Assembly (NCBI GenBank): GCA_964409675.1
Contig: CAYPEF010000004.1
Location: 1-46,001, forward strand
Source: an uncultured Rickettsiales bacterium
Lineage (GTDB): Bacteria > Pseudomonadota > Alphaproteobacteria > Rickettsiales > SXRF01
Direction of reading: 5' to 3'
DNA: 46,001 nt
Under the pieces are notes generated by a model that worked only from the letters and a program-made list of their open reading frames with translations, was not told the DNA's origin and ran no database searches. The translations under genes and the position numbers were made by a program. Position 1 is the first letter of the stretch, and every line of letters starts with the position of its first letter. Shown one piece after another: positions 1 to 46,001 of this stretch.

Positions 1-14
1 CTTTCACTTTCGCG

Positions 15-41
15 TTGACAAAAACCCAAAAAGGTTATGCT
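15..41 (+). promoter_or_regulatory. candidate sigma70-type promoter reading toward the RT gene (TTGACA 15-20, TATGCT 36-41, 15-nt spacer)
   Basis: Perfect -35 hexamer and a 4/6 -10 hexamer, read directly. The spacer is at the short end of the functional range. Confidence 0.3.
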
Positions 42-249
42 CGCCACGGAGGTGTTTATGAAAGTTGCCACATGCAAAAACGTGCCAAGCCCAGCTTGGC
101 GCGGGCTAGTTTCGGGCTCACGCTCGGAGCTGTCCTTCTTTCCTTCTCTTGCGGCGGGTCGCCAGTCGAAGCCGACCGTATAGCAGAGGGTGACCGTGTA
201 GCGATAAGCGATGCGGGCTCAGTCGCCTACAAGCCACTGAGGGAAATGG
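42..249 (+). ncRNA. candidate structured leader / non-coding RNA upstream of the reverse transcriptase
   Basis: No convincing protein in this stretch. Strong hairpin at 81-103 (10 bp including one G-U pair, 3-nt loop). GGGCTCA occurs three times (113-119, 214-220, 281-287). The position relative to the RT resembles ncRNA-RT defence loci. Not folded computationally. Confidence 0.3.
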
Positions 250-1578
250 ATGCACGTTGGCGAGCGGGGTTTACCGTGGGGGCTCAGACCAGTTATGGAA
301 CGAAAGAATCGGCTATTCGACAAAATCCGTACTGAGCGCGCGCTTAGGCGTGCGTGGTCAAAAATATATGAAAATGGCCAGCGTTCTGATTCGAAAGAAA
401 CCCAGCGGCTCATCAACGAATTTAAGCAGGCTGAAGATATCAATCTTCGCCTCCTGACAAAGAAATTAAGAAATAAGAATTTTGATTTCGGCCCCGTGCG
501 CGGTGTGGCCGCAAAGAAAAAAAGCGGCAAACTACGACCCATTGTTTCTGCGGCAGTAGAAGCGCGGATCGTTCAGCGCGCGATCCTTGAAGAACTGTCC
601 ACGCGCAAAGAAATCAAAAAATACTTTCATGTGCCCACTAGCTTCGGCGCTATTCCTGGCAAAGGTGTACCGGAGGCAGTCAAAGCTGCTGTAGCTGCCA
701 TTCAGAATGGAGCGACGCATTACATCAAATCCGATATTGCAGACTTCTTTACGAAGATACCACGGGCGCAGGTCGTGCAGCAAATAAGCGCAGCTTGGAA
801 TGACGATGACTTCAGGCAATTGCTGGAAAAATGTACCAACTTGGAAATCGACAATTTGGCAGATTTAGAGCGTAAGCATGGTTCTGCATTCCGGGATATG
901 TTCGTCTTTGATCAGACGGGCGCGCCGCAGGGCTGCTGCTTATCGCCATTAATCGGCAACATCCTACTGCATGAATTCGACGAGCAAATGAATAGTGCCG
1001 ATATTACCTGCCTTCGCTATCTCGACGATTTCATCATATTTGGTCCCAGCTACGCGGCAGTACGGGGCGCTTACAAAAAGGCGCAGCGTTTGTTAGGAAA
1101 ACATGGCTTACAGGCATACGATCTCGATACCCAAAAAGATAAAACTGGCCAAGGCGAGGTCAAAAAGCCTTTCGAATTCCTTGGCGTGGAATTCCGAGAC
1201 AAAGACCTCCGGCCATCGCTGGCATCGAAAGATCGTATGATCACCGCCATACGAGAAATATTGGGCAGCGTGCTGAAGAAGTCAGATGCCCCGGAACATC
1301 TGAGTCTCGTTAGCGCCTTGTATATGATTGGCAACAAAATCCGAGGATGGGGTAATCAGTATAAATTCTGCAATGATGAACGGTTCATGGGCTCCATAGA
1401 TGCAGAGATCACTCAATTGATAGTACCATTCTTCTTCAAATTTACTGGTGAAATTAAAGCCTTCGATCAAAAGCAACAGCGCCAAATGATCGGGGTCTGG
1501 TCGCTGGAAAATTGTAAAAAAGAGCCAATTAATTTCGATAATACAGTGCCGCATATCGGTGAAACGAAACAGAAATGA
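250..1578 (+). CDS. reverse transcriptase, group-II-intron-like, stand-alone (no endonuclease domain)
   Basis: RT motifs in order: RPIVSAAVEARIVQRAIL (1), SFGAIPGKGVPEAV (2), YIKSDIADFFTKIP (3), GAPQGCCLSPLIGNILL (4), RYLDDFIIFG (5, YxDD), FEFLGVEF (7). Thumb-like IRGWGNQYKF follows. GAGGGA lies 5 nt before the ATG at 250. An alternative start is ATG 295 (MERKNRLF). Confidence 0.9.
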   Translation: MHVGERGLPWGLRPVMERKNRLFDKIRTERALRRAWSKIYENGQRSDSKETQRLINEFKQAEDINLRLLTKKLRNKNFDFGPVRGVAAKKKSGKLRPIVSAAVEARIVQRAILEELSTRKEIKKYFHVPTSFGAIPGKGVPEAVKAAVAAIQNGATHYIKSDIADFFTKIPRAQVVQQISAAWNDDDFRQLLEKCTNLEIDNLADLERKHGSAFRDMFVFDQTGAPQGCCLSPLIGNILLHEFDEQMNSADITCLRYLDDFIIFGPSYAAVRGAYKKAQRLLGKHGLQAYDLDTQKDKTGQGEVKKPFEFLGVEFRDKDLRPSLASKDRMITAIREILGSVLKKSDAPEHLSLVSALYMIGNKIRGWGNQYKFCNDERFMGSIDAEITQLIVPFFFKFTGEIKAFDQKQQRQMIGVWSLENCKKEPINFDNTVPHIGETKQK

Positions 1579-1593
1579 AGCGAATTTCGCTTC
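1577..1593 (+). terminator. hairpin overlapping the RT stop codon (GAAGCG-aattt-CGCTTC)
   Basis: Perfect inverted repeat read directly. No clear downstream U-tract, so terminator function is uncertain. Confidence 0.3.
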
Positions 1594-1748
1594 TATAAGC
1601 GCATGTATGAAGCAATATCAATTGCTTGAATTGCTAAAAACGAAACGAAATGCAAATTAGAAATTCTGTCGCTAGCGAAATGGCGGGCTAAAGCTGCCCG
1701 TATAGAGATCGCGCCGGAAGGACCCAAGAGTTCAACCCATAGGCATAG

Positions 1749-1930
1749 GGTAGCAAAGGTAGCAAGGTAGCGCGACTCTATCTGCGACTATTGTTATAGG
1801 TTTGTGCGGCGATGTGTCGCTCTTAATCGCATGCGATATTGATGTATGATGGGTGCTACCCGCTACCTCGCTACCTTTGCTACCTAACACGCACCGAAAG
1901 GGTAGCAGCATTAGCGGGGTAGCGGGTAGC
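1749..1930. repeat. iteron-like array: 10 copies of GGTAGC/GCTACC in three orientation blocks
   Basis: Forward copies at 1749, 1758, 1766. Reverse copies at 1855, 1862, 1870, 1879. Forward copies at 1901, 1918, 1925. GGTAGCAAAGGTAGC (1749-1763) is the exact reverse complement of 1870-1884. An AT-richer core lies between the blocks. Confidence 0.75.
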
Positions 1931-1944
1931 AGTGCATGCATTTA

Positions 1945-3387
1945 TCACTTTTGTGCACCTAAATCCGGGTTTAGTGGAGGATCTTCCCCCAACCGTGCAA
2001 CTTGATAGCCTGGTCGTGCACCGTCACGCTGCTCGATGAGGTAGCCATGCTCTACCAGTTTGCGTAACGCGACATCGCGTTTCGTTTTGTCACGCAGGCG
2101 TGTGGGGCCGTATTGCGATACCTGCTTGAGCGTGATGCTGGTGAATTGCTTGGCAGCAATCCACTCCCACAATGCTTCTGCCAGCACGATTTCATCGGGT
2201 CGGTCGATGCTGGTGAAGATACGCCGCGTTTCGTTTAGGTGCCAGCGAACGATTTCGATGGCGTGCTGCATCGTGTCGGCTTCGATTGTGCCTTGTGGGC
2301 CGTGGGTGAATACATGGAAATTGCCCGCGAGGCGCGCCACGTTTTCCCCCGATTTGGCGGCGAAGTCTTTTACCATTTCGTAATCGCCGAGCTTGCCCAA
2401 CTGCTGCTCGATCTCATTATAGTAGCTAACCCACATGCCGTATGCCTCGGTGGAAAGTGCTAGCACCACCGGCTCTAGTTCCATCGTGCCTTCTTTCACC
2501 GGCAATGGCATGTCGAGTAATTGGCGAATGCGCGCGTTGAATGCATCCACGTCATGATCTTGCAGTGGCGGCTCCTTATAGAGCCTCGTACCCATGGTGC
2601 TTTGCGGCGCGGCAAATAGCATGCGGGCGAGAAAGCCGGTGCCACGGCTCTGCCCATCATTCACATTGAGCAATTGCTTGAGTACCGTTTCCTGCATCAT
2701 CAAATAGCACGATAGGCGCTTACCATAGAGATCAAAACTGGAGGTGGTGGAGCGGTTGCGGGAATAACCATTGCCATCCCATAGCCGGTTCAGACAGCCG
2801 AAGAACTGCATGGCCTTTTCCTCGCGGAAACCATGGCCACCTAGTACGATAGCGGCTTCATCGCTCGATAACGATGCCGAGGGCCAGCCTTTGGAAAGCG
2901 CTTCGATCAGGGCTTCTTGTGTGGTGTCTTCATAAAACAAACGCGGCACGATGGGCATGGTTGGCGCGTTAAGTTCCAATGTCTCCAACTGTTGCTTGGT
3001 TTCTTCGACGCGCTGTAGCTGGCCCTTTTTGGTGAAGGTGGTAATCTGTGAGAGCAGTCCCGTGCGTTGAGCTTCATGCGCTTTGATGGCAGCGGTCGCT
3101 GCTTTCACCTTGTCCTTCATGTCCTCCTGGCGCTCTTTCTGCCAGTCTCGTGCGGCATATGAAAATTTACGATCTGCCGAAGTTTTGCGCTCACCGCTTT
3201 CTGCGGCGACAATAAAACTCAGGGAAATGGGGCTGATGAGCTGACCGTCACGGGCGATATTAGCCAATCCCTGACAGGCAACGCACATATTGGACAGCGC
3301 CGACATCGCCACCATTTCCAGCGGCTGCTGACCATAGCTCTGATACGATAGCACTGCTGCGCGGATGATTTGCGGTAATGCATGCAC
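1945..3387 (-). CDS. DUF3987 (YfjI-like) protein, putative replicative helicase partner of the primase
   Basis: The N-terminus HALPQIIRAAV...SLSFIVAAESGERKT and overall size are typical of DUF3987 proteins found next to Toprim primases on islands. GTG start; no earlier in-frame start before the upstream stop. Confidence 0.7.
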   Translation of the reverse strand: MHALPQIIRAAVLSYQSYGQQPLEMVAMSALSNMCVACQGLANIARDGQLISPISLSFIVAAESGERKTSADRKFSYAARDWQKERQEDMKDKVKAATAAIKAHEAQRTGLLSQITTFTKKGQLQRVEETKQQLETLELNAPTMPIVPRLFYEDTTQEALIEALSKGWPSASLSSDEAAIVLGGHGFREEKAMQFFGCLNRLWDGNGYSRNRSTTSSFDLYGKRLSCYLMMQETVLKQLLNVNDGQSRGTGFLARMLFAAPQSTMGTRLYKEPPLQDHDVDAFNARIRQLLDMPLPVKEGTMELEPVVLALSTEAYGMWVSYYNEIEQQLGKLGDYEMVKDFAAKSGENVARLAGNFHVFTHGPQGTIEADTMQHAIEIVRWHLNETRRIFTSIDRPDEIVLAEALWEWIAAKQFTSITLKQVSQYGPTRLRDKTKRDVALRKLVEHGYLIEQRDGARPGYQVARLGEDPPLNPDLGAQK

Positions 3388-3502
3388 GGGATACGGTGCT
3401 GCCTTGTCCGTGCCGGGGGATAGTGGAGTGATGGGGCTGGTATTCGCCCCATCCGCTTCGCCAGCTTAAGGCTTCGCCTCGTCCATCATTTGTTGGAGTT
3501 GC

Positions 3503-4090
3503 TCATGCATGGTGCCATCCTTCTGCCAGCGCATCCGCCGCGTCCCAGCCTTGCGGCTTGCCGGTCGGCACTGGCATTATGTAAACGTCATTATTATGTT
3601 GGCGAAGAATAGCCGACACCGCGTGGGCGTATTTCTCGCCCGGTGCATCATTGTCCGGCCAGATCATCACTTTGCGGTTTCGGATGGGGTGCCATCCAGC
3701 TTTATGTACCGCGTTGCTACCGCCCGGTGAGGTAATGCAGACATATTCCGGCATCGGCAGAAGAAACTGAGCTGCATCGGCTGCTTTTTCTCCCTCACAC
3801 ACGACAACAATCGCATCTGGAAAGGCTTCCAGATGATCCAATCCATAAAGCGGTCGTGGCACCGGCCAGCTGCGGCATTGCCATATCCCGTCCGGTGCTC
3901 GATCCGTACTCCACAAGGTGTATGGAATGATTTGTTTCCCCTCTGACGTGTCATAGCGACAAACCATGCCCAGCAGATTGAGCGCATCATCATGGTAGTA
4001 CCAAATATGGGATGGATCGCCCCATTGATGGTGCCGAAAACTTGGCAGTGTGCAATCGGCAGCGGGAAGCAGGAATTTATCATCACCCAT
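3503..4090 (-). CDS. Toprim-domain primase fragment (C-terminal module)
   Basis: Toprim motifs VVVCEGEKAADAA and MIWPDNDAPGEKYA. The start was chosen at ATG 4090, which is preceded by GGAGGG and overlaps the upstream stop (ATGGGTGA). Confidence 0.75.
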   Translation of the reverse strand: MGDDKFLLPAADCTLPSFRHHQWGDPSHIWYYHDDALNLLGMVCRYDTSEGKQIIPYTLWSTDRAPDGIWQCRSWPVPRPLYGLDHLEAFPDAIVVVCEGEKAADAAQFLLPMPEYVCITSPGGSNAVHKAGWHPIRNRKVMIWPDNDAPGEKYAHAVSAILRQHNNDVYIMPVPTGKPQGWDAADALAEGWHHA

Positions 4091-4388
4091 GATTCCCTCC
4101 CACCATGTCCTGCACCAGCCGCGCCGCATCCAGCTGGCCGATACGGTTCACATAAGCGACCAGGCTGATGACATCGCCACCGCTATCGTTGGTGGCGAAA
4201 TCCGACCACCTACCCGTATGCAGGTTTATCTTAAAACTGCCGGGAGTGCGATCCGTACGGGTGGGATTGCGGACAATATATTCATGCCCGCGCACCACGC
4301 CACCCGGCAGCACGCGTTGAAGGATAGCAGGCAACTGGTGGGTTGCCTGCTGGCTCAATGCCTGAAAATCGATTTTATTTGCCTGCAT
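4083..4388 (-). CDS. primase N-terminal (cysteine-less CHC2/P4-alpha zinc-ribbon-like) domain protein
   Basis: GHEYIVRNPTRTDRTPGSFKINLHTGRWSDFATNDSGGDVISLVAYV matches the layout of the N-terminal domain usually fused to island Toprim primases. Confidence 0.6.
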   Translation of the reverse strand: MQANKIDFQALSQQATHQLPAILQRVLPGGVVRGHEYIVRNPTRTDRTPGSFKINLHTGRWSDFATNDSGGDVISLVAYVNRIGQLDAARLVQDMVGGNHG

Positions 4389-4587
4389 TTTGTTCCTCCA
4401 TCCACTGGAAGAACGCTGCCTCGTCGATCAGTACGCGGCGACCGCAACGGCGGATCACTTTGCTGAAGCCATTAATCTTTTCATTGAAGATGAGATGGCG
4501 CAGTCCACCGAGGGGTGGCCATTGATGATGCTCGTTCCACTTGGTGGCGGGGATAAGACGTGTTTGGGGTTTGGTTTCGTCAGTCAT
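4375..4587 (-). CDS. AlpA/excisionase-like helix-turn-helix DNA-binding protein
   Basis: Small basic protein with ...KVIRRCGRRVLIDEAAFFQWMEEQ, positioned between the integrase module and the primase. Start trimmed to MTDETKP. Confidence 0.6.
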   Translation of the reverse strand: MTDETKPQTRLIPATKWNEHHQWPPLGGLRHLIFNEKINGFSKVIRRCGRRVLIDEAAFFQWMEEQNAGK

Positions 4588-4707
4588 TGCTAGCTCCTTT
4601 GAGCAGGGTTGCTGCACGATGCGGAAATGCACGGTGCTGCAATGAAAGCTAACGACTGGATTTTCCCGCGACTTTTCCCGGCGGGAAGCGGGAACCTATG
4701 CGGGAAA

Positions 4708-5427
4708 CTATTTTATAACAGACTGTTTCTTATGCTTCTTATTAAGTTCAGAGATAAGATTTTGCAGGGCTTTTCTTCCCATAGGTTTCCCGGAAGTGCC
4801 ATCTGTAGGGCCCCAGTGAATGGAGTTCCCTTTGATCTCTGTAATGATGTTGTTGGTATCAAATTCCGCGCATCGCTCTTTTAATATGCTCAATATTTCA
4901 TCGGCATTTGGCGCTCGTTTCGATTTCGGGCGCGCTGTTAAATACACCTTCTCGATCAGCTGATGTAACTCGTTCGGAGGTGCTACCTCTTTTCTTTTTG
5001 ATGCTTCAATTGCGATTTCTGGCTGAGGTATTTCGGCCCCATACCAATTGGCGATTAGCGTTCCCGCTGTTGGAGGCCATTCGCCGTTGGCCTGTAGAAA
5101 TGCTTTATAATCGTCGCGATGAACAATGTAATAATGGACGGTTTCGTATTCGTCGCGCGCGTTTGGGTTGATGGGCCGACCGTTGATCTTCATGGCAATA
5201 CGCACGGGCCGCTGTTTGCCTTTTAACTCCGCTTTCAAATCGCCCTTGGTGGCTGCTTCATTCAGAGCATTGCAGAATATCTTGCGCTTTTGCTCATCCG
5301 CTTTCTCTGGGAAATACAGCCAAGCAACGTGCCATGCTTTCAGTTGATCGGGCAGCATGCCCAACCGTGCCGCCTCCAATAACGGCAGATTGTCGCGGGG
5401 AGCGTATTTCTGCATCAGCTTTTCCAT
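4708..5427 (-). CDS. hypothetical island protein
   Basis: Long ORF packed tightly against the integrase stop (5431). No recognisable motifs. Confidence 0.55.
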   Translation of the reverse strand: MEKLMQKYAPRDNLPLLEAARLGMLPDQLKAWHVAWLYFPEKADEQKRKIFCNALNEAATKGDLKAELKGKQRPVRIAMKINGRPINPNARDEYETVHYYIVHRDDYKAFLQANGEWPPTAGTLIANWYGAEIPQPEIAIEASKRKEVAPPNELHQLIEKVYLTARPKSKRAPNADEILSILKERCAEFDTNNIITEIKGNSIHWGPTDGTSGKPMGRKALQNLISELNKKHKKQSVIK

Positions 5428-5430
5428 GCA

Positions 5431-6501
5431 CTACCCGAAGATTTTCTTGTTCATACGCTCGACCACACTGGCCGTATGCGCTTCAGAGAGGTGGGCGTAG
5501 CGTTTCACCATCGCCAGCGTTTTATGACCCAGCACCTCGGCGATTTCGGCCAGCGATGCACCGTTCATGGCGAGATAGGATGCTGCACTGTGGCGTAGAT
5601 CATGGAAGCGGAAATCCTCGATTTTTGCTTTCTTCAACGCGGCTTCCCATCCGGCGCGGCTCGACCAGGGCTGGCTAGGTTTACGTGGTGCTGGGAATAC
5701 CAGTTCGCTCGCAACGTCGCGCGCTTCGTGGTGGTCTTTGATCAGTTCCAGCGCATGGTGCGTTAACGGCAGCACCCGGCGTTCCTTATTTTTCGTGTCA
5801 TGCAACACGATCACTTTGCGGGTGAGATCGACATCGCGCCAACGCAGGTTAATCAACTCACCGTGGCGCGCGCCGGTCGATAGGGCTAGTACTACCAGCA
5901 GATAAAGATTCTCCGCGCCGCGTATATCCTGACAGGCGGCGAGTAGCCGCTTGCGTTCATCATCATCAAGGAAACGAACCCGACCGCGCGGCTCCGGCAA
6001 CTTGGCGATTTTCTTCATGGGGTGTTCTTCCACCCATTCCCATTCGTTGATGGCGATGGTGAAGGAGTGGCTTAGCGCGGTCATGTAGCGATTTACGGTC
6101 GATGGGCTGCGCTGTTCGATATTCTTGCTTTTACCTGAGAGCAGCTTGTCGCGCTTCTCGATGATCAGCGTTTTGGTGATGTCGGCGAGCGTGTAGTCGC
6201 CCATCTGCTCCACCCAATATTCGAGATACATCTTCACCCAGGGGTGGCGCTTTGGGTTGCGCAGTTCGACATACTCCAAATAGCGATCCACCATTTCGCG
6301 GAACGTGTGCTTCTTCGCTTCGGCGGTTTTGAAATACTTGCCGCTCTTGATGGCGATTTCGGTTTTCTTACCCCATTCCTTAGCATCGGTTTTGCGGGCG
6401 AAGGTGGCGGTTTGGGTAGGATGGCCGCGCATGCGCACTTTCACACGGAAAGAAGTGCTTCCGTCAGCATTAGTGCGGGTTTCGATCATTGCCATGCGCA
6501 T
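5431..6501 (-). CDS. int: tyrosine recombinase / phage-type integrase
   Basis: Catalytic signature LSTGARHGELINLRW ... HDLRHSAASYLA ... LGHKTLAMVKRYAHL (R, H-x-x-R, H, Y). Adjacent to a tRNA gene. Confidence 0.95.
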   Translation of the reverse strand: MRMAMIETRTNADGSTSFRVKVRMRGHPTQTATFARKTDAKEWGKKTEIAIKSGKYFKTAEAKKHTFREMVDRYLEYVELRNPKRHPWVKMYLEYWVEQMGDYTLADITKTLIIEKRDKLLSGKSKNIEQRSPSTVNRYMTALSHSFTIAINEWEWVEEHPMKKIAKLPEPRGRVRFLDDDERKRLLAACQDIRGAENLYLLVVLALSTGARHGELINLRWRDVDLTRKVIVLHDTKNKERRVLPLTHHALELIKDHHEARDVASELVFPAPRKPSQPWSSRAGWEAALKKAKIEDFRFHDLRHSAASYLAMNGASLAEIAEVLGHKTLAMVKRYAHLSEAHTASVVERMNKKIFG

Positions 6502-6607
6502 TCTCCGAATGATGGCGAAACACTACCGCAACACACTGCAATTAGCAACGCTGGTTCATTAGACTTGTGATTAGCTTTTATAAACGCAAGAAATCAAAAG
6601 ATTGCGA

Positions 6608-6760
6608 TGTCCCATGAGCGTATGCGGGACAGTTGCGGGACATCTGTTAGTATGATGGGCTACAGGGCGCTTTCTGATTGCGAATTATGGGGTGATGATA
6701 GATGGCGATACTGTCCCATATCGCGGCTTTTTGTTTTAAAATGTCCCGCCAGTGTCCCAT
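6608..6760. promoter_or_regulatory. candidate integrase/excisionase arm-type binding sites
   Basis: TGTCCCAT at 6608, 6712 and 6753. GCGGGACA at 6624 and 6635, with its inverted copy TGTCCCGC at 6742. All lie between int and the tRNA. Confidence 0.45.
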
Positions 6761-6784
6761 GGCAGCAATTTTCATTTTAGGTCG

Positions 6785-6875
6785 TGGCGGAGAGGGTGGG
6801 ATTCGAACCCACGGAAGCCTTTGAAACTTCGACGGTTTTCAAGACCGTTTCCTTAAACCACTCGGACACCTCTCC
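6785..6875 (-). tRNA. tRNA-Ser (anticodon UGA), long variable arm, encoded CCA
   Basis: The reverse complement reads GGAGAGGTGTCCGAGTGGTTTAAGGAAACGGTCTTGAAAACCGTCGAAGTTTCAAAGGCTTCCGTGGGTTCGAATCCCACCCTCTCCGCCA. Acceptor, D, anticodon (CT-TGA-AA), variable and T arms all pair. Confidence 0.9.
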
Positions 6876-6890
6876 GTACCTAAACATTAG

Positions 6891-6930
6891 TTTTCAAGAC
6901 TGCTGCCTTAAACCACTCGGCCACGCTTCC
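6891..6930 (-). pseudogene. truncated 5' half of a second tRNA-Ser(UGA) gene, ending just after the anticodon loop
   Basis: The reverse complement reads GGAAGCGTGGCCGAGTGGTTTAAGGCAGCAGTCTTGAAAA. It shares CCGAGTGGTTTAAGG and GTCTTGAAAAC with the intact gene but has a different acceptor stem and no 3' half. Confidence 0.7.
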
Positions 6931-7091
6931 TGATGGGTGGTGCTGCCTGCTTGGCAGAAGGATTAATTTTTCACAGAATGCGCTGCGTTGCAAGCGGTTA
7001 GCGGGGGCGGGGAGGTTCGCATGGCGGATTTATTGCATTTGGGGCAGACAATGCCTATTTTGCATCTATCCATTCCATCAGCGAGGCATGT

Positions 7092-7562
7092 ATGAAAATC
7101 GACATCGGAATCCCGGAAAAAAGCCGCCGGCAGATCGCGCAAGGGCTAAGCCGTGTGCTGGCGGACACTTATACGCTGTATCTCAAAACCCATAATTTCC
7201 ACTGGAACGTCACCGGACCGATGTTCCGCACGCTGCACCTGATGTTCGAGGAGCAGTATAACGAGCTGGCGCTGGCGGTGGATCTGATTGCCGAGCGCAT
7301 CCGCGCGCTGGGTTTTCCGGCCCCCGCAACCTATAGCGAATTTTCCAAGCTCAGCTCCATCTCCGAGCCGAAGGGCGTGCCGGCGGCGGCGGAGATGATC
7401 AGGCAGCTGGTGGAAGGCCAGGAAGCGGTGATCCGCACGGCCCGCGCCATGTTCGAGCTGGTGGACGAGGCGCATGACGAACCCACCGCCGACCTGCTTA
7501 CCCAGCGCATGCAGGTGCATGAGAAAACCGCCTGGATGCTGCGCTCGCTGCTGGAAGGCTAG
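7092..7562 (+). CDS. dps: Dps family DNA-protection/ferritin-like protein
   Basis: [27 protein letters not shown] and typical length. Confidence 0.9.
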
Positions 7563-9148
7563 TGCGCTTCCAGATAGGCGGCTTTTAGCAGTTGCTGCGT
7601 GTATTCCTCGCGGGGCTGCGCAAATAGCGCCTCCGTTTCCGCCTGCTCCACGATCTGTCCTTTACGCATCACGATGATGCGGTGCGCCACCGCGCGCACT
7701 ACGCGCAAATCATGGCTGATAAAGGCGTAAGCCATGCCGGTATCGCGCTGGAAAGCTTTTAACAGCTCCACGATCTGCGCCTGGATGGTGAGGTCCAGCG
7801 CCGAGGTCGGCTCATCGAGAATCACAAAACGGGGCTTCAGCACCATGGCGCGGGCAATGCTGATGCGCTGACGCTGGCCACCGCTGAATTCATGCGGGTA
7901 GCGCTCGCGCATTTCGGGACTGAGCGACACCTGCGTCAGCACTTCGCTCACGCGCGCGATGCGCTCCGCTTCGCTTAAGCCCGGCTCATGCACGCGCAAC
8001 CCCTCCTCGATCAACGCCTGCACGCTCATGCGAGGATTGAGGCTGCTATAGGGGTCCTGGAACACCAGTTGCATGCGGTTGCGCAAAGGCCGTGCGTCCT
8101 TCAGTCCCATCCCGTCGATGGGCTGCCCGAGGAAGACGATGCGCCCCGTGGCCGGCAGCAGCCGCAACAGCGCCAGCGCCAGCGTGGTTTTGCCAGAGCC
8201 GGATTCACCGACGATGCCGAGCGTCTCGCCGGCGCGGATGCGCACATCCGCTTCCTTCACTGCCGCCACCTCGCCGATTTTGCGGCGCAGCACGCCGCGG
8301 CGGATCGGGAAGGATACCGAAAGCCGCTCGCATTCCATCACCGTCTCCGCCTGCGCCTGCACGGGGAGCGGTTTGCCTTTCGGCTCCGATGCGAGCAGCA
8401 TGCGGGTATAGTCATGTTGCGGTGCAGCAAAGACATCCGCCACCTTTCCCTGTTCCACGATTTCACCGTGGCGCATCACCGCCACGCGGTCAGCCATGCG
8501 GCGCACCAGTGTCAGATCATGGGTGATGAAGAGCATCGCCATTTTCCGCTCCTGTTGCAGCCGCTTCAGCAATGCGAGGATTTTTGCCTGAACAGTCACA
8601 TCCACTGCCGTGGTCGGCTCGTCGGCAATCAGCAGGGAGGGGTTATTGGCAATCGCCATGGCAATCAGCACGCGCTGGCGCTCGCCGCCGGAAAGCTGGT
8701 GCGGGAAGGCATCCAGCCGGTCGGTAAAATGCGCCAGCCCCACCTGCTCCAGCAGCTCGGCAACGCGCGCTTTAAGCGCAGCGCGCGAGATGTCGGGCGC
8801 GGCATGGATTTCCAGCGCTTCGCTAAGCTGGCGGCCCAGCGTGTGTAGCGGGTTGAGCGCCGTCATCGGCTCCTGGAACACCATGCCGATGCGATTGCCG
8901 CGCAGCTTTCGCAGCACCGCTTCCGGCGCACCCGCCAGCTCATTGCCTTCAAACCGGATACTGCCCTGCATCCGCGCCGACTCCGGCAGCAATTGCAGCA
9001 CGGAAAGCGCCGTTAGCGATTTCCCCGAGCCGGATTCCCCGACCAGCGCCAGCATCTCACCTTGCGCGATGGAAAGGGAAACATCCCTGACCGCAGGCAC
9101 CCCCTGCCCGAACCCGATAGTGATATGTTCCATGCGCAATAGCGTCAT
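7559..9148 (-). CDS. yejF: peptide/microcin-type ABC transporter, fused double ATPase (YejF-like)
   Basis: Two Walker A motifs ([16 protein letters not shown]) and two signature motifs ([16 protein letters not shown]). Confidence 0.85.
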
Positions 9149-9167
9149 ATGGTGGTATACCCCTGTG

Positions 9168-9524
9168 TTACCAGAAAAAACATAATTTGATCGCCCCCAG
9201 CGTAATTACCGTCAGCGATATGCCGATAATCACTTCGGGAGGTGCGTACATTTTCACCGTTACCAGCATTGCCCCGATAATCAGCGTTATCCCTGCGGTG
9301 ATCACGTTGGACATACCCTTCATCGTAATCAGGCTCATCAGCAACAGGCCTATCGCAAGCACCATCAGCGCTTCGGGCGGAAGGTAGATTTTGGCAAAGT
9401 AAATGCCGTAGGCCAGCACCGGCACCACGATCATCAGCATCAGATCGACAATGCCGAACTGGTACAGAATAGCCATAACCACCAGTAAAAGCGCCAAGGT
9501 GATAATGCCGCCGGAGGAAAGCAT
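9168..9524 (-). CDS. small polytopic membrane protein embedded in the yej operon
   Basis: 118 aa, almost entirely hydrophobic. The ATG is preceded by GAGGG, which overlaps the yejE stop. Locally AT-richer. The competing 267-aa ORF (9145-9948) overlaps yejE out of frame and looks spurious. Confidence 0.6.
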   Translation of the reverse strand: MLSSGGIITLALLLVVMAILYQFGIVDLMLMIVVPVLAYGIYFAKIYLPPEALMVLAIGLLLMSLITMKGMSNVITAGITLIIGAMLVTVKMYAPPEVIIGISLTVITLGAIKLCFFW

Positions 9525-9530
9525 GTGCCC

Positions 9531-10556
9531 TCACGTCAGGCTCTTGCGCGGATCGAACGCATCGCGCGCGGCTTCGGAGATGAAAATAATCAGCACCAGC
9601 ATGCCCGCGATCACCGAGAAGCTTGCAATGCCAAGCCACGGCGCCTGCGGGTTGTTCTTGCCCTGCAATAAAAGCTCCCCCAGCGACGCCGAGCCGGGCG
9701 GCAGGCCGAAGCCGAGGAAATCCAGCGTGGTCAGCGCGGTGACGCCGCCAGAGAGCATAAACGGCAGCATGGTCATCGCCGCCACCAGTGCGTTCGGCAG
9801 CACATGGCGGAGCATAATGCGCATTTCCCCTACCCCAAGCGCGCGGGCGGCGCGGACATAATCGAAATTGCGCGCGCGCAGGAACTCGGCGCGCACCACG
9901 CTTGTCAGCGACATCCAGGTGAACAGCAGCAGAATCCCAAGCAGCCACCAGAAATCCGGCTTTACGAGACTCGCTAAAATGATCAGCAGAAACAATTCCG
10001 GCAGGCCGGACCAGATTTCAATAAATCGCTGCATCAGCAGATCCGTCCAGCCGCCCAGATACCCCTGCACCGCCCCGGCCAGAATGCCGATCACCGCGCT
10101 GATGGAGGTCAGCGCTAAAGCGAACAGCACCGAGATGCGGAAACCGTAGATCATGCGCGCCAGCACGTCGCGCCCCTGGTCGTCAGTGCCGAGCCAGTTC
10201 TCGCGCGTCGGGCGGGAGGGGTTGGCGGTCGGCGTATCGTAATTGATGGTGGAATAGCTGTAGGGAATCAGCGGCATCAGCATCCAGCCATGCTCATGGA
10301 TGCGCGCGCGGAAGATAGGATCGCGGAACTCGGCCTCCGTCTCGAAATCGCCGCCGAAATCCTTTTCGGTGTAGGTGTGCAGAATGGGGAAATACCAGTT
10401 CCCCTGATATTGCATCACCAGCGGCTTATCGTTGGCGATGAATTCGGCAAAAAGGCTGGCGATAAAGAGGAACAGGAATATCCATAGCGCATAAAACCCG
10501 CGCCTGTTGGCGCGGAACAGGGCAAGGCGGCGGCGGGCAAGCGGAGATAACCTCAT
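9531..10556 (-). CDS. yejE: ABC transporter permease (YejE-like, BPD_transp_1)
   Basis: Permease topology and a DppC/OppC-like N-terminal region. Sits in an operon with yejB and yejF. Confidence 0.85.
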   Translation of the reverse strand: MRLSPLARRRLALFRANRRGFYALWIFLFLFIASLFAEFIANDKPLVMQYQGNWYFPILHTYTEKDFGGDFETEAEFRDPIFRARIHEHGWMLMPLIPYSYSTINYDTPTANPSRPTRENWLGTDDQGRDVLARMIYGFRISVLFALALTSISAVIGILAGAVQGYLGGWTDLLMQRFIEIWSGLPELFLLIILASLVKPDFWWLLGILLLFTWMSLTSVVRAEFLRARNFDYVRAARALGVGEMRIMLRHVLPNALVAAMTMLPFMLSGGVTALTTLDFLGFGLPPGSASLGELLLQGKNNPQAPWLGIASFSVIAGMLVLIIFISEAARDAFDPRKSLT

Positions 10557-11023
10557 GCACTTCTTCCCCTCTCCCTTCCAGGGAGAGGGCCAGGGTGAGG
10601 GTCTCGCGCAGCGGACTCACATTTTAAATACTCCATAATCACCTGCAACACCCCGACCGGTTTTTCCATCATCTCATTATTCCAGAACCGCAGGATATGA
10701 AATCCCTGCTGTTTAAACCAATTATCTCGAATGCTATCATATTTTAATTGCAATAAATGCTGGCCTCCATCGAGTTCGATAATCAGTTTTTCCTGAACAC
10801 AGATAAAATCGACAATATAATTTCCCAGCGGATATTGCCTTCTGAATTTATATCCTTCAAATCGGCTGCTGCGCAAATAATACCAAAGCCGCTTTTCTGT
10901 TTCAGTCATATCGCGACGCAAACGGCGTGCTTTACCAACTAATTTAAGATTGCGCGGGTGGAGAGAACCCTCACCCCGACCCTCTCCCTGGAAGGGAGAG
11001 GGGGAGGCCGCGACATTAGTCAT
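10553..11023 (-). CDS. DUF559 (Vsr-like endonuclease fold) protein
   Basis: ARRLRRDMTETEKRLWYYLR...FRRQYPLGNYIVDFICVQEKLIIELDGGQH...ILRFWNNE is the DUF559 pattern. ATG 11023 is preceded by GAGGGA. Both protein termini are encoded by the flanking inverted repeats. Confidence 0.85.
   Translation of the reverse strand: MTNVAASPSPFQGEGRGEGSLHPRNLKLVGKARRLRRDMTETEKRLWYYLRSSRFEGYKFRRQYPLGNYIVDFICVQEKLIIELDGGQHLLQLKYDSIRDNWFKQQGFHILRFWNNEMMEKPVGVLQVIMEYLKCESAARDPHPGPLPGRERGRSA
10567..10605. repeat. left terminal inverted repeat of the DUF559 cassette (contains palindrome CCCTCTCCCT-tcc-AGGGAGAGGG)
   Basis: Its reverse complement matches 10963-11004 with a few mismatches and one indel. Confidence 0.8.
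10963..11004. repeat. right terminal inverted repeat of the DUF559 cassette
   Basis: GAGAACCCTCACCCCGACCCTCTCCCTGGAAGGGAGAGGGG versus the reverse complement of the left repeat, GAGACCCTCACCCTGGCCCTCTCCCTGGAAGGGAGAGGGG. Confidence 0.8.
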
Positions 11024-11915
11024 ATTTATATCCCTCAAACCATCCCAGCATCCGCTTCTGCACGTCGCCCCAATGGCGTGTCAGCGCATGGTTGCCGCCG
11101 GGGTAGATGACCAGCTCATGCGGATTGCCCGCCTCGCGCAGGCCTTCGGCTAGGCGCATAGAGTCGGATACATCCACCTTATCGTCCGCATCGCCGTGCA
11201 GCAGCAGCAGCGGCACAGTCAGCGCCTCCGGCCAGCATACCGCCGAGCGCGCGCGAAAGGCTTCTTCATACGCCCCGCCCTCCCCCGCGATCAACTGGCG
11301 GTACACGCCCGGTCCCATCTCCGGTCTGCGCTCCACGCTGTCGAACAAATCCGCCACCCCGGCAATAGAAACGGCGGCATTCAGCTGTGCACCCTCCCGA
11401 ATGGAACGATACGTCATCATCCCTCCGCGCGAATGGCCAACCATGAAGGCGTTTTTCCCGTCCCAACCCGAATGCAGGCGCGCGAGCTCCAGCAGGTTCA
11501 GCACATCATTCACGTCCGCGCCGCCGAATTCCTCCCGCCCCTCGCCCCCGGCATTGCCGCGGTAATTGGAGGCAAACACCAGGTAACCTGCCCGCGCCAG
11601 CGGCACCAGCATCTGCATTACCGTATAGAGCGTGAGCCTGCCATATTCCCGGTTTCCGCCGCGATTATAGATGACAATCGGGTACATTTTCCGGCCCACC
11701 TCCGCCGGCAGCGCCATCAGCCCGGTCACGCACAGGCCGTCGCTTGCGTAAGCCATCTCGCTTACTACCACATCCGGCGTTGCCTGATAGAGTGCCTGCA
11801 TGCGTGCATACGCCAGCTCCGGCACCGCGCCAGGCGGCAATGCGCCGGAAACATCCAAGGCAGCAAAGTCCTCTGGGATAAAAGATTTCTGCTCCAACAG
11901 GCGAAAACCGCTCAC
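11016..11915 (-). CDS. alpha/beta hydrolase (S9 peptidase / dienelactone hydrolase-like)
   Basis: Nucleophile elbow VGHSRGG, acid [11 protein letters not shown], His GGNHAL. Its start overlaps the yejB stop. Confidence 0.8.
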
Positions 11916-13012
11916 GCCCCCCTCCGCTCGAAATCAATGCGCGGATCCACCAGCGAATAGGTGATATCCCCCAGCAGCCCCAGCAACAACCCAAGCAGGG
12001 TGAAAATATACAGCGTGCCGAACACCACCGGGTAGTCGCGCCCCACCACCGCCTCATACCCCAGCAGCCCCAGCCCATTGAGCGAGAAAATGATCTCGAT
12101 CAACAGTGCCGAGGTAAAGAAGATGCGCAGTAATGCCGAGGGAAATCCGGCGATCACGATCAGCATGGCGTTGCGAAACACATGCCCGTACAGCACGCGC
12201 CGTTCGCTTAAGCCCTTAGCCCGCGCGGTGGTGACGTAGAGCTTATGAATTTCATCCAGAAAGCAGTTCTTGGTCAGCATGGTGAGGCTCGCGAACCCGC
12301 CCACCACCATCGCAGTAACCGGTAAGGCGATATGCCAGAAATAATCGGTAATCTTGTGCGGCCAGTTGAAGCTCTCCCATTCATCCGAAGTGAGTCCTTT
12401 CAGCGGAAACCAGGTGAAATAATTCCCGCCCGCGAACAGCACAATCAGCAAAATGGCGAACAGGAAACTCGGAATCGCATAACCGATGATAATCAGCGTG
12501 CTGCTCCACACATCGAAGGGAGTGCCGTCCTTCACCGCCTTGCGAATGCCAAGCGGAATGGAGACGAGATAGATAATCAGCGTCGTCCATAAGCCCAGCG
12601 ACATGGTGACCGGCAGCGTCTGCCCGATCAGGCCGATCACGCTGGCATTGCGGTAGAAACTGTCGCCGAAATCGAAGCGCAGGTAATTGCCGATCATGCC
12701 GAAAAACCGCTCCATCGGCGGCTTGTCGAACCCGTACATTTTCTCGATGCGGGCCACCAGCTCCGGGTCCAGCCCGCGCGCGCCGCGGTAGATGCTCTCG
12801 GCAGTCGCCATTTGCGCCCCACCGCCTGCCGCAAAATCCGATCCCCCGCCGCCGATGCGGGCGGTGGAATCCATGTTGAGATGGGTAAGAGACGCCACCA
12901 TCTTCTCCACCGGCCCACCGGGTGCCGCCTGCACGATAAAAAAATTCAGCGCCATGATGCCAAACAGCGTCGGGATCATCAAAAGCAGGCGACGGATGAT
13001 ATAGGCGGTCAT
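11912..13012 (-). CDS. yejB: ABC transporter permease (YejB-like)
   Basis: [34 protein letters not shown] is the classic DppB/OppB/YejB N-terminus. Confidence 0.85.
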
Positions 13013-13105
13013 ACAAAAACCCTGTGATACGAGAAGGTGAGACTATCCCGGTTTCAATAAAAATCAATCCCATGAAAGCATTCGGAATTAGCTTCTTTAT
13101 TTCTT

Positions 13106-13202
13106 CGTCATTCCCCGAATCGCGTAGCGATTATAGGGGAATCCATGCCACACCCTTCACTGGATTCCCCTATAATTTCACTTCGTGAAATTCGGGGAAT
13201 GA
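13106..13202. repeat. composite nested-palindrome intergenic element (GTCATTCCCCGAAT ... ATTCGGGGAATGAC)
   Basis: Outer inverted repeat 13106-13119/13189-13202. Inner inverted repeat TATAGGGGAATCCA/TGGATTCCCCTATA. Two further small palindromes. Confidence 0.8.
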
Positions 13203-13219
13203 CAAGTTAATCAAACCAC

Positions 13220-14638
13220 TTAGGCATCCCCCAGCGCGGCAAAGGCAATATTCACCCGTAACCCCGGCCCATTATCCTCCAGCTGGATATGCGCATTATG
13301 AATCCGCGCCACCGCCGCCACCAGGCTTAATCCCAGCCCATTACCCTTGGTATTGCGGCTGAATTCCATGCGGAAGAATTTCTCAAACACTTTCTCCCTA
13401 AATTCCAGCGGGATGCCGGGACCGGTATCGGTGATAATCACCCGCACTGTCTCCTCCTCGCGCTTCGCCAGCACGCGGATTTCGCCGCCTTCTGGTGTAA
13501 ATTTCACCGCATTGTCCAGAAGATTGGCGAAGGCTTGCGTAAGCAGATGCTTCTCGCCTTCGATGCGCAGCTCCTGCTGCACTTCGGTGACCAGCGCGAT
13601 ATGCTTCTCCGCCATCATCGGTTCATAAAATTCTACCAGATTGGCCAGCAGCGCCGTTAAATCGCATGGGGCGAAATCGCGGAAATCAGTATTGGCCTCC
13701 AGCTCGGAGATTTTCAAAATGGAATTAAAGGTGGCAATCAGCTCGCCCATCTCGCGCACGTTATTCTCCAGCAGCCTCCTCACCGCGCTGTTCTCGCGCA
13801 CGCCGCGCAAGCCCGCCTCGGTACGGCTCACAATGCGGTTTAAGGGGCTGCGCAGATCATGCGCGATATTATTGGCAAAATCCTTGAGCGATTTCAGCAG
13901 CGTCTCGATTTTATCAAGCATCTCGTTCAAATTGGCGGACAGCTCATCAAACTCATCGCCGCCGCGCGTATAGGGAATGCGCGCGCCCAGGTTGCCATGC
14001 ATGATGGTGTGCGCCGAGCGGTTGATGATGTTAATACGCCGAATCACGCTGCGCGTAATCACCACCGCGCCGCCAAATGCCATTAAAATGGTCACGATCA
14101 GGCTCGCCCAAAACGTCTGGATAATCGTTTGCTCGATTTTCTTCTGATCCTGCAGGCTCTGCCCCACCAACAGCGAGCGCCATTTGGAGAGCGGAATGGT
14201 GATCGCTTTCACCTCAATCGGCGCCGGGTTGCTGCGCGTGCCCTCGATGGAAAACCGCACCCATTCGCCGCCCTTGTCGATGCTGCCTTCCTTCACCGCA
14301 TATTGCGGCCAGGCCTCCAGGTTTCCCGCCAACCGCTCACTCTCGCGGTTGATGAGCAGATATATCTCCGAGCCTTCCGTATCGCTGGCAATCAGCCCCG
14401 CAATGCGCTGCTCCACCCCGGCGGAGCCATTTTCGCGGTATTCATTCAGCAGATGCTGGTACTGCACGCGGATGGATTCGGCAATCTGGCTCTCCATGTA
14501 CCTGCGCGCCGAGCTGTAGGTAAAGCCAAACAACAGCACCACCGAAAACGAAAACAGCGCCACATAAATCAGCGCCAGGCGGAAGGTGAAGGTGTGCAGG
14601 AGGCGGGACAGGCGGGAGAGCATGGAATATAATACCAT
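13220..14638 (-). CDS. sensor histidine kinase (2 TM, HAMP, HisKA, HATPase_c)
   Basis: H-box FANNIAHDLRSPL, N-box LLDNAVKFTPEGG, G1 DTGPGIP, G2 GNGLGLSLV. Confidence 0.9.
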   Translation of the reverse strand: MVLYSMLSRLSRLLHTFTFRLALIYVALFSFSVVLLFGFTYSSARRYMESQIAESIRVQYQHLLNEYRENGSAGVEQRIAGLIASDTEGSEIYLLINRESERLAGNLEAWPQYAVKEGSIDKGGEWVRFSIEGTRSNPAPIEVKAITIPLSKWRSLLVGQSLQDQKKIEQTIIQTFWASLIVTILMAFGGAVVITRSVIRRINIINRSAHTIMHGNLGARIPYTRGGDEFDELSANLNEMLDKIETLLKSLKDFANNIAHDLRSPLNRIVSRTEAGLRGVRENSAVRRLLENNVREMGELIATFNSILKISELEANTDFRDFAPCDLTALLANLVEFYEPMMAEKHIALVTEVQQELRIEGEKHLLTQAFANLLDNAVKFTPEGGEIRVLAKREEETVRVIITDTGPGIPLEFREKVFEKFFRMEFSRNTKGNGLGLSLVAAVARIHNAHIQLEDNGPGLRVNIAFAALGDA

Positions 14639-14697
14639 GCTTCATGAGCAAGTTGTCAAAGGAAAGCGAGTTGCTGCAGCATACTTAAGTTGATGCG

Positions 14698-15801
14698 CTA
14701 TGCCCGGGTTTTTCCCTGCTCACGCCCACGCATATGCTCCATTACGGTTGCGAATGTATGCGCTGCGCATTGAGCCGCCGCATAGGACAGCCCCCTGCCG
14801 ATACCGTCGCTGACGCAGGCAGCAATCGGCTTGCCTTTGCCTTTGCGTATATCAGGGATCACAATGATGCTTTGATTGTCTTGTGAGCATAACATGGCAG
14901 CATCCATCAACGCCTGCGCCGGATGGACACCCATCTGCTGGTGCTGAAGCGCCGCCTGCAAATGGTTAGCAATGCCATATGTCCTTAACCCTTCGATACC
15001 ATCCGACGCCAGCACCAGCGACACCGTAAGCCTCCCTTTATCCATATGATAATATTCCGCCATCCCATCAATCGCGGGCTGCAATTGAAAACATACGTCG
15101 GAATTCGTATTGGATTGCAACCTATATGCCGGAACGGAATTATCCACCGTATAGGCAATCCGCGAAGGGTGATTGATTTGCGTATATGAATGCACCCCCG
15201 TCACTTTCCCATCCGCATCCCGGCTCTGTCCGGCGGCATTGATGCGAATTGCCTCCGGCCTTTTCACACCGTCGCTCAGCACCAGATAGGCCGGACTGTC
15301 CCCAATGGTGCCAAGCTCGATGGAGAAGCTTTCGGGATCATATAAAAGCATTGTGCATGTGGCGCCGCCTCGCTTGATTGTATGAATGCGCGACAACGGT
15401 GTTTCATAGGCTCTTTTCAGCTCCTCCGGGGCGTCTGGGTGCACCGTGTGGTTTTCCCGCATAAACCCCAGCTCATTTAAGGTACGTCTTGCCTTATCTT
15501 GCGCATACCAGCCTGGCGTTTCCAGTTCCTTATACATATCAGATGCCTGCTCCATCATGGCATCAAACAGCTTATACATGGTTTTTTTATAATTCTGCGG
15601 AGAAATCCCTTCGGCGCTTGTCACGGCATAGCGGTCATGCTGGCGATCATAACGCTTGCCCGCTTCGTTAAAATCCTGCGCCATATAGACATCCTGCTCA
15701 CCAAAATGCAGGATATGCTTTGAGGGAGGCATTGGCGTTTCCAGCGATTGCATGAGGCCGGGAAGTGCATCCCGCAATGTCTGGTCCAGCGATAATGGCA
15801 C
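14698..15801 (-). CDS. divergent PP2C-like phosphatase-fold protein
   Basis: Colinear PP2C-like motifs: RQHDRYAV, TSAEGISPQ (in place of ADGMGGH), GGATCTMLL, IGDSPAYLV, LASDGIEGL, DNQSIIVI. No signal peptide seen. Confidence 0.5.
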   Translation of the reverse strand: MPLSLDQTLRDALPGLMQSLETPMPPSKHILHFGEQDVYMAQDFNEAGKRYDRQHDRYAVTSAEGISPQNYKKTMYKLFDAMMEQASDMYKELETPGWYAQDKARRTLNELGFMRENHTVHPDAPEELKRAYETPLSRIHTIKRGGATCTMLLYDPESFSIELGTIGDSPAYLVLSDGVKRPEAIRINAAGQSRDADGKVTGVHSYTQINHPSRIAYTVDNSVPAYRLQSNTNSDVCFQLQPAIDGMAEYYHMDKGRLTVSLVLASDGIEGLRTYGIANHLQAALQHQQMGVHPAQALMDAAMLCSQDNQSIIVIPDIRKGKGKPIAACVSDGIGRGLSYAAAQCAAHTFATVMEHMRGREQGKTRA

Positions 15802-15810
15802 GCTTGCTTC

Positions 15811-16482
15811 TTACGCCACCAGCCGGTAGCCCGCGCCGCGCAATGTCTGGATCAGCGTTTTTTCGAATCCCTTATCAATCTTCTGCCGAAGCCGTGAGAT
15901 ATGCACGTCGATCACGTTAGTCTGGGGGTCAAAATTATAGTCCCATACCTGCTCCAGCAGCATGGTGCGCGTCACCACCGTGCCGGCATGGCGCATCAAA
16001 TATTCCAGCAGCTGGAATTCGCGCGTCTGCAAATCGATCTCCTTGCCTGCCCTGCGCACGGTGCGCGAGAGCAAGTCCATTTCCAGTTCGCCGCAGGTAA
16101 GTTTCGTCACCGCTTTCTCGCCGTGCTTGCGCCGGGTGATGGTCTCCAGCCGCGCGAGCAATTCGGTGAAGGAATAGGGCTTCACCAGATAATCATCCGC
16201 CCCGCTTTTCAATCCCTTCACCCGCTCCTCCACCTTGTCGAGCGCGGTGAGGATCAGGATCGGCGTTTCATTGCCCGAGGCCCGTAGCGTATGCACGATG
16301 GTAAGCCCGTCCACCTCCGGCACCATGCGGTCCACGATCATCGCGTCGTACTGCTCGGAGGCGGCCATGAACAGCCCTTCCTTGCCGGATTCGCAATGAT
16401 CCACCACATAGCCCTGCTCGCGCAGGCCTTTCAGCAGGTACTGCACGGCTTCTTTATCGTCTTCGATAAGGAGGAGTTTCAT
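15811..16482 (-). CDS. OmpR-family response regulator
   Basis: Receiver motifs LLIEDD, IVDRMVPEVDG, LTALD, KP. Winged-helix region REFQLLEYLMRHAG...VIDVHISRLRQKI. Confidence 0.92.
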   Translation of the reverse strand: MKLLLIEDDKEAVQYLLKGLREQGYVVDHCESGKEGLFMAASEQYDAMIVDRMVPEVDGLTIVHTLRASGNETPILILTALDKVEERVKGLKSGADDYLVKPYSFTELLARLETITRRKHGEKAVTKLTCGELEMDLLSRTVRRAGKEIDLQTREFQLLEYLMRHAGTVVTRTMLLEQVWDYNFDPQTNVIDVHISRLRQKIDKGFEKTLIQTLRGAGYRLVA

Positions 16483-16540
16483 ATGCTGGCATCTGGTTAA
16501 TGTTAGCCAAACCTACGGCAGAAGCCGCACCGGGTCAAGC

Positions 16541-17392
16541 CTAACGCCCGCGCTCGCGCTGCTGTTCGGCGGCGGCGGCTTCCGTAAACCGCCCGGCGAG
16601 GTTAATCCCCTGCGCCGCCATCTTTTTTACCGTCTCCTTGCCCTGCTCGTAAATGCCGAGCTGGGCGGTGACGTATTGCATATGCGCCGTCTCCACCCCG
16701 GCGATGGCGCGGTCGATGCCGGTAATCTGCGCTTTCAGCCGGTTAATGCCCTGGGCCATCAGCGAGGCGCGTTTGTAATTCTGCTTTTGCAGCAGGCTGT
16801 TGGCTACCTGCTCGGCTTCGATGCTCTCGCAATGCGCCATGGCGGTGCGCACCGCCTGCTCGCTGCCCTTGCCAAGGCCCAGTTGCTCCAGCGCATGCAG
16901 CACATCATTCACCTGCTGCACCTGCTCGTCCATCTCCTCCACCCGGTCGCGCCAGTCGCGGTCGGCCAGCGGCTTGAACAGGGCCACGAACAGCAGCGCG
17001 TAATTGCCGTATAATTCACCCAGCCGCTGCTTTTCCACGCGGGCGGCTTTCTTTGCCGCGCCCCTTGCAGCATCGGCGGCGGGCACCACCTGCGTGGAGG
17101 GCGAGAGATGCTGATGGTGCGGATTGAGCGGGCTCAGCGGCATGGCGGAGAGATAGCGCAAGGCGCTCACATCATAGGCTAAAAACTCGATGCTCAAGCG
17201 CCCGCCCGCCTCGCGGTGGCGATTCCCCCCTTGCGTCAGCGCCCGCACCGCATCGTGGAAATATTCGATGCGCGGACGGAAATCGCCATTGCCGACCATC
17301 AATGCCAGCGGCAGCTCCAGCGCGCGGATTTCCTCGCACAGCCGGGCCAGCATATCGACAATTCCCTGTTGCTCCCGCGCCGCCTTATCCAT
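16541..17392 (-). CDS. hypothetical protein (helical, Gln/Ala-rich C-terminus)
   Basis: Long ORF divergent from hemW. Start trimmed to MDKAAREQQ to avoid overlapping the hemW start. No recognisable motif. Confidence 0.5.
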   Translation of the reverse strand: MDKAAREQQGIVDMLARLCEEIRALELPLALMVGNGDFRPRIEYFHDAVRALTQGGNRHREAGGRLSIEFLAYDVSALRYLSAMPLSPLNPHHQHLSPSTQVVPAADAARGAAKKAARVEKQRLGELYGNYALLFVALFKPLADRDWRDRVEEMDEQVQQVNDVLHALEQLGLGKGSEQAVRTAMAHCESIEAEQVANSLLQKQNYKRASLMAQGINRLKAQITGIDRAIAGVETAHMQYVTAQLGIYEQGKETVKKMAAQGINLAGRFTEAAAAEQQRERGR

Positions 17393-17450
17393 AGACTCCA
17401 CAAATGATTGTTCATTTTCATCACCATAGCATAGTTTTTTGCAATTAACC

Positions 17451-18581
17451 ATGCGCGAACCGCTCGCCCTTTATATCCACTGGCCCTTCTGCAAGTCCAA
17501 ATGCCCGTATTGCGACTTCAACAGCCACGTGCGCGAAAAAGTGGAGCAGGACCAGTGGAAAAGCGCATTATTGCAGGAGCTTGCATGGTTCGCCGCCGCC
17601 ACCGGCGGCAGACCGCTTCGCAGCATTTTCTTCGGCGGCGGCACCCCCTCGCTGATGCCGCCCGATACCGCCGCCGCGCTGATTGAAGCGGCAAAAACAT
17701 ACTGGCAGGCAGAAGACGATCTCGAAATCACCCTGGAAGCCAACCCCACCTCCGCCGAATCCGCCGCGCTCATAGCCTTCCGGCAGGCGGGCATCAACCG
17801 GGTTTCGCTCGGCGTGCAGGCGCTGAACGAGGAAGATCTGCGCTTCCTTGGCCGCCAGCACTCCCCATGCGAAGCACTCGCCGCCGTGGAGTTGGCGGCA
17901 GCGCATTTCCCGCGCTATTCCTTCGACCTGATCTACGCCCGCCCCGGCCAGTCCGCCCGCGCCTGGGAGGCGGAGCTGCGCGAAGCCCTCACCCATGCGC
18001 GCGGCCATCTCTCCCTCTACCAGCTCACCATCGAGGAAAACACCGCCTTCCACCATGCTTACCACCAAAAAAAAGCTTTCGCCCTGCCGGTGGAAGATGA
18101 CGCCGCCGATTTATATGCGCTGACGCAGGACATTATGGAAGACGCCGGAATGCCCGCCTATGAAGTCTCCAACCACGCAATTCCCGGGCAGGAAAGCCGC
18201 CACAACCTCGCCTACTGGACCGGCCTCGACTATATCGGCATCGGCCCCGGCGCGCACGGGCGCATCACTCATGATAAGAAGCGCACCGCCACGCAAACCC
18301 TCAAAAGCCCCGAACGCTGGCTGGAGAGCGTGCAGGCACACGGCCACGGGCTGGAATCCGAACTGTCGCTCTCGGAACAGGAGCGCACCGAGGAATGGCT
18401 GATGATGCGGCTGCGCCTGACCGGCGCGATTCCGCTATCCAGCCTTCCTTCCGGCGTGCATTGCGGCAAATTGCCGCTACTGCATGAACAAGGACTGATT
18501 GAGCTTGCGCAAGACCATTTCCGCATCACCCGCGAGGGACGCATGGTGCTGACGGCTCTGACAGGGGAAATGCTGCAATAA
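17451..18581 (+). CDS. hemW: radical SAM family heme chaperone HemW
   Basis: LYIHWPFCKSKCPYCDF (CxxxCxxC) and HemN-like C-terminal region. Confidence 0.88.
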   Translation: MREPLALYIHWPFCKSKCPYCDFNSHVREKVEQDQWKSALLQELAWFAAATGGRPLRSIFFGGGTPSLMPPDTAAALIEAAKTYWQAEDDLEITLEANPTSAESAALIAFRQAGINRVSLGVQALNEEDLRFLGRQHSPCEALAAVELAAAHFPRYSFDLIYARPGQSARAWEAELREALTHARGHLSLYQLTIEENTAFHHAYHQKKAFALPVEDDAADLYALTQDIMEDAGMPAYEVSNHAIPGQESRHNLAYWTGLDYIGIGPGAHGRITHDKKRTATQTLKSPERWLESVQAHGHGLESELSLSEQERTEEWLMMRLRLTGAIPLSSLPSGVHCGKLPLLHEQGLIELAQDHFRITREGRMVLTALTGEMLQ

Positions 18582-18588
18582 TCTTCCT

Positions 18589-18614
18589 GTCATACCGTCC
18601 TGTGCCGGTATGAC
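18589..18614. terminator. hairpin GTCATACCG-n8-CGGTATGAC between convergent hemW and the lpoA-like gene
   Basis: Perfect 9-bp inverted repeat. Member of the GTCAT..CCGG hairpin family. Confidence 0.45.
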
Positions 18615-18619
18615 GAAAG

Positions 18620-19846
18620 CTATTTGTCCGGCAATATCCTTGGCGCCGGGTCCAGCACTCTCGCTCCCACAGGCGATACTTCCATCACCGCTAGTGAACG
18701 CTCGGTGACGCCGTCTTCGCGCATGCGGTAGGTGCCGTTGGCGGGGCCTTGCAGGTTGGTGGAGCGCGTGAAGGAGGACGGGCTGAAATCGGCGCGTCCC
18801 GAGGCCTGCGCCATTTCCACCGCCAGCGTCACCGCGTCATAGGCTAAACTCCCTAATCGCTTGGGTTTATAACCGTAAGCAGCGGTGAAGCGGCGCTCGA
18901 ACTTGTCATACTGCGCGGGCGAGGCGCTGGCGAACCAGCCGCCGCGCAGCTCCGGCAGCTTGCCGACACCATCTTCATCCCATAAGCCGGTGCCAAGCAG
19001 CTGGTACTGCGCGCGGTCCAGCCCCTTGGCCTGAAGATCGTCCACCAGCATCTTCGCCTGCTCCGCGCCTTCGGCCACGAACAGCGCCTTGAAGGGCTTG
19101 GTTGCCGCCTGCTGGCTCACCCGCTCGCTAGCGGCCAGCATATTGGAGGGTGTTTTCGCGTAATGCTCATCCACCGCCAGCGCGCCGCCGCGCGTAGTCA
19201 CCGCCTTCTGCAGCGCTTCCGTCACTGTAACGCCGTATGGATCGTTTGGGGTAATGGACGCATAGCTCATGATCTGCCTTCCGGCTGCGTAATCGGCCAC
19301 GCGCTTCACCTGCTCCTCCGGCAGGAAGCCGTACACGAAGACGCCGTTTCCGGCCACGGCGCGGTTGTTGGAGAGCGCAATCACCGTCACGCGCCGCGCT
19401 TGCGCCACCGGCGCAACCGCACTGACCGACTGGCTATAGAGCGGCCCAATAATCAATTCCGCTCCCTGGTCCAGCGCCTGCTTCGCCACTTCCGCGGCGA
19501 TGGTCGGCGAGCTGCCGGTATCCTTGGGAATCAGCACAATCTTCGCCTTCACCTGATCCGGCGGCAGGCTGACGTAACTGTCATACAGCGCCAGCTGCGC
19601 CGCATCCATCAGCGTGCTGCCGAGCGCCTGCCCGTCGCCACTTAGGGGCAACAGCAAGGCAATTTTCACCGTCGGCACATTGGCCGGAATCGCCGGTTCC
19701 GGGCGCGGCATGGGCATGGAGGCCGCCGGTTTCGGCAGCGGCCCCGGCTGTTGCTGCACCGGCTTGCGCGCGGCGGGCGGCTGCTGCACGCAGGCGCTGA
19801 CGGCCAGCACGGCAAGAAGAGAGAAAACGGGCGAAAAAGGTTTCAT
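18620..19846 (-). CDS. lipoprotein with periplasmic-binding-protein type 1 fold (penicillin-binding protein activator LpoA-like)
   Basis: Lipoprotein signal MKPFSPVFSLLAVLAVSAC. LivK/PBP1-like body. Divergent from rsmI-yraN, as lpoA is in E. coli. ORF trimmed from 20254 to 19846. Confidence 0.75.
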   Translation of the reverse strand: MKPFSPVFSLLAVLAVSACVQQPPAARKPVQQQPGPLPKPAASMPMPRPEPAIPANVPTVKIALLLPLSGDGQALGSTLMDAAQLALYDSYVSLPPDQVKAKIVLIPKDTGSSPTIAAEVAKQALDQGAELIIGPLYSQSVSAVAPVAQARRVTVIALSNNRAVAGNGVFVYGFLPEEQVKRVADYAAGRQIMSYASITPNDPYGVTVTEALQKAVTTRGGALAVDEHYAKTPSNMLAASERVSQQAATKPFKALFVAEGAEQAKMLVDDLQAKGLDRAQYQLLGTGLWDEDGVGKLPELRGGWFASASPAQYDKFERRFTAAYGYKPKRLGSLAYDAVTLAVEMAQASGRADFSPSSFTRSTNLQGPANGTYRMREDGVTERSLAVMEVSPVGARVLDPAPRILPDK

Positions 19847-19909
19847 ACGGGGAGCCTGACGCTTATAGTGATGGCGCGTCTTTAGCACAGCTTTCATCAG
19901 GATGGTATA

Positions 19910-20779
19910 GTGAAACTCAACGCCCAGCCCGAACCCCTGCCGCCGGGCCTCTACATCGTCGCCACGCCGATCGGGAACCTGCGGGACATCTCTGCCCGGG
20001 CGCTGGCCACGCTCGCCTCCGTCGATGTCATCGCCTGCGAGGACACGCGCGTCACCGGCAAGCTGCTGCACCATTACTCCATCGCCACCAAAACTCTCCC
20101 CTACCACGACCACAACGCCGCCCGCACCCGGCCCGAGCTGCTCGCGCGCATCCAATCCGGCGCGCGCATCGCGCTGGTCTCGGACGCCGGTACACCGCTG
20201 ATCTCCGACCCCGGCTACAAGCTGGTGCGCGAAGCGCAGGACATGGGGCTGCATGTAAGCGCCATTCCCGGCCCATCCAGCGTGATGGCGGCGCTCTGCA
20301 TGAGCGGCCTGCCAACCGACCGCTTCCTTTTTCTCGGCTTCCTCCCTACTGCCGCCGCGCAGGCGCGCAGCTTCCTGGAGCCTTACGCATCTGTGCCCGC
20401 CACGCTGGTGATCTTCGAATCCGCCAAGCGCGTCGCCGCCACCCTTTCGCTATTGCACGAACTGCTCGGCGAGCGCGAAGCCTGCCTCACCCGCGAACTC
20501 ACCAAACTCTATGAAGAAGCAAGGCGCGCGCCTCTTGCCGAACTGGCCGCGCATTACGCCGCCGCGCCTGAGCCGAAAGGCGAGGTAGTGCTGGTGATCG
20601 CCCCGCCGCCCCCGCGCGAAATCAGCGATGAAGCGCTGGACACTGCACTGCACAATGCACTGTCGCGCCTTAAGCTGAAAGACGCCGTGGCAGAAGTCGC
20701 CGCCATGCTGGACGTGCCGCGCAACCGCGCCTATGCGCGGGCGCTGGAACTGCGAAAAGAATCCGATGACGACGCATAA
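19910..20779 (+). CDS. rsmI: 16S rRNA (cytidine1402-2'-O)-methyltransferase
   Basis: LYIVATPIGNLRDISARALATLASVDVIACEDTR and a tetrapyrrole-methylase-like fold. Confidence 0.9.
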   Translation: MKLNAQPEPLPPGLYIVATPIGNLRDISARALATLASVDVIACEDTRVTGKLLHHYSIATKTLPYHDHNAARTRPELLARIQSGARIALVSDAGTPLISDPGYKLVREAQDMGLHVSAIPGPSSVMAALCMSGLPTDRFLFLGFLPTAAAQARSFLEPYASVPATLVIFESAKRVAATLSLLHELLGEREACLTRELTKLYEEARRAPLAELAAHYAAAPEPKGEVVLVIAPPPPREISDEALDTALHNALSRLKLKDAVAEVAAMLDVPRNRAYARALELRKESDDDA

Positions 20780-21146
20780 GCGCCTGCAAGCCTACCATTT
20801 CGGCCTCTCCGCCGAGGAAGCGGCGGCGCGCTGGCTGAAGCTGAAAGGCTACACCATCCTTGCCCGCCGCCTGCGCAACGCCTTCGGCGAGATCGACCTG
20901 CTTGCCATGAAAGGCGACACGCTGGCCATCGTGGAAGTCAAAGCCCGGCGCAGCTTCCGCGACTGCCTGGAAGCGGTGACGCCAATGCAGCAGCAGCGCC
21001 TGATCCGCGCCGCCACCTCGCTCATGGCCTATCCCGGCAAATTCACTGGACGAATCGTGCCCGGGCGCACTAATATCCGCTTCGACCTCGTCATGATCGT
21101 CCCCTGGCGCTTCCCGCGCCATCTGAAGGATGCATGGCGGGAATAG
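20766..21146 (+). CDS. yraN: YraN family endonuclease-like protein (UPF0102)
   Basis: GEIDLLAMKGDTLAIVEVKAR. ATG 20766 overlaps the end of rsmI. Confidence 0.85.
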   Translation: MTTHKRLQAYHFGLSAEEAAARWLKLKGYTILARRLRNAFGEIDLLAMKGDTLAIVEVKARRSFRDCLEAVTPMQQQRLIRAATSLMAYPGKFTGRIVPGRTNIRFDLVMIVPWRFPRHLKDAWRE

Positions 21147-21148
21147 CA

Positions 21149-21177
21149 CTCCCCCTCTCCCTCAAGAGGAGGGGGAG
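21149..21177. repeat. palindrome CTCCCCCTC-n11-GAGGGGGAG immediately after yraN
   Basis: Read directly. Related to the CCCTCTCCC/GGGAGAGGG repeat family. Confidence 0.5.
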
Positions 21178-21215
21178 TTATGCATCGGCCTTGCTTCTGG
21201 AAAGAGTAAATCATC

Positions 21216-21848
21216 ATGCTTGTACTTACTGCCCGCTTCCGCCCCCTGCTCCTCTGCACTGCCCTGCTCGCCGCCTCCACCGCGCTCTCGGGCTGCGCCC
21301 TGCTCGCCTTCGGCGCCGGCGCGGGCACGGTGGCGGTGGTATCGGAGGAGCGCTCCACCGGCGCGATTGTCGATGACAATAAAATCTTCCTGCACCTGAA
21401 ATCGCTCTACGCCAAATCCGAGAATAACGACATGTTCGGCAATGTAAGCGTAAAGGTGAACGAGGGCGTGGTGGTCCTCACCGGCAACGTGGACAAGCCG
21501 GAGACACAGGTGGAGGCCTCCCGCCTCGCCTGGACGGTGCCGGGCGTGAAGGAAGTGCATGACGAGCTGACGGTAAATGACAAATCCAGCTTCTGGAACT
21601 ACTCGCGCGATGTCATCATTAGCAACCAGATCCGCGCCCGCTTGCTCGCCACCAAAGGCATCCGCTCGATAAACTATTCAGTGGTAACGGTAAACCAAGT
21701 GGTCTACCTCACCGGCATCGCCCAGGACCAGGCGGAGCTGGACCGCGTCACATACGTGGCCAGCACCACCAATTACGTGCAGCGCGTCGTCAGCTATGTC
21801 CGCCTGAAGGATGACCCGCGCCGCACCCAGTCCGCCCCCGCCTCTTGA
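21216..21848 (+). CDS. BON-domain lipoprotein (DolP/OsmY-like)
   Basis: Lipobox ALSGC. Two BON-like segments (VSVKVNEGVVVLTGNV, VVTVNQVVYLTGIA). Confidence 0.8.
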   Translation: MLVLTARFRPLLLCTALLAASTALSGCALLAFGAGAGTVAVVSEERSTGAIVDDNKIFLHLKSLYAKSENNDMFGNVSVKVNEGVVVLTGNVDKPETQVEASRLAWTVPGVKEVHDELTVNDKSSFWNYSRDVIISNQIRARLLATKGIRSINYSVVTVNQVVYLTGIAQDQAELDRVTYVASTTNYVQRVVSYVRLKDDPRRTQSAPAS

Positions 21849-21877
21849 AAAAACGCTGATTATCCATACCTATTCAG

Positions 21878-21900
21878 TCATCCCGGCCTGCGCCGGGATG
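21878..21900. repeat. hairpin CATCCCGG-n7-CCGGGATG (GTCAT..CCGG family)
   Basis: Perfect 8-bp inverted repeat between the BON gene and htpX. Confidence 0.6.
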
Positions 21901-21916
21901 GCAAAAGGAGGCATGC

Positions 21917-22816
21917 ATGCTCAAAACCGGTTTATTGCTCGCGGCGATCACCGCGCTGTTTTTAACCGTTGGCTATATGCTTGGCGGCGAAGGCGGGATG
22001 ATGTTCGCGTTCCTCTTCGCGCTTGCCACCAATTTCATCAGCTACTGGTTCTCCGACAAAATCGTGCTCAGCATGTACCGCGCGCAGCCGATCGGCCCAC
22101 AGGATAATCCGGAAATTTACAGTATCATTGAACGCTTAAGCCGAAACGCGGGCATCCCGATGCCCAAAGCCTACCTGATCGATTCTGACCAGCCCAACGC
22201 CTTCGCCACCGGTCGCTCACCCGCGCACGGGGCGGTTGCCGTTACGTCCGGGCTGCTGCGCATGCTCACGCGCGATGAAATCGCCGCCGTAATTGCGCAT
22301 GAACTGGCGCATATCAAGAACCGCGATACGCTGATCATGACCGTTACTGCCACCATCGCCGGGGCCATCGGCTCACTGGCGCATCTCGCTTTTTTCTTCG
22401 GAGGTTCGCAGCGTGATGGCGAACGCAGCCTCGGCCCGATTGGCGGGCTGATCGTCGCGCTCTTGGCTCCCTTCATGGCCATGCTGGTGCAACTGGCCAT
22501 TTCGCGCACCCGCGAATATGGCGCGGATGAAACCGGGGCCGGTATCGCCAGCGATCCGGCAAGCCTGGCATCGGCGCTTCGCAAAATCAGCGCAGGCGCG
22601 GAGCGCATCCCTAATTACGCGGCAGAATCCCACCCCGGCACGGCACACTTGTTTATCATGAACCCTCTGCATGGAAGTGGCATGGATAACCTATTCTCCA
22701 CCCACCCCAACCCGGAAAACCGCATCCGCCGCCTGGAGGAACTGGCAGCGCAGACGCCGCGCGGCATTATTACACCCCAACCGCATGTGCAGCGCCGGGG
22801 AAGCTTTAATTTCTAA
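21917..22816 (+). CDS. htpX: M48 zinc metalloprotease HtpX
   Basis: HELAHIKNRD zinc motif, four TM segments, C-terminal NPLHG..FSTHP. Confidence 0.92.
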   Translation: MLKTGLLLAAITALFLTVGYMLGGEGGMMFAFLFALATNFISYWFSDKIVLSMYRAQPIGPQDNPEIYSIIERLSRNAGIPMPKAYLIDSDQPNAFATGRSPAHGAVAVTSGLLRMLTRDEIAAVIAHELAHIKNRDTLIMTVTATIAGAIGSLAHLAFFFGGSQRDGERSLGPIGGLIVALLAPFMAMLVQLAISRTREYGADETGAGIASDPASLASALRKISAGAERIPNYAAESHPGTAHLFIMNPLHGSGMDNLFSTHPNPENRIRRLEELAAQTPRGIITPQPHVQRRGSFNF

Positions 22817-22830
22817 CGCATTTACTATTG

Positions 22831-22865
22831 TACCCGGTCCGCCCCTAGGCGCAGCCGGGGATGAC
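22831..22865. repeat. hairpin-family copy (reverse complement GTCATCCCCGGCTGCGCC...)
   Basis: Sits between convergent htpX and the lipoprotein gene. Shares the GTCATCCC-CGG core with the other copies. Confidence 0.45.
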
Positions 22866-22878
22866 GGAGATTATATCA

Positions 22879-23232
22879 TCACCAGGGCGCTTTTTCGTTT
22901 GCCCACACATCCGCCTGACCCCAGCCGAATTCACCGCGGTCGGCATTGCTGGAGGCCAGCGAGAAACGACAATAGGAAAATCCTTCGTTCCAGCCCTGCT
23001 TATACTGATCGTTCGCACTCATTTCAGGACGTTTTTTAAAGCCGTACATGGCCTTGTACGACCAGTCGCCTTCCGCCGATAGGCCGCTGTCGCATCCGTC
23101 TTCCCAGCCGAGCTTATATTCCGGCGTGCCGGGCGGATCGACGCCGAGCAGGGTTGCCGGACGGCACCCTGGCAGCAGGCCGGCAAGAAGCAGCAGGAGG
23201 CAGATTTTCGGATGTTTTTGAAAGCAGGTCAT
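22879..23232 (-). CDS. small lipoprotein, unknown function
   Basis: Signal/lipobox LLLLLAGLLPGC. Internal repeat GWEDGCDSG / GWNEGFSYC. Confidence 0.65.
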   Translation of the reverse strand: MTCFQKHPKICLLLLLAGLLPGCRPATLLGVDPPGTPEYKLGWEDGCDSGLSAEGDWSYKAMYGFKKRPEMSANDQYKQGWNEGFSYCRFSLASSNADRGEFGWGQADVWANEKAPW

Positions 23233-23388
23233 GGATTATCTTACCGTTTTTCCTGACAGAAGTCAAAATTCCACGTAAATACAAGATTTTTTACCGGCGT
23301 CATTCATTCATTTTCCGGCATAGCGGTTGATTATACAGCATAACTTTCGTATAGTGGCTTTATTTATTAATAAATTATCCCAGCTTCA

Positions 23389-23679
23389 ATGTTCCTGCGC
23401 CTACCGCTTCACGCCTTTTACCTCGCCCTGCTGGCCTTTGCCCTGCCCGATCTGGCTTATGCCCTGAGTTCGTTTGACCAGAGCTTCTGCCGCATCGCCA
23501 GCATTTTCCAGACCACGTCGGAAATCCTCGGCATTATCGGGCTCTGCACCTTCGGCATCATGCTGCTGCTGGGAAAAGGCACCTGGGGCACGGCCCTACT
23601 GCATGGGGTGGCGGGGGCCATTTTCCTCGGGGCTGGGGAAATCGCCGGGCTGCTCGGCGCTGGCGGCACCTGCCCGTAG
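23389..23679 (+). CDS. TrbC/VirB2-like type IV secretion pilin (orphan)
   Basis: Signal peptide, then SFCRIASIF..ILGIIGLCTFGIMLLLGKG..ALLHGVAGAIFLGAGEIAGLLGAGG. This mirrors the two-helix, Gly-rich layout of VirB2 as I recall it. Confidence 0.55.
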   Translation: MFLRLPLHAFYLALLAFALPDLAYALSSFDQSFCRIASIFQTTSEILGIIGLCTFGIMLLLGKGTWGTALLHGVAGAIFLGAGEIAGLLGAGGTCP

Positions 23680-23680
23680 A

Positions 23681-24037
23681 TTACGGCAGCAATCCGCCCA
23701 AGGCCCGCCCGCCAAGAATATGGACGTGGAAATGGTGCACCGTCTGCGAAGCATCCGGCCCGAAATTACTGATAATCCGATAGCCGCCCTCGGCTAATCC
23801 CAGTTTCTGCGCCACCGTCCGGACCGAGGCAAAGAACCCCTGCATCTCCTGCGCCGACGCACGCGCGGCGAAATCGTCGAACGAGGCATATGCACCTTTG
23901 GGCACCACCAGCACATGCACCGGCGCGGCAGGCGCGATATCCTCGAACGCCAGCGCATGCTCGTCTTCATACACCTGCTTGCAGGGAATCTCACCGCGCA
24001 GGATACGCGCGAAGATATTTTGCGGATCATAAGCCAT
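23681..24037 (-). CDS. HIT family (histidine triad) protein
   Basis: HFHVHILGG triad. Start trimmed to MAYDPQNIF. Confidence 0.9.
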   Translation of the reverse strand: MAYDPQNIFARILRGEIPCKQVYEDEHALAFEDIAPAAPVHVLVVPKGAYASFDDFAARASAQEMQGFFASVRTVAQKLGLAEGGYRIISNFGPDASQTVHHFHVHILGGRALGGLLP

Positions 24038-24111
24038 ACTGCACTCCAGCGTCATTAACCCTGCTTCATTCTAGCCGCACACCGCATAATCATGCGATGC
24101 GTTTATCATGC

Positions 24112-24441
24112 CTACGGCTTCTCCCGGCTGGCTTTTTCCATCAGCCCCGAAATGCCCTCGCGGCGCTGCATCTCCTGCATTACCTCATCCGGCGCAATTC
24201 CGGCTTCGGCCAGCAGGATCAGCCAGTGAAACAATAAATCAGCGCTTTCCTTCACAATCTCCAGCCGGTCGTCACGTAAAGAGGCAATTACCACCTCCAC
24301 CGCCTCCTCGCCCACTTTCTGGGCAATCTTCGGCGTGCCTTTCACAAACAGCCGCGCCACGTAGGATTCCTCTACGCTGACATTGCGCCGCTCCTGCACC
24401 ACCCGGTAAACATGGTTCAAATACCCCGCATCCGCATTCAT
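24112..24441 (-). CDS. hisE: phosphoribosyl-ATP pyrophosphatase
   Basis: ESYVARLFVKGTPKIAQKVGEEAVEVV. Start uncertain (ATG 24441, 24468 or 24507). Confidence 0.85.
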   Translation of the reverse strand: MNADAGYLNHVYRVVQERRNVSVEESYVARLFVKGTPKIAQKVGEEAVEVVIASLRDDRLEIVKESADLLFHWLILLAEAGIAPDEVMQEMQRREGISGLMEKASREKP

Positions 24442-24552
24442 TCGCTCGCCTTTCGCTATGCCTGTCATGTTGAACGCATGTAAGAAATCTTTATCCGTAC
24501 CCAGCACATAAGAAAAGAAAGATTCCTCGCATGCGCTCGCAATGGCAGCGCG

Positions 24553-25308
24553 CTACATCCTAACCGGCACGCCCGCCTCCCGCATCGCCCGCTTCACCTG
24601 CGCGATGCTGAATGTACCGAAATGAAACACCGACGCCGCCAGCACCGCGCTGGCATGGCCCTGCGTCACCGCCTGCGGAAAATGCGCCAGCTCCCCGATG
24701 CCGCCCGAGGCAATCACCGGAATCCGCACCGCATCCGCCACCGCGCGCGTCAGTGCCACATCCACCCCCTGCTTGGTGCCGTCGCGGTCCATGGAGGTAA
24801 GCAATATCTCCCCCGCCCCGCATTCTTCCATCCGCTTCGCCCACGCAACCGCATTCAGCCCGGTGGCATTGCGCCCGCCATGCGTGAAGACTTCAAATCC
24901 GCTATCACTTTTGCGCGCATCAATCGCCACCACGATGCACTGGCTGCCGAATTTCTCCGCCGCCTCGCGCACGAATTCCGGCCGCTTCACCGCCTCGGTA
25001 TTGATCGACACCTTATCCGCCCCCGCCAGCAGCAACTTGCGGATATCCTCAAGGCTGCGCACCCCGCCGCCGACGGTCAGCGGCATGAAGCACGCCTCCG
25101 CCACGCGCGAGATCACGTCATAAATAATCGCCCGGTTATCCGAAGACGCCGTAATATCCAGAAAACACAACTCATCCGCCCCTTGCGCATCATATGCCTT
25201 CGCGCACTCCACCGGGTCCCCGGCATCCACCAGATCGAGAAACTGCACCCCCTTGACCACGCGGCCATCTTTGACGTCAAGGCAGGGAATGATACGGGTT
25301 TTGAGCAT
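24553..25308 (-). CDS. hisF: imidazole glycerol phosphate synthase cyclase subunit
   Basis: [16 protein letters not shown]..., [17 protein letters not shown]. Confidence 0.95.
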
Positions 25309-25309
25309 A

Positions 25310-26026
25310 TCAGAGCTTCAGTACTTCATCGGGCTTAATCGCCCCCTCATACAGCGCCCGCCCAATCACCACGCCCTGAATCCCGTAATCCTCATACTGC
25401 TTATACGCTGCGATATCCTCCGCCTTCGAAATCCCTCCCGAAGCAATCACCGGCGTGGAGAGCGCCTCGGCCAGCGCCACGGTTTCTTCGATGTTGGGCC
25501 CCTCCATCGCCCCGTCGCGGCTGATGTCGGTGTAGATGATGGCGCAAACGCCGCAATCTTCGAATTTGAGCGCGAGGTCAATCGCCTTCTGCTCCGTCAC
25601 CTCCGCCCAGCCGTTCAAGGCCACCTTGCCGTGCATGGCGTCGATGCCCACGGCCACCTGGTCCGGGTAGCGGCGACAGGCTTCCTTCACCAGCAGCGGG
25701 TTTTTCTGCGCGACCGTTCCCAGAATCACGCGGCTCACGCCCGCATCCAGCCATTTGCCGATCACGTCCATGTTGCGTAATCCCCCGCCCAGTTGCACCG
25801 GCATCTTCACGCGAGAGAGAATGGCTTTCACCGCCTGCTCATTGGCGGGCTTGCCCTGGAACGCACCATCCAGATCCACCAGGTGCAGCCACTCGAAGCC
25901 CGATTGCTCAAAGGCTTCCGCCTGATCGGCGGGGGAATCGGAAAATACCGTGGCTTTATCCATGTCGCCACGCAGCAAGCGCACGCAGCGTCCTTCTTTC
26001 AAATCAATCGCGGGGTAGAGAATCAT
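25310..26026 (-). CDS. hisA: ProFAR isomerase
   Basis: [23 protein letters not shown]. Start trimmed from 26068. Confidence 0.93.
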
Positions 26027-26102
26027 GCTATCCTTGTCATCCCCAAGCCTGACCCGGGGACTCATCATTATTAAAAAAGTACATTAACTCTATTTTCGAT
26101 GG

Positions 26103-26125
26103 ATTCCCGGGTCAAGCCCGGGAAT
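26103..26125. repeat. hairpin ATTCCCGGG-n5-CCCGGGAAT(GAC) (GTCAT..CCGG family)
   Basis: Perfect 9-bp inverted repeat between hisA and the GNAT gene. Confidence 0.6.
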
Positions 26126-26139
26126 GACAAAATAAATAA

Positions 26140-26673
26140 TTATACGAGGCTGGTGATCGGCTCCAGGTTCTTGTAGTAAAACCGCCCGGCCACCATCTGG
26201 GCGCTCACGAATTCATAGGTGGGAAGCGTGCCCCACAGCACATAGCCGCTTTCCTCATAGAGCCGGATCGCCGCCTCCTGCGTCTCGCGCACGCTGAGCT
26301 TCAGCACGGAAAACCCCTGTTTCCGCGCCTCGCGCTCGGCTTCTTCCAGCAGCGCTTTCGCCAGCCCATGCCCACGCGCCCACGGGGCCACAAAGTGCGC
26401 CTCGATGGAGGCGGCAAAGGAGGAGGTTTCCTTGCTCAACCCCGGCTTCACCAGCTGAATGCTTCCCGCCAGCGTGCCGTCCAGCCGCCCGCCCAGCAGC
26501 ACGCGCTCCGGCACCACCAGCACCCCGTTCCAGTAAGTCTCCAGCGTATCGCGCGACGGCGGAATTACCCAGTTGAAGCCAATACCTTCGCGGATGGCGT
26601 CCTCGGTCGCCTGCACGAGGTCAGACAAATCGGCATGGCGGAATTCGGTGAGACGCTCGACTTTGACAGCCAT
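26140..26673 (-). CDS. GNAT family N-acetyltransferase
   Basis: Acetyl-CoA binding-type segment VAPWARGHGLAKALLEEAEREAR. Size typical of GNATs. Confidence 0.8.
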   Translation of the reverse strand: MAVKVERLTEFRHADLSDLVQATEDAIREGIGFNWVIPPSRDTLETYWNGVLVVPERVLLGGRLDGTLAGSIQLVKPGLSKETSSFAASIEAHFVAPWARGHGLAKALLEEAEREARKQGFSVLKLSVRETQEAAIRLYEESGYVLWGTLPTYEFVSAQMVAGRFYYKNLEPITSLV

Positions 26674-26750
26674 AATAAAATCAGAAGGATAAAAAGACCA
26701 CCGGATGACTACCCGATTCTCCGCGCTACGTCACCCATTAATCGATGAAT

Positions 26751-27389
26751 TTATGCACTAAGAAAATTCTGCAGCAACTTTAGCCCCGCCGACTGACTCT
26801 TTTCCGGATGAAACTGCGTGCCCATAATGTTCCCGCGCCCGATCACCGCCGCTATTTCTCCGCCATACTCGCTCACGGCCAGCACATCCTTTACATGCGC
26901 GCAGCGTGCATGGTAGCTGTGCACGAAATAGGCGTGCGCCCTGTTCTCAATCCCCTCTAGCAGCTTATGCGCGGGCGCTTTCACGCGTAGCTCATTCCAG
27001 CCCATATGCGGAATTTTGAGCGAAGCATCCGCCGGCGCAAGCGGCACCACTTCTCCTTTTATCCACCCGAGCCCTGCATGCTCGCCATGCTCGAATCCGC
27101 GCTCCAGCAGCATCTGCATGCCGACGCATATTCCTAAAAACGGCGTATCGCGCACCACGCACCGCTCCTGCATCGCCTCGATCATGCCGGTAATGGCGCG
27201 CAGGCCCCGCATGCAGTCGGCATAGGCCCCGACACCGGGCAGCACGATATGGGTGGCCTTGGCAAGCTCCGCCGGGTCGGGCGTTACTATAATCGCATCC
27301 TGCGCATCCGCCACATACTCAAAGGCTTTGGCCACCGAGCGCAAATTACCCGAGCCGTAATCGATGATAACAACACGCCGTGACGGCAT
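26751..27389 (-). CDS. hisH: imidazole glycerol phosphate synthase glutaminase subunit
   Basis: VVIIDYGSGNLRSV, GICVGMQ (catalytic Cys), FHPEKS. Confidence 0.95.
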   Translation of the reverse strand: MPSRRVVIIDYGSGNLRSVAKAFEYVADAQDAIIVTPDPAELAKATHIVLPGVGAYADCMRGLRAITGMIEAMQERCVVRDTPFLGICVGMQMLLERGFEHGEHAGLGWIKGEVVPLAPADASLKIPHMGWNELRVKAPAHKLLEGIENRAHAYFVHSYHARCAHVKDVLAVSEYGGEIAAVIGRGNIMGTQFHPEKSQSAGLKLLQNFLSA

Positions 27390-27787
27390 CAGGAAAACAC
27401 GGATTGCGGCGCCAGCAACCGCTCAAAATAACGTTGCTCGGCACGCAGCTTACTGTCGCCGGTGACGATATCGGCGGTGATATAACCCTGCCGCTTCAGC
27501 CGCGCGCGCAGCCAGTCATTGGCCGTGAATCCCACCACCGCCTGCACCCCCAGCTGCGCCATGCCAATGCTGATTGGGTGCAGCACATGCTCCGCCTTCA
27601 GCGCATAGAGCGCCAGCTGCACGGCAAACACGCCCGCCGCCGCCAGCCACAAGCGCTGGTAAAGCAGCCAGACCACCATCAGGAAAAACGCGGGGAAGCT
27701 GAAGCCTTCCTTCACGAACCGCACCTCCTCCGGAGTCGCGCTGCCGGGCTTGCGGTGCACGCTGTAAATATGCAGGCGGTTAAACAT
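27389..27787 (-). CDS. DUF2628-like small membrane protein
   Basis: Two TM segments. Located between hisB and hisH, start/stop-coupled to both. Confidence 0.6.
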   Translation of the reverse strand: MFNRLHIYSVHRKPGSATPEEVRFVKEGFSFPAFFLMVVWLLYQRLWLAAAGVFAVQLALYALKAEHVLHPISIGMAQLGVQAVVGFTANDWLRARLKRQGYITADIVTGDSKLRAEQRYFERLLAPQSVFS

Positions 27788-28395
27788 TAGAGCGAACTCC
27801 CCAGCGTGCCCTTGGTGGAGGGAACGCTGCCTTGCTGCCGCGGATCGAGCGCCACCGCCTCCCTCAGCGCCCTCGCCAGCCCTTTAAAGCAGGATTCAAC
27901 GATATGGTGCGTATTCACCCCGTACAGATTCTCCACATGCAGCGTCGCCCCCGCCGCGAAGGCAAACGCCTGGAACCATTCGCGGAACAACTCGGTATCC
28001 ATCTCGCCGAGCTTGGGCTTCGGCATCTCCACCTTCCACACCAAATAGGGCCGGCCCGATAAATCAATCGCCACCCGCGTCAGCGTTTCATCCATGGGGA
28101 TATAGGCATGCGCATAGCGGGTGATACCCTTACGCTCGCCCAGCGCCTGCGCCACCGCCTGCCCGATCAGGATGCCGGAATCCTCGGTGGTGTGGTGCCC
28201 GTCGATATGCAAATCCCCTTTTGCCTCCAGCGTCAAGTCCATCAGGCTATGCCGCGAAAGCTGCTCCAGCATATGATCGAGAAATCCGATGCCGGTGGAA
28301 ACGCGGTACACACCGGTTCCATCGAGATTCAGCTCGGCGCGGATTTGTGTTTCTTTGGTATTGCGGGAGAGGGAGGCGGTGCGCGGTTGGGTCAT
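27787..28395 (-). CDS. hisB: imidazoleglycerol-phosphate dehydratase
   Basis: [13 protein letters not shown]...[10 protein letters not shown]...NTHHIVE. Start trimmed to MTQPRT. Confidence 0.95.
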
Positions 28396-28500
28396 AGGGA
28401 GTATATTACGCAAATAAAACGCTTCTTTTCAAATAGTTCTTTACAAAACCAGCAAAAATGGTTATATATAAATACACCATATTAGGTATATAGGTATAAA

Positions 28501-28755
28501 ATGGTCTTAAGCATCAAAGACCCGGAAGCGGACCGGCTGGCGCGCGCGCTGGCAGCCAAAACCGGCGAAACCATTACCGCCGCCATCATCTCGGCGCTGC
28601 GTGAACGCATGGCGCAGGAGAATCACAAGCAGGGGCTGGCCGACATTGTCGTTGAAGAAGCGCTTGCCATCGGCCAGCATTGCTCCCGCCTGCCGGTACT
28701 GGATGCGCGCAGCCTGGAATCCATGCTCTATGACGAAAACGGCCTTCCCAAGTGA
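28501..28755 (+). CDS. vapB: type II antitoxin, VapB-like
   Basis: MVLSIKDPEADRLARALAAKTGETITAAI is the typical antitoxin N-terminus. Overlaps the PIN toxin gene by 4 nt. Confidence 0.8.
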   Translation: MVLSIKDPEADRLARALAAKTGETITAAIISALRERMAQENHKQGLADIVVEEALAIGQHCSRLPVLDARSLESMLYDENGLPK

Positions 28756-29144
28756 TTATCGATAGCTCCGCCGTCATGGCCATCCTGATGGATGAACCGG
28801 AAGCCAAACGTTTTGCGCTGGCAATTGCACACTCGCCGCGACGCTCCATGTCATCGGCGACATGGCTGGAAGTCAGCATGGCCATTACCCTGCGCCATGG
28901 CGAAGAAGGCGTGCGCAGCTTCGATCTGCTTGCCGCCAAGCTGGAACTGGCCATTATTCCTTTCACTCATATACACGCCACCATCGCGCGGCGCGCCTTT
29001 ATCCGCTACGGCAAAAGCCTTCACACCGCCCGGCTGAACTTCGGCGATTGCATGGCCTACGCACTGGCCAAAGAAACCGGCGAGCCGCTCTTATTCAAAG
29101 GCGAGGATTTCTCCCGAACCGATATCGAAGCCGCCCCGTATTAA
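28752..29144 (+). CDS. vapC: PIN-domain ribonuclease toxin VapC
   Basis: MIIDSSAVMAIL (first acidic residue), ...NFGDCMAYALA (late acidic residue). About 130 aa. Confidence 0.85.
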   Translation: MIIDSSAVMAILMDEPEAKRFALAIAHSPRRSMSSATWLEVSMAITLRHGEEGVRSFDLLAAKLELAIIPFTHIHATIARRAFIRYGKSLHTARLNFGDCMAYALAKETGEPLLFKGEDFSRTDIEAAPY

Positions 29145-29198
29145 CGCTTCCGCTTGAATGCAGGGCCGGAGCACTTATCTGATAGGCATAGCCTCTTC

Positions 29199-29783
29199 AT
29201 GAAAGATATTTCCATGCTCAACCCCACCAATCCCCACCCCAATGACTCCCTCTGGTATGGCACCACCATCCTCTGCGTGCGGAAAGACGGCAAAACCGTC
29301 ATCGCCGGCGACGGACAGGTAAGCCTTGGCCCCACCATCATCAAGGCCACCGCCAGAAAAGTGCGCACGCTGGCAAACGGCAGCATCATCGCCGGCTTTG
29401 CGGGAGCCACCGCCGACGCCTTCACCCTGTTCGAGCGGTTGGAAGCCAAGCTGGAGAAACACCCCGGCCAGCTTACCCGCGCCTGCGTGGAACTGGCCAA
29501 GGACTGGCGCACCGACCGTTACCTGCGCCGCCTGGAAGCCATGATGGCCGTGGCCGACGCCAAAACCTCCCTCATCCTCTCCGGCACCGGCGACGTGCTG
29601 GAGCCGGAAGACGGCGTCATCGGCATCGGCTCCGGCGGCAATTACGCACTGGCCGCCGCAAGGGCGCTCAAGGAAGTGGCCGGAATGGACGCCGAAGAGA
29701 TTGTAAAACGCGCGATGAAGATCGCAGCCGATATCTGCGTCTATAGCAACCACAATGTGACGATGGAGCGGCTTGCAGAGTAA
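29199..29783 (+). CDS. hslV: ATP-dependent protease subunit HslV
   Basis: [23 protein letters not shown]..., [14 protein letters not shown]. Start ambiguous (29154, 29199 or 29214). Confidence 0.92.
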
Positions 29784-29893
29784 CGCCCACAAAAAAACAC
29801 TAATAAAGCAGCGACTTAATATAATTTGTTTGAATAATATCATAATTTCCATTAATATTTTAGGCTAAGATTTTAACTTTCAAAGCCATTATT

Positions 29894-30643
29894 ATGGAAC
29901 TATCAAAGGAAGATGCGCTGCTTTGGCTAAAAGAAAGATTACCCTGGCGCTCCAGTAGCCAAGGAATTCCCAAAATCTACTATGACACTTCGCAAGACCT
30001 TATAGCTCGAGCGCATGATTTGGATCAAAGCGATAAAGCATTTGTAAGCAAAGTATTAGAAAAGCATTCGCATTACCATGCAAATCATTTATATGGAGCG
30101 TTAAAACTAGGAAATAATACGCATCATCATTTATGGATTAAGAACGATTTAACGCGCAGATTGCTATCTGATCCCGATTTAGCTAAAGCTTGTAGCATTA
30201 AAAGCAGGGATAAAACTTTTATCGATGATATATTGACTATCGCCGCTAGCATTCCCGGATGGGAACGGGATAATAAAGGCAAGCTTTGCTACGTAGATAA
30301 AAAATTTTTTGCTGCCATGGAAGAACGAGGGGTTTGCGGAAGAGATTTAGCCTATCTTTTGCACGATGGTGCGGTAATGCATTTTGTTCCCGGCAAAATT
30401 GGCGATCCGCAAATTTTTCATTTTCGAGAACCGCTTAATACCTATTTTGAGCAACAATTCTCACAATCGCAACGTAACGCCTCAATGCGTGCTGCAGAGG
30501 GAATAAATCCGCATATGGAAGAAATGCGCCTGTATGCCACATCCGTTGTACAGCCTGCAGGCGAATGGTGCGATCGATTATCTTCACCTTCTGTTTCTAA
30601 AAACCTTAGCGACTATATAAAGACTGGTCGTAGCCGCGAATAG
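29894..30643 (+). CDS. hypothetical protein in an AT-rich insert
   Basis: Long ORF whose composition is clearly more AT-rich than its neighbours. AT-rich flanks. No recognisable motif. Confidence 0.55.
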   Translation: MELSKEDALLWLKERLPWRSSSQGIPKIYYDTSQDLIARAHDLDQSDKAFVSKVLEKHSHYHANHLYGALKLGNNTHHHLWIKNDLTRRLLSDPDLAKACSIKSRDKTFIDDILTIAASIPGWERDNKGKLCYVDKKFFAAMEERGVCGRDLAYLLHDGAVMHFVPGKIGDPQIFHFREPLNTYFEQQFSQSQRNASMRAAEGINPHMEEMRLYATSVVQPAGEWCDRLSSPSVSKNLSDYIKTGRSRE

Positions 30644-30718
30644 TGTAATCGTTAAAACATTTGACATACGCCAGACAGGCCGCATCATGCACGCTGGTCA
30701 AATAGCCTGCCTATCGCA

Positions 30719-32266
30719 ATGTCCCTCATCAAATCCACCGCCACTATCGGCTTCTATACCCTGATTTCGCGCATCCTCGGCTTCCTGCGCGACGTCACGA
30801 TTGCCTCCGGTATCGGGGCCAGCATGCTGTCGGATGCGTTTTTTGTGGCGTTTAAAATCCCCAATTTCCTGCGCCGCCTGTTCGCCGAGGGCGCGTTCAA
30901 CTCCGCCTTCGTCCCCATGTATGCCGGGATGCTGGCTGCTGAAGGCAAGGAAAAAGCGATGGAATTTGCCGATGAAGCGCTTTCCTTCCTTGTTTGCACG
31001 CTCCTCATCATCAGCGCCGCGTGCATTCTCTTCATGCCGTTTTTAATGCCGGTGCTGGCGCCGGGATTTTCGGGTGAGAAATACGACATTACGGTGACGC
31101 TGACCCGCATCACCATGCCTTATATCATCTTCATCTCGGTGGTGTCGCTCTTAGGCGGCATCCTGAACAGCTTCCACCGCTTTGCTGCTGTGGCCGCCAC
31201 GCCGATCCTGATGAATATCTGCCTGCTGGTCATCCCCACGCTGGTAGAGCCATTCGTACCCACTTTCGCGCATGCGCTGAGCGTCGCCGTGTTTGCCGCA
31301 GGCGTGGCGCAGATGGTCTGGCTGATTGTCTTCTGCAAGCGCCTGCGCATCATGCCGCGTCTGAAAGCGCCGAAACTCACGGCGGAGGTGAAGAAGCTCC
31401 TCGCCCTGATCGCCCCTGCGGCTCTGGGGGCAGGCGTGGCGCAGGTAAATTTATTCATCGACCTCATCATCGCCTCCACCGTGGATAAGGGCGTCTCCTA
31501 CCTGTACTATGCCGACCGCATCAATGAGCTGCCGCTCGCAGTGATCGGCATTGCCGTCGGCACCGTGCTGCTGCCCATGCTCTCCCGCCAGGTGCGCGAA
31601 GGCAAGCGTGAGGAAGCCAGCCACAGCCAGAACCGCGCGCTGGAGCTGGCGCTTTTCTTAAGCCTGCCCGCCAGCGCCGCGCTGATGGTGATCGCCGAGC
31701 CGATTGTGCGTGTGCTGTATGAACGCGGCGAATACAGCCTTGCCGATTCGCTGGCCACCGCGCCCGCCCTGATGGCCTTTGCCGCCGGCCTGCCCGCCTT
31801 TGTGCTGGTCAAGGTACTCTCCCCGGCCTTTTACGCCAACCGCGACACCAAAACCCCGTTCAAGATCGCCACGCTCTGCATCGTGGTGAATCTCTGCCTG
31901 AACCTCACGCTGATCGGACCGTTCAAGCATGTCGGCATGGCCATGGCCACTTCGGTTTCCGGCTGGCTCAACGTAGGCCTGATGATCATTATCCTGCACC
32001 GCCGCGCCCTCTTTTCCGCCGACCGGATACTTCTGCAACGCCTGCCGCGCATCCTGCTGGCGGTAGCCGCCATGAGCGCGGCGCTCTATGCGCTGAGCCC
32101 TCATCTCGCCGCCTACTGGGAAGCGCATTTCCTGCTGAAAGCCGCCGCGCTGAGCGCACTGGTCATCGCCGGCATCGCCACCTATGCCGCCACCGCGCTT
32201 CTGACCGGCGCCGTCAGCCCCGCGCATCTGCGCAGCATGCTGCGCCGCAGCAAAAAAAGCTCGTAA
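30719..32266 (+). CDS. murJ: lipid II flippase MurJ
   Basis: TLISRILGFLRDVTIASGIGASMLSDAFFVAFKIPNFLRRLFAEGAFNSAFVPMY. Confidence 0.95.
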   Translation: MSLIKSTATIGFYTLISRILGFLRDVTIASGIGASMLSDAFFVAFKIPNFLRRLFAEGAFNSAFVPMYAGMLAAEGKEKAMEFADEALSFLVCTLLIISAACILFMPFLMPVLAPGFSGEKYDITVTLTRITMPYIIFISVVSLLGGILNSFHRFAAVAATPILMNICLLVIPTLVEPFVPTFAHALSVAVFAAGVAQMVWLIVFCKRLRIMPRLKAPKLTAEVKKLLALIAPAALGAGVAQVNLFIDLIIASTVDKGVSYLYYADRINELPLAVIGIAVGTVLLPMLSRQVREGKREEASHSQNRALELALFLSLPASAALMVIAEPIVRVLYERGEYSLADSLATAPALMAFAAGLPAFVLVKVLSPAFYANRDTKTPFKIATLCIVVNLCLNLTLIGPFKHVGMAMATSVSGWLNVGLMIIILHRRALFSADRILLQRLPRILLAVAAMSAALYALSPHLAAYWEAHFLLKAAALSALVIAGIATYAATALLTGAVSPAHLRSMLRRSKKSS

Positions 32267-32267
32267 C

Positions 32268-33038
32268 ATGCTATTGATTCTCTCCCCCTCCAAAACGCAG
32301 GATTTCGAAAGCCCGCTCCCGAAACTGCCCTGTACATTGCCGGAACTTCGCAACGACTCGCTGCTGCTGGTGAAGGAGCTGAAGAAATACAGCCCGGCCA
32401 GGCTCGAATCGCTGATGGATATCAGCCCCAAGCTCGCAAGCCTGAATCATGAGCGCTTCCAGCGATTCGCACCGGAATTTACCGAAGCGAACGCCCGCCC
32501 CGCCCTGCTCGCCTTCCGCGGCGACGTCTATGACGGGCTGCAGGCCGACAGCTTCTCCAAAGCCGACATCACCTTCGCGCAATCGCACTTGCGCATCCTC
32601 TCCGGCCTTTACGGCCTTCTCCGCCCGCTCGACCTGATCCAGCCCTACCGGCTGGAGATGAAAACAAAACTGAAAACCCCGCGCAGGAAGGATTTATACG
32701 CCTTCTGGGGCAGTCGCATCACCGACCGGCTGAACGACGCGCTGGCGGCTTCCGGTAATGATACGCTGATCAACCTCGCCTCGGAGGAGTATTTCAAAGC
32801 GGTACAGCCGGAAAAACTGAAAGGCACCATCATCACTCCAGTATTCAAAGAGCATCACAAGGGCAAACTACAGGTGATCGCCCTGTTCGCCAAGCAGGCG
32901 CGGGGGATGATGGCAAACTACTGTATAAAAGAAAGAATCCGCAAACCTGACCTGTTACGGTCTTTTAACATGAATGGGTACTGTTTTGCCCCTGACCTTT
33001 CGGATGCTGCCACATGGGTATTTGCACGCCGTCAGTAA
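32268..33038 (+). CDS. yaaA: peroxide stress protein YaaA (DUF328)
   Basis: MLLILSPSKTQ..., YRLEM..., length typical. Confidence 0.88.
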   Translation: MLLILSPSKTQDFESPLPKLPCTLPELRNDSLLLVKELKKYSPARLESLMDISPKLASLNHERFQRFAPEFTEANARPALLAFRGDVYDGLQADSFSKADITFAQSHLRILSGLYGLLRPLDLIQPYRLEMKTKLKTPRRKDLYAFWGSRITDRLNDALAASGNDTLINLASEEYFKAVQPEKLKGTIITPVFKEHHKGKLQVIALFAKQARGMMANYCIKERIRKPDLLRSFNMNGYCFAPDLSDAATWVFARRQ

Positions 33039-33117
33039 AAAAACCTGCCGCCTATGGCCTAATTTAAAGTGGATTTCCGGTTAGGCGCTTACTATAGTAA
33101 CATCTTAACCATTATTA

Positions 33118-36100
33118 ATGTCAATCCGCATGCATCCTTCTACTGACGCCCCATCTTCCCCACTTCCTTTCCACACCTTATCGCCCGCAAAACTGGCGGA
33201 AACGCTTGGGAAAGCGATGCAGACGAAAAAGCTGAGCCCTGAGGAACGAATCTATGCGCGCGCCCTGCTGCTAAGCGTTGCCGGCGTTGGGGTTGGGATC
33301 ATGGCAGAAGAATCAAGCCTGCGCGGCGGCACCCAGGCTCGTAAAGCATCCCCCGCCTGGAGCATTCCACGGGTTGGCACCTATGAAGGCTCGCTGTACG
33401 ATTTGATCGATGCCGCAAAAACGCACGCGGTGGAGCGCAGCATACAGCCGCAAACTATCACCATTACTGCGCACCCCAATTTCAGCCGCTCACACAGGCT
33501 GGTTGAACTCAGCCATGACTTAAGCCGCGAGCTTGGCAAGCTGGACCGACAGGCGCAGGCGGAAATCGAGCGTACCGGCGCGCTTCCCGGCACCAATGCC
33601 GGCAAAACCATTACGGAAATTCTGGCAAGCATCAAGCGCGAACTAAAGCCGCGCACCGGTCGCAACCGCTATGAAGAATTGAAAGAAACCACGCTTGATT
33701 TTATCCCCACCCTGATGCAGGCGGCGGATGAACAGATCGACCTGTTTAAAACGCGCAAGGCTATATTGCGCGGCGGCCAGGGCGAAGCAAAAGCGACCTT
33801 TACCAGCCTGGCGCAACTGGATGCGGTAGCGGCGACCTTGCCTAAATACAATAGCTGGTTCGCCGATGGCGACGGCAAACGCACCTGCCACGTCTATGAT
33901 ATGGAAGTCGCCGTTCCGGCGGTAAAGCGGGCCACCTACGCGCATTACCAAGCCGCACTCGATGGATTTAAGAAATTGCCGAACGGCAAGCTGGGGGCCG
34001 TGGATGTAGACCGCTGGAAGCGCGAGCTCGGCAATGAAATCACGCTGCTGCATGACGTAGAGGAACGAGCGGTAAAACGCATGCAGGCATTGAATGAATT
34101 TCTTGCCGCCTCGGAAGAATATCGCAAAGCCGACCCGCAGAATGTACCGGCACAGCGTAAAGTGGATGCCGCGCGCATCAAAGCCCAGGCGGCCAGCTCC
34201 GCCTATATGGAGAAGCTGAACGAAAAGATCGACGGCCAGCCTGTGTATGATATCCTGAGGCAGGATAAAATATCCAGGCTGCGGCAGGAAATCGGCGGGG
34301 CGCTGTCAGAAGCATATTCTGGAAAAACCACGCTCGATCCACTGCATAAGGAATTAGCGGAAGATTTATATACTAAATTATCCGCTTACGGCAATTTCGC
34401 CGTGCGCATGCAGCGGCGCGAAAACGCCAAGGAATACCGCGAGGTATTTGAATATCTCATGAAAAACTGCGACTCCTTGCGCAAGGAAGTAGCGCAGCGC
34501 AGCGGACTCAGTGAAGCCGAGGTGCAAGCCACGCAGCTGGATAGCAAAACGTCGCGCCAGTCGAGCAGGTTCAGCCGCGCCGTGCGCGCCCTGGCCGAAG
34601 CAGCCATGGATGATGCCAGCTCCGTCCGTCAACTGATATATGACCATTACCGCAGCCTTGCCGGCGATCTGGAGAAAGTGCGTAAACCTGGCGATAACGG
34701 CAATACGGGTGATGAAATCAAACCGCTGGAATACCGGGAACTGCTGACACTGGACGCGCTGGGATATTTCAATATGTCGCGGCTATACCCGGAAGCGTTC
34801 CAGGGTGGCTTCGTCATTGCCGAATATGCGCAGCCCAACACCACCTTCCTGCAGGAGCATGCCGACCCGCAACATAAGCAAGATGTGGCAAATGAGGTAA
34901 AAACCCGCGCCAAGACCGATATGGAGCTGCAGGTCGCGCTGGCGCGCTCCATGTGGGAACTCTCGCCCAGCGACAAGCAGGCAGGTAGAAAAGCCGTTTC
35001 CCTTCCCCTGATCCCGCTGCATGAAGACCCGGTGGCGCTTGAACATATCCCCGCCGCGCAGGCGGCATTGCGCGAGGGACCGCTTGCGCAGTATTTGCTG
35101 GAATATATGGGCATCAGAGGAAGCGAAGAAGAAAAAGCGGCGCTCGCGGCGCAGAAAGCGGTGCAGTACGTTACGGAATCCGGTGATTCCACCGCCAACC
35201 GCGGGCGCGAGGCAAATCATACAGAAAACTGGGACAAGGTAATGAAAGCGCAGGCCAAGCCGCTGACCGCCTATCAGGATCTGCGCCGCTACGGCTTCTC
35301 CGACGCCGAGATGGAACGCGCCAGCCTGGATATCGCCCTGCTGAAAAAAACCCATATCCTGGAAGGCCCGCCAGACATGGAGGCCTGTAGCGACAACAGC
35401 AAGCGCGCCACCATCATCGGCGCCGAGTTGGCCGAGCATTCGGTGCGTGAAAAAGCGCTGACGCAAGCGAAGCTGGCCGCGTCGAAAAACGAAAGCGAGC
35501 GCATGCCTCTGGTATTCGGCGGCCAGAATTACATGCTACGCAAACCTAAATATTACGGCCAGGGCGGCGCCGTCTCCCGCGCCACCGATACACCACTCGA
35601 TACGGTACAGGCCACCTTCCAGGGAGAGCATCCCATGATGTTCGTGCCACGGTCGCTGGCACAGAAAGCCTATCACTCCCTGCTGGGGCGCCTGTACCTT
35701 ACCGGCGAAGCCGCCTCCGGGCGCGCACCGGCGGCGGAATTGCAGGCAATCGCCTCCAGCGTCAACGGCACCGGGCTGGCCGCCAATATGGGCAACCGGC
35801 TGGGCTTTCCCGGCTCCGCCATGAGCGATGACGAGCGGGCACTGATGGAGCATACGATTGCATCCCGTATCGCCTCCACGCGCGATGATGAGCGCTATAA
35901 CCGCTGGATGGAAAAATATGGCGGCCCGGCCCTTAATTACAGCGCCCGCGCCGGCAGCCGCGGTCAGGGCTTTAATGACGAGCGCGCCATCGGTGTAGCT
36001 GCCAAGGAAGGGCTGGCGGGGATATTTTCGAATATCATCGGCCTCTCGGCGCTGTTCGATTTCGGCCATATCGGCGGCGGCGGCGGCGTAATGACCGAAG

Positions 36101-36795
36101 CCAGTAAAATTGAGATGCAACGCTGGAAAAACAAGGATTATTCCATCCAGCACCGCCTGAGCGCGGCAGCGCTGATCGGCAATTTCGTAAGCCTTGACCA
36201 TGCCTGGCAACAGGGGAATATCACCTATACGCCAAGCGACGGTGTGAAAGAGCCGGTACTAACGAAAAAGGGCGTTTCCGTGCCGCTCTCCACCCTAACC
36301 AAAGCCTATAAAACACAACTCGCCGCGCTGGATGAGCAAGACAAGCCGACCCTGCGTCACCAGCAGGAATATGATGCCGGAAACGGCGTGAAATTCGACA
36401 GCGCCGATCTGGTGATGGCGCACTTAAGCGAACAATTCCTGCGCCTGGAGAAAGGCCTGCATGCGATTTATGCGGACGAGCTGGCCCCAAAAGGCGGCAA
36501 GCGCCAATTGATCGATTTGTTCAATCCCAGCCACCATGCCGATATTTTAGCCACCAAGCAGCTCTTTAACGACGTGCTAGATCAGCTAAACGCCACCAAA
36601 GCCAGCAGCAAAGCCTTAAAGGCCAAGCCAAAGGAAGAACTCACCGCCGACGAGCAGGAAGCGCTGCAGCGCCGCGAATTGCTGGAAGGAGCCTATTACC
36701 TTATCTTTGAGCGCGGCGACGGCATCTTCCCCATGTCAGTGCTGATGGAACAAACCCTGCTCGCGCAAAAACCCGGCGCGCAGAAAGCCGCCTGA
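33118..36795 (+). CDS. very large protein with colinear, degenerate phosphoenolpyruvate-carboxylase-like motifs
   Basis: ITITAHPNFSRSHRL (cf. VxTAHPTExxRR), NSWFADGDGKR (cf. SWMGGDRDGNP), LIPLHED (cf. PLFET), TESGDSTANRG (cf. GYSDSxKDxG), FGGQ...YYGQGGAV (cf. FHGRGGxxGRGG), TFQGE (cf. TEQGE), GSRGQGFNDERAIG (cf. GSRPxKR..LRAIPW). Confidence 0.45.
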   Translation: MSIRMHPSTDAPSSPLPFHTLSPAKLAETLGKAMQTKKLSPEERIYARALLLSVAGVGVGIMAEESSLRGGTQARKASPAWSIPRVGTYEGSLYDLIDAAKTHAVERSIQPQTITITAHPNFSRSHRLVELSHDLSRELGKLDRQAQAEIERTGALPGTNAGKTITEILASIKRELKPRTGRNRYEELKETTLDFIPTLMQAADEQIDLFKTRKAILRGGQGEAKATFTSLAQLDAVAATLPKYNSWFADGDGKRTCHVYDMEVAVPAVKRATYAHYQAALDGFKKLPNGKLGAVDVDRWKRELGNEITLLHDVEERAVKRMQALNEFLAASEEYRKADPQNVPAQRKVDAARIKAQAASSAYMEKLNEKIDGQPVYDILRQDKISRLRQEIGGALSEAYSGKTTLDPLHKELAEDLYTKLSAYGNFAVRMQRRENAKEYREVFEYLMKNCDSLRKEVAQRSGLSEAEVQATQLDSKTSRQSSRFSRAVRALAEAAMDDASSVRQLIYDHYRSLAGDLEKVRKPGDNGNTGDEIKPLEYRELLTLDALGYFNMSRLYPEAFQGGFVIAEYAQPNTTFLQEHADPQHKQDVANEVKTRAKTDMELQVALARSMWELSPSDKQAGRKAVSLPLIPLHEDPVALEHIPAAQAALREGPLAQYLLEYMGIRGSEEEKAALAAQKAVQYVTESGDSTANRGREANHTENWDKVMKAQAKPLTAYQDLRRYGFSDAEMERASLDIALLKKTHILEGPPDMEACSDNSKRATIIGAELAEHSVREKALTQAKLAASKNESERMPLVFGGQNYMLRKPKYYGQGGAVSRATDTPLDTVQATFQGEHPMMFVPRSLAQKAYHSLLGRLYLTGEAASGRAPAAELQAIASSVNGTGLAANMGNRLGFPGSAMSDDERALMEHTIASRIASTRDDERYNRWMEKYGGPALNYSARAGSRGQGFNDERAIGVAAKEGLAGIFSNIIGLSALFDFGHIGGGGGVMTEASKIEMQRWKNKDYSIQHRLSAAALIGNFVSLDHAWQQGNITYTPSDGVKEPVLTKKGVSVPLSTLTKAYKTQLAALDEQDKPTLRHQQEYDAGNGVKFDSADLVMAHLSEQFLRLEKGLHAIYADELAPKGGKRQLIDLFNPSHHADILATKQLFNDVLDQLNATKASSKALKAKPKEELTADEQEALQRRELLEGAYYLIFERGDGIFPMSVLMEQTLLAQKPGAQKAA

Positions 36796-36802
36796 AGCAG
36801 GT

Positions 36803-37252
36803 TTACGAAATAATACTGAAATACGCCACATACATCGCCACCACCACAATCGGGGTCACGATGCCGCGCAGCGTAAAAAACCACAGCGGTATAATGCGGT
36901 TATTGAACAGGATGCTGTCGATACCCCAGATCAGCGCGTAAAGGAACGCGAACATCAGCAATCGCAGGTACATCTCATCGATAAACATGATGCCCCAGGC
37001 AAGCATCGAGGCAAGCACGCTCTCCATCAACATGTAATTGGCGATGCGCGGGTTAGTTTTCTGGTGATGCACGGCCAGCCCCCAATGCACCCCGCCGAGG
37101 AAGGAGAAAATGATTGCGGCATAATTCAGCAGCAGATTGAGGATATGCTGCAGATCATCATACCAGCGGAATGCGATCCCCAAGCTTAAGAACACGAATG
37201 GCAGGGTACCGGTAATGGCCAGCCAGAAGGGAATTCGGTCTTTCATTAACAT
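36803..37252 (-). CDS. DUF3429-like membrane protein
   Basis: Four to five TM segments with FLGGVHWGLA. Confidence 0.65.
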   Translation of the reverse strand: MLMKDRIPFWLAITGTLPFVFLSLGIAFRWYDDLQHILNLLLNYAAIIFSFLGGVHWGLAVHHQKTNPRIANYMLMESVLASMLAWGIMFIDEMYLRLLMFAFLYALIWGIDSILFNNRIIPLWFFTLRGIVTPIVVVAMYVAYFSIIS

Positions 37253-37286
37253 CCTCGTCTTTACAGGCGAGGATAGGCAAAAAGTA

Positions 37287-37694
37287 TTATTTATTCTTTA
37301 ACAGGTCGCGGATTTCCTGTAGCAACTCTTCGCTTTTCGTTAAAGCGGGGGGCTTGCTCTGCTGCGCCAGGTGAAAGCGGTTCATCTGCTTCACCAACAT
37401 GAAAACCGCGAAGGAAACAATAATGAATCTCACTACCTCATTGATAAACTTGCCATAATTAATGGTAGCAGCTCCGGCGGCCTGCGCCTGCTGCAACGTG
37501 TCGTAATGCTCTTTGGAGAGGTTGATGAAGAAATTGCTGAAATCGATCCCGCCGATAATTTTCCCGATCGGCGGCATGATGATGTCATTCACCAGCGAAT
37601 TCACAATCGCCGTAAACGCCGCCCCGATAATAATACCGACCGCCAGGTCCACCACATTCCCACGCGAGATGAATGCCTTGAATTCCTTAAACAT
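37287..37694 (-). CDS. mscL: large-conductance mechanosensitive channel
   Basis: [27 protein letters not shown]. The upstream ORF extension runs into a repeat and was trimmed. Confidence 0.93.
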
Positions 37695-37774
37695 ACAGCC
37701 TCCTATATACTCCCTCTCCCGTGCAGGGGAAGGGATAAGCACCTGCACCCCATAACAAATTTCGGACGAACACT

Positions 37775-39754
37775 CTACATAAAACTATACGGATCGATAT
37801 CGATCTTAATCCGCAAGGAAGACGGGTGCTTCATCCCCGCCATCCATTCCCCGAGCAGCTTCTGGATATGCAAGCTGCGCTCGGCCTTCACCAAAATACG
37901 GTAGCGGTGCCTGCCGCGCAGCAGAGAAAGCGGCGCCGGCGCGGGACCAAGCACTTCCAGCCCGGTGATGCGCGGGGCGGAGAGCACCATGTCGCGCGCA
38001 TGCGCCATCGCCTGCTCCTCATGCTCGCCCTCGATGATGATCGCCACCAGCCGGGTAAAGGGCGGCATATGGCTGAGTTTGCGCGCCTCCAGCTCCTGCT
38101 CCATGAACGCATCGCGGTCGCCGGAGAGCAGCGCCTGCATCACCGGATGGGTAGGCAGGAAGGTCTGAATCATCACCACCCCCGGCGCGCTTTTCTCACG
38201 CCCCGCCCTTCCTGAGAGCTGGTGCAAAAGCTGATAGGTGCGCTCCGATGAGCGCAAATCCCCGCCGGTGAGCCCTAAATCCGCATCCACAATGCCGACC
38301 AGCGTCAGATTGGCGAAATGGTGCCCCTTCGCCACGATCTGCGTGCCGATCATGATATCCGTCTTCCCTTCCTCCATCGCCGCGATGCGCTCCTGCAGTG
38401 CGTCGAAACTCTCAATCGCATCGCTGGTCAGCACCGAAAGCTCCGCCTCCGGCAGAAACGCCTTCACCTCCTCCGCCACCCGCTCTACGCCCGGCCCGCA
38501 CGGGTGAAACGTGCCTTCCTTGGCGCATTCAGGGCAATGATGCGGAATCGGCGTAATGGCTCCGCAATGGTGGCATTGCAGGCGTGGATTGCTGCGGTGC
38601 AGCACAAGCCAGGCGGTGCAGTGCGGGCACTGGAACCGGTAGCCACAGGCGCGGCAAAGCAGCAGCGGCGCATAGCCGCGCCGGTTTAAAAACAGCATCG
38701 ACTGCTGCCCACGCCCCAGATTCTCCGCCAGCGCCTCGCGCAAAGGCGCGGAAATAAACGCCCCCTTATCCAACTGCACCTTGCGCATATCAATGGCTTT
38801 TGCCTCGGCAAATGTCGCCCCGGCATGACGTTCGCGCAGCTCCACGTGGTGATACTTGCCCTTCGCCGCGTTCCACAGCGTCTCCACCGACGGCGTAGCG
38901 GATACCAGAATCACCGGAATCTTCTCCATGCTCGCCCGTGCCACCGCCATGTCGCGCGCATGGTAGATCACCCCGTCCTCCTGCTTGTAGGAGGCGTCAT
39001 GCTCCTCATCCGCCACAATCGCGCGCAAATCCCGGAACGGCAGGAACAGCGCCGAGCGCGCGCCCACCACCACCTTCGCCTCGCCCTGCACAATCGCGCG
39101 CCATGTGTGCTTGCGCTGTCCTGCGGGAAGCCCGGAATGCCACACGTGCGGCTTGCAGCCGAAGCGCTTGGCAAACCGCTCCAGCCATTGCACCGAGAGC
39201 GCGATTTCCGGCAGCATCACCAGCACCTGCCCGCCCTCCTTCATCGCATCGGCCAGCGCGTCGAAATAGACTTCTGTCTTGCCGGAGCCGGTCACGCCAT
39301 CCAGCAGTGTCACCGAGAATCCCGCCCCGTTGCCTGCTTTCAGCCGCTCCGCCGCCTCCATCTGCACTGGTGAAAGCTTTACCTCCGGCAGAGCGGACGG
39401 CAGTTCAATCTTCGGTGCCCGCTCACGCTTGCCGGGCGCTTTCAAAGCCTCCGCCACCGGAAGGCTCATCTTGATTACCCCGCCCACGGGCGAAAGCGTG
39501 TACCACGCTACCCAGTCGATAAACTGGCGCATTTCCTCGCGCATCGGCGGCAGGTGGGAGTAATGCTCGATCAGCGGTTTGATCTTGGCGGCGTCCACCC
39601 CGCCCTTCCCCGCCCCCCAGACAATCCCCCGCATCTCTTTTCCGCCAAAGGGAGCCAGCACGTAATCGCCCGGCTGTAATTGCATCTCCTCAGGAACCCG
39701 GTAATCAAACCCGCGTGGCAAGGCGTTAGGCAACGTAATTTCCACAATTTTCAT
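37775..39754 (-). CDS. priA: primosomal replication protein N' (PriA helicase)
   Basis: [16 protein letters not shown], Cys-rich zinc region [16 protein letters not shown]...CHHCG...CPEC. Confidence 0.95.
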
Positions 39755-39947
39755 AATAAACATGCTCTGTCAGGCATAGGAGATTCCATAACAATTTGAA
39801 TGAGAAACACTTGAAGAACAATCGAAATATACAAATACAGCTTTGGTGCTGCATATTATGTAAGCACCGGTACAGCCCGGCTTAATTAACAATGAATTAA
39901 TTAATTCGCCTTATGATTAACTAGGGTTAACAGCTTTTGAAGTTGCC

Positions 39948-40160
39948 ATGCATTTACGCAGCTTTTTCAAGAATCAAAATGGCGCATCTTCCGTCGAATA
40001 TAGCCTGATTATCGCCCTGATCGTAAACTGCATCATCATGTCCGTTATCAGCCTTGGCATTTTTCTAAACCAGGCTTTTCATGGGTTGGATGGCGCTTTC
40101 CATGGCGGCCCCGGCGACGATGGCAAGGCTAATGCTTCGCCCAGCCCCATGCCTCGCTAA
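39948..40160 (+). CDS. flp: Flp family type IVb pilin (orphan) with extended C-terminus
   Basis: Prepilin motif NG/ASSVEYSLIIALI followed by a hydrophobic helix. Atypical Gly/Asp/Pro-rich tail. Confidence 0.7.
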   Translation: MHLRSFFKNQNGASSVEYSLIIALIVNCIIMSVISLGIFLNQAFHGLDGAFHGGPGDDGKANASPSPMPR

Positions 40161-40242
40161 TTAAACTGCGCGAGAGACTTGCCAAGCTGCCGGTTTGTTT
40201 AGTATCGTGGCCGCCTGTTTTAACCCGACCAGAGCCTAAGTC

Positions 40243-40899
40243 ATGAAATTCTTTATCGACACCGCCGAAATCAAGGACATCATCGAGCTGAACGAAACCG
40301 GCATGGTGGACGGCGTCACCACCAACCCCACCCTGATCGCCCGCTCGGGTCGCAACTTCCTGGAGGTGATGAAGGATATCTGCGCCGTCGTCTCCGGTCC
40401 GGTCAGCGCTGAAGTGGCCGCCACCGATTATGAGGGCATGGTGCGCGAAGGCGAGAAGCTCGCCCGCATCGCCGACAATATCGCCATCAAAGTGCCGCTC
40501 ACCTGGGATGGCCTCAAGGCCTGCCGCTATTTCGCCTCGCGCAGCATCATGGTGAACGTCACGCTCTGCTTCTCGGCGGCGCAGGCGCTGCTGGCAGCCA
40601 AGGCAGGCGCCACCTTCATCTCCCCCTTCGTCGGCCGCTTCGACGATATCGGCACCGACGGCATGACGCTGATTGCCGATATCTGCGCCATTTACAAGCA
40701 ATACGAAACGATTAGCACCGAAGTACTGGTGGCTTCCGTGCGCAGCCCGCTGCACGTGGTGCAGGCCGGAAAATTAGGTGCGCATGTGGCCACCCTGCCG
40801 CCCCCGGTCCTCAAATCCCTCATCAATCACCCGCTGACCGACAAGGGCTTGGCAGCCTTCTTAAGCGACTGGCAGAAAACCGGCCAGGTGATCGCTTAA
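40243..40899 (+). CDS. tal: transaldolase, type 3B / fructose-6-phosphate aldolase family
   Basis: [13 protein letters not shown]...GVTTNPTL..., IKVP, ISPFVGR. Confidence 0.92.
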
Positions 40900-40908
40900 A
40901 GGAATTCC

Positions 40909-41655
40909 ATGAATGAAAAAACCAGCCGTGCCAAACTGCCCGGCCTCACTGACATTCAAGTCCTTGAGTACCTGCGCGCGCACCCGCAGTTCCTGACCAA
41001 GCATCCCGAGCTGCTGGAAGTCCTCTCCCCGCCCGAGCGGGACTTGGGCGAAAGCGTGGTCGATTTCCAGCAATTCCAGCTGAAGAACCTGCAAAGCAAC
41101 ACCAAAAGCTTAAAGGAAAAATACGCCGGCCTCGTGGATTTCTGCCGCGACAACCTCTCCGTGCAGGGCCAGGTGCATGCCGCCGTGCTGCGCCTGGTGC
41201 GCGTGCGCAGCCTGGAGCAATTACTGGAAGTGCTGACGCTCGATTTACTGAGCCTCTTTGACCTCGACGTCGTGCGCCTCGCCGTGGAATCGGACGCCGC
41301 CGGAGCGGTGGATTCCTATTACAGCGAGGATAATTTCTCCGGTATCGTCTTCATCGAACCGGGCACGGTGGATGCGGCGCTGAATGGCCGGCATGCGCTT
41401 CTGATTGCCGATACATCCGAGCATCAGTTCCCCGGCTTCGAGCGCGTCTTCGCCGATTGCGAAAGCCTGATCGAATCCTGCGCCGTCCTGCGCCTGACGC
41501 TGGAAGACGTGCCCCGCAACGTGCTGCTCGCCTTCGGCGTGCGCTACAAGGATCGCTACCACCCCGGCCAGGGCATCGATTTGCTCGCCTTCCTTGCCGA
41601 CGTGGTAGCGCACCAGCTGGATACCTACCTGAAAGACATGGATGAACCGGCATGA
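40909..41655 (+). CDS. DUF484 (YigA-like) protein
   Basis: VLEYLRAHPQFLTKHPELLEVL at the N-terminus. Precedes and overlaps xerC, as yigA does in E. coli. Confidence 0.8.
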   Translation: MNEKTSRAKLPGLTDIQVLEYLRAHPQFLTKHPELLEVLSPPERDLGESVVDFQQFQLKNLQSNTKSLKEKYAGLVDFCRDNLSVQGQVHAAVLRLVRVRSLEQLLEVLTLDLLSLFDLDVVRLAVESDAAGAVDSYYSEDNFSGIVFIEPGTVDAALNGRHALLIADTSEHQFPGFERVFADCESLIESCAVLRLTLEDVPRNVLLAFGVRYKDRYHPGQGIDLLAFLADVVAHQLDTYLKDMDEPA

Positions 41656-42578
41656 GCCTGGAAATCGTCACCGAACAGGTCGCCGAAATCTTCGAGCACT
41701 GGCTGGATTACTTAAGCGAAATGCGCGGCCTCTCCGAGCGCACCATTGTTGCCTACCGCGGCGACGTGCTGCAATTCTTCCGCTTTGCCTGCCGCCACCG
41801 CAGCGCCGAGGTGGATATGAAACTCTTGCAGGAGCTGGAGCTGCGCGATTTCCGCGCCTGGCTCGCCGCCCGAAATGGCGAAGGGCTGGACCATGCCTCT
41901 ACCGCCCGCGCCCTTTCGGCGGTGAAAAACTTCTTCCGCTATCTGGAAACCAAGGAACTGATTACCAGCCCGCCGGTCTTTTCCCTGCGCACGCCCAAGC
42001 TCGCCAAGCCCCTGCCCAAAGCCCTGCAAGCCGAGGACTCGGCGCTAGCGGTAGACGCCATGGGCACACTGCATCCGGAAAGCTGGATTGCCGCGCGTGA
42101 TGTGGCCATCATGCTGCTGCTCTACGGCGCAGGGCTTCGCATCGGCGAAGCGCTCAGTCTTTCCGTGCAGGCCATCAAGGGCAAGGACATGCTGGTAGTG
42201 CTCGGCAAGGGCGGTAAGGAGCGCGTGGTGCCGCTGCTGCCGGTGGTGCGCGAGGCAGTGGAGGATTATTTGCAGCAATGCCCCTACCGTCCGGCGGGCA
42301 AATCCCCCCTGTTCGTCGGCGCACGCGGGCAGAAGCTGGACCCCGGCGTCTTCCAGCGGCAGTTGCGTAAACTGCGCGCCATGCTCGGCCTGCCCGAATC
42401 CGCCACGCCGCACGCACTGCGCCATTCCTTCGCCACCCATCTGTTAGAGAGCGGCGCAGACCTGCGCTCCATCCAGGAACTGCTCGGCCACGCCAGCCTC
42501 TCCACCACCCAGCGCTACACCAAGGTGGATCGCGAGCGCCTGCTCAGCGCCTTCAAGAAAGCCCACCCCCGCGCGTGA
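41652..42578 (+). CDS. xerC: tyrosine recombinase XerC
   Basis: GLRIGEALSL, HALRHSFATHLLESGADLRSIQELLGHASLSTTQRYT. Confidence 0.9.
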   Translation: MSLEIVTEQVAEIFEHWLDYLSEMRGLSERTIVAYRGDVLQFFRFACRHRSAEVDMKLLQELELRDFRAWLAARNGEGLDHASTARALSAVKNFFRYLETKELITSPPVFSLRTPKLAKPLPKALQAEDSALAVDAMGTLHPESWIAARDVAIMLLLYGAGLRIGEALSLSVQAIKGKDMLVVLGKGGKERVVPLLPVVREAVEDYLQQCPYRPAGKSPLFVGARGQKLDPGVFQRQLRKLRAMLGLPESATPHALRHSFATHLLESGADLRSIQELLGHASLSTTQRYTKVDRERLLSAFKKAHPRA

Positions 42579-43786
42579 AACCCGAGCTGACGCTACGCCT
42601 GCGCAAGGAAGCGGAGAAGAAGATCCTCGGCGGCTTCCCATGGATATATAAAGGCGATTATATCGAATCCTCCGAACAGGTCATCGCCGAACCGGGCGCA
42701 CTGGCGGACGTAGTAACATCACGCGGTGCCTATATCGGCACCGGCTATTTCAACCCCGCCTCGCAAATCGCCTGCCGGTTGCTCACGCGCAAAAAAGAAC
42801 CCATCGACACCGATTTCTTCATCAAGCGCATGCGCGCCGCCAGCGCTAAACGCGAAGCCCTGTTCCCCGAACCCTACTGGCGCGCCGTGCACTCCGAAGG
42901 CGATGACCTGCCCGGCCTGCTGATCGACCGCTTTGGAGGCATACTCGTGCTGCAAACCGGCACGCTCGGCATGGAGCGCCTGCTCCCCCTTATCCTCGAA
43001 GCCGCCGAAACAGTCTTCTCCCCGGCGGCGATATTGCTGCGCAATGATAACCGTGCCCGCACGCTGGAAGGATTGCCACTTTATACCCGCATCATCAAAG
43101 GCAATATCCCCGACAAGGCGGAAGTGCATGAGAACGATTGCATCTATTTAGCCGACCTGCAACACGGCCAGAAAACCGGCTGGTTCTACGACCAACGCGG
43201 CAACCGCGCCCTTCTCGCCTCCCACGCCAAGGACAAAACCGTCCTCGACGCCTATTCCCACAGCGGCGGCTTTGGCTTGCTTGCGGCGAAGATGGCAAAA
43301 GAAGTCACCCTCCTCGACAGCTCCGCCCTCGCCCTTTCGCTCGCCCGCGACGCGGCGGCGTTGAATCAGGTGACGAACCGCTGTCATTTCCTGCAAGCCG
43401 ACGCTCTTGAAGAAATGGAGCGAATGCATAAGCACGGCATGCGCTTCGACTGCATCTCCGCTGACCCACCGCCTTTCATCAAAAGCAAAAAAGACCTGCA
43501 CGCAGGCCTGCGCGCCTACGAAAAAATCGCTCGCGCATCGGCTACGCTGGTATCGGATAACGGCCTGATGATGATCGCCTCCTGCTCTCACCACGCCACG
43601 CGGCCATTGTTCAGGCAGGCGGTGCTAAACGGTATTCACAAATCCGGACGTCAGGCACACATCATCGCTGAAACCGGCGTCGCCCCCGACCACCCGGTGC
43701 ACCCGCACCTGCCGCAGAGTGGGTATTTGAAATCTTTGCTGTTACACTTCCAGAATAATCCCCTCTCAGGGAGAAGGCCAGGGTGA
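42575..43786 (+). CDS. rlmI: class I SAM-dependent rRNA methyltransferase (RlmI-like, PUA + MTase)
   Basis: N-terminal PUA-like region, GQKTGWFYDQR, DAYSHSGGFG, SADPPPF. The last few codons run into the repeat at 43760. Confidence 0.75.
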   Translation: MKPELTLRLRKEAEKKILGGFPWIYKGDYIESSEQVIAEPGALADVVTSRGAYIGTGYFNPASQIACRLLTRKKEPIDTDFFIKRMRAASAKREALFPEPYWRAVHSEGDDLPGLLIDRFGGILVLQTGTLGMERLLPLILEAAETVFSPAAILLRNDNRARTLEGLPLYTRIIKGNIPDKAEVHENDCIYLADLQHGQKTGWFYDQRGNRALLASHAKDKTVLDAYSHSGGFGLLAAKMAKEVTLLDSSALALSLARDAAALNQVTNRCHFLQADALEEMERMHKHGMRFDCISADPPPFIKSKKDLHAGLRAYEKIARASATLVSDNGLMMIASCSHHATRPLFRQAVLNGIHKSGRQAHIIAETGVAPDHPVHPHLPQSGYLKSLLLHFQNNPLSGRRPG

Positions 43787-43862
43787 GGGTTAGCACCCCT
43801 ATTTCCGACATCATTGTGGAGGAGAGAACCTTCACCCCACTCTCTCCCTGGAAGGGAGAGGA
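43760..43862. mobile_element. MITE-like 'empty' copy of the DUF559-cassette inverted repeats
   Basis: CCCCTCTCAGGGAGAAGGCCAGGGTGAGGGT ... about 30-nt spacer ... GAGAGAACCTTCACCCCACTCTCTCCCTGGAAGGGAGAGG. Same two arms and orientation as 10567-10605 and 10963-11004. Confidence 0.7.
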
Positions 43863-43873
43863 AGAATAGTAAG

Positions 43874-44416
43874 CTACTTCTCCTCCACCATATGCCGCTG
43901 CATTAGCGGCAGTTGGCACAGCGTGAACAGCACCGTCAGGCTCATCATGCCGAAGACCTTGAAATTCACCCAGAAGTCGGTGGGGAAATTGCGCCAGACC
44001 GCTTCGTTCACCCCGGCGAGGAACAGGAAAAACAGCCCCCAGCGGCGCGACAATATCATCCAGCCGCGCTCATCGAGCTGCACGGCGTATTCGAAGACGT
44101 ATTTCAGCATCGGCTGCCCGCGCGCCCAGCCGATCAGTAAAATGGCGGCAAACAAAATATTAATCAGCGTCGGCTTGATTTTAATGAATAAATCGTTTTG
44201 CAGGTAAATGGTCAGCCCGCCGAAGACGGCCACCGCCACGCCGGTCACCAACGGCATAACGGCGATTTTCCTTGTTTTCCAGTAAGAAACGCCCAATGCC
44301 GCTGCCGTCGCCGCCATGAGGATCCCGGTCGCCGGAATCAGCCCCAACAGGCGATAACTAATGAAAAACGCCGCCAGCGGACCCAGTTCCGTCAACAGCC
44401 GCCACCCGGATGACAT
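43874..44416 (-). CDS. yciB: intracellular septation protein A (YciB/IspZ)
   Basis: Five TM segments. LGPLAAFFISYRL...KPTLINILFA pattern. Confidence 0.85.
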   Translation of the reverse strand: MSSGWRLLTELGPLAAFFISYRLLGLIPATGILMAATAAALGVSYWKTRKIAVMPLVTGVAVAVFGGLTIYLQNDLFIKIKPTLINILFAAILLIGWARGQPMLKYVFEYAVQLDERGWMILSRRWGLFFLFLAGVNEAVWRNFPTDFWVNFKVFGMMSLTVLFTLCQLPLMQRHMVEEK

Positions 44417-44520
44417 CTTTACAAACCCACGTATTTTAAGTAAATATTAAAAGGTACACGCTATAACTAGAGCATCTATATAGCATGTCGCATGCGTAAA
44501 ACAACAGGAGCGGCCGCCCC

Positions 44521-45234
44521 TTGGAAACATCCGTACTGATCGTTGAAGACGAAGTGGCGATTGTCACGCTGTTACGTTACAACCTGGAGCGTGAAGGCTT
44601 CCGCGTCTATTCCACCGGCGACGGCGAAGAAGCCGTAAACATGGTACGCGACTACAAGCCCGACGTCATCGTGCTCGACTGGATGCTGCCCTCCATGAGC
44701 GGCGTGGAAATCTGCAAGCAGCTGCGCTGGAACCCGGAAACCAAGGCCATCCCGATCATCATGCTCTCCGCCCGCGGCGAAGAAGGCGACCGCATCCGCG
44801 GCCTCGACGCCGGCGCGGACGATTATATCGTCAAACCCTTCTCGCCCGCCGAACTGGTGGCCCGCATCCGCGCCATCTTCCGCCGCTTCCGGCCGGCGCT
44901 TTCCGAGAAAATATTATCGTATGCCGGCATCGCCATGGACGTTTCGGCGCATAAGGTCACGCGCAACAACATGGAAGTGCATCTGAGTCCCACCGAGTTC
45001 AGCTTGCTGCGCTACTTGCTCGAACATCCGGGCCGCGTTTTCTCGCGTGAGCAGTTGCTCGATTCCGTCTGGGGCCATGATATTTATGTGGAGCTGCGCA
45101 CCGTGGACGTGCATATTCGCCGCCTGCGCAAGGGCCTCGACTATGATGGCCGCCAGCCCGACATCATCCGCACCGTCCGCTCCGCAGGGTATGCACTGGA
45201 GGAAGTGCCAGCAGGCGAGAGCGCGGAAGCGTAA
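44521..45234 (+). CDS. phoB: phosphate regulon response regulator PhoB (TTG start)
   Basis: LIVEDE, VLDWMLPSMSG, MLSARGEE, VKPF. Winged-helix region TEFSLLRYLLEHPGRVFSREQLL..VDVHIRRLRKGL. Confidence 0.88.
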   Translation: METSVLIVEDEVAIVTLLRYNLEREGFRVYSTGDGEEAVNMVRDYKPDVIVLDWMLPSMSGVEICKQLRWNPETKAIPIIMLSARGEEGDRIRGLDAGADDYIVKPFSPAELVARIRAIFRRFRPALSEKILSYAGIAMDVSAHKVTRNNMEVHLSPTEFSLLRYLLEHPGRVFSREQLLDSVWGHDIYVELRTVDVHIRRLRKGLDYDGRQPDIIRTVRSAGYALEEVPAGESAEA

Positions 45235-45237
45235 CAC

Positions 45238-45705
45238 CTACCAGCCTTCGGTCCGCCCTTTTCCTTCTTCCGGGGACATTCTTCTGCGTGAGGGCGAAAC
45301 TGTGCTGGCTTTCTGTACGGCATATTCATGCAGCACATCGTCATTAATAAAGCGTTGAAATCTTTCGATGATCGCACTACGCAAATCAGCATCTGATAAC
45401 CGGTCTTGCGCGCCCGGAACATTTAATGCATTAATTTCATCAACAAGCCGATTAATATCCGGCCTCAGTTTTTGAGCAGACGCAGCAGAAAAGTTATTAT
45501 CCACGACCGTTTTATTCTGCTCAGCAAGCGTCGGCATAACATAGTGATTAACAAAAGATGCCAGTTCGTTCGCAATAGCGGCATCAGAGGCGCTCCCAAT
45601 CCTATGCTGCTCTTTGAGACCAACATAGTTATTCATAAAATCCACAAATGAAGGCATTAATTTTTCCGCATTTTGCGGGTTAAGCATCCCTAGCTTTGTT
45701 CGCAT
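45238..45705 (-). CDS. hypothetical protein in an AT-rich block
   Basis: ORF in AT-richer DNA. Its stop is only 3 nt from the phoB stop. No motif recognised. Confidence 0.45.
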   Translation of the reverse strand: MRTKLGMLNPQNAEKLMPSFVDFMNNYVGLKEQHRIGSASDAAIANELASFVNHYVMPTLAEQNKTVVDNNFSAASAQKLRPDINRLVDEINALNVPGAQDRLSDADLRSAIIERFQRFINDDVLHEYAVQKASTVSPSRRRMSPEEGKGRTEGW

Positions 45706-45813
45706 TCCGGCAATTTGCGCATCGATTGCAGCCTCACCCTCCGCCTGCGCTGCAAGCGAAAGATGATGAATAATACTACCCGATATACAGCAAGCATTTA
45801 TAACCGACTGTAT

Positions 45814-46001
45814 TTACTGATCGGCAAGGATTTCACTTTCCAATGGCCGGTATTGCCTGCGGATTGCCTGCAATGTTTCCATTCCTTCCTTCGTGAGAAT
45901 GAAGCCACCCGATGCCTGATTCCCCCCTTTCATTAGATCGCAGGAGTGCAACGCTTTTTTCAGAATGTCACATGCCTGCCTGAATTCGGCGCTGCGGTAA
46001 T
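45814..46001 (-). CDS. partial ORF (C-terminal 62 codons; continues beyond the window)
   Basis: My own translation of the minus strand gives ...YRSAEFRQACDILKKALHSCDLMKGGNQASGGFILTKEGMETLQAIRRQYRPLESEILADQ-stop. Function unknown. Confidence 0.3.
   Translation of the reverse strand, partial: YRSAEFRQACDILKKALHSCDLMKGGNQASGGFILTKEGMETLQAIRRQYRPLESEILADQ

What the first reader, a model, noticed from the sequence alone, without database searches (positions are those of the whole stretch)
1..1594. Stand-alone group-II-intron-like reverse transcriptase with a long non-coding leader, carried as cargo on an integrative element
The 442-aa ORF has all seven RT palm/finger motifs and a maturase-like thumb (IRGWGNQYKF). 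It has no endonuclease domain, and I find no group II intron domain V hairpin in the 370 nt downstream. It is convergent with the element's replication genes, which is the position defence cargo occupies on phage satellites and islands. At least 230 nt upstream has no convincing protein. That stretch starts with a TTGACA/TATGCT promoter-like pair, contains a 10-bp hairpin (81-103) and repeats GGGCTCA three times. Established ncRNA-templated RT defence systems (retrons and several DRT classes) have exactly this promoter-ncRNA-RT layout. This RT's motifs (YLDD, FLGVEF, RGWxNxY) are intron-like rather than retron-like. No effector gene is visible on this side, so the RT-RNA pair may be the whole system, or a partner may lie left of the window. 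I cannot assign it to a named class without a search.
Basis: partly seen in the sequence, partly recalled or inferred. Interest (0 to 1): 0.8.

Follow-up and report, generated by a model that had tools for sequence, protein, structure and literature searches.

The report
G2L4-type reverse transcriptase with twin-repeat leader

Summary
The ORF is real, but homologues start at ATG 295, giving 427 aa. It is not an unclassified RT. Sequence (PDB 9d5x/9d4s, E 3e-61) and predicted fold (TM 0.8) place it in the G2L4 family, the free-standing group II intron-like RTs shown to repair double-strand breaks. It belongs to a YLDD sub-clade; most members have YIDD.

The leader is real and more conserved than the gene (92% versus 70% nucleotide identity to the nearest full locus). 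It is the downstream part of the "two long direct repeats (LDR) plus ~240-bp spacer" module noted once for Pseudomonas G2L4. The window starts inside the spacer and holds only LDR2.

In 48 loci from many phyla:
- The two LDRs are about 100% identical within a genome but diverge freely between genomes.
- Each LDR folds into three hairpins.
- Two long-range helices (a/a', b/b') covary, with wobble pairs that fit only the sense strand.
- A frame through LDR2 stays open in 36 of 39 loci, and its length varies only in multiples of 3. The conserved SD-ATG lies one frame away, before an invariant C_AAA_AAC, which suggests a -1 frameshift.

No neighbouring gene is conserved. The defence and template-RNA reading is neither supported nor excluded.

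The parts
1..134 (+). 3' part of the conserved ~230-nt spacer that lies between the two long direct repeats. The window starts inside it. LDR1, helix arms a and b, and promoter P1 lie left of position 1.
   Evidence: Alignment with L084, L003 and L004, which carry LDR1-spacer-LDR2. Window 1-132 is 85-94% identical to their spacers.
15..41 (+). Internal promoter-like pair P2: TTGACA, 15 nt, TATGCT, with a conserved A5 tract between the hexamers.
   Evidence: T15, A29-32, T36, A37 and T41 are nearly invariant in 49 loci. The consensus scanner does not call it because the spacing is 15 nt.
48..60 (+). Shine-Dalgarno GGAGG (48-52) plus ATG (58-60), starting a short leader frame (MKVATCKNVP...).
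   Evidence: An SD-preceded ATG or GTG lies in this frame 8-26 nt upstream of the A-rich motif in 39/39 loci. Upstream ATGs fall 46:7:1 in favour of this frame.
75..81 (+). Invariant heptamer C_AAA_AAC, within GCAAAAACGTGCC (74-86). It is the candidate -1 frameshift site between the leader frame and the long open frame.
   Evidence: Nucleotides are invariant across phyla with no synonymous variation. Variants seen are T_AAA_AAC, A_AAA_AAC and T_AAA_AAG. In 11 loci the downstream frame has no other access.
81..103 (+). Conserved hairpin, 9 bp (CGTGCCAAG / CTTGGCGCG).
   Evidence: The equivalent hairpin is predicted, with compensatory changes, in 23 other loci (pairs 361-366/378-383).
72..335 (+). 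Small open frame (-1 relative to ATG 58). It encodes a basic N-terminus (QKRAKPSLAR), a hydrophobic helix (FGLTLGAVLLSF) and about 60 aa encoded by LDR2 and the sequence after it. The stop TGA at 333-335 overlaps the RT start.
   Evidence: The frame is stop-free from the motif to the LDR2 end in 36/39 loci, versus 0/39 and 12/39 for the other frames. Its length varies only in multiples of 3 (21/21). Hydrophobic segment. No Pfam family matches.
135..254 (+). LDR2, the second copy of the ~120-nt long direct repeat. It is predicted to fold into three hairpins.
   Evidence: 91-93% identical to both LDR copies of L084 and L003. Fold of the window copy. 38/48 LDRs fold into exactly three hairpins.
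259..267 (+). a' (GGCGAGCGG), the 3' arm of a long-range helix. Its partner a directly follows LDR1, outside the window.
   Evidence: The a/a' helix covaries in 31 loci, with G-U wobbles on the + strand. In L084, a is CTGCTCGCC and a' is GGCGAGCAG.
274..285 (+). b' (CCGTGGGGGCTC), the 3' arm of the second long-range helix. Its partner b sits in an internal loop of a spacer hairpin, outside the window. b' covers the G-run upstream of the RT start.
   Evidence: Core of the b/b' helix, 8 bp: 98.4% of cells are paired versus 23-50% in slid controls, and 8/8 pairs show compensatory changes.
295..1578 (+). Reverse transcriptase gene of the G2L4 family (427 aa). The active site is YLDD and the thumb carries GWGNQYKFCN. 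There is no DNA-binding or endonuclease domain.
1577..1593 (+). Perfect 8-bp hairpin (GAAGCGAA-T-TTCGCTTC) overlapping the RT stop codon. It may mark the end of the transcript, but no T-run follows it.
   Evidence: (I11).

Best explanation
Window 1-1594 is the downstream two-thirds of a G2L4-type module.

The full module, seen in relatives, runs in this order:
1. Promoter P1.
2. LDR1.
3. Helix arm a.
4. A hairpin carrying arm b.
5. Internal promoter P2.
6. SD-ATG leader.
7. C_AAA_AAC heptamer and hairpin.
8. A small ORF whose C-terminal part is encoded by LDR2.
9. Arms a' and b'.
10. The RT gene.

Shown here:
- The RT belongs to the G2L4 family, in a YLDD sub-clade.
- The leader is transcribed-strand structured RNA.
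- The two LDRs are kept identical within each genome.
- One reading frame through LDR2 is kept open.
- No neighbouring protein is conserved.

Inferred by homology: the RT is a DNA-repair polymerase that does microhomology-mediated end joining and translesion synthesis, as P. aeruginosa G2L4 does. Here it is carried as cargo by a P4-like integrative island.

Inferred from anatomy:
- The sense RNA is a cis-regulator and/or a bound partner of the RT. Helix a/a' places an identical LDR at the 5' end of each of its strands. This is a two-fold symmetric arrangement that would suit the homodimeric G2L4 enzyme.
- Arm b' overlaps the purine run before the RT start. Pairing, or ribosomes translating the small ORF through LDR2, a' and b', would therefore gate RT translation.
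- The small ORF is most likely entered by a -1 frameshift. It encodes a small membrane or secreted protein of unknown role.
For: RT identity:
- phmmer against the PDB gives G2L4 RT 9d5x/9d4s at E 3e-61 over the full length, versus 8e-16 for a true group II RT.
- The AF2 model (pLDDT 89) best matches 9d4s, TM 0.78-0.81, versus 0.66 for GsI-IIC.
- P. aeruginosa G2L4 is 82% identical to the L076 RT from the same homologue set and 35% identical to the window RT.
- The RT0 serines are conserved, the acidic E184 is invariant and the RT3a insertion is present.

Module:
- An LDR pair with a period of about 350 nt lies upstream of the RT in 48 of about 66 loci. This matches Park et al. 2022.
- The window leader is 92% identical to L084, whereas the RT nucleotide sequence is 70% identical.

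RNA:
- b/b' and a/a' covary.
- G-U versus A-C cells count 44:11, 8:1 and 108:7.
- 38/48 LDRs fold into three hairpins.
- P1 lies at a fixed position in 26/46 loci versus 3/46 controls.
- Published TGIRT-seq shows 20-fold higher sense-strand coverage over the LDRs than over the RT ORF.

Concerted evolution: LDR cores are 100% identical within a locus and 60-95% identical between related loci.

Small ORF.

No conserved partner gene.

Published functional hints:
- Co-expressing the LDRs changed G2L4-dependent survival without changing protein level.
- The G2L4 apoenzyme is a homodimer.
Against: - The family hallmark YIDD is YLDD here, and only one of the two RT3a arginines is kept. DNA-repair activity was shown for a 35%-identical enzyme only.
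- Nothing here shows that the RT binds the RNA.
- The symmetric-dimer idea explains why the two LDRs are similar, but not why they are 100% identical.
- Evidence for the small ORF is comparative only. The excess of third-codon-position changes is weak (36-39%). The hairpin begins at the last base of the heptamer, too close to act as a classical frameshift stimulator. C_AAA_AAC is not a canonical X_XXY_YYZ site.
- About a quarter of family members lack the module, so the RT can exist without it.
- In this clade the module lies in island cargo next to restriction-modification and similar genes, which fits a defence role equally well.
Confidence: 0.6

Rival explanations
1. RNA-templated anti-phage system. 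The RT copies part of the LDR RNA into cDNA. Helix a/a' closes a template loop made of the spacer plus LDR2, and the LDR repeat allows template jumping as in DRT2. The small membrane protein is the abortive-infection effector.
For: - There is a structured sense RNA with a closing helix, reminiscent of retron a1/a2 and the DRT2 template loop.
- There is a hidden small basic-hydrophobic protein, similar in kind to the membrane effectors of retrons, DRT9 and DRT10 (PMC12632851).
- The window, L083 and L084 carry the module in island cargo. In L084 it lies next to an R-M system, and Fic is encoded in both L083 and L084.
- PADLOC RT_UG17 and UG4 hits have E 2e-34 and 2e-29.
- LDR identity could come from cDNA-mediated gene conversion.
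Against: - The closest characterised enzyme is a DNA-repair polymerase.
- Neighbours across 80 loci are not consistently defence genes; they include gyrA, gyrB, polA and SHMT.
- The repeat period is not a multiple of 3 (343, 351, 352, 371 ...), so a DRT2-style never-ending ORF is excluded.
- LDR mismatches show no adenine-specific pattern.
- No cDNA data exist.
Confidence: 0.2
2. Toxin-like addiction or regulatory cassette. The leader is essentially a type I toxin-antitoxin-like unit: a small hydrophobic peptide whose translation is held back by long-range mRNA folding and an overlapping leader ORF, as in hok/mok. It stabilises the island, and the RT is merely co-transcribed.
For: - There is a short SD-ATG leader ORF overlapping a hydrophobic-peptide ORF.
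- Long-range helices are present.
- Natural solo-LDR deletion variants have lost the ORF's 5' half but keep the RT.
Against: - In this sample of 80 RT-anchored loci the leader lay immediately upstream of the RT gene in all 48 loci with an LDR pair. LDR modules without an RT were not searched for in the public collections.
- Arms a' and b' abut the RT start.
- No antisense RNA gene is evident.
- The peptide sequence is poorly conserved.
Confidence: 0.1
3. Degenerate or ORF-bearing mobile group II intron, or a retron or DGR that was not recognised.
For: - The group II RT/maturase model TIGR04416 matches at 156 bits.
- The thumb is maturase-like.
- Direct repeats next to an RT superficially recall DGR TR/VR.
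Against: - The 156 bits fall below the 300-bit cut-off, and retron and Drt models score far below their cut-offs.
- Rfam finds no intron, retron or other family in the window, in the L084 unit at E<=10, or in 8 other loci.
- There is no endonuclease domain.
- LDR mismatches lie at the repeat edges and are not at adenines.
- LDR1 is not inside a target gene.
Confidence: 0.03

Closest known systems
G2L4 reverse transcriptase of Pseudomonas aeruginosa (Park et al. 2022, bioRxiv 10.1101/2022.03.14.484287; structures 9d5x/9d4s, bioRxiv 10.1101/2025.01.14.632616)
   Same: - Free-standing RT of about 420 aa with an N-terminal extension/RT0 loop, RT2a, a long RT3a and a thumb, and no D/En domains.
- Best sequence and fold match.
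- Preceded by two long direct repeats separated by about 240 bp.
- Found on horizontally transferred DNA near tyrosine recombinases.
   Different: - Only 35% identical.
- YLDD instead of YIDD.
- RT3a is 3 aa longer and has ER instead of RR.
- The LDR sequence is unrelated at the nucleotide level.
- The published work treats the LDRs as DNA repeats in Pseudomonas only. The family-wide structured RNA, the a/a' and b/b' helices, the concerted evolution and the small ORF are not described in the three G2L4 papers held in the library.
Mobile group II intron-encoded proteins (e.g. GsI-IIC RT, LtrA)
   Same: - Same RT superfamily and domain order.
- The thumb resembles the maturase X domain.
- By analogy, they bind a structured RNA encoded around their own gene and use it to autoregulate translation (LtrA binding to DIVa; established knowledge).
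   Different: - No ribozyme domains and no endonuclease.
- The RNA lies wholly upstream and contains a perfect internal direct repeat.
Retrons, DRT2, DRT9 and DRT10 (UG17): RT plus ncRNA defence systems
   Same: - Promoter, structured RNA and RT in that order.
- A closing helix made by inverted segments (a/a'), comparable to retron a1/a2.
- Possible small membrane protein partner.
   Different: - A different RT clade, with scores far below the family cut-offs.
- No SLATT, effector or Neo-type ORF.
- No template evidence.
- The RNA is about 550 nt with a duplicated ~120-nt module.
IS1 and dnaX -1 programmed frameshift sites (A_AAA_AAC, A_AAA_AAG; from my own knowledge)
   Same: An A-rich heptamer ending in AAC lies at the junction of a short SD-initiated frame and a longer -1 frame.
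   Different: The first base is C in most loci. The hairpin directly abuts the heptamer. Frameshifting is inferred, not measured.

Membership tests
G2L4 reverse transcriptases | Closest sequence and fold relative is G2L4 rather than intron-encoded or defence RTs | tested here: met
   PDB phmmer gives 211 bits (E 3e-61) for G2L4 versus 61 bits for GsI-IIC. Foldseek gives TM 0.78-0.81 for 9d4s versus 0.66. PaG2L4 falls inside the same homologue set. No formal tree with curated G2L1-5 sets was built.
G2L4 reverse transcriptases | Free-standing gene without intron RNA and without D/En domains | tested here: met
   No Rfam intron family. Pfam finds RVT_1 only, in a 427-aa protein.
G2L4 reverse transcriptases | Conserved YIDD at the active site | tested here: not met
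   The window and its close relatives have YLDD. The census of 81 family RTs gives YIDD 65, YLDD 10, YMDD 1.
G2L4 reverse transcriptases | RT0 loop with conserved serines | tested here: met
   S31 and S33 are nearly invariant in 43 homologues and align with the SSS of PaG2L4.
G2L4 reverse transcriptases | RT3a knot: insertion with two arginines (R190, R191) and an upstream acidic residue (D182) | tested here: inconclusive
   The insertion is present and 3 aa longer. The acidic E184 is invariant. The aligned residues are E-R instead of R-R. The knot itself cannot be predicted; the authors report that AlphaFold misses it.
G2L4 reverse transcriptases | Two ~140-bp long direct repeats plus a ~240-bp spacer upstream (about 70% of Pseudomonas members) | tested here: inconclusive
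   The window holds LDR2 and 134 nt of the spacer, and LDR1 would lie left of position 1. The nearest full loci (L084, L003, L004) have both copies.
G2L4 reverse transcriptases | [quoted passage not shown] | not testable with these tools
   Needs genetics and biochemistry.
Mobile group II intron IEP | Gene lies in domain IV of an intron with domains I-VI; RT/maturase model above its cut-off | tested here: not met
   TIGR04416 scores 156 bits against a 300-bit cut-off. No Intron_gpII or D1-D4 hits.
Retron | Retron-type RT plus msr/msd | tested here: not met
   The best retron model scores 57 bits against a 235-bit cut-off. No Rfam retron RNA hit.
DRT10 / UG17 | ncRNA, SLATT protein and RT with YVDD | tested here: not met
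   No SLATT or any other conserved neighbour. The active site is YLDD. The PADLOC RT_UG17 hit of 117 bits has no curated cut-off.
DGR | TR/VR repeats that differ at adenines, with VR at the end of a target gene | tested here: not met
   LDR mismatches lie at the repeat edges and involve all bases. LDR1 is intergenic.
DRT2 | Template loop whose concatenated cDNA forms a continuous ORF | tested here: not met
   The repeat period is not constrained to multiples of 3.

The most novel reading that the evidence does not exclude
G2L4 'stand-alone' RTs are really three-part modules: a ~550-nt RNA with two identical three-hairpin units held in a symmetric scaffold, a small membrane or secreted protein reached only by a -1 frameshift and partly encoded by one of the repeats, and the RT. 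The RT acts on or through this RNA as bound cofactor, template or switch. The perfect identity of the two repeats would be maintained by an RT-linked copying or annealing process. The natural solo-LDR deletions would be the switched state.
Probability: 0.25. Interest if true: 0.85.

Novelty: new variant of a known kind. Interest (0 to 1): 0.62.

Why it matters
G2L4 is the textbook case of a domesticated bacterial RT that works alone as a DNA-repair polymerase. If most family members are embedded in a conserved RNA-plus-small-protein module, then the native regulation, substrate or even purpose of these enzymes is incompletely understood.

The module is compact (about 1.9 kb) and found in many phyla, and this analysis gives precise mutations to test:
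- compensatory changes in a/a' and b/b';
- changes to the A5 heptamer;
- deletion of LDR1.

It also offers two further cases of interest. One is concerted evolution of a ~120-nt repeat next to an enzyme that anneals microhomologies. The other is a possible new bacterial frameshift site.

Tried and rejected
- **Source contig.** An exact-protein look-up found only a 3-kb contig with 25 nt upstream. An exact DNA search of genome contigs found nothing. The sequence left of position 1 could therefore not be read.
- **Known RNA families.** Rfam found nothing at gathering threshold in the window or in 8 loci, and nothing at E<=10 in a full unit.
- **DGR-like mutagenesis.** Rejected.
- **DRT2-like never-ending ORF.** Rejected by the repeat-period test.
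- **G-quadruplex in the G-rich part of the spacer.** Present in only 7/48 loci, so dropped.
- **Lipoprotein reading of the small ORF.** LSFSC does not fit the lipobox. No Pfam family matches.
- **First view of the motif.** I initially read 'ATGCAAAAACGTGCC' as a purely RNA/DNA motif and the ORF as spurious. I revised this after the stop-codon, multiple-of-3 and start-codon tests.
- **Covariance model of the LDR.** A model built from the alphaproteobacterial/acidobacterial-type LDRs does not detect LDRs of other clades or of the window. LDR homology across clades therefore rests on position and fold, not on sequence.
- **Duplex-energy z-scores for a/a'.** Weak (mean -1.8). The column-wise covariation test was used instead.
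- **Minus-strand terminator reading of hairpin 84-100 plus T5.** Considered, but the wobble statistics favour the + strand.
Full report
**1. What is in the window.**
- ORF 250-1578 (+) is real. Pfam finds an RVT_1 domain (residues 89-315, E 5e-26), a sub-threshold maturase-domain match and nothing else.
- About 40 aligned homologues of 405-445 aa all begin at the position of ATG 295 (MERKNRLF), so the gene is most likely 295-1578, 427 aa.
- Rfam finds no intron or other RNA family in the window apart from a tRNA.
- Downstream lie a cluster of GGTAGC iterons, then on the minus strand a DUF3987 replication protein, a Toprim-type primase and a tyrosine integrase, followed by tRNA-Ser(tga).

**2. 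Which RT it is.**
- Against all PDB sequences, the best match by far is the 'group II intron-like 4' (G2L4) RT of P. aeruginosa: 9d5x/9d4s, E 3e-61, residues 5-401 aligned to 2-403. A genuine intron RT (GsI-IIC) scores E 8e-16.
- An AlphaFold model built on 43 homologues (pLDDT 89.3) matches 9d4s with TM 0.78/0.81 and GsI-IIC with 0.66.
- Curated models reject membership of group II RT/maturases (156 bits against a 300-bit cut-off), retrons and Drt2-5.
- PADLOC gives a generic RT hit, then RT_UG17 at 117 bits. UG17 is DRT10, which needs a SLATT protein and has YVDD (PMC12632851). Neither applies here.
- The homologue set retrieved from 185,579 species genomes contains canonical G2L4. PaG2L4 is 82% identical to the P. 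avellanae member and 35-48% identical to the rest, including the window RT at 35%.
- Features that Park et al. and the structure paper list for G2L4 are present: no D/En domains, RT0-loop serines, a long RT3a with a conserved acidic residue, and a GWG..F.FCN thumb.
- Two features differ. The active site is YLDD rather than the 'distinguishing' YIDD (10 of 81 family members have YLDD). Only the second of the two RT3a arginines is kept.
- The family comprises 335 clusters at 50% identity with E<=1e-30.

**3. The leader is part of a known but unexplored feature.**
[quoted passage not shown] Sense-strand RNA coverage over the LDRs is 20-fold higher than over the ORF. Co-expressing the LDRs changed G2L4-dependent survival without changing protein level.
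- Aligning the window with its nearest full loci shows the same layout. These are L084 (77% aa identity), L003 (78%) and L004 (66%). Each has two ~120-nt repeats with a period of 351 nt.
- The window starts inside the spacer and retains only LDR2, at about 135-254.
- The 294-nt leader is 92%, 88% and 80% identical to these three loci. The RT coding sequence is 70%, 70% and 63% identical.
- Across 80 loci, 48 of about 66 with enough upstream DNA have an LDR pair: repeats of 108-194 nt, spacer of 207-299 nt, and 33-96 nt between the LDR2 end and the RT. They come from Alpha-, Beta-, Gamma- and Deltaproteobacteria, Nitrospira, Acidobacteria, Bdellovibrionales and other phyla.

**4. It is a structured sense-strand RNA.**
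- LDR sequences are almost unalignable between clades (mean column identity 25%). Even so, 38 of 48 fold independently into exactly three hairpins.
- Two long-range helices are conserved. Arm a directly follows LDR1 and pairs with a', which directly follows LDR2. Arm b lies in an internal loop of a spacer hairpin and pairs with b', a few nucleotides after a' and about 330 nt away from b.
- For b/b' (8 bp, 31 loci), 98.4% of cells are paired versus 23-50% when the partner is slid by 1-3 columns. All 8 pairs show compensatory changes. There are 65 double-change cells versus 19.8 +/- 3.4 in shuffles.
- The a/a' core also covaries: 12 of 15 pairs have compensatory changes.
- Wobble pairs point to the strand. 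G-U cells outnumber A-C cells 44:11 (a/a'), 8:1 (b/b') and 108:7 (local hairpins). The folded molecule is therefore the RT-sense strand, which agrees with the published RNA-seq.
- A sigma-70-like promoter ends 5-13 nt before LDR1 in 26/46 loci versus 3/46 control windows (the tool also calls it in L084).
- No Rfam family matches the unit.

**5. The two repeats evolve in concert.**
- After trimming the repeat edges, LDR1 and LDR2 are 100% identical in most genomes. Orthologous LDRs of related loci are only 60-95% identical; for example, L003 versus L004 is 78% between loci and 100% within each.
- Mismatches sit at the repeat edges and show no adenine bias, which excludes a DGR-like process.
- A covariance model of one clade's LDR found single copies at the LDR2 position in six loci that lack a pair.
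- L059 reads P1 - LDR - a' - b' - RT, and its LDR is nearly identical to that of the double-LDR locus L069. This is exactly the product of LDR1xLDR2 recombination.
- Homogenisation and deletion between the repeats therefore both happen in nature. Whether RecA or the RT drives them is unknown.

**6. The leader is not simply non-coding.**
- The frame that starts at the C of the invariant CAAAAAC is free of stop codons from there to the end of LDR2 in 36/39 loci. The other two frames are stop-free in 0/39 and 12/39.
- In 21 loci of one broad clade, the distance from this motif to a landmark in the third LDR hairpin takes seven values, 153 to 171 nt. All are multiples of 3.
- The product has a basic N-terminus, a hydrophobic stretch of about 18 residues (Kyte-Doolittle above 1.6 in 27/40) and about 40 residues encoded by LDR2. 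In at least 13 loci the stop codon falls 1-5 nt after the repeat ends.
- An ATG in this frame exists in only 22/39 loci. In 11 loci no canonical start can reach the frame at all; in L040 a TAG directly precedes CAAAAAC.
- By contrast, all 39 loci have a Shine-Dalgarno plus ATG or GTG 8-26 nt upstream in the +1 frame, and that frame always terminates early.
- The simplest reading is a programmed -1 frameshift on N_AAA_AAC. IS1 uses A_AAA_AAC (my own knowledge).
- Caveats: the third-position excess is weak, the heptamer is not canonical, and the hairpin abuts it.
- In the window, the SD is at 48-52, the ATG at 58, the heptamer at 75-81 and the stop at 333-335, which lies 40 nt inside the RT gene.
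- The product matches no Pfam family.

**7. Context.**
- Pfam scans of the two nearest ORFs upstream (127 ORFs, 126 families, at most 2 members each) and of the nearest ORF downstream, plus five further ORFs from the closest relatives' loci (82 ORFs, 77 families, at most 3 members each), show no conserved partner.
- Neighbours range from integrases, resolvases, KAP NTPases, AbiEii-like ATPases and R-M genes to gyrA, gyrB, polA and SHMT.
- The conserved unit is therefore the leader plus the RT.
- In the window's own clade, three of five loci (window, L083, L084) place it on integrase-bearing elements. The window and L084 also carry DUF3987. In L084 it lies next to an R-M system, and L083 and L084 encode Fic proteins elsewhere in the island's cargo.

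**8. How it most likely works.**
- Shown: family identity, a structured sense RNA, concerted repeats, a maintained ORF and the absence of a partner gene.
- Inferred by homology: the RT is an MMEJ and translesion repair polymerase.
- Inferred from anatomy:
  - Helix a/a' carries an identical LDR on the 5' end of each strand. This two-fold symmetric display fits the homodimeric enzyme.
  - Arm b' covers the purine run before the RT start. Ribosomes translating the small ORF run through LDR2 and, in this window, through a', b' and the RT start. Folding and translation of the leader probably gate RT synthesis or activity.
- I put 0.6 on this package: about 0.9 on identity and about 0.4 on the mechanism.
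- The defence and template rival (0.2) is not excluded. The closing helix, the repeat that would allow template jumping, the small membrane protein and the cargo position all fit it. However, no cDNA evidence exists and the neighbourhoods are not consistently defensive.

**9. Novelty.**
- The RT is a divergent member of a characterised family, so the finding is not a new class.
- What appears undescribed in the searchable literature is the nature of the leader. Only one paper mentions the LDRs.

**10. Limits.**
- There is no wet-lab evidence.
- LDR1 of this locus is unseen.
- The gene calls used for neighbours were crude.
- No formal RT phylogeny was built.

Noticed in passing
window 1749-1930: The hexamer GGTAGC occurs 10 times in 182 nt, as three inverted clusters (3 on +, 4 on -, 3 on +). 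The cluster lies between the RT stop and the DUF3987 replication gene. It is probably the iteron/origin region of the integrative element.
   Followed up: partly
window 28928-29015 (-): ARAGORN calls a tRNA-Thr(ggt) here, but Rfam's tRNA model does not reach threshold at this site. It may be a false positive or a degenerate tRNA.
   Followed up: no
L019:7030-7910: This Bdellovibrionales locus carries three LDR copies (a 506-nt self-match with a period of 376 nt) instead of two, so the repeat number can expand as well as collapse.
   Followed up: no
L059:7775-8000; also L041, L063, L071, L073, L074: These are solo-LDR variants: promoter, a single LDR, a', b', then the RT. They lack the spacer, the A-rich motif and the 5' half of the small ORF. 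They look like LDR1xLDR2 deletion products.
   Followed up: partly
L084:5500-9424 and 11418-16478: The closest full relative has the RT module wedged between a DNA methylase/Vsr/MvaI-BcnI restriction system and a DUF3768-DUF3987-integrase block. Further along are HEPN_AbiU2 and HNH genes. This is a defence-island-like cargo region on a related element.
   Followed up: partly
L080:7385-8000 (Pseudomonas fluorescens HK44): Here the A-run has four A's (ATGCAAAACGTGCC), the two LDRs are only 88% identical and the spacer is 299 nt. The leader frame reads straight through and stops at the LDR2 start. The Pseudomonas version of the module may therefore be organised differently or be decaying.
   Followed up: no
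window 1577-1593: A perfect 8-bp palindromic hairpin overlaps the RT stop codon, with no T-run after it.
   Followed up: no
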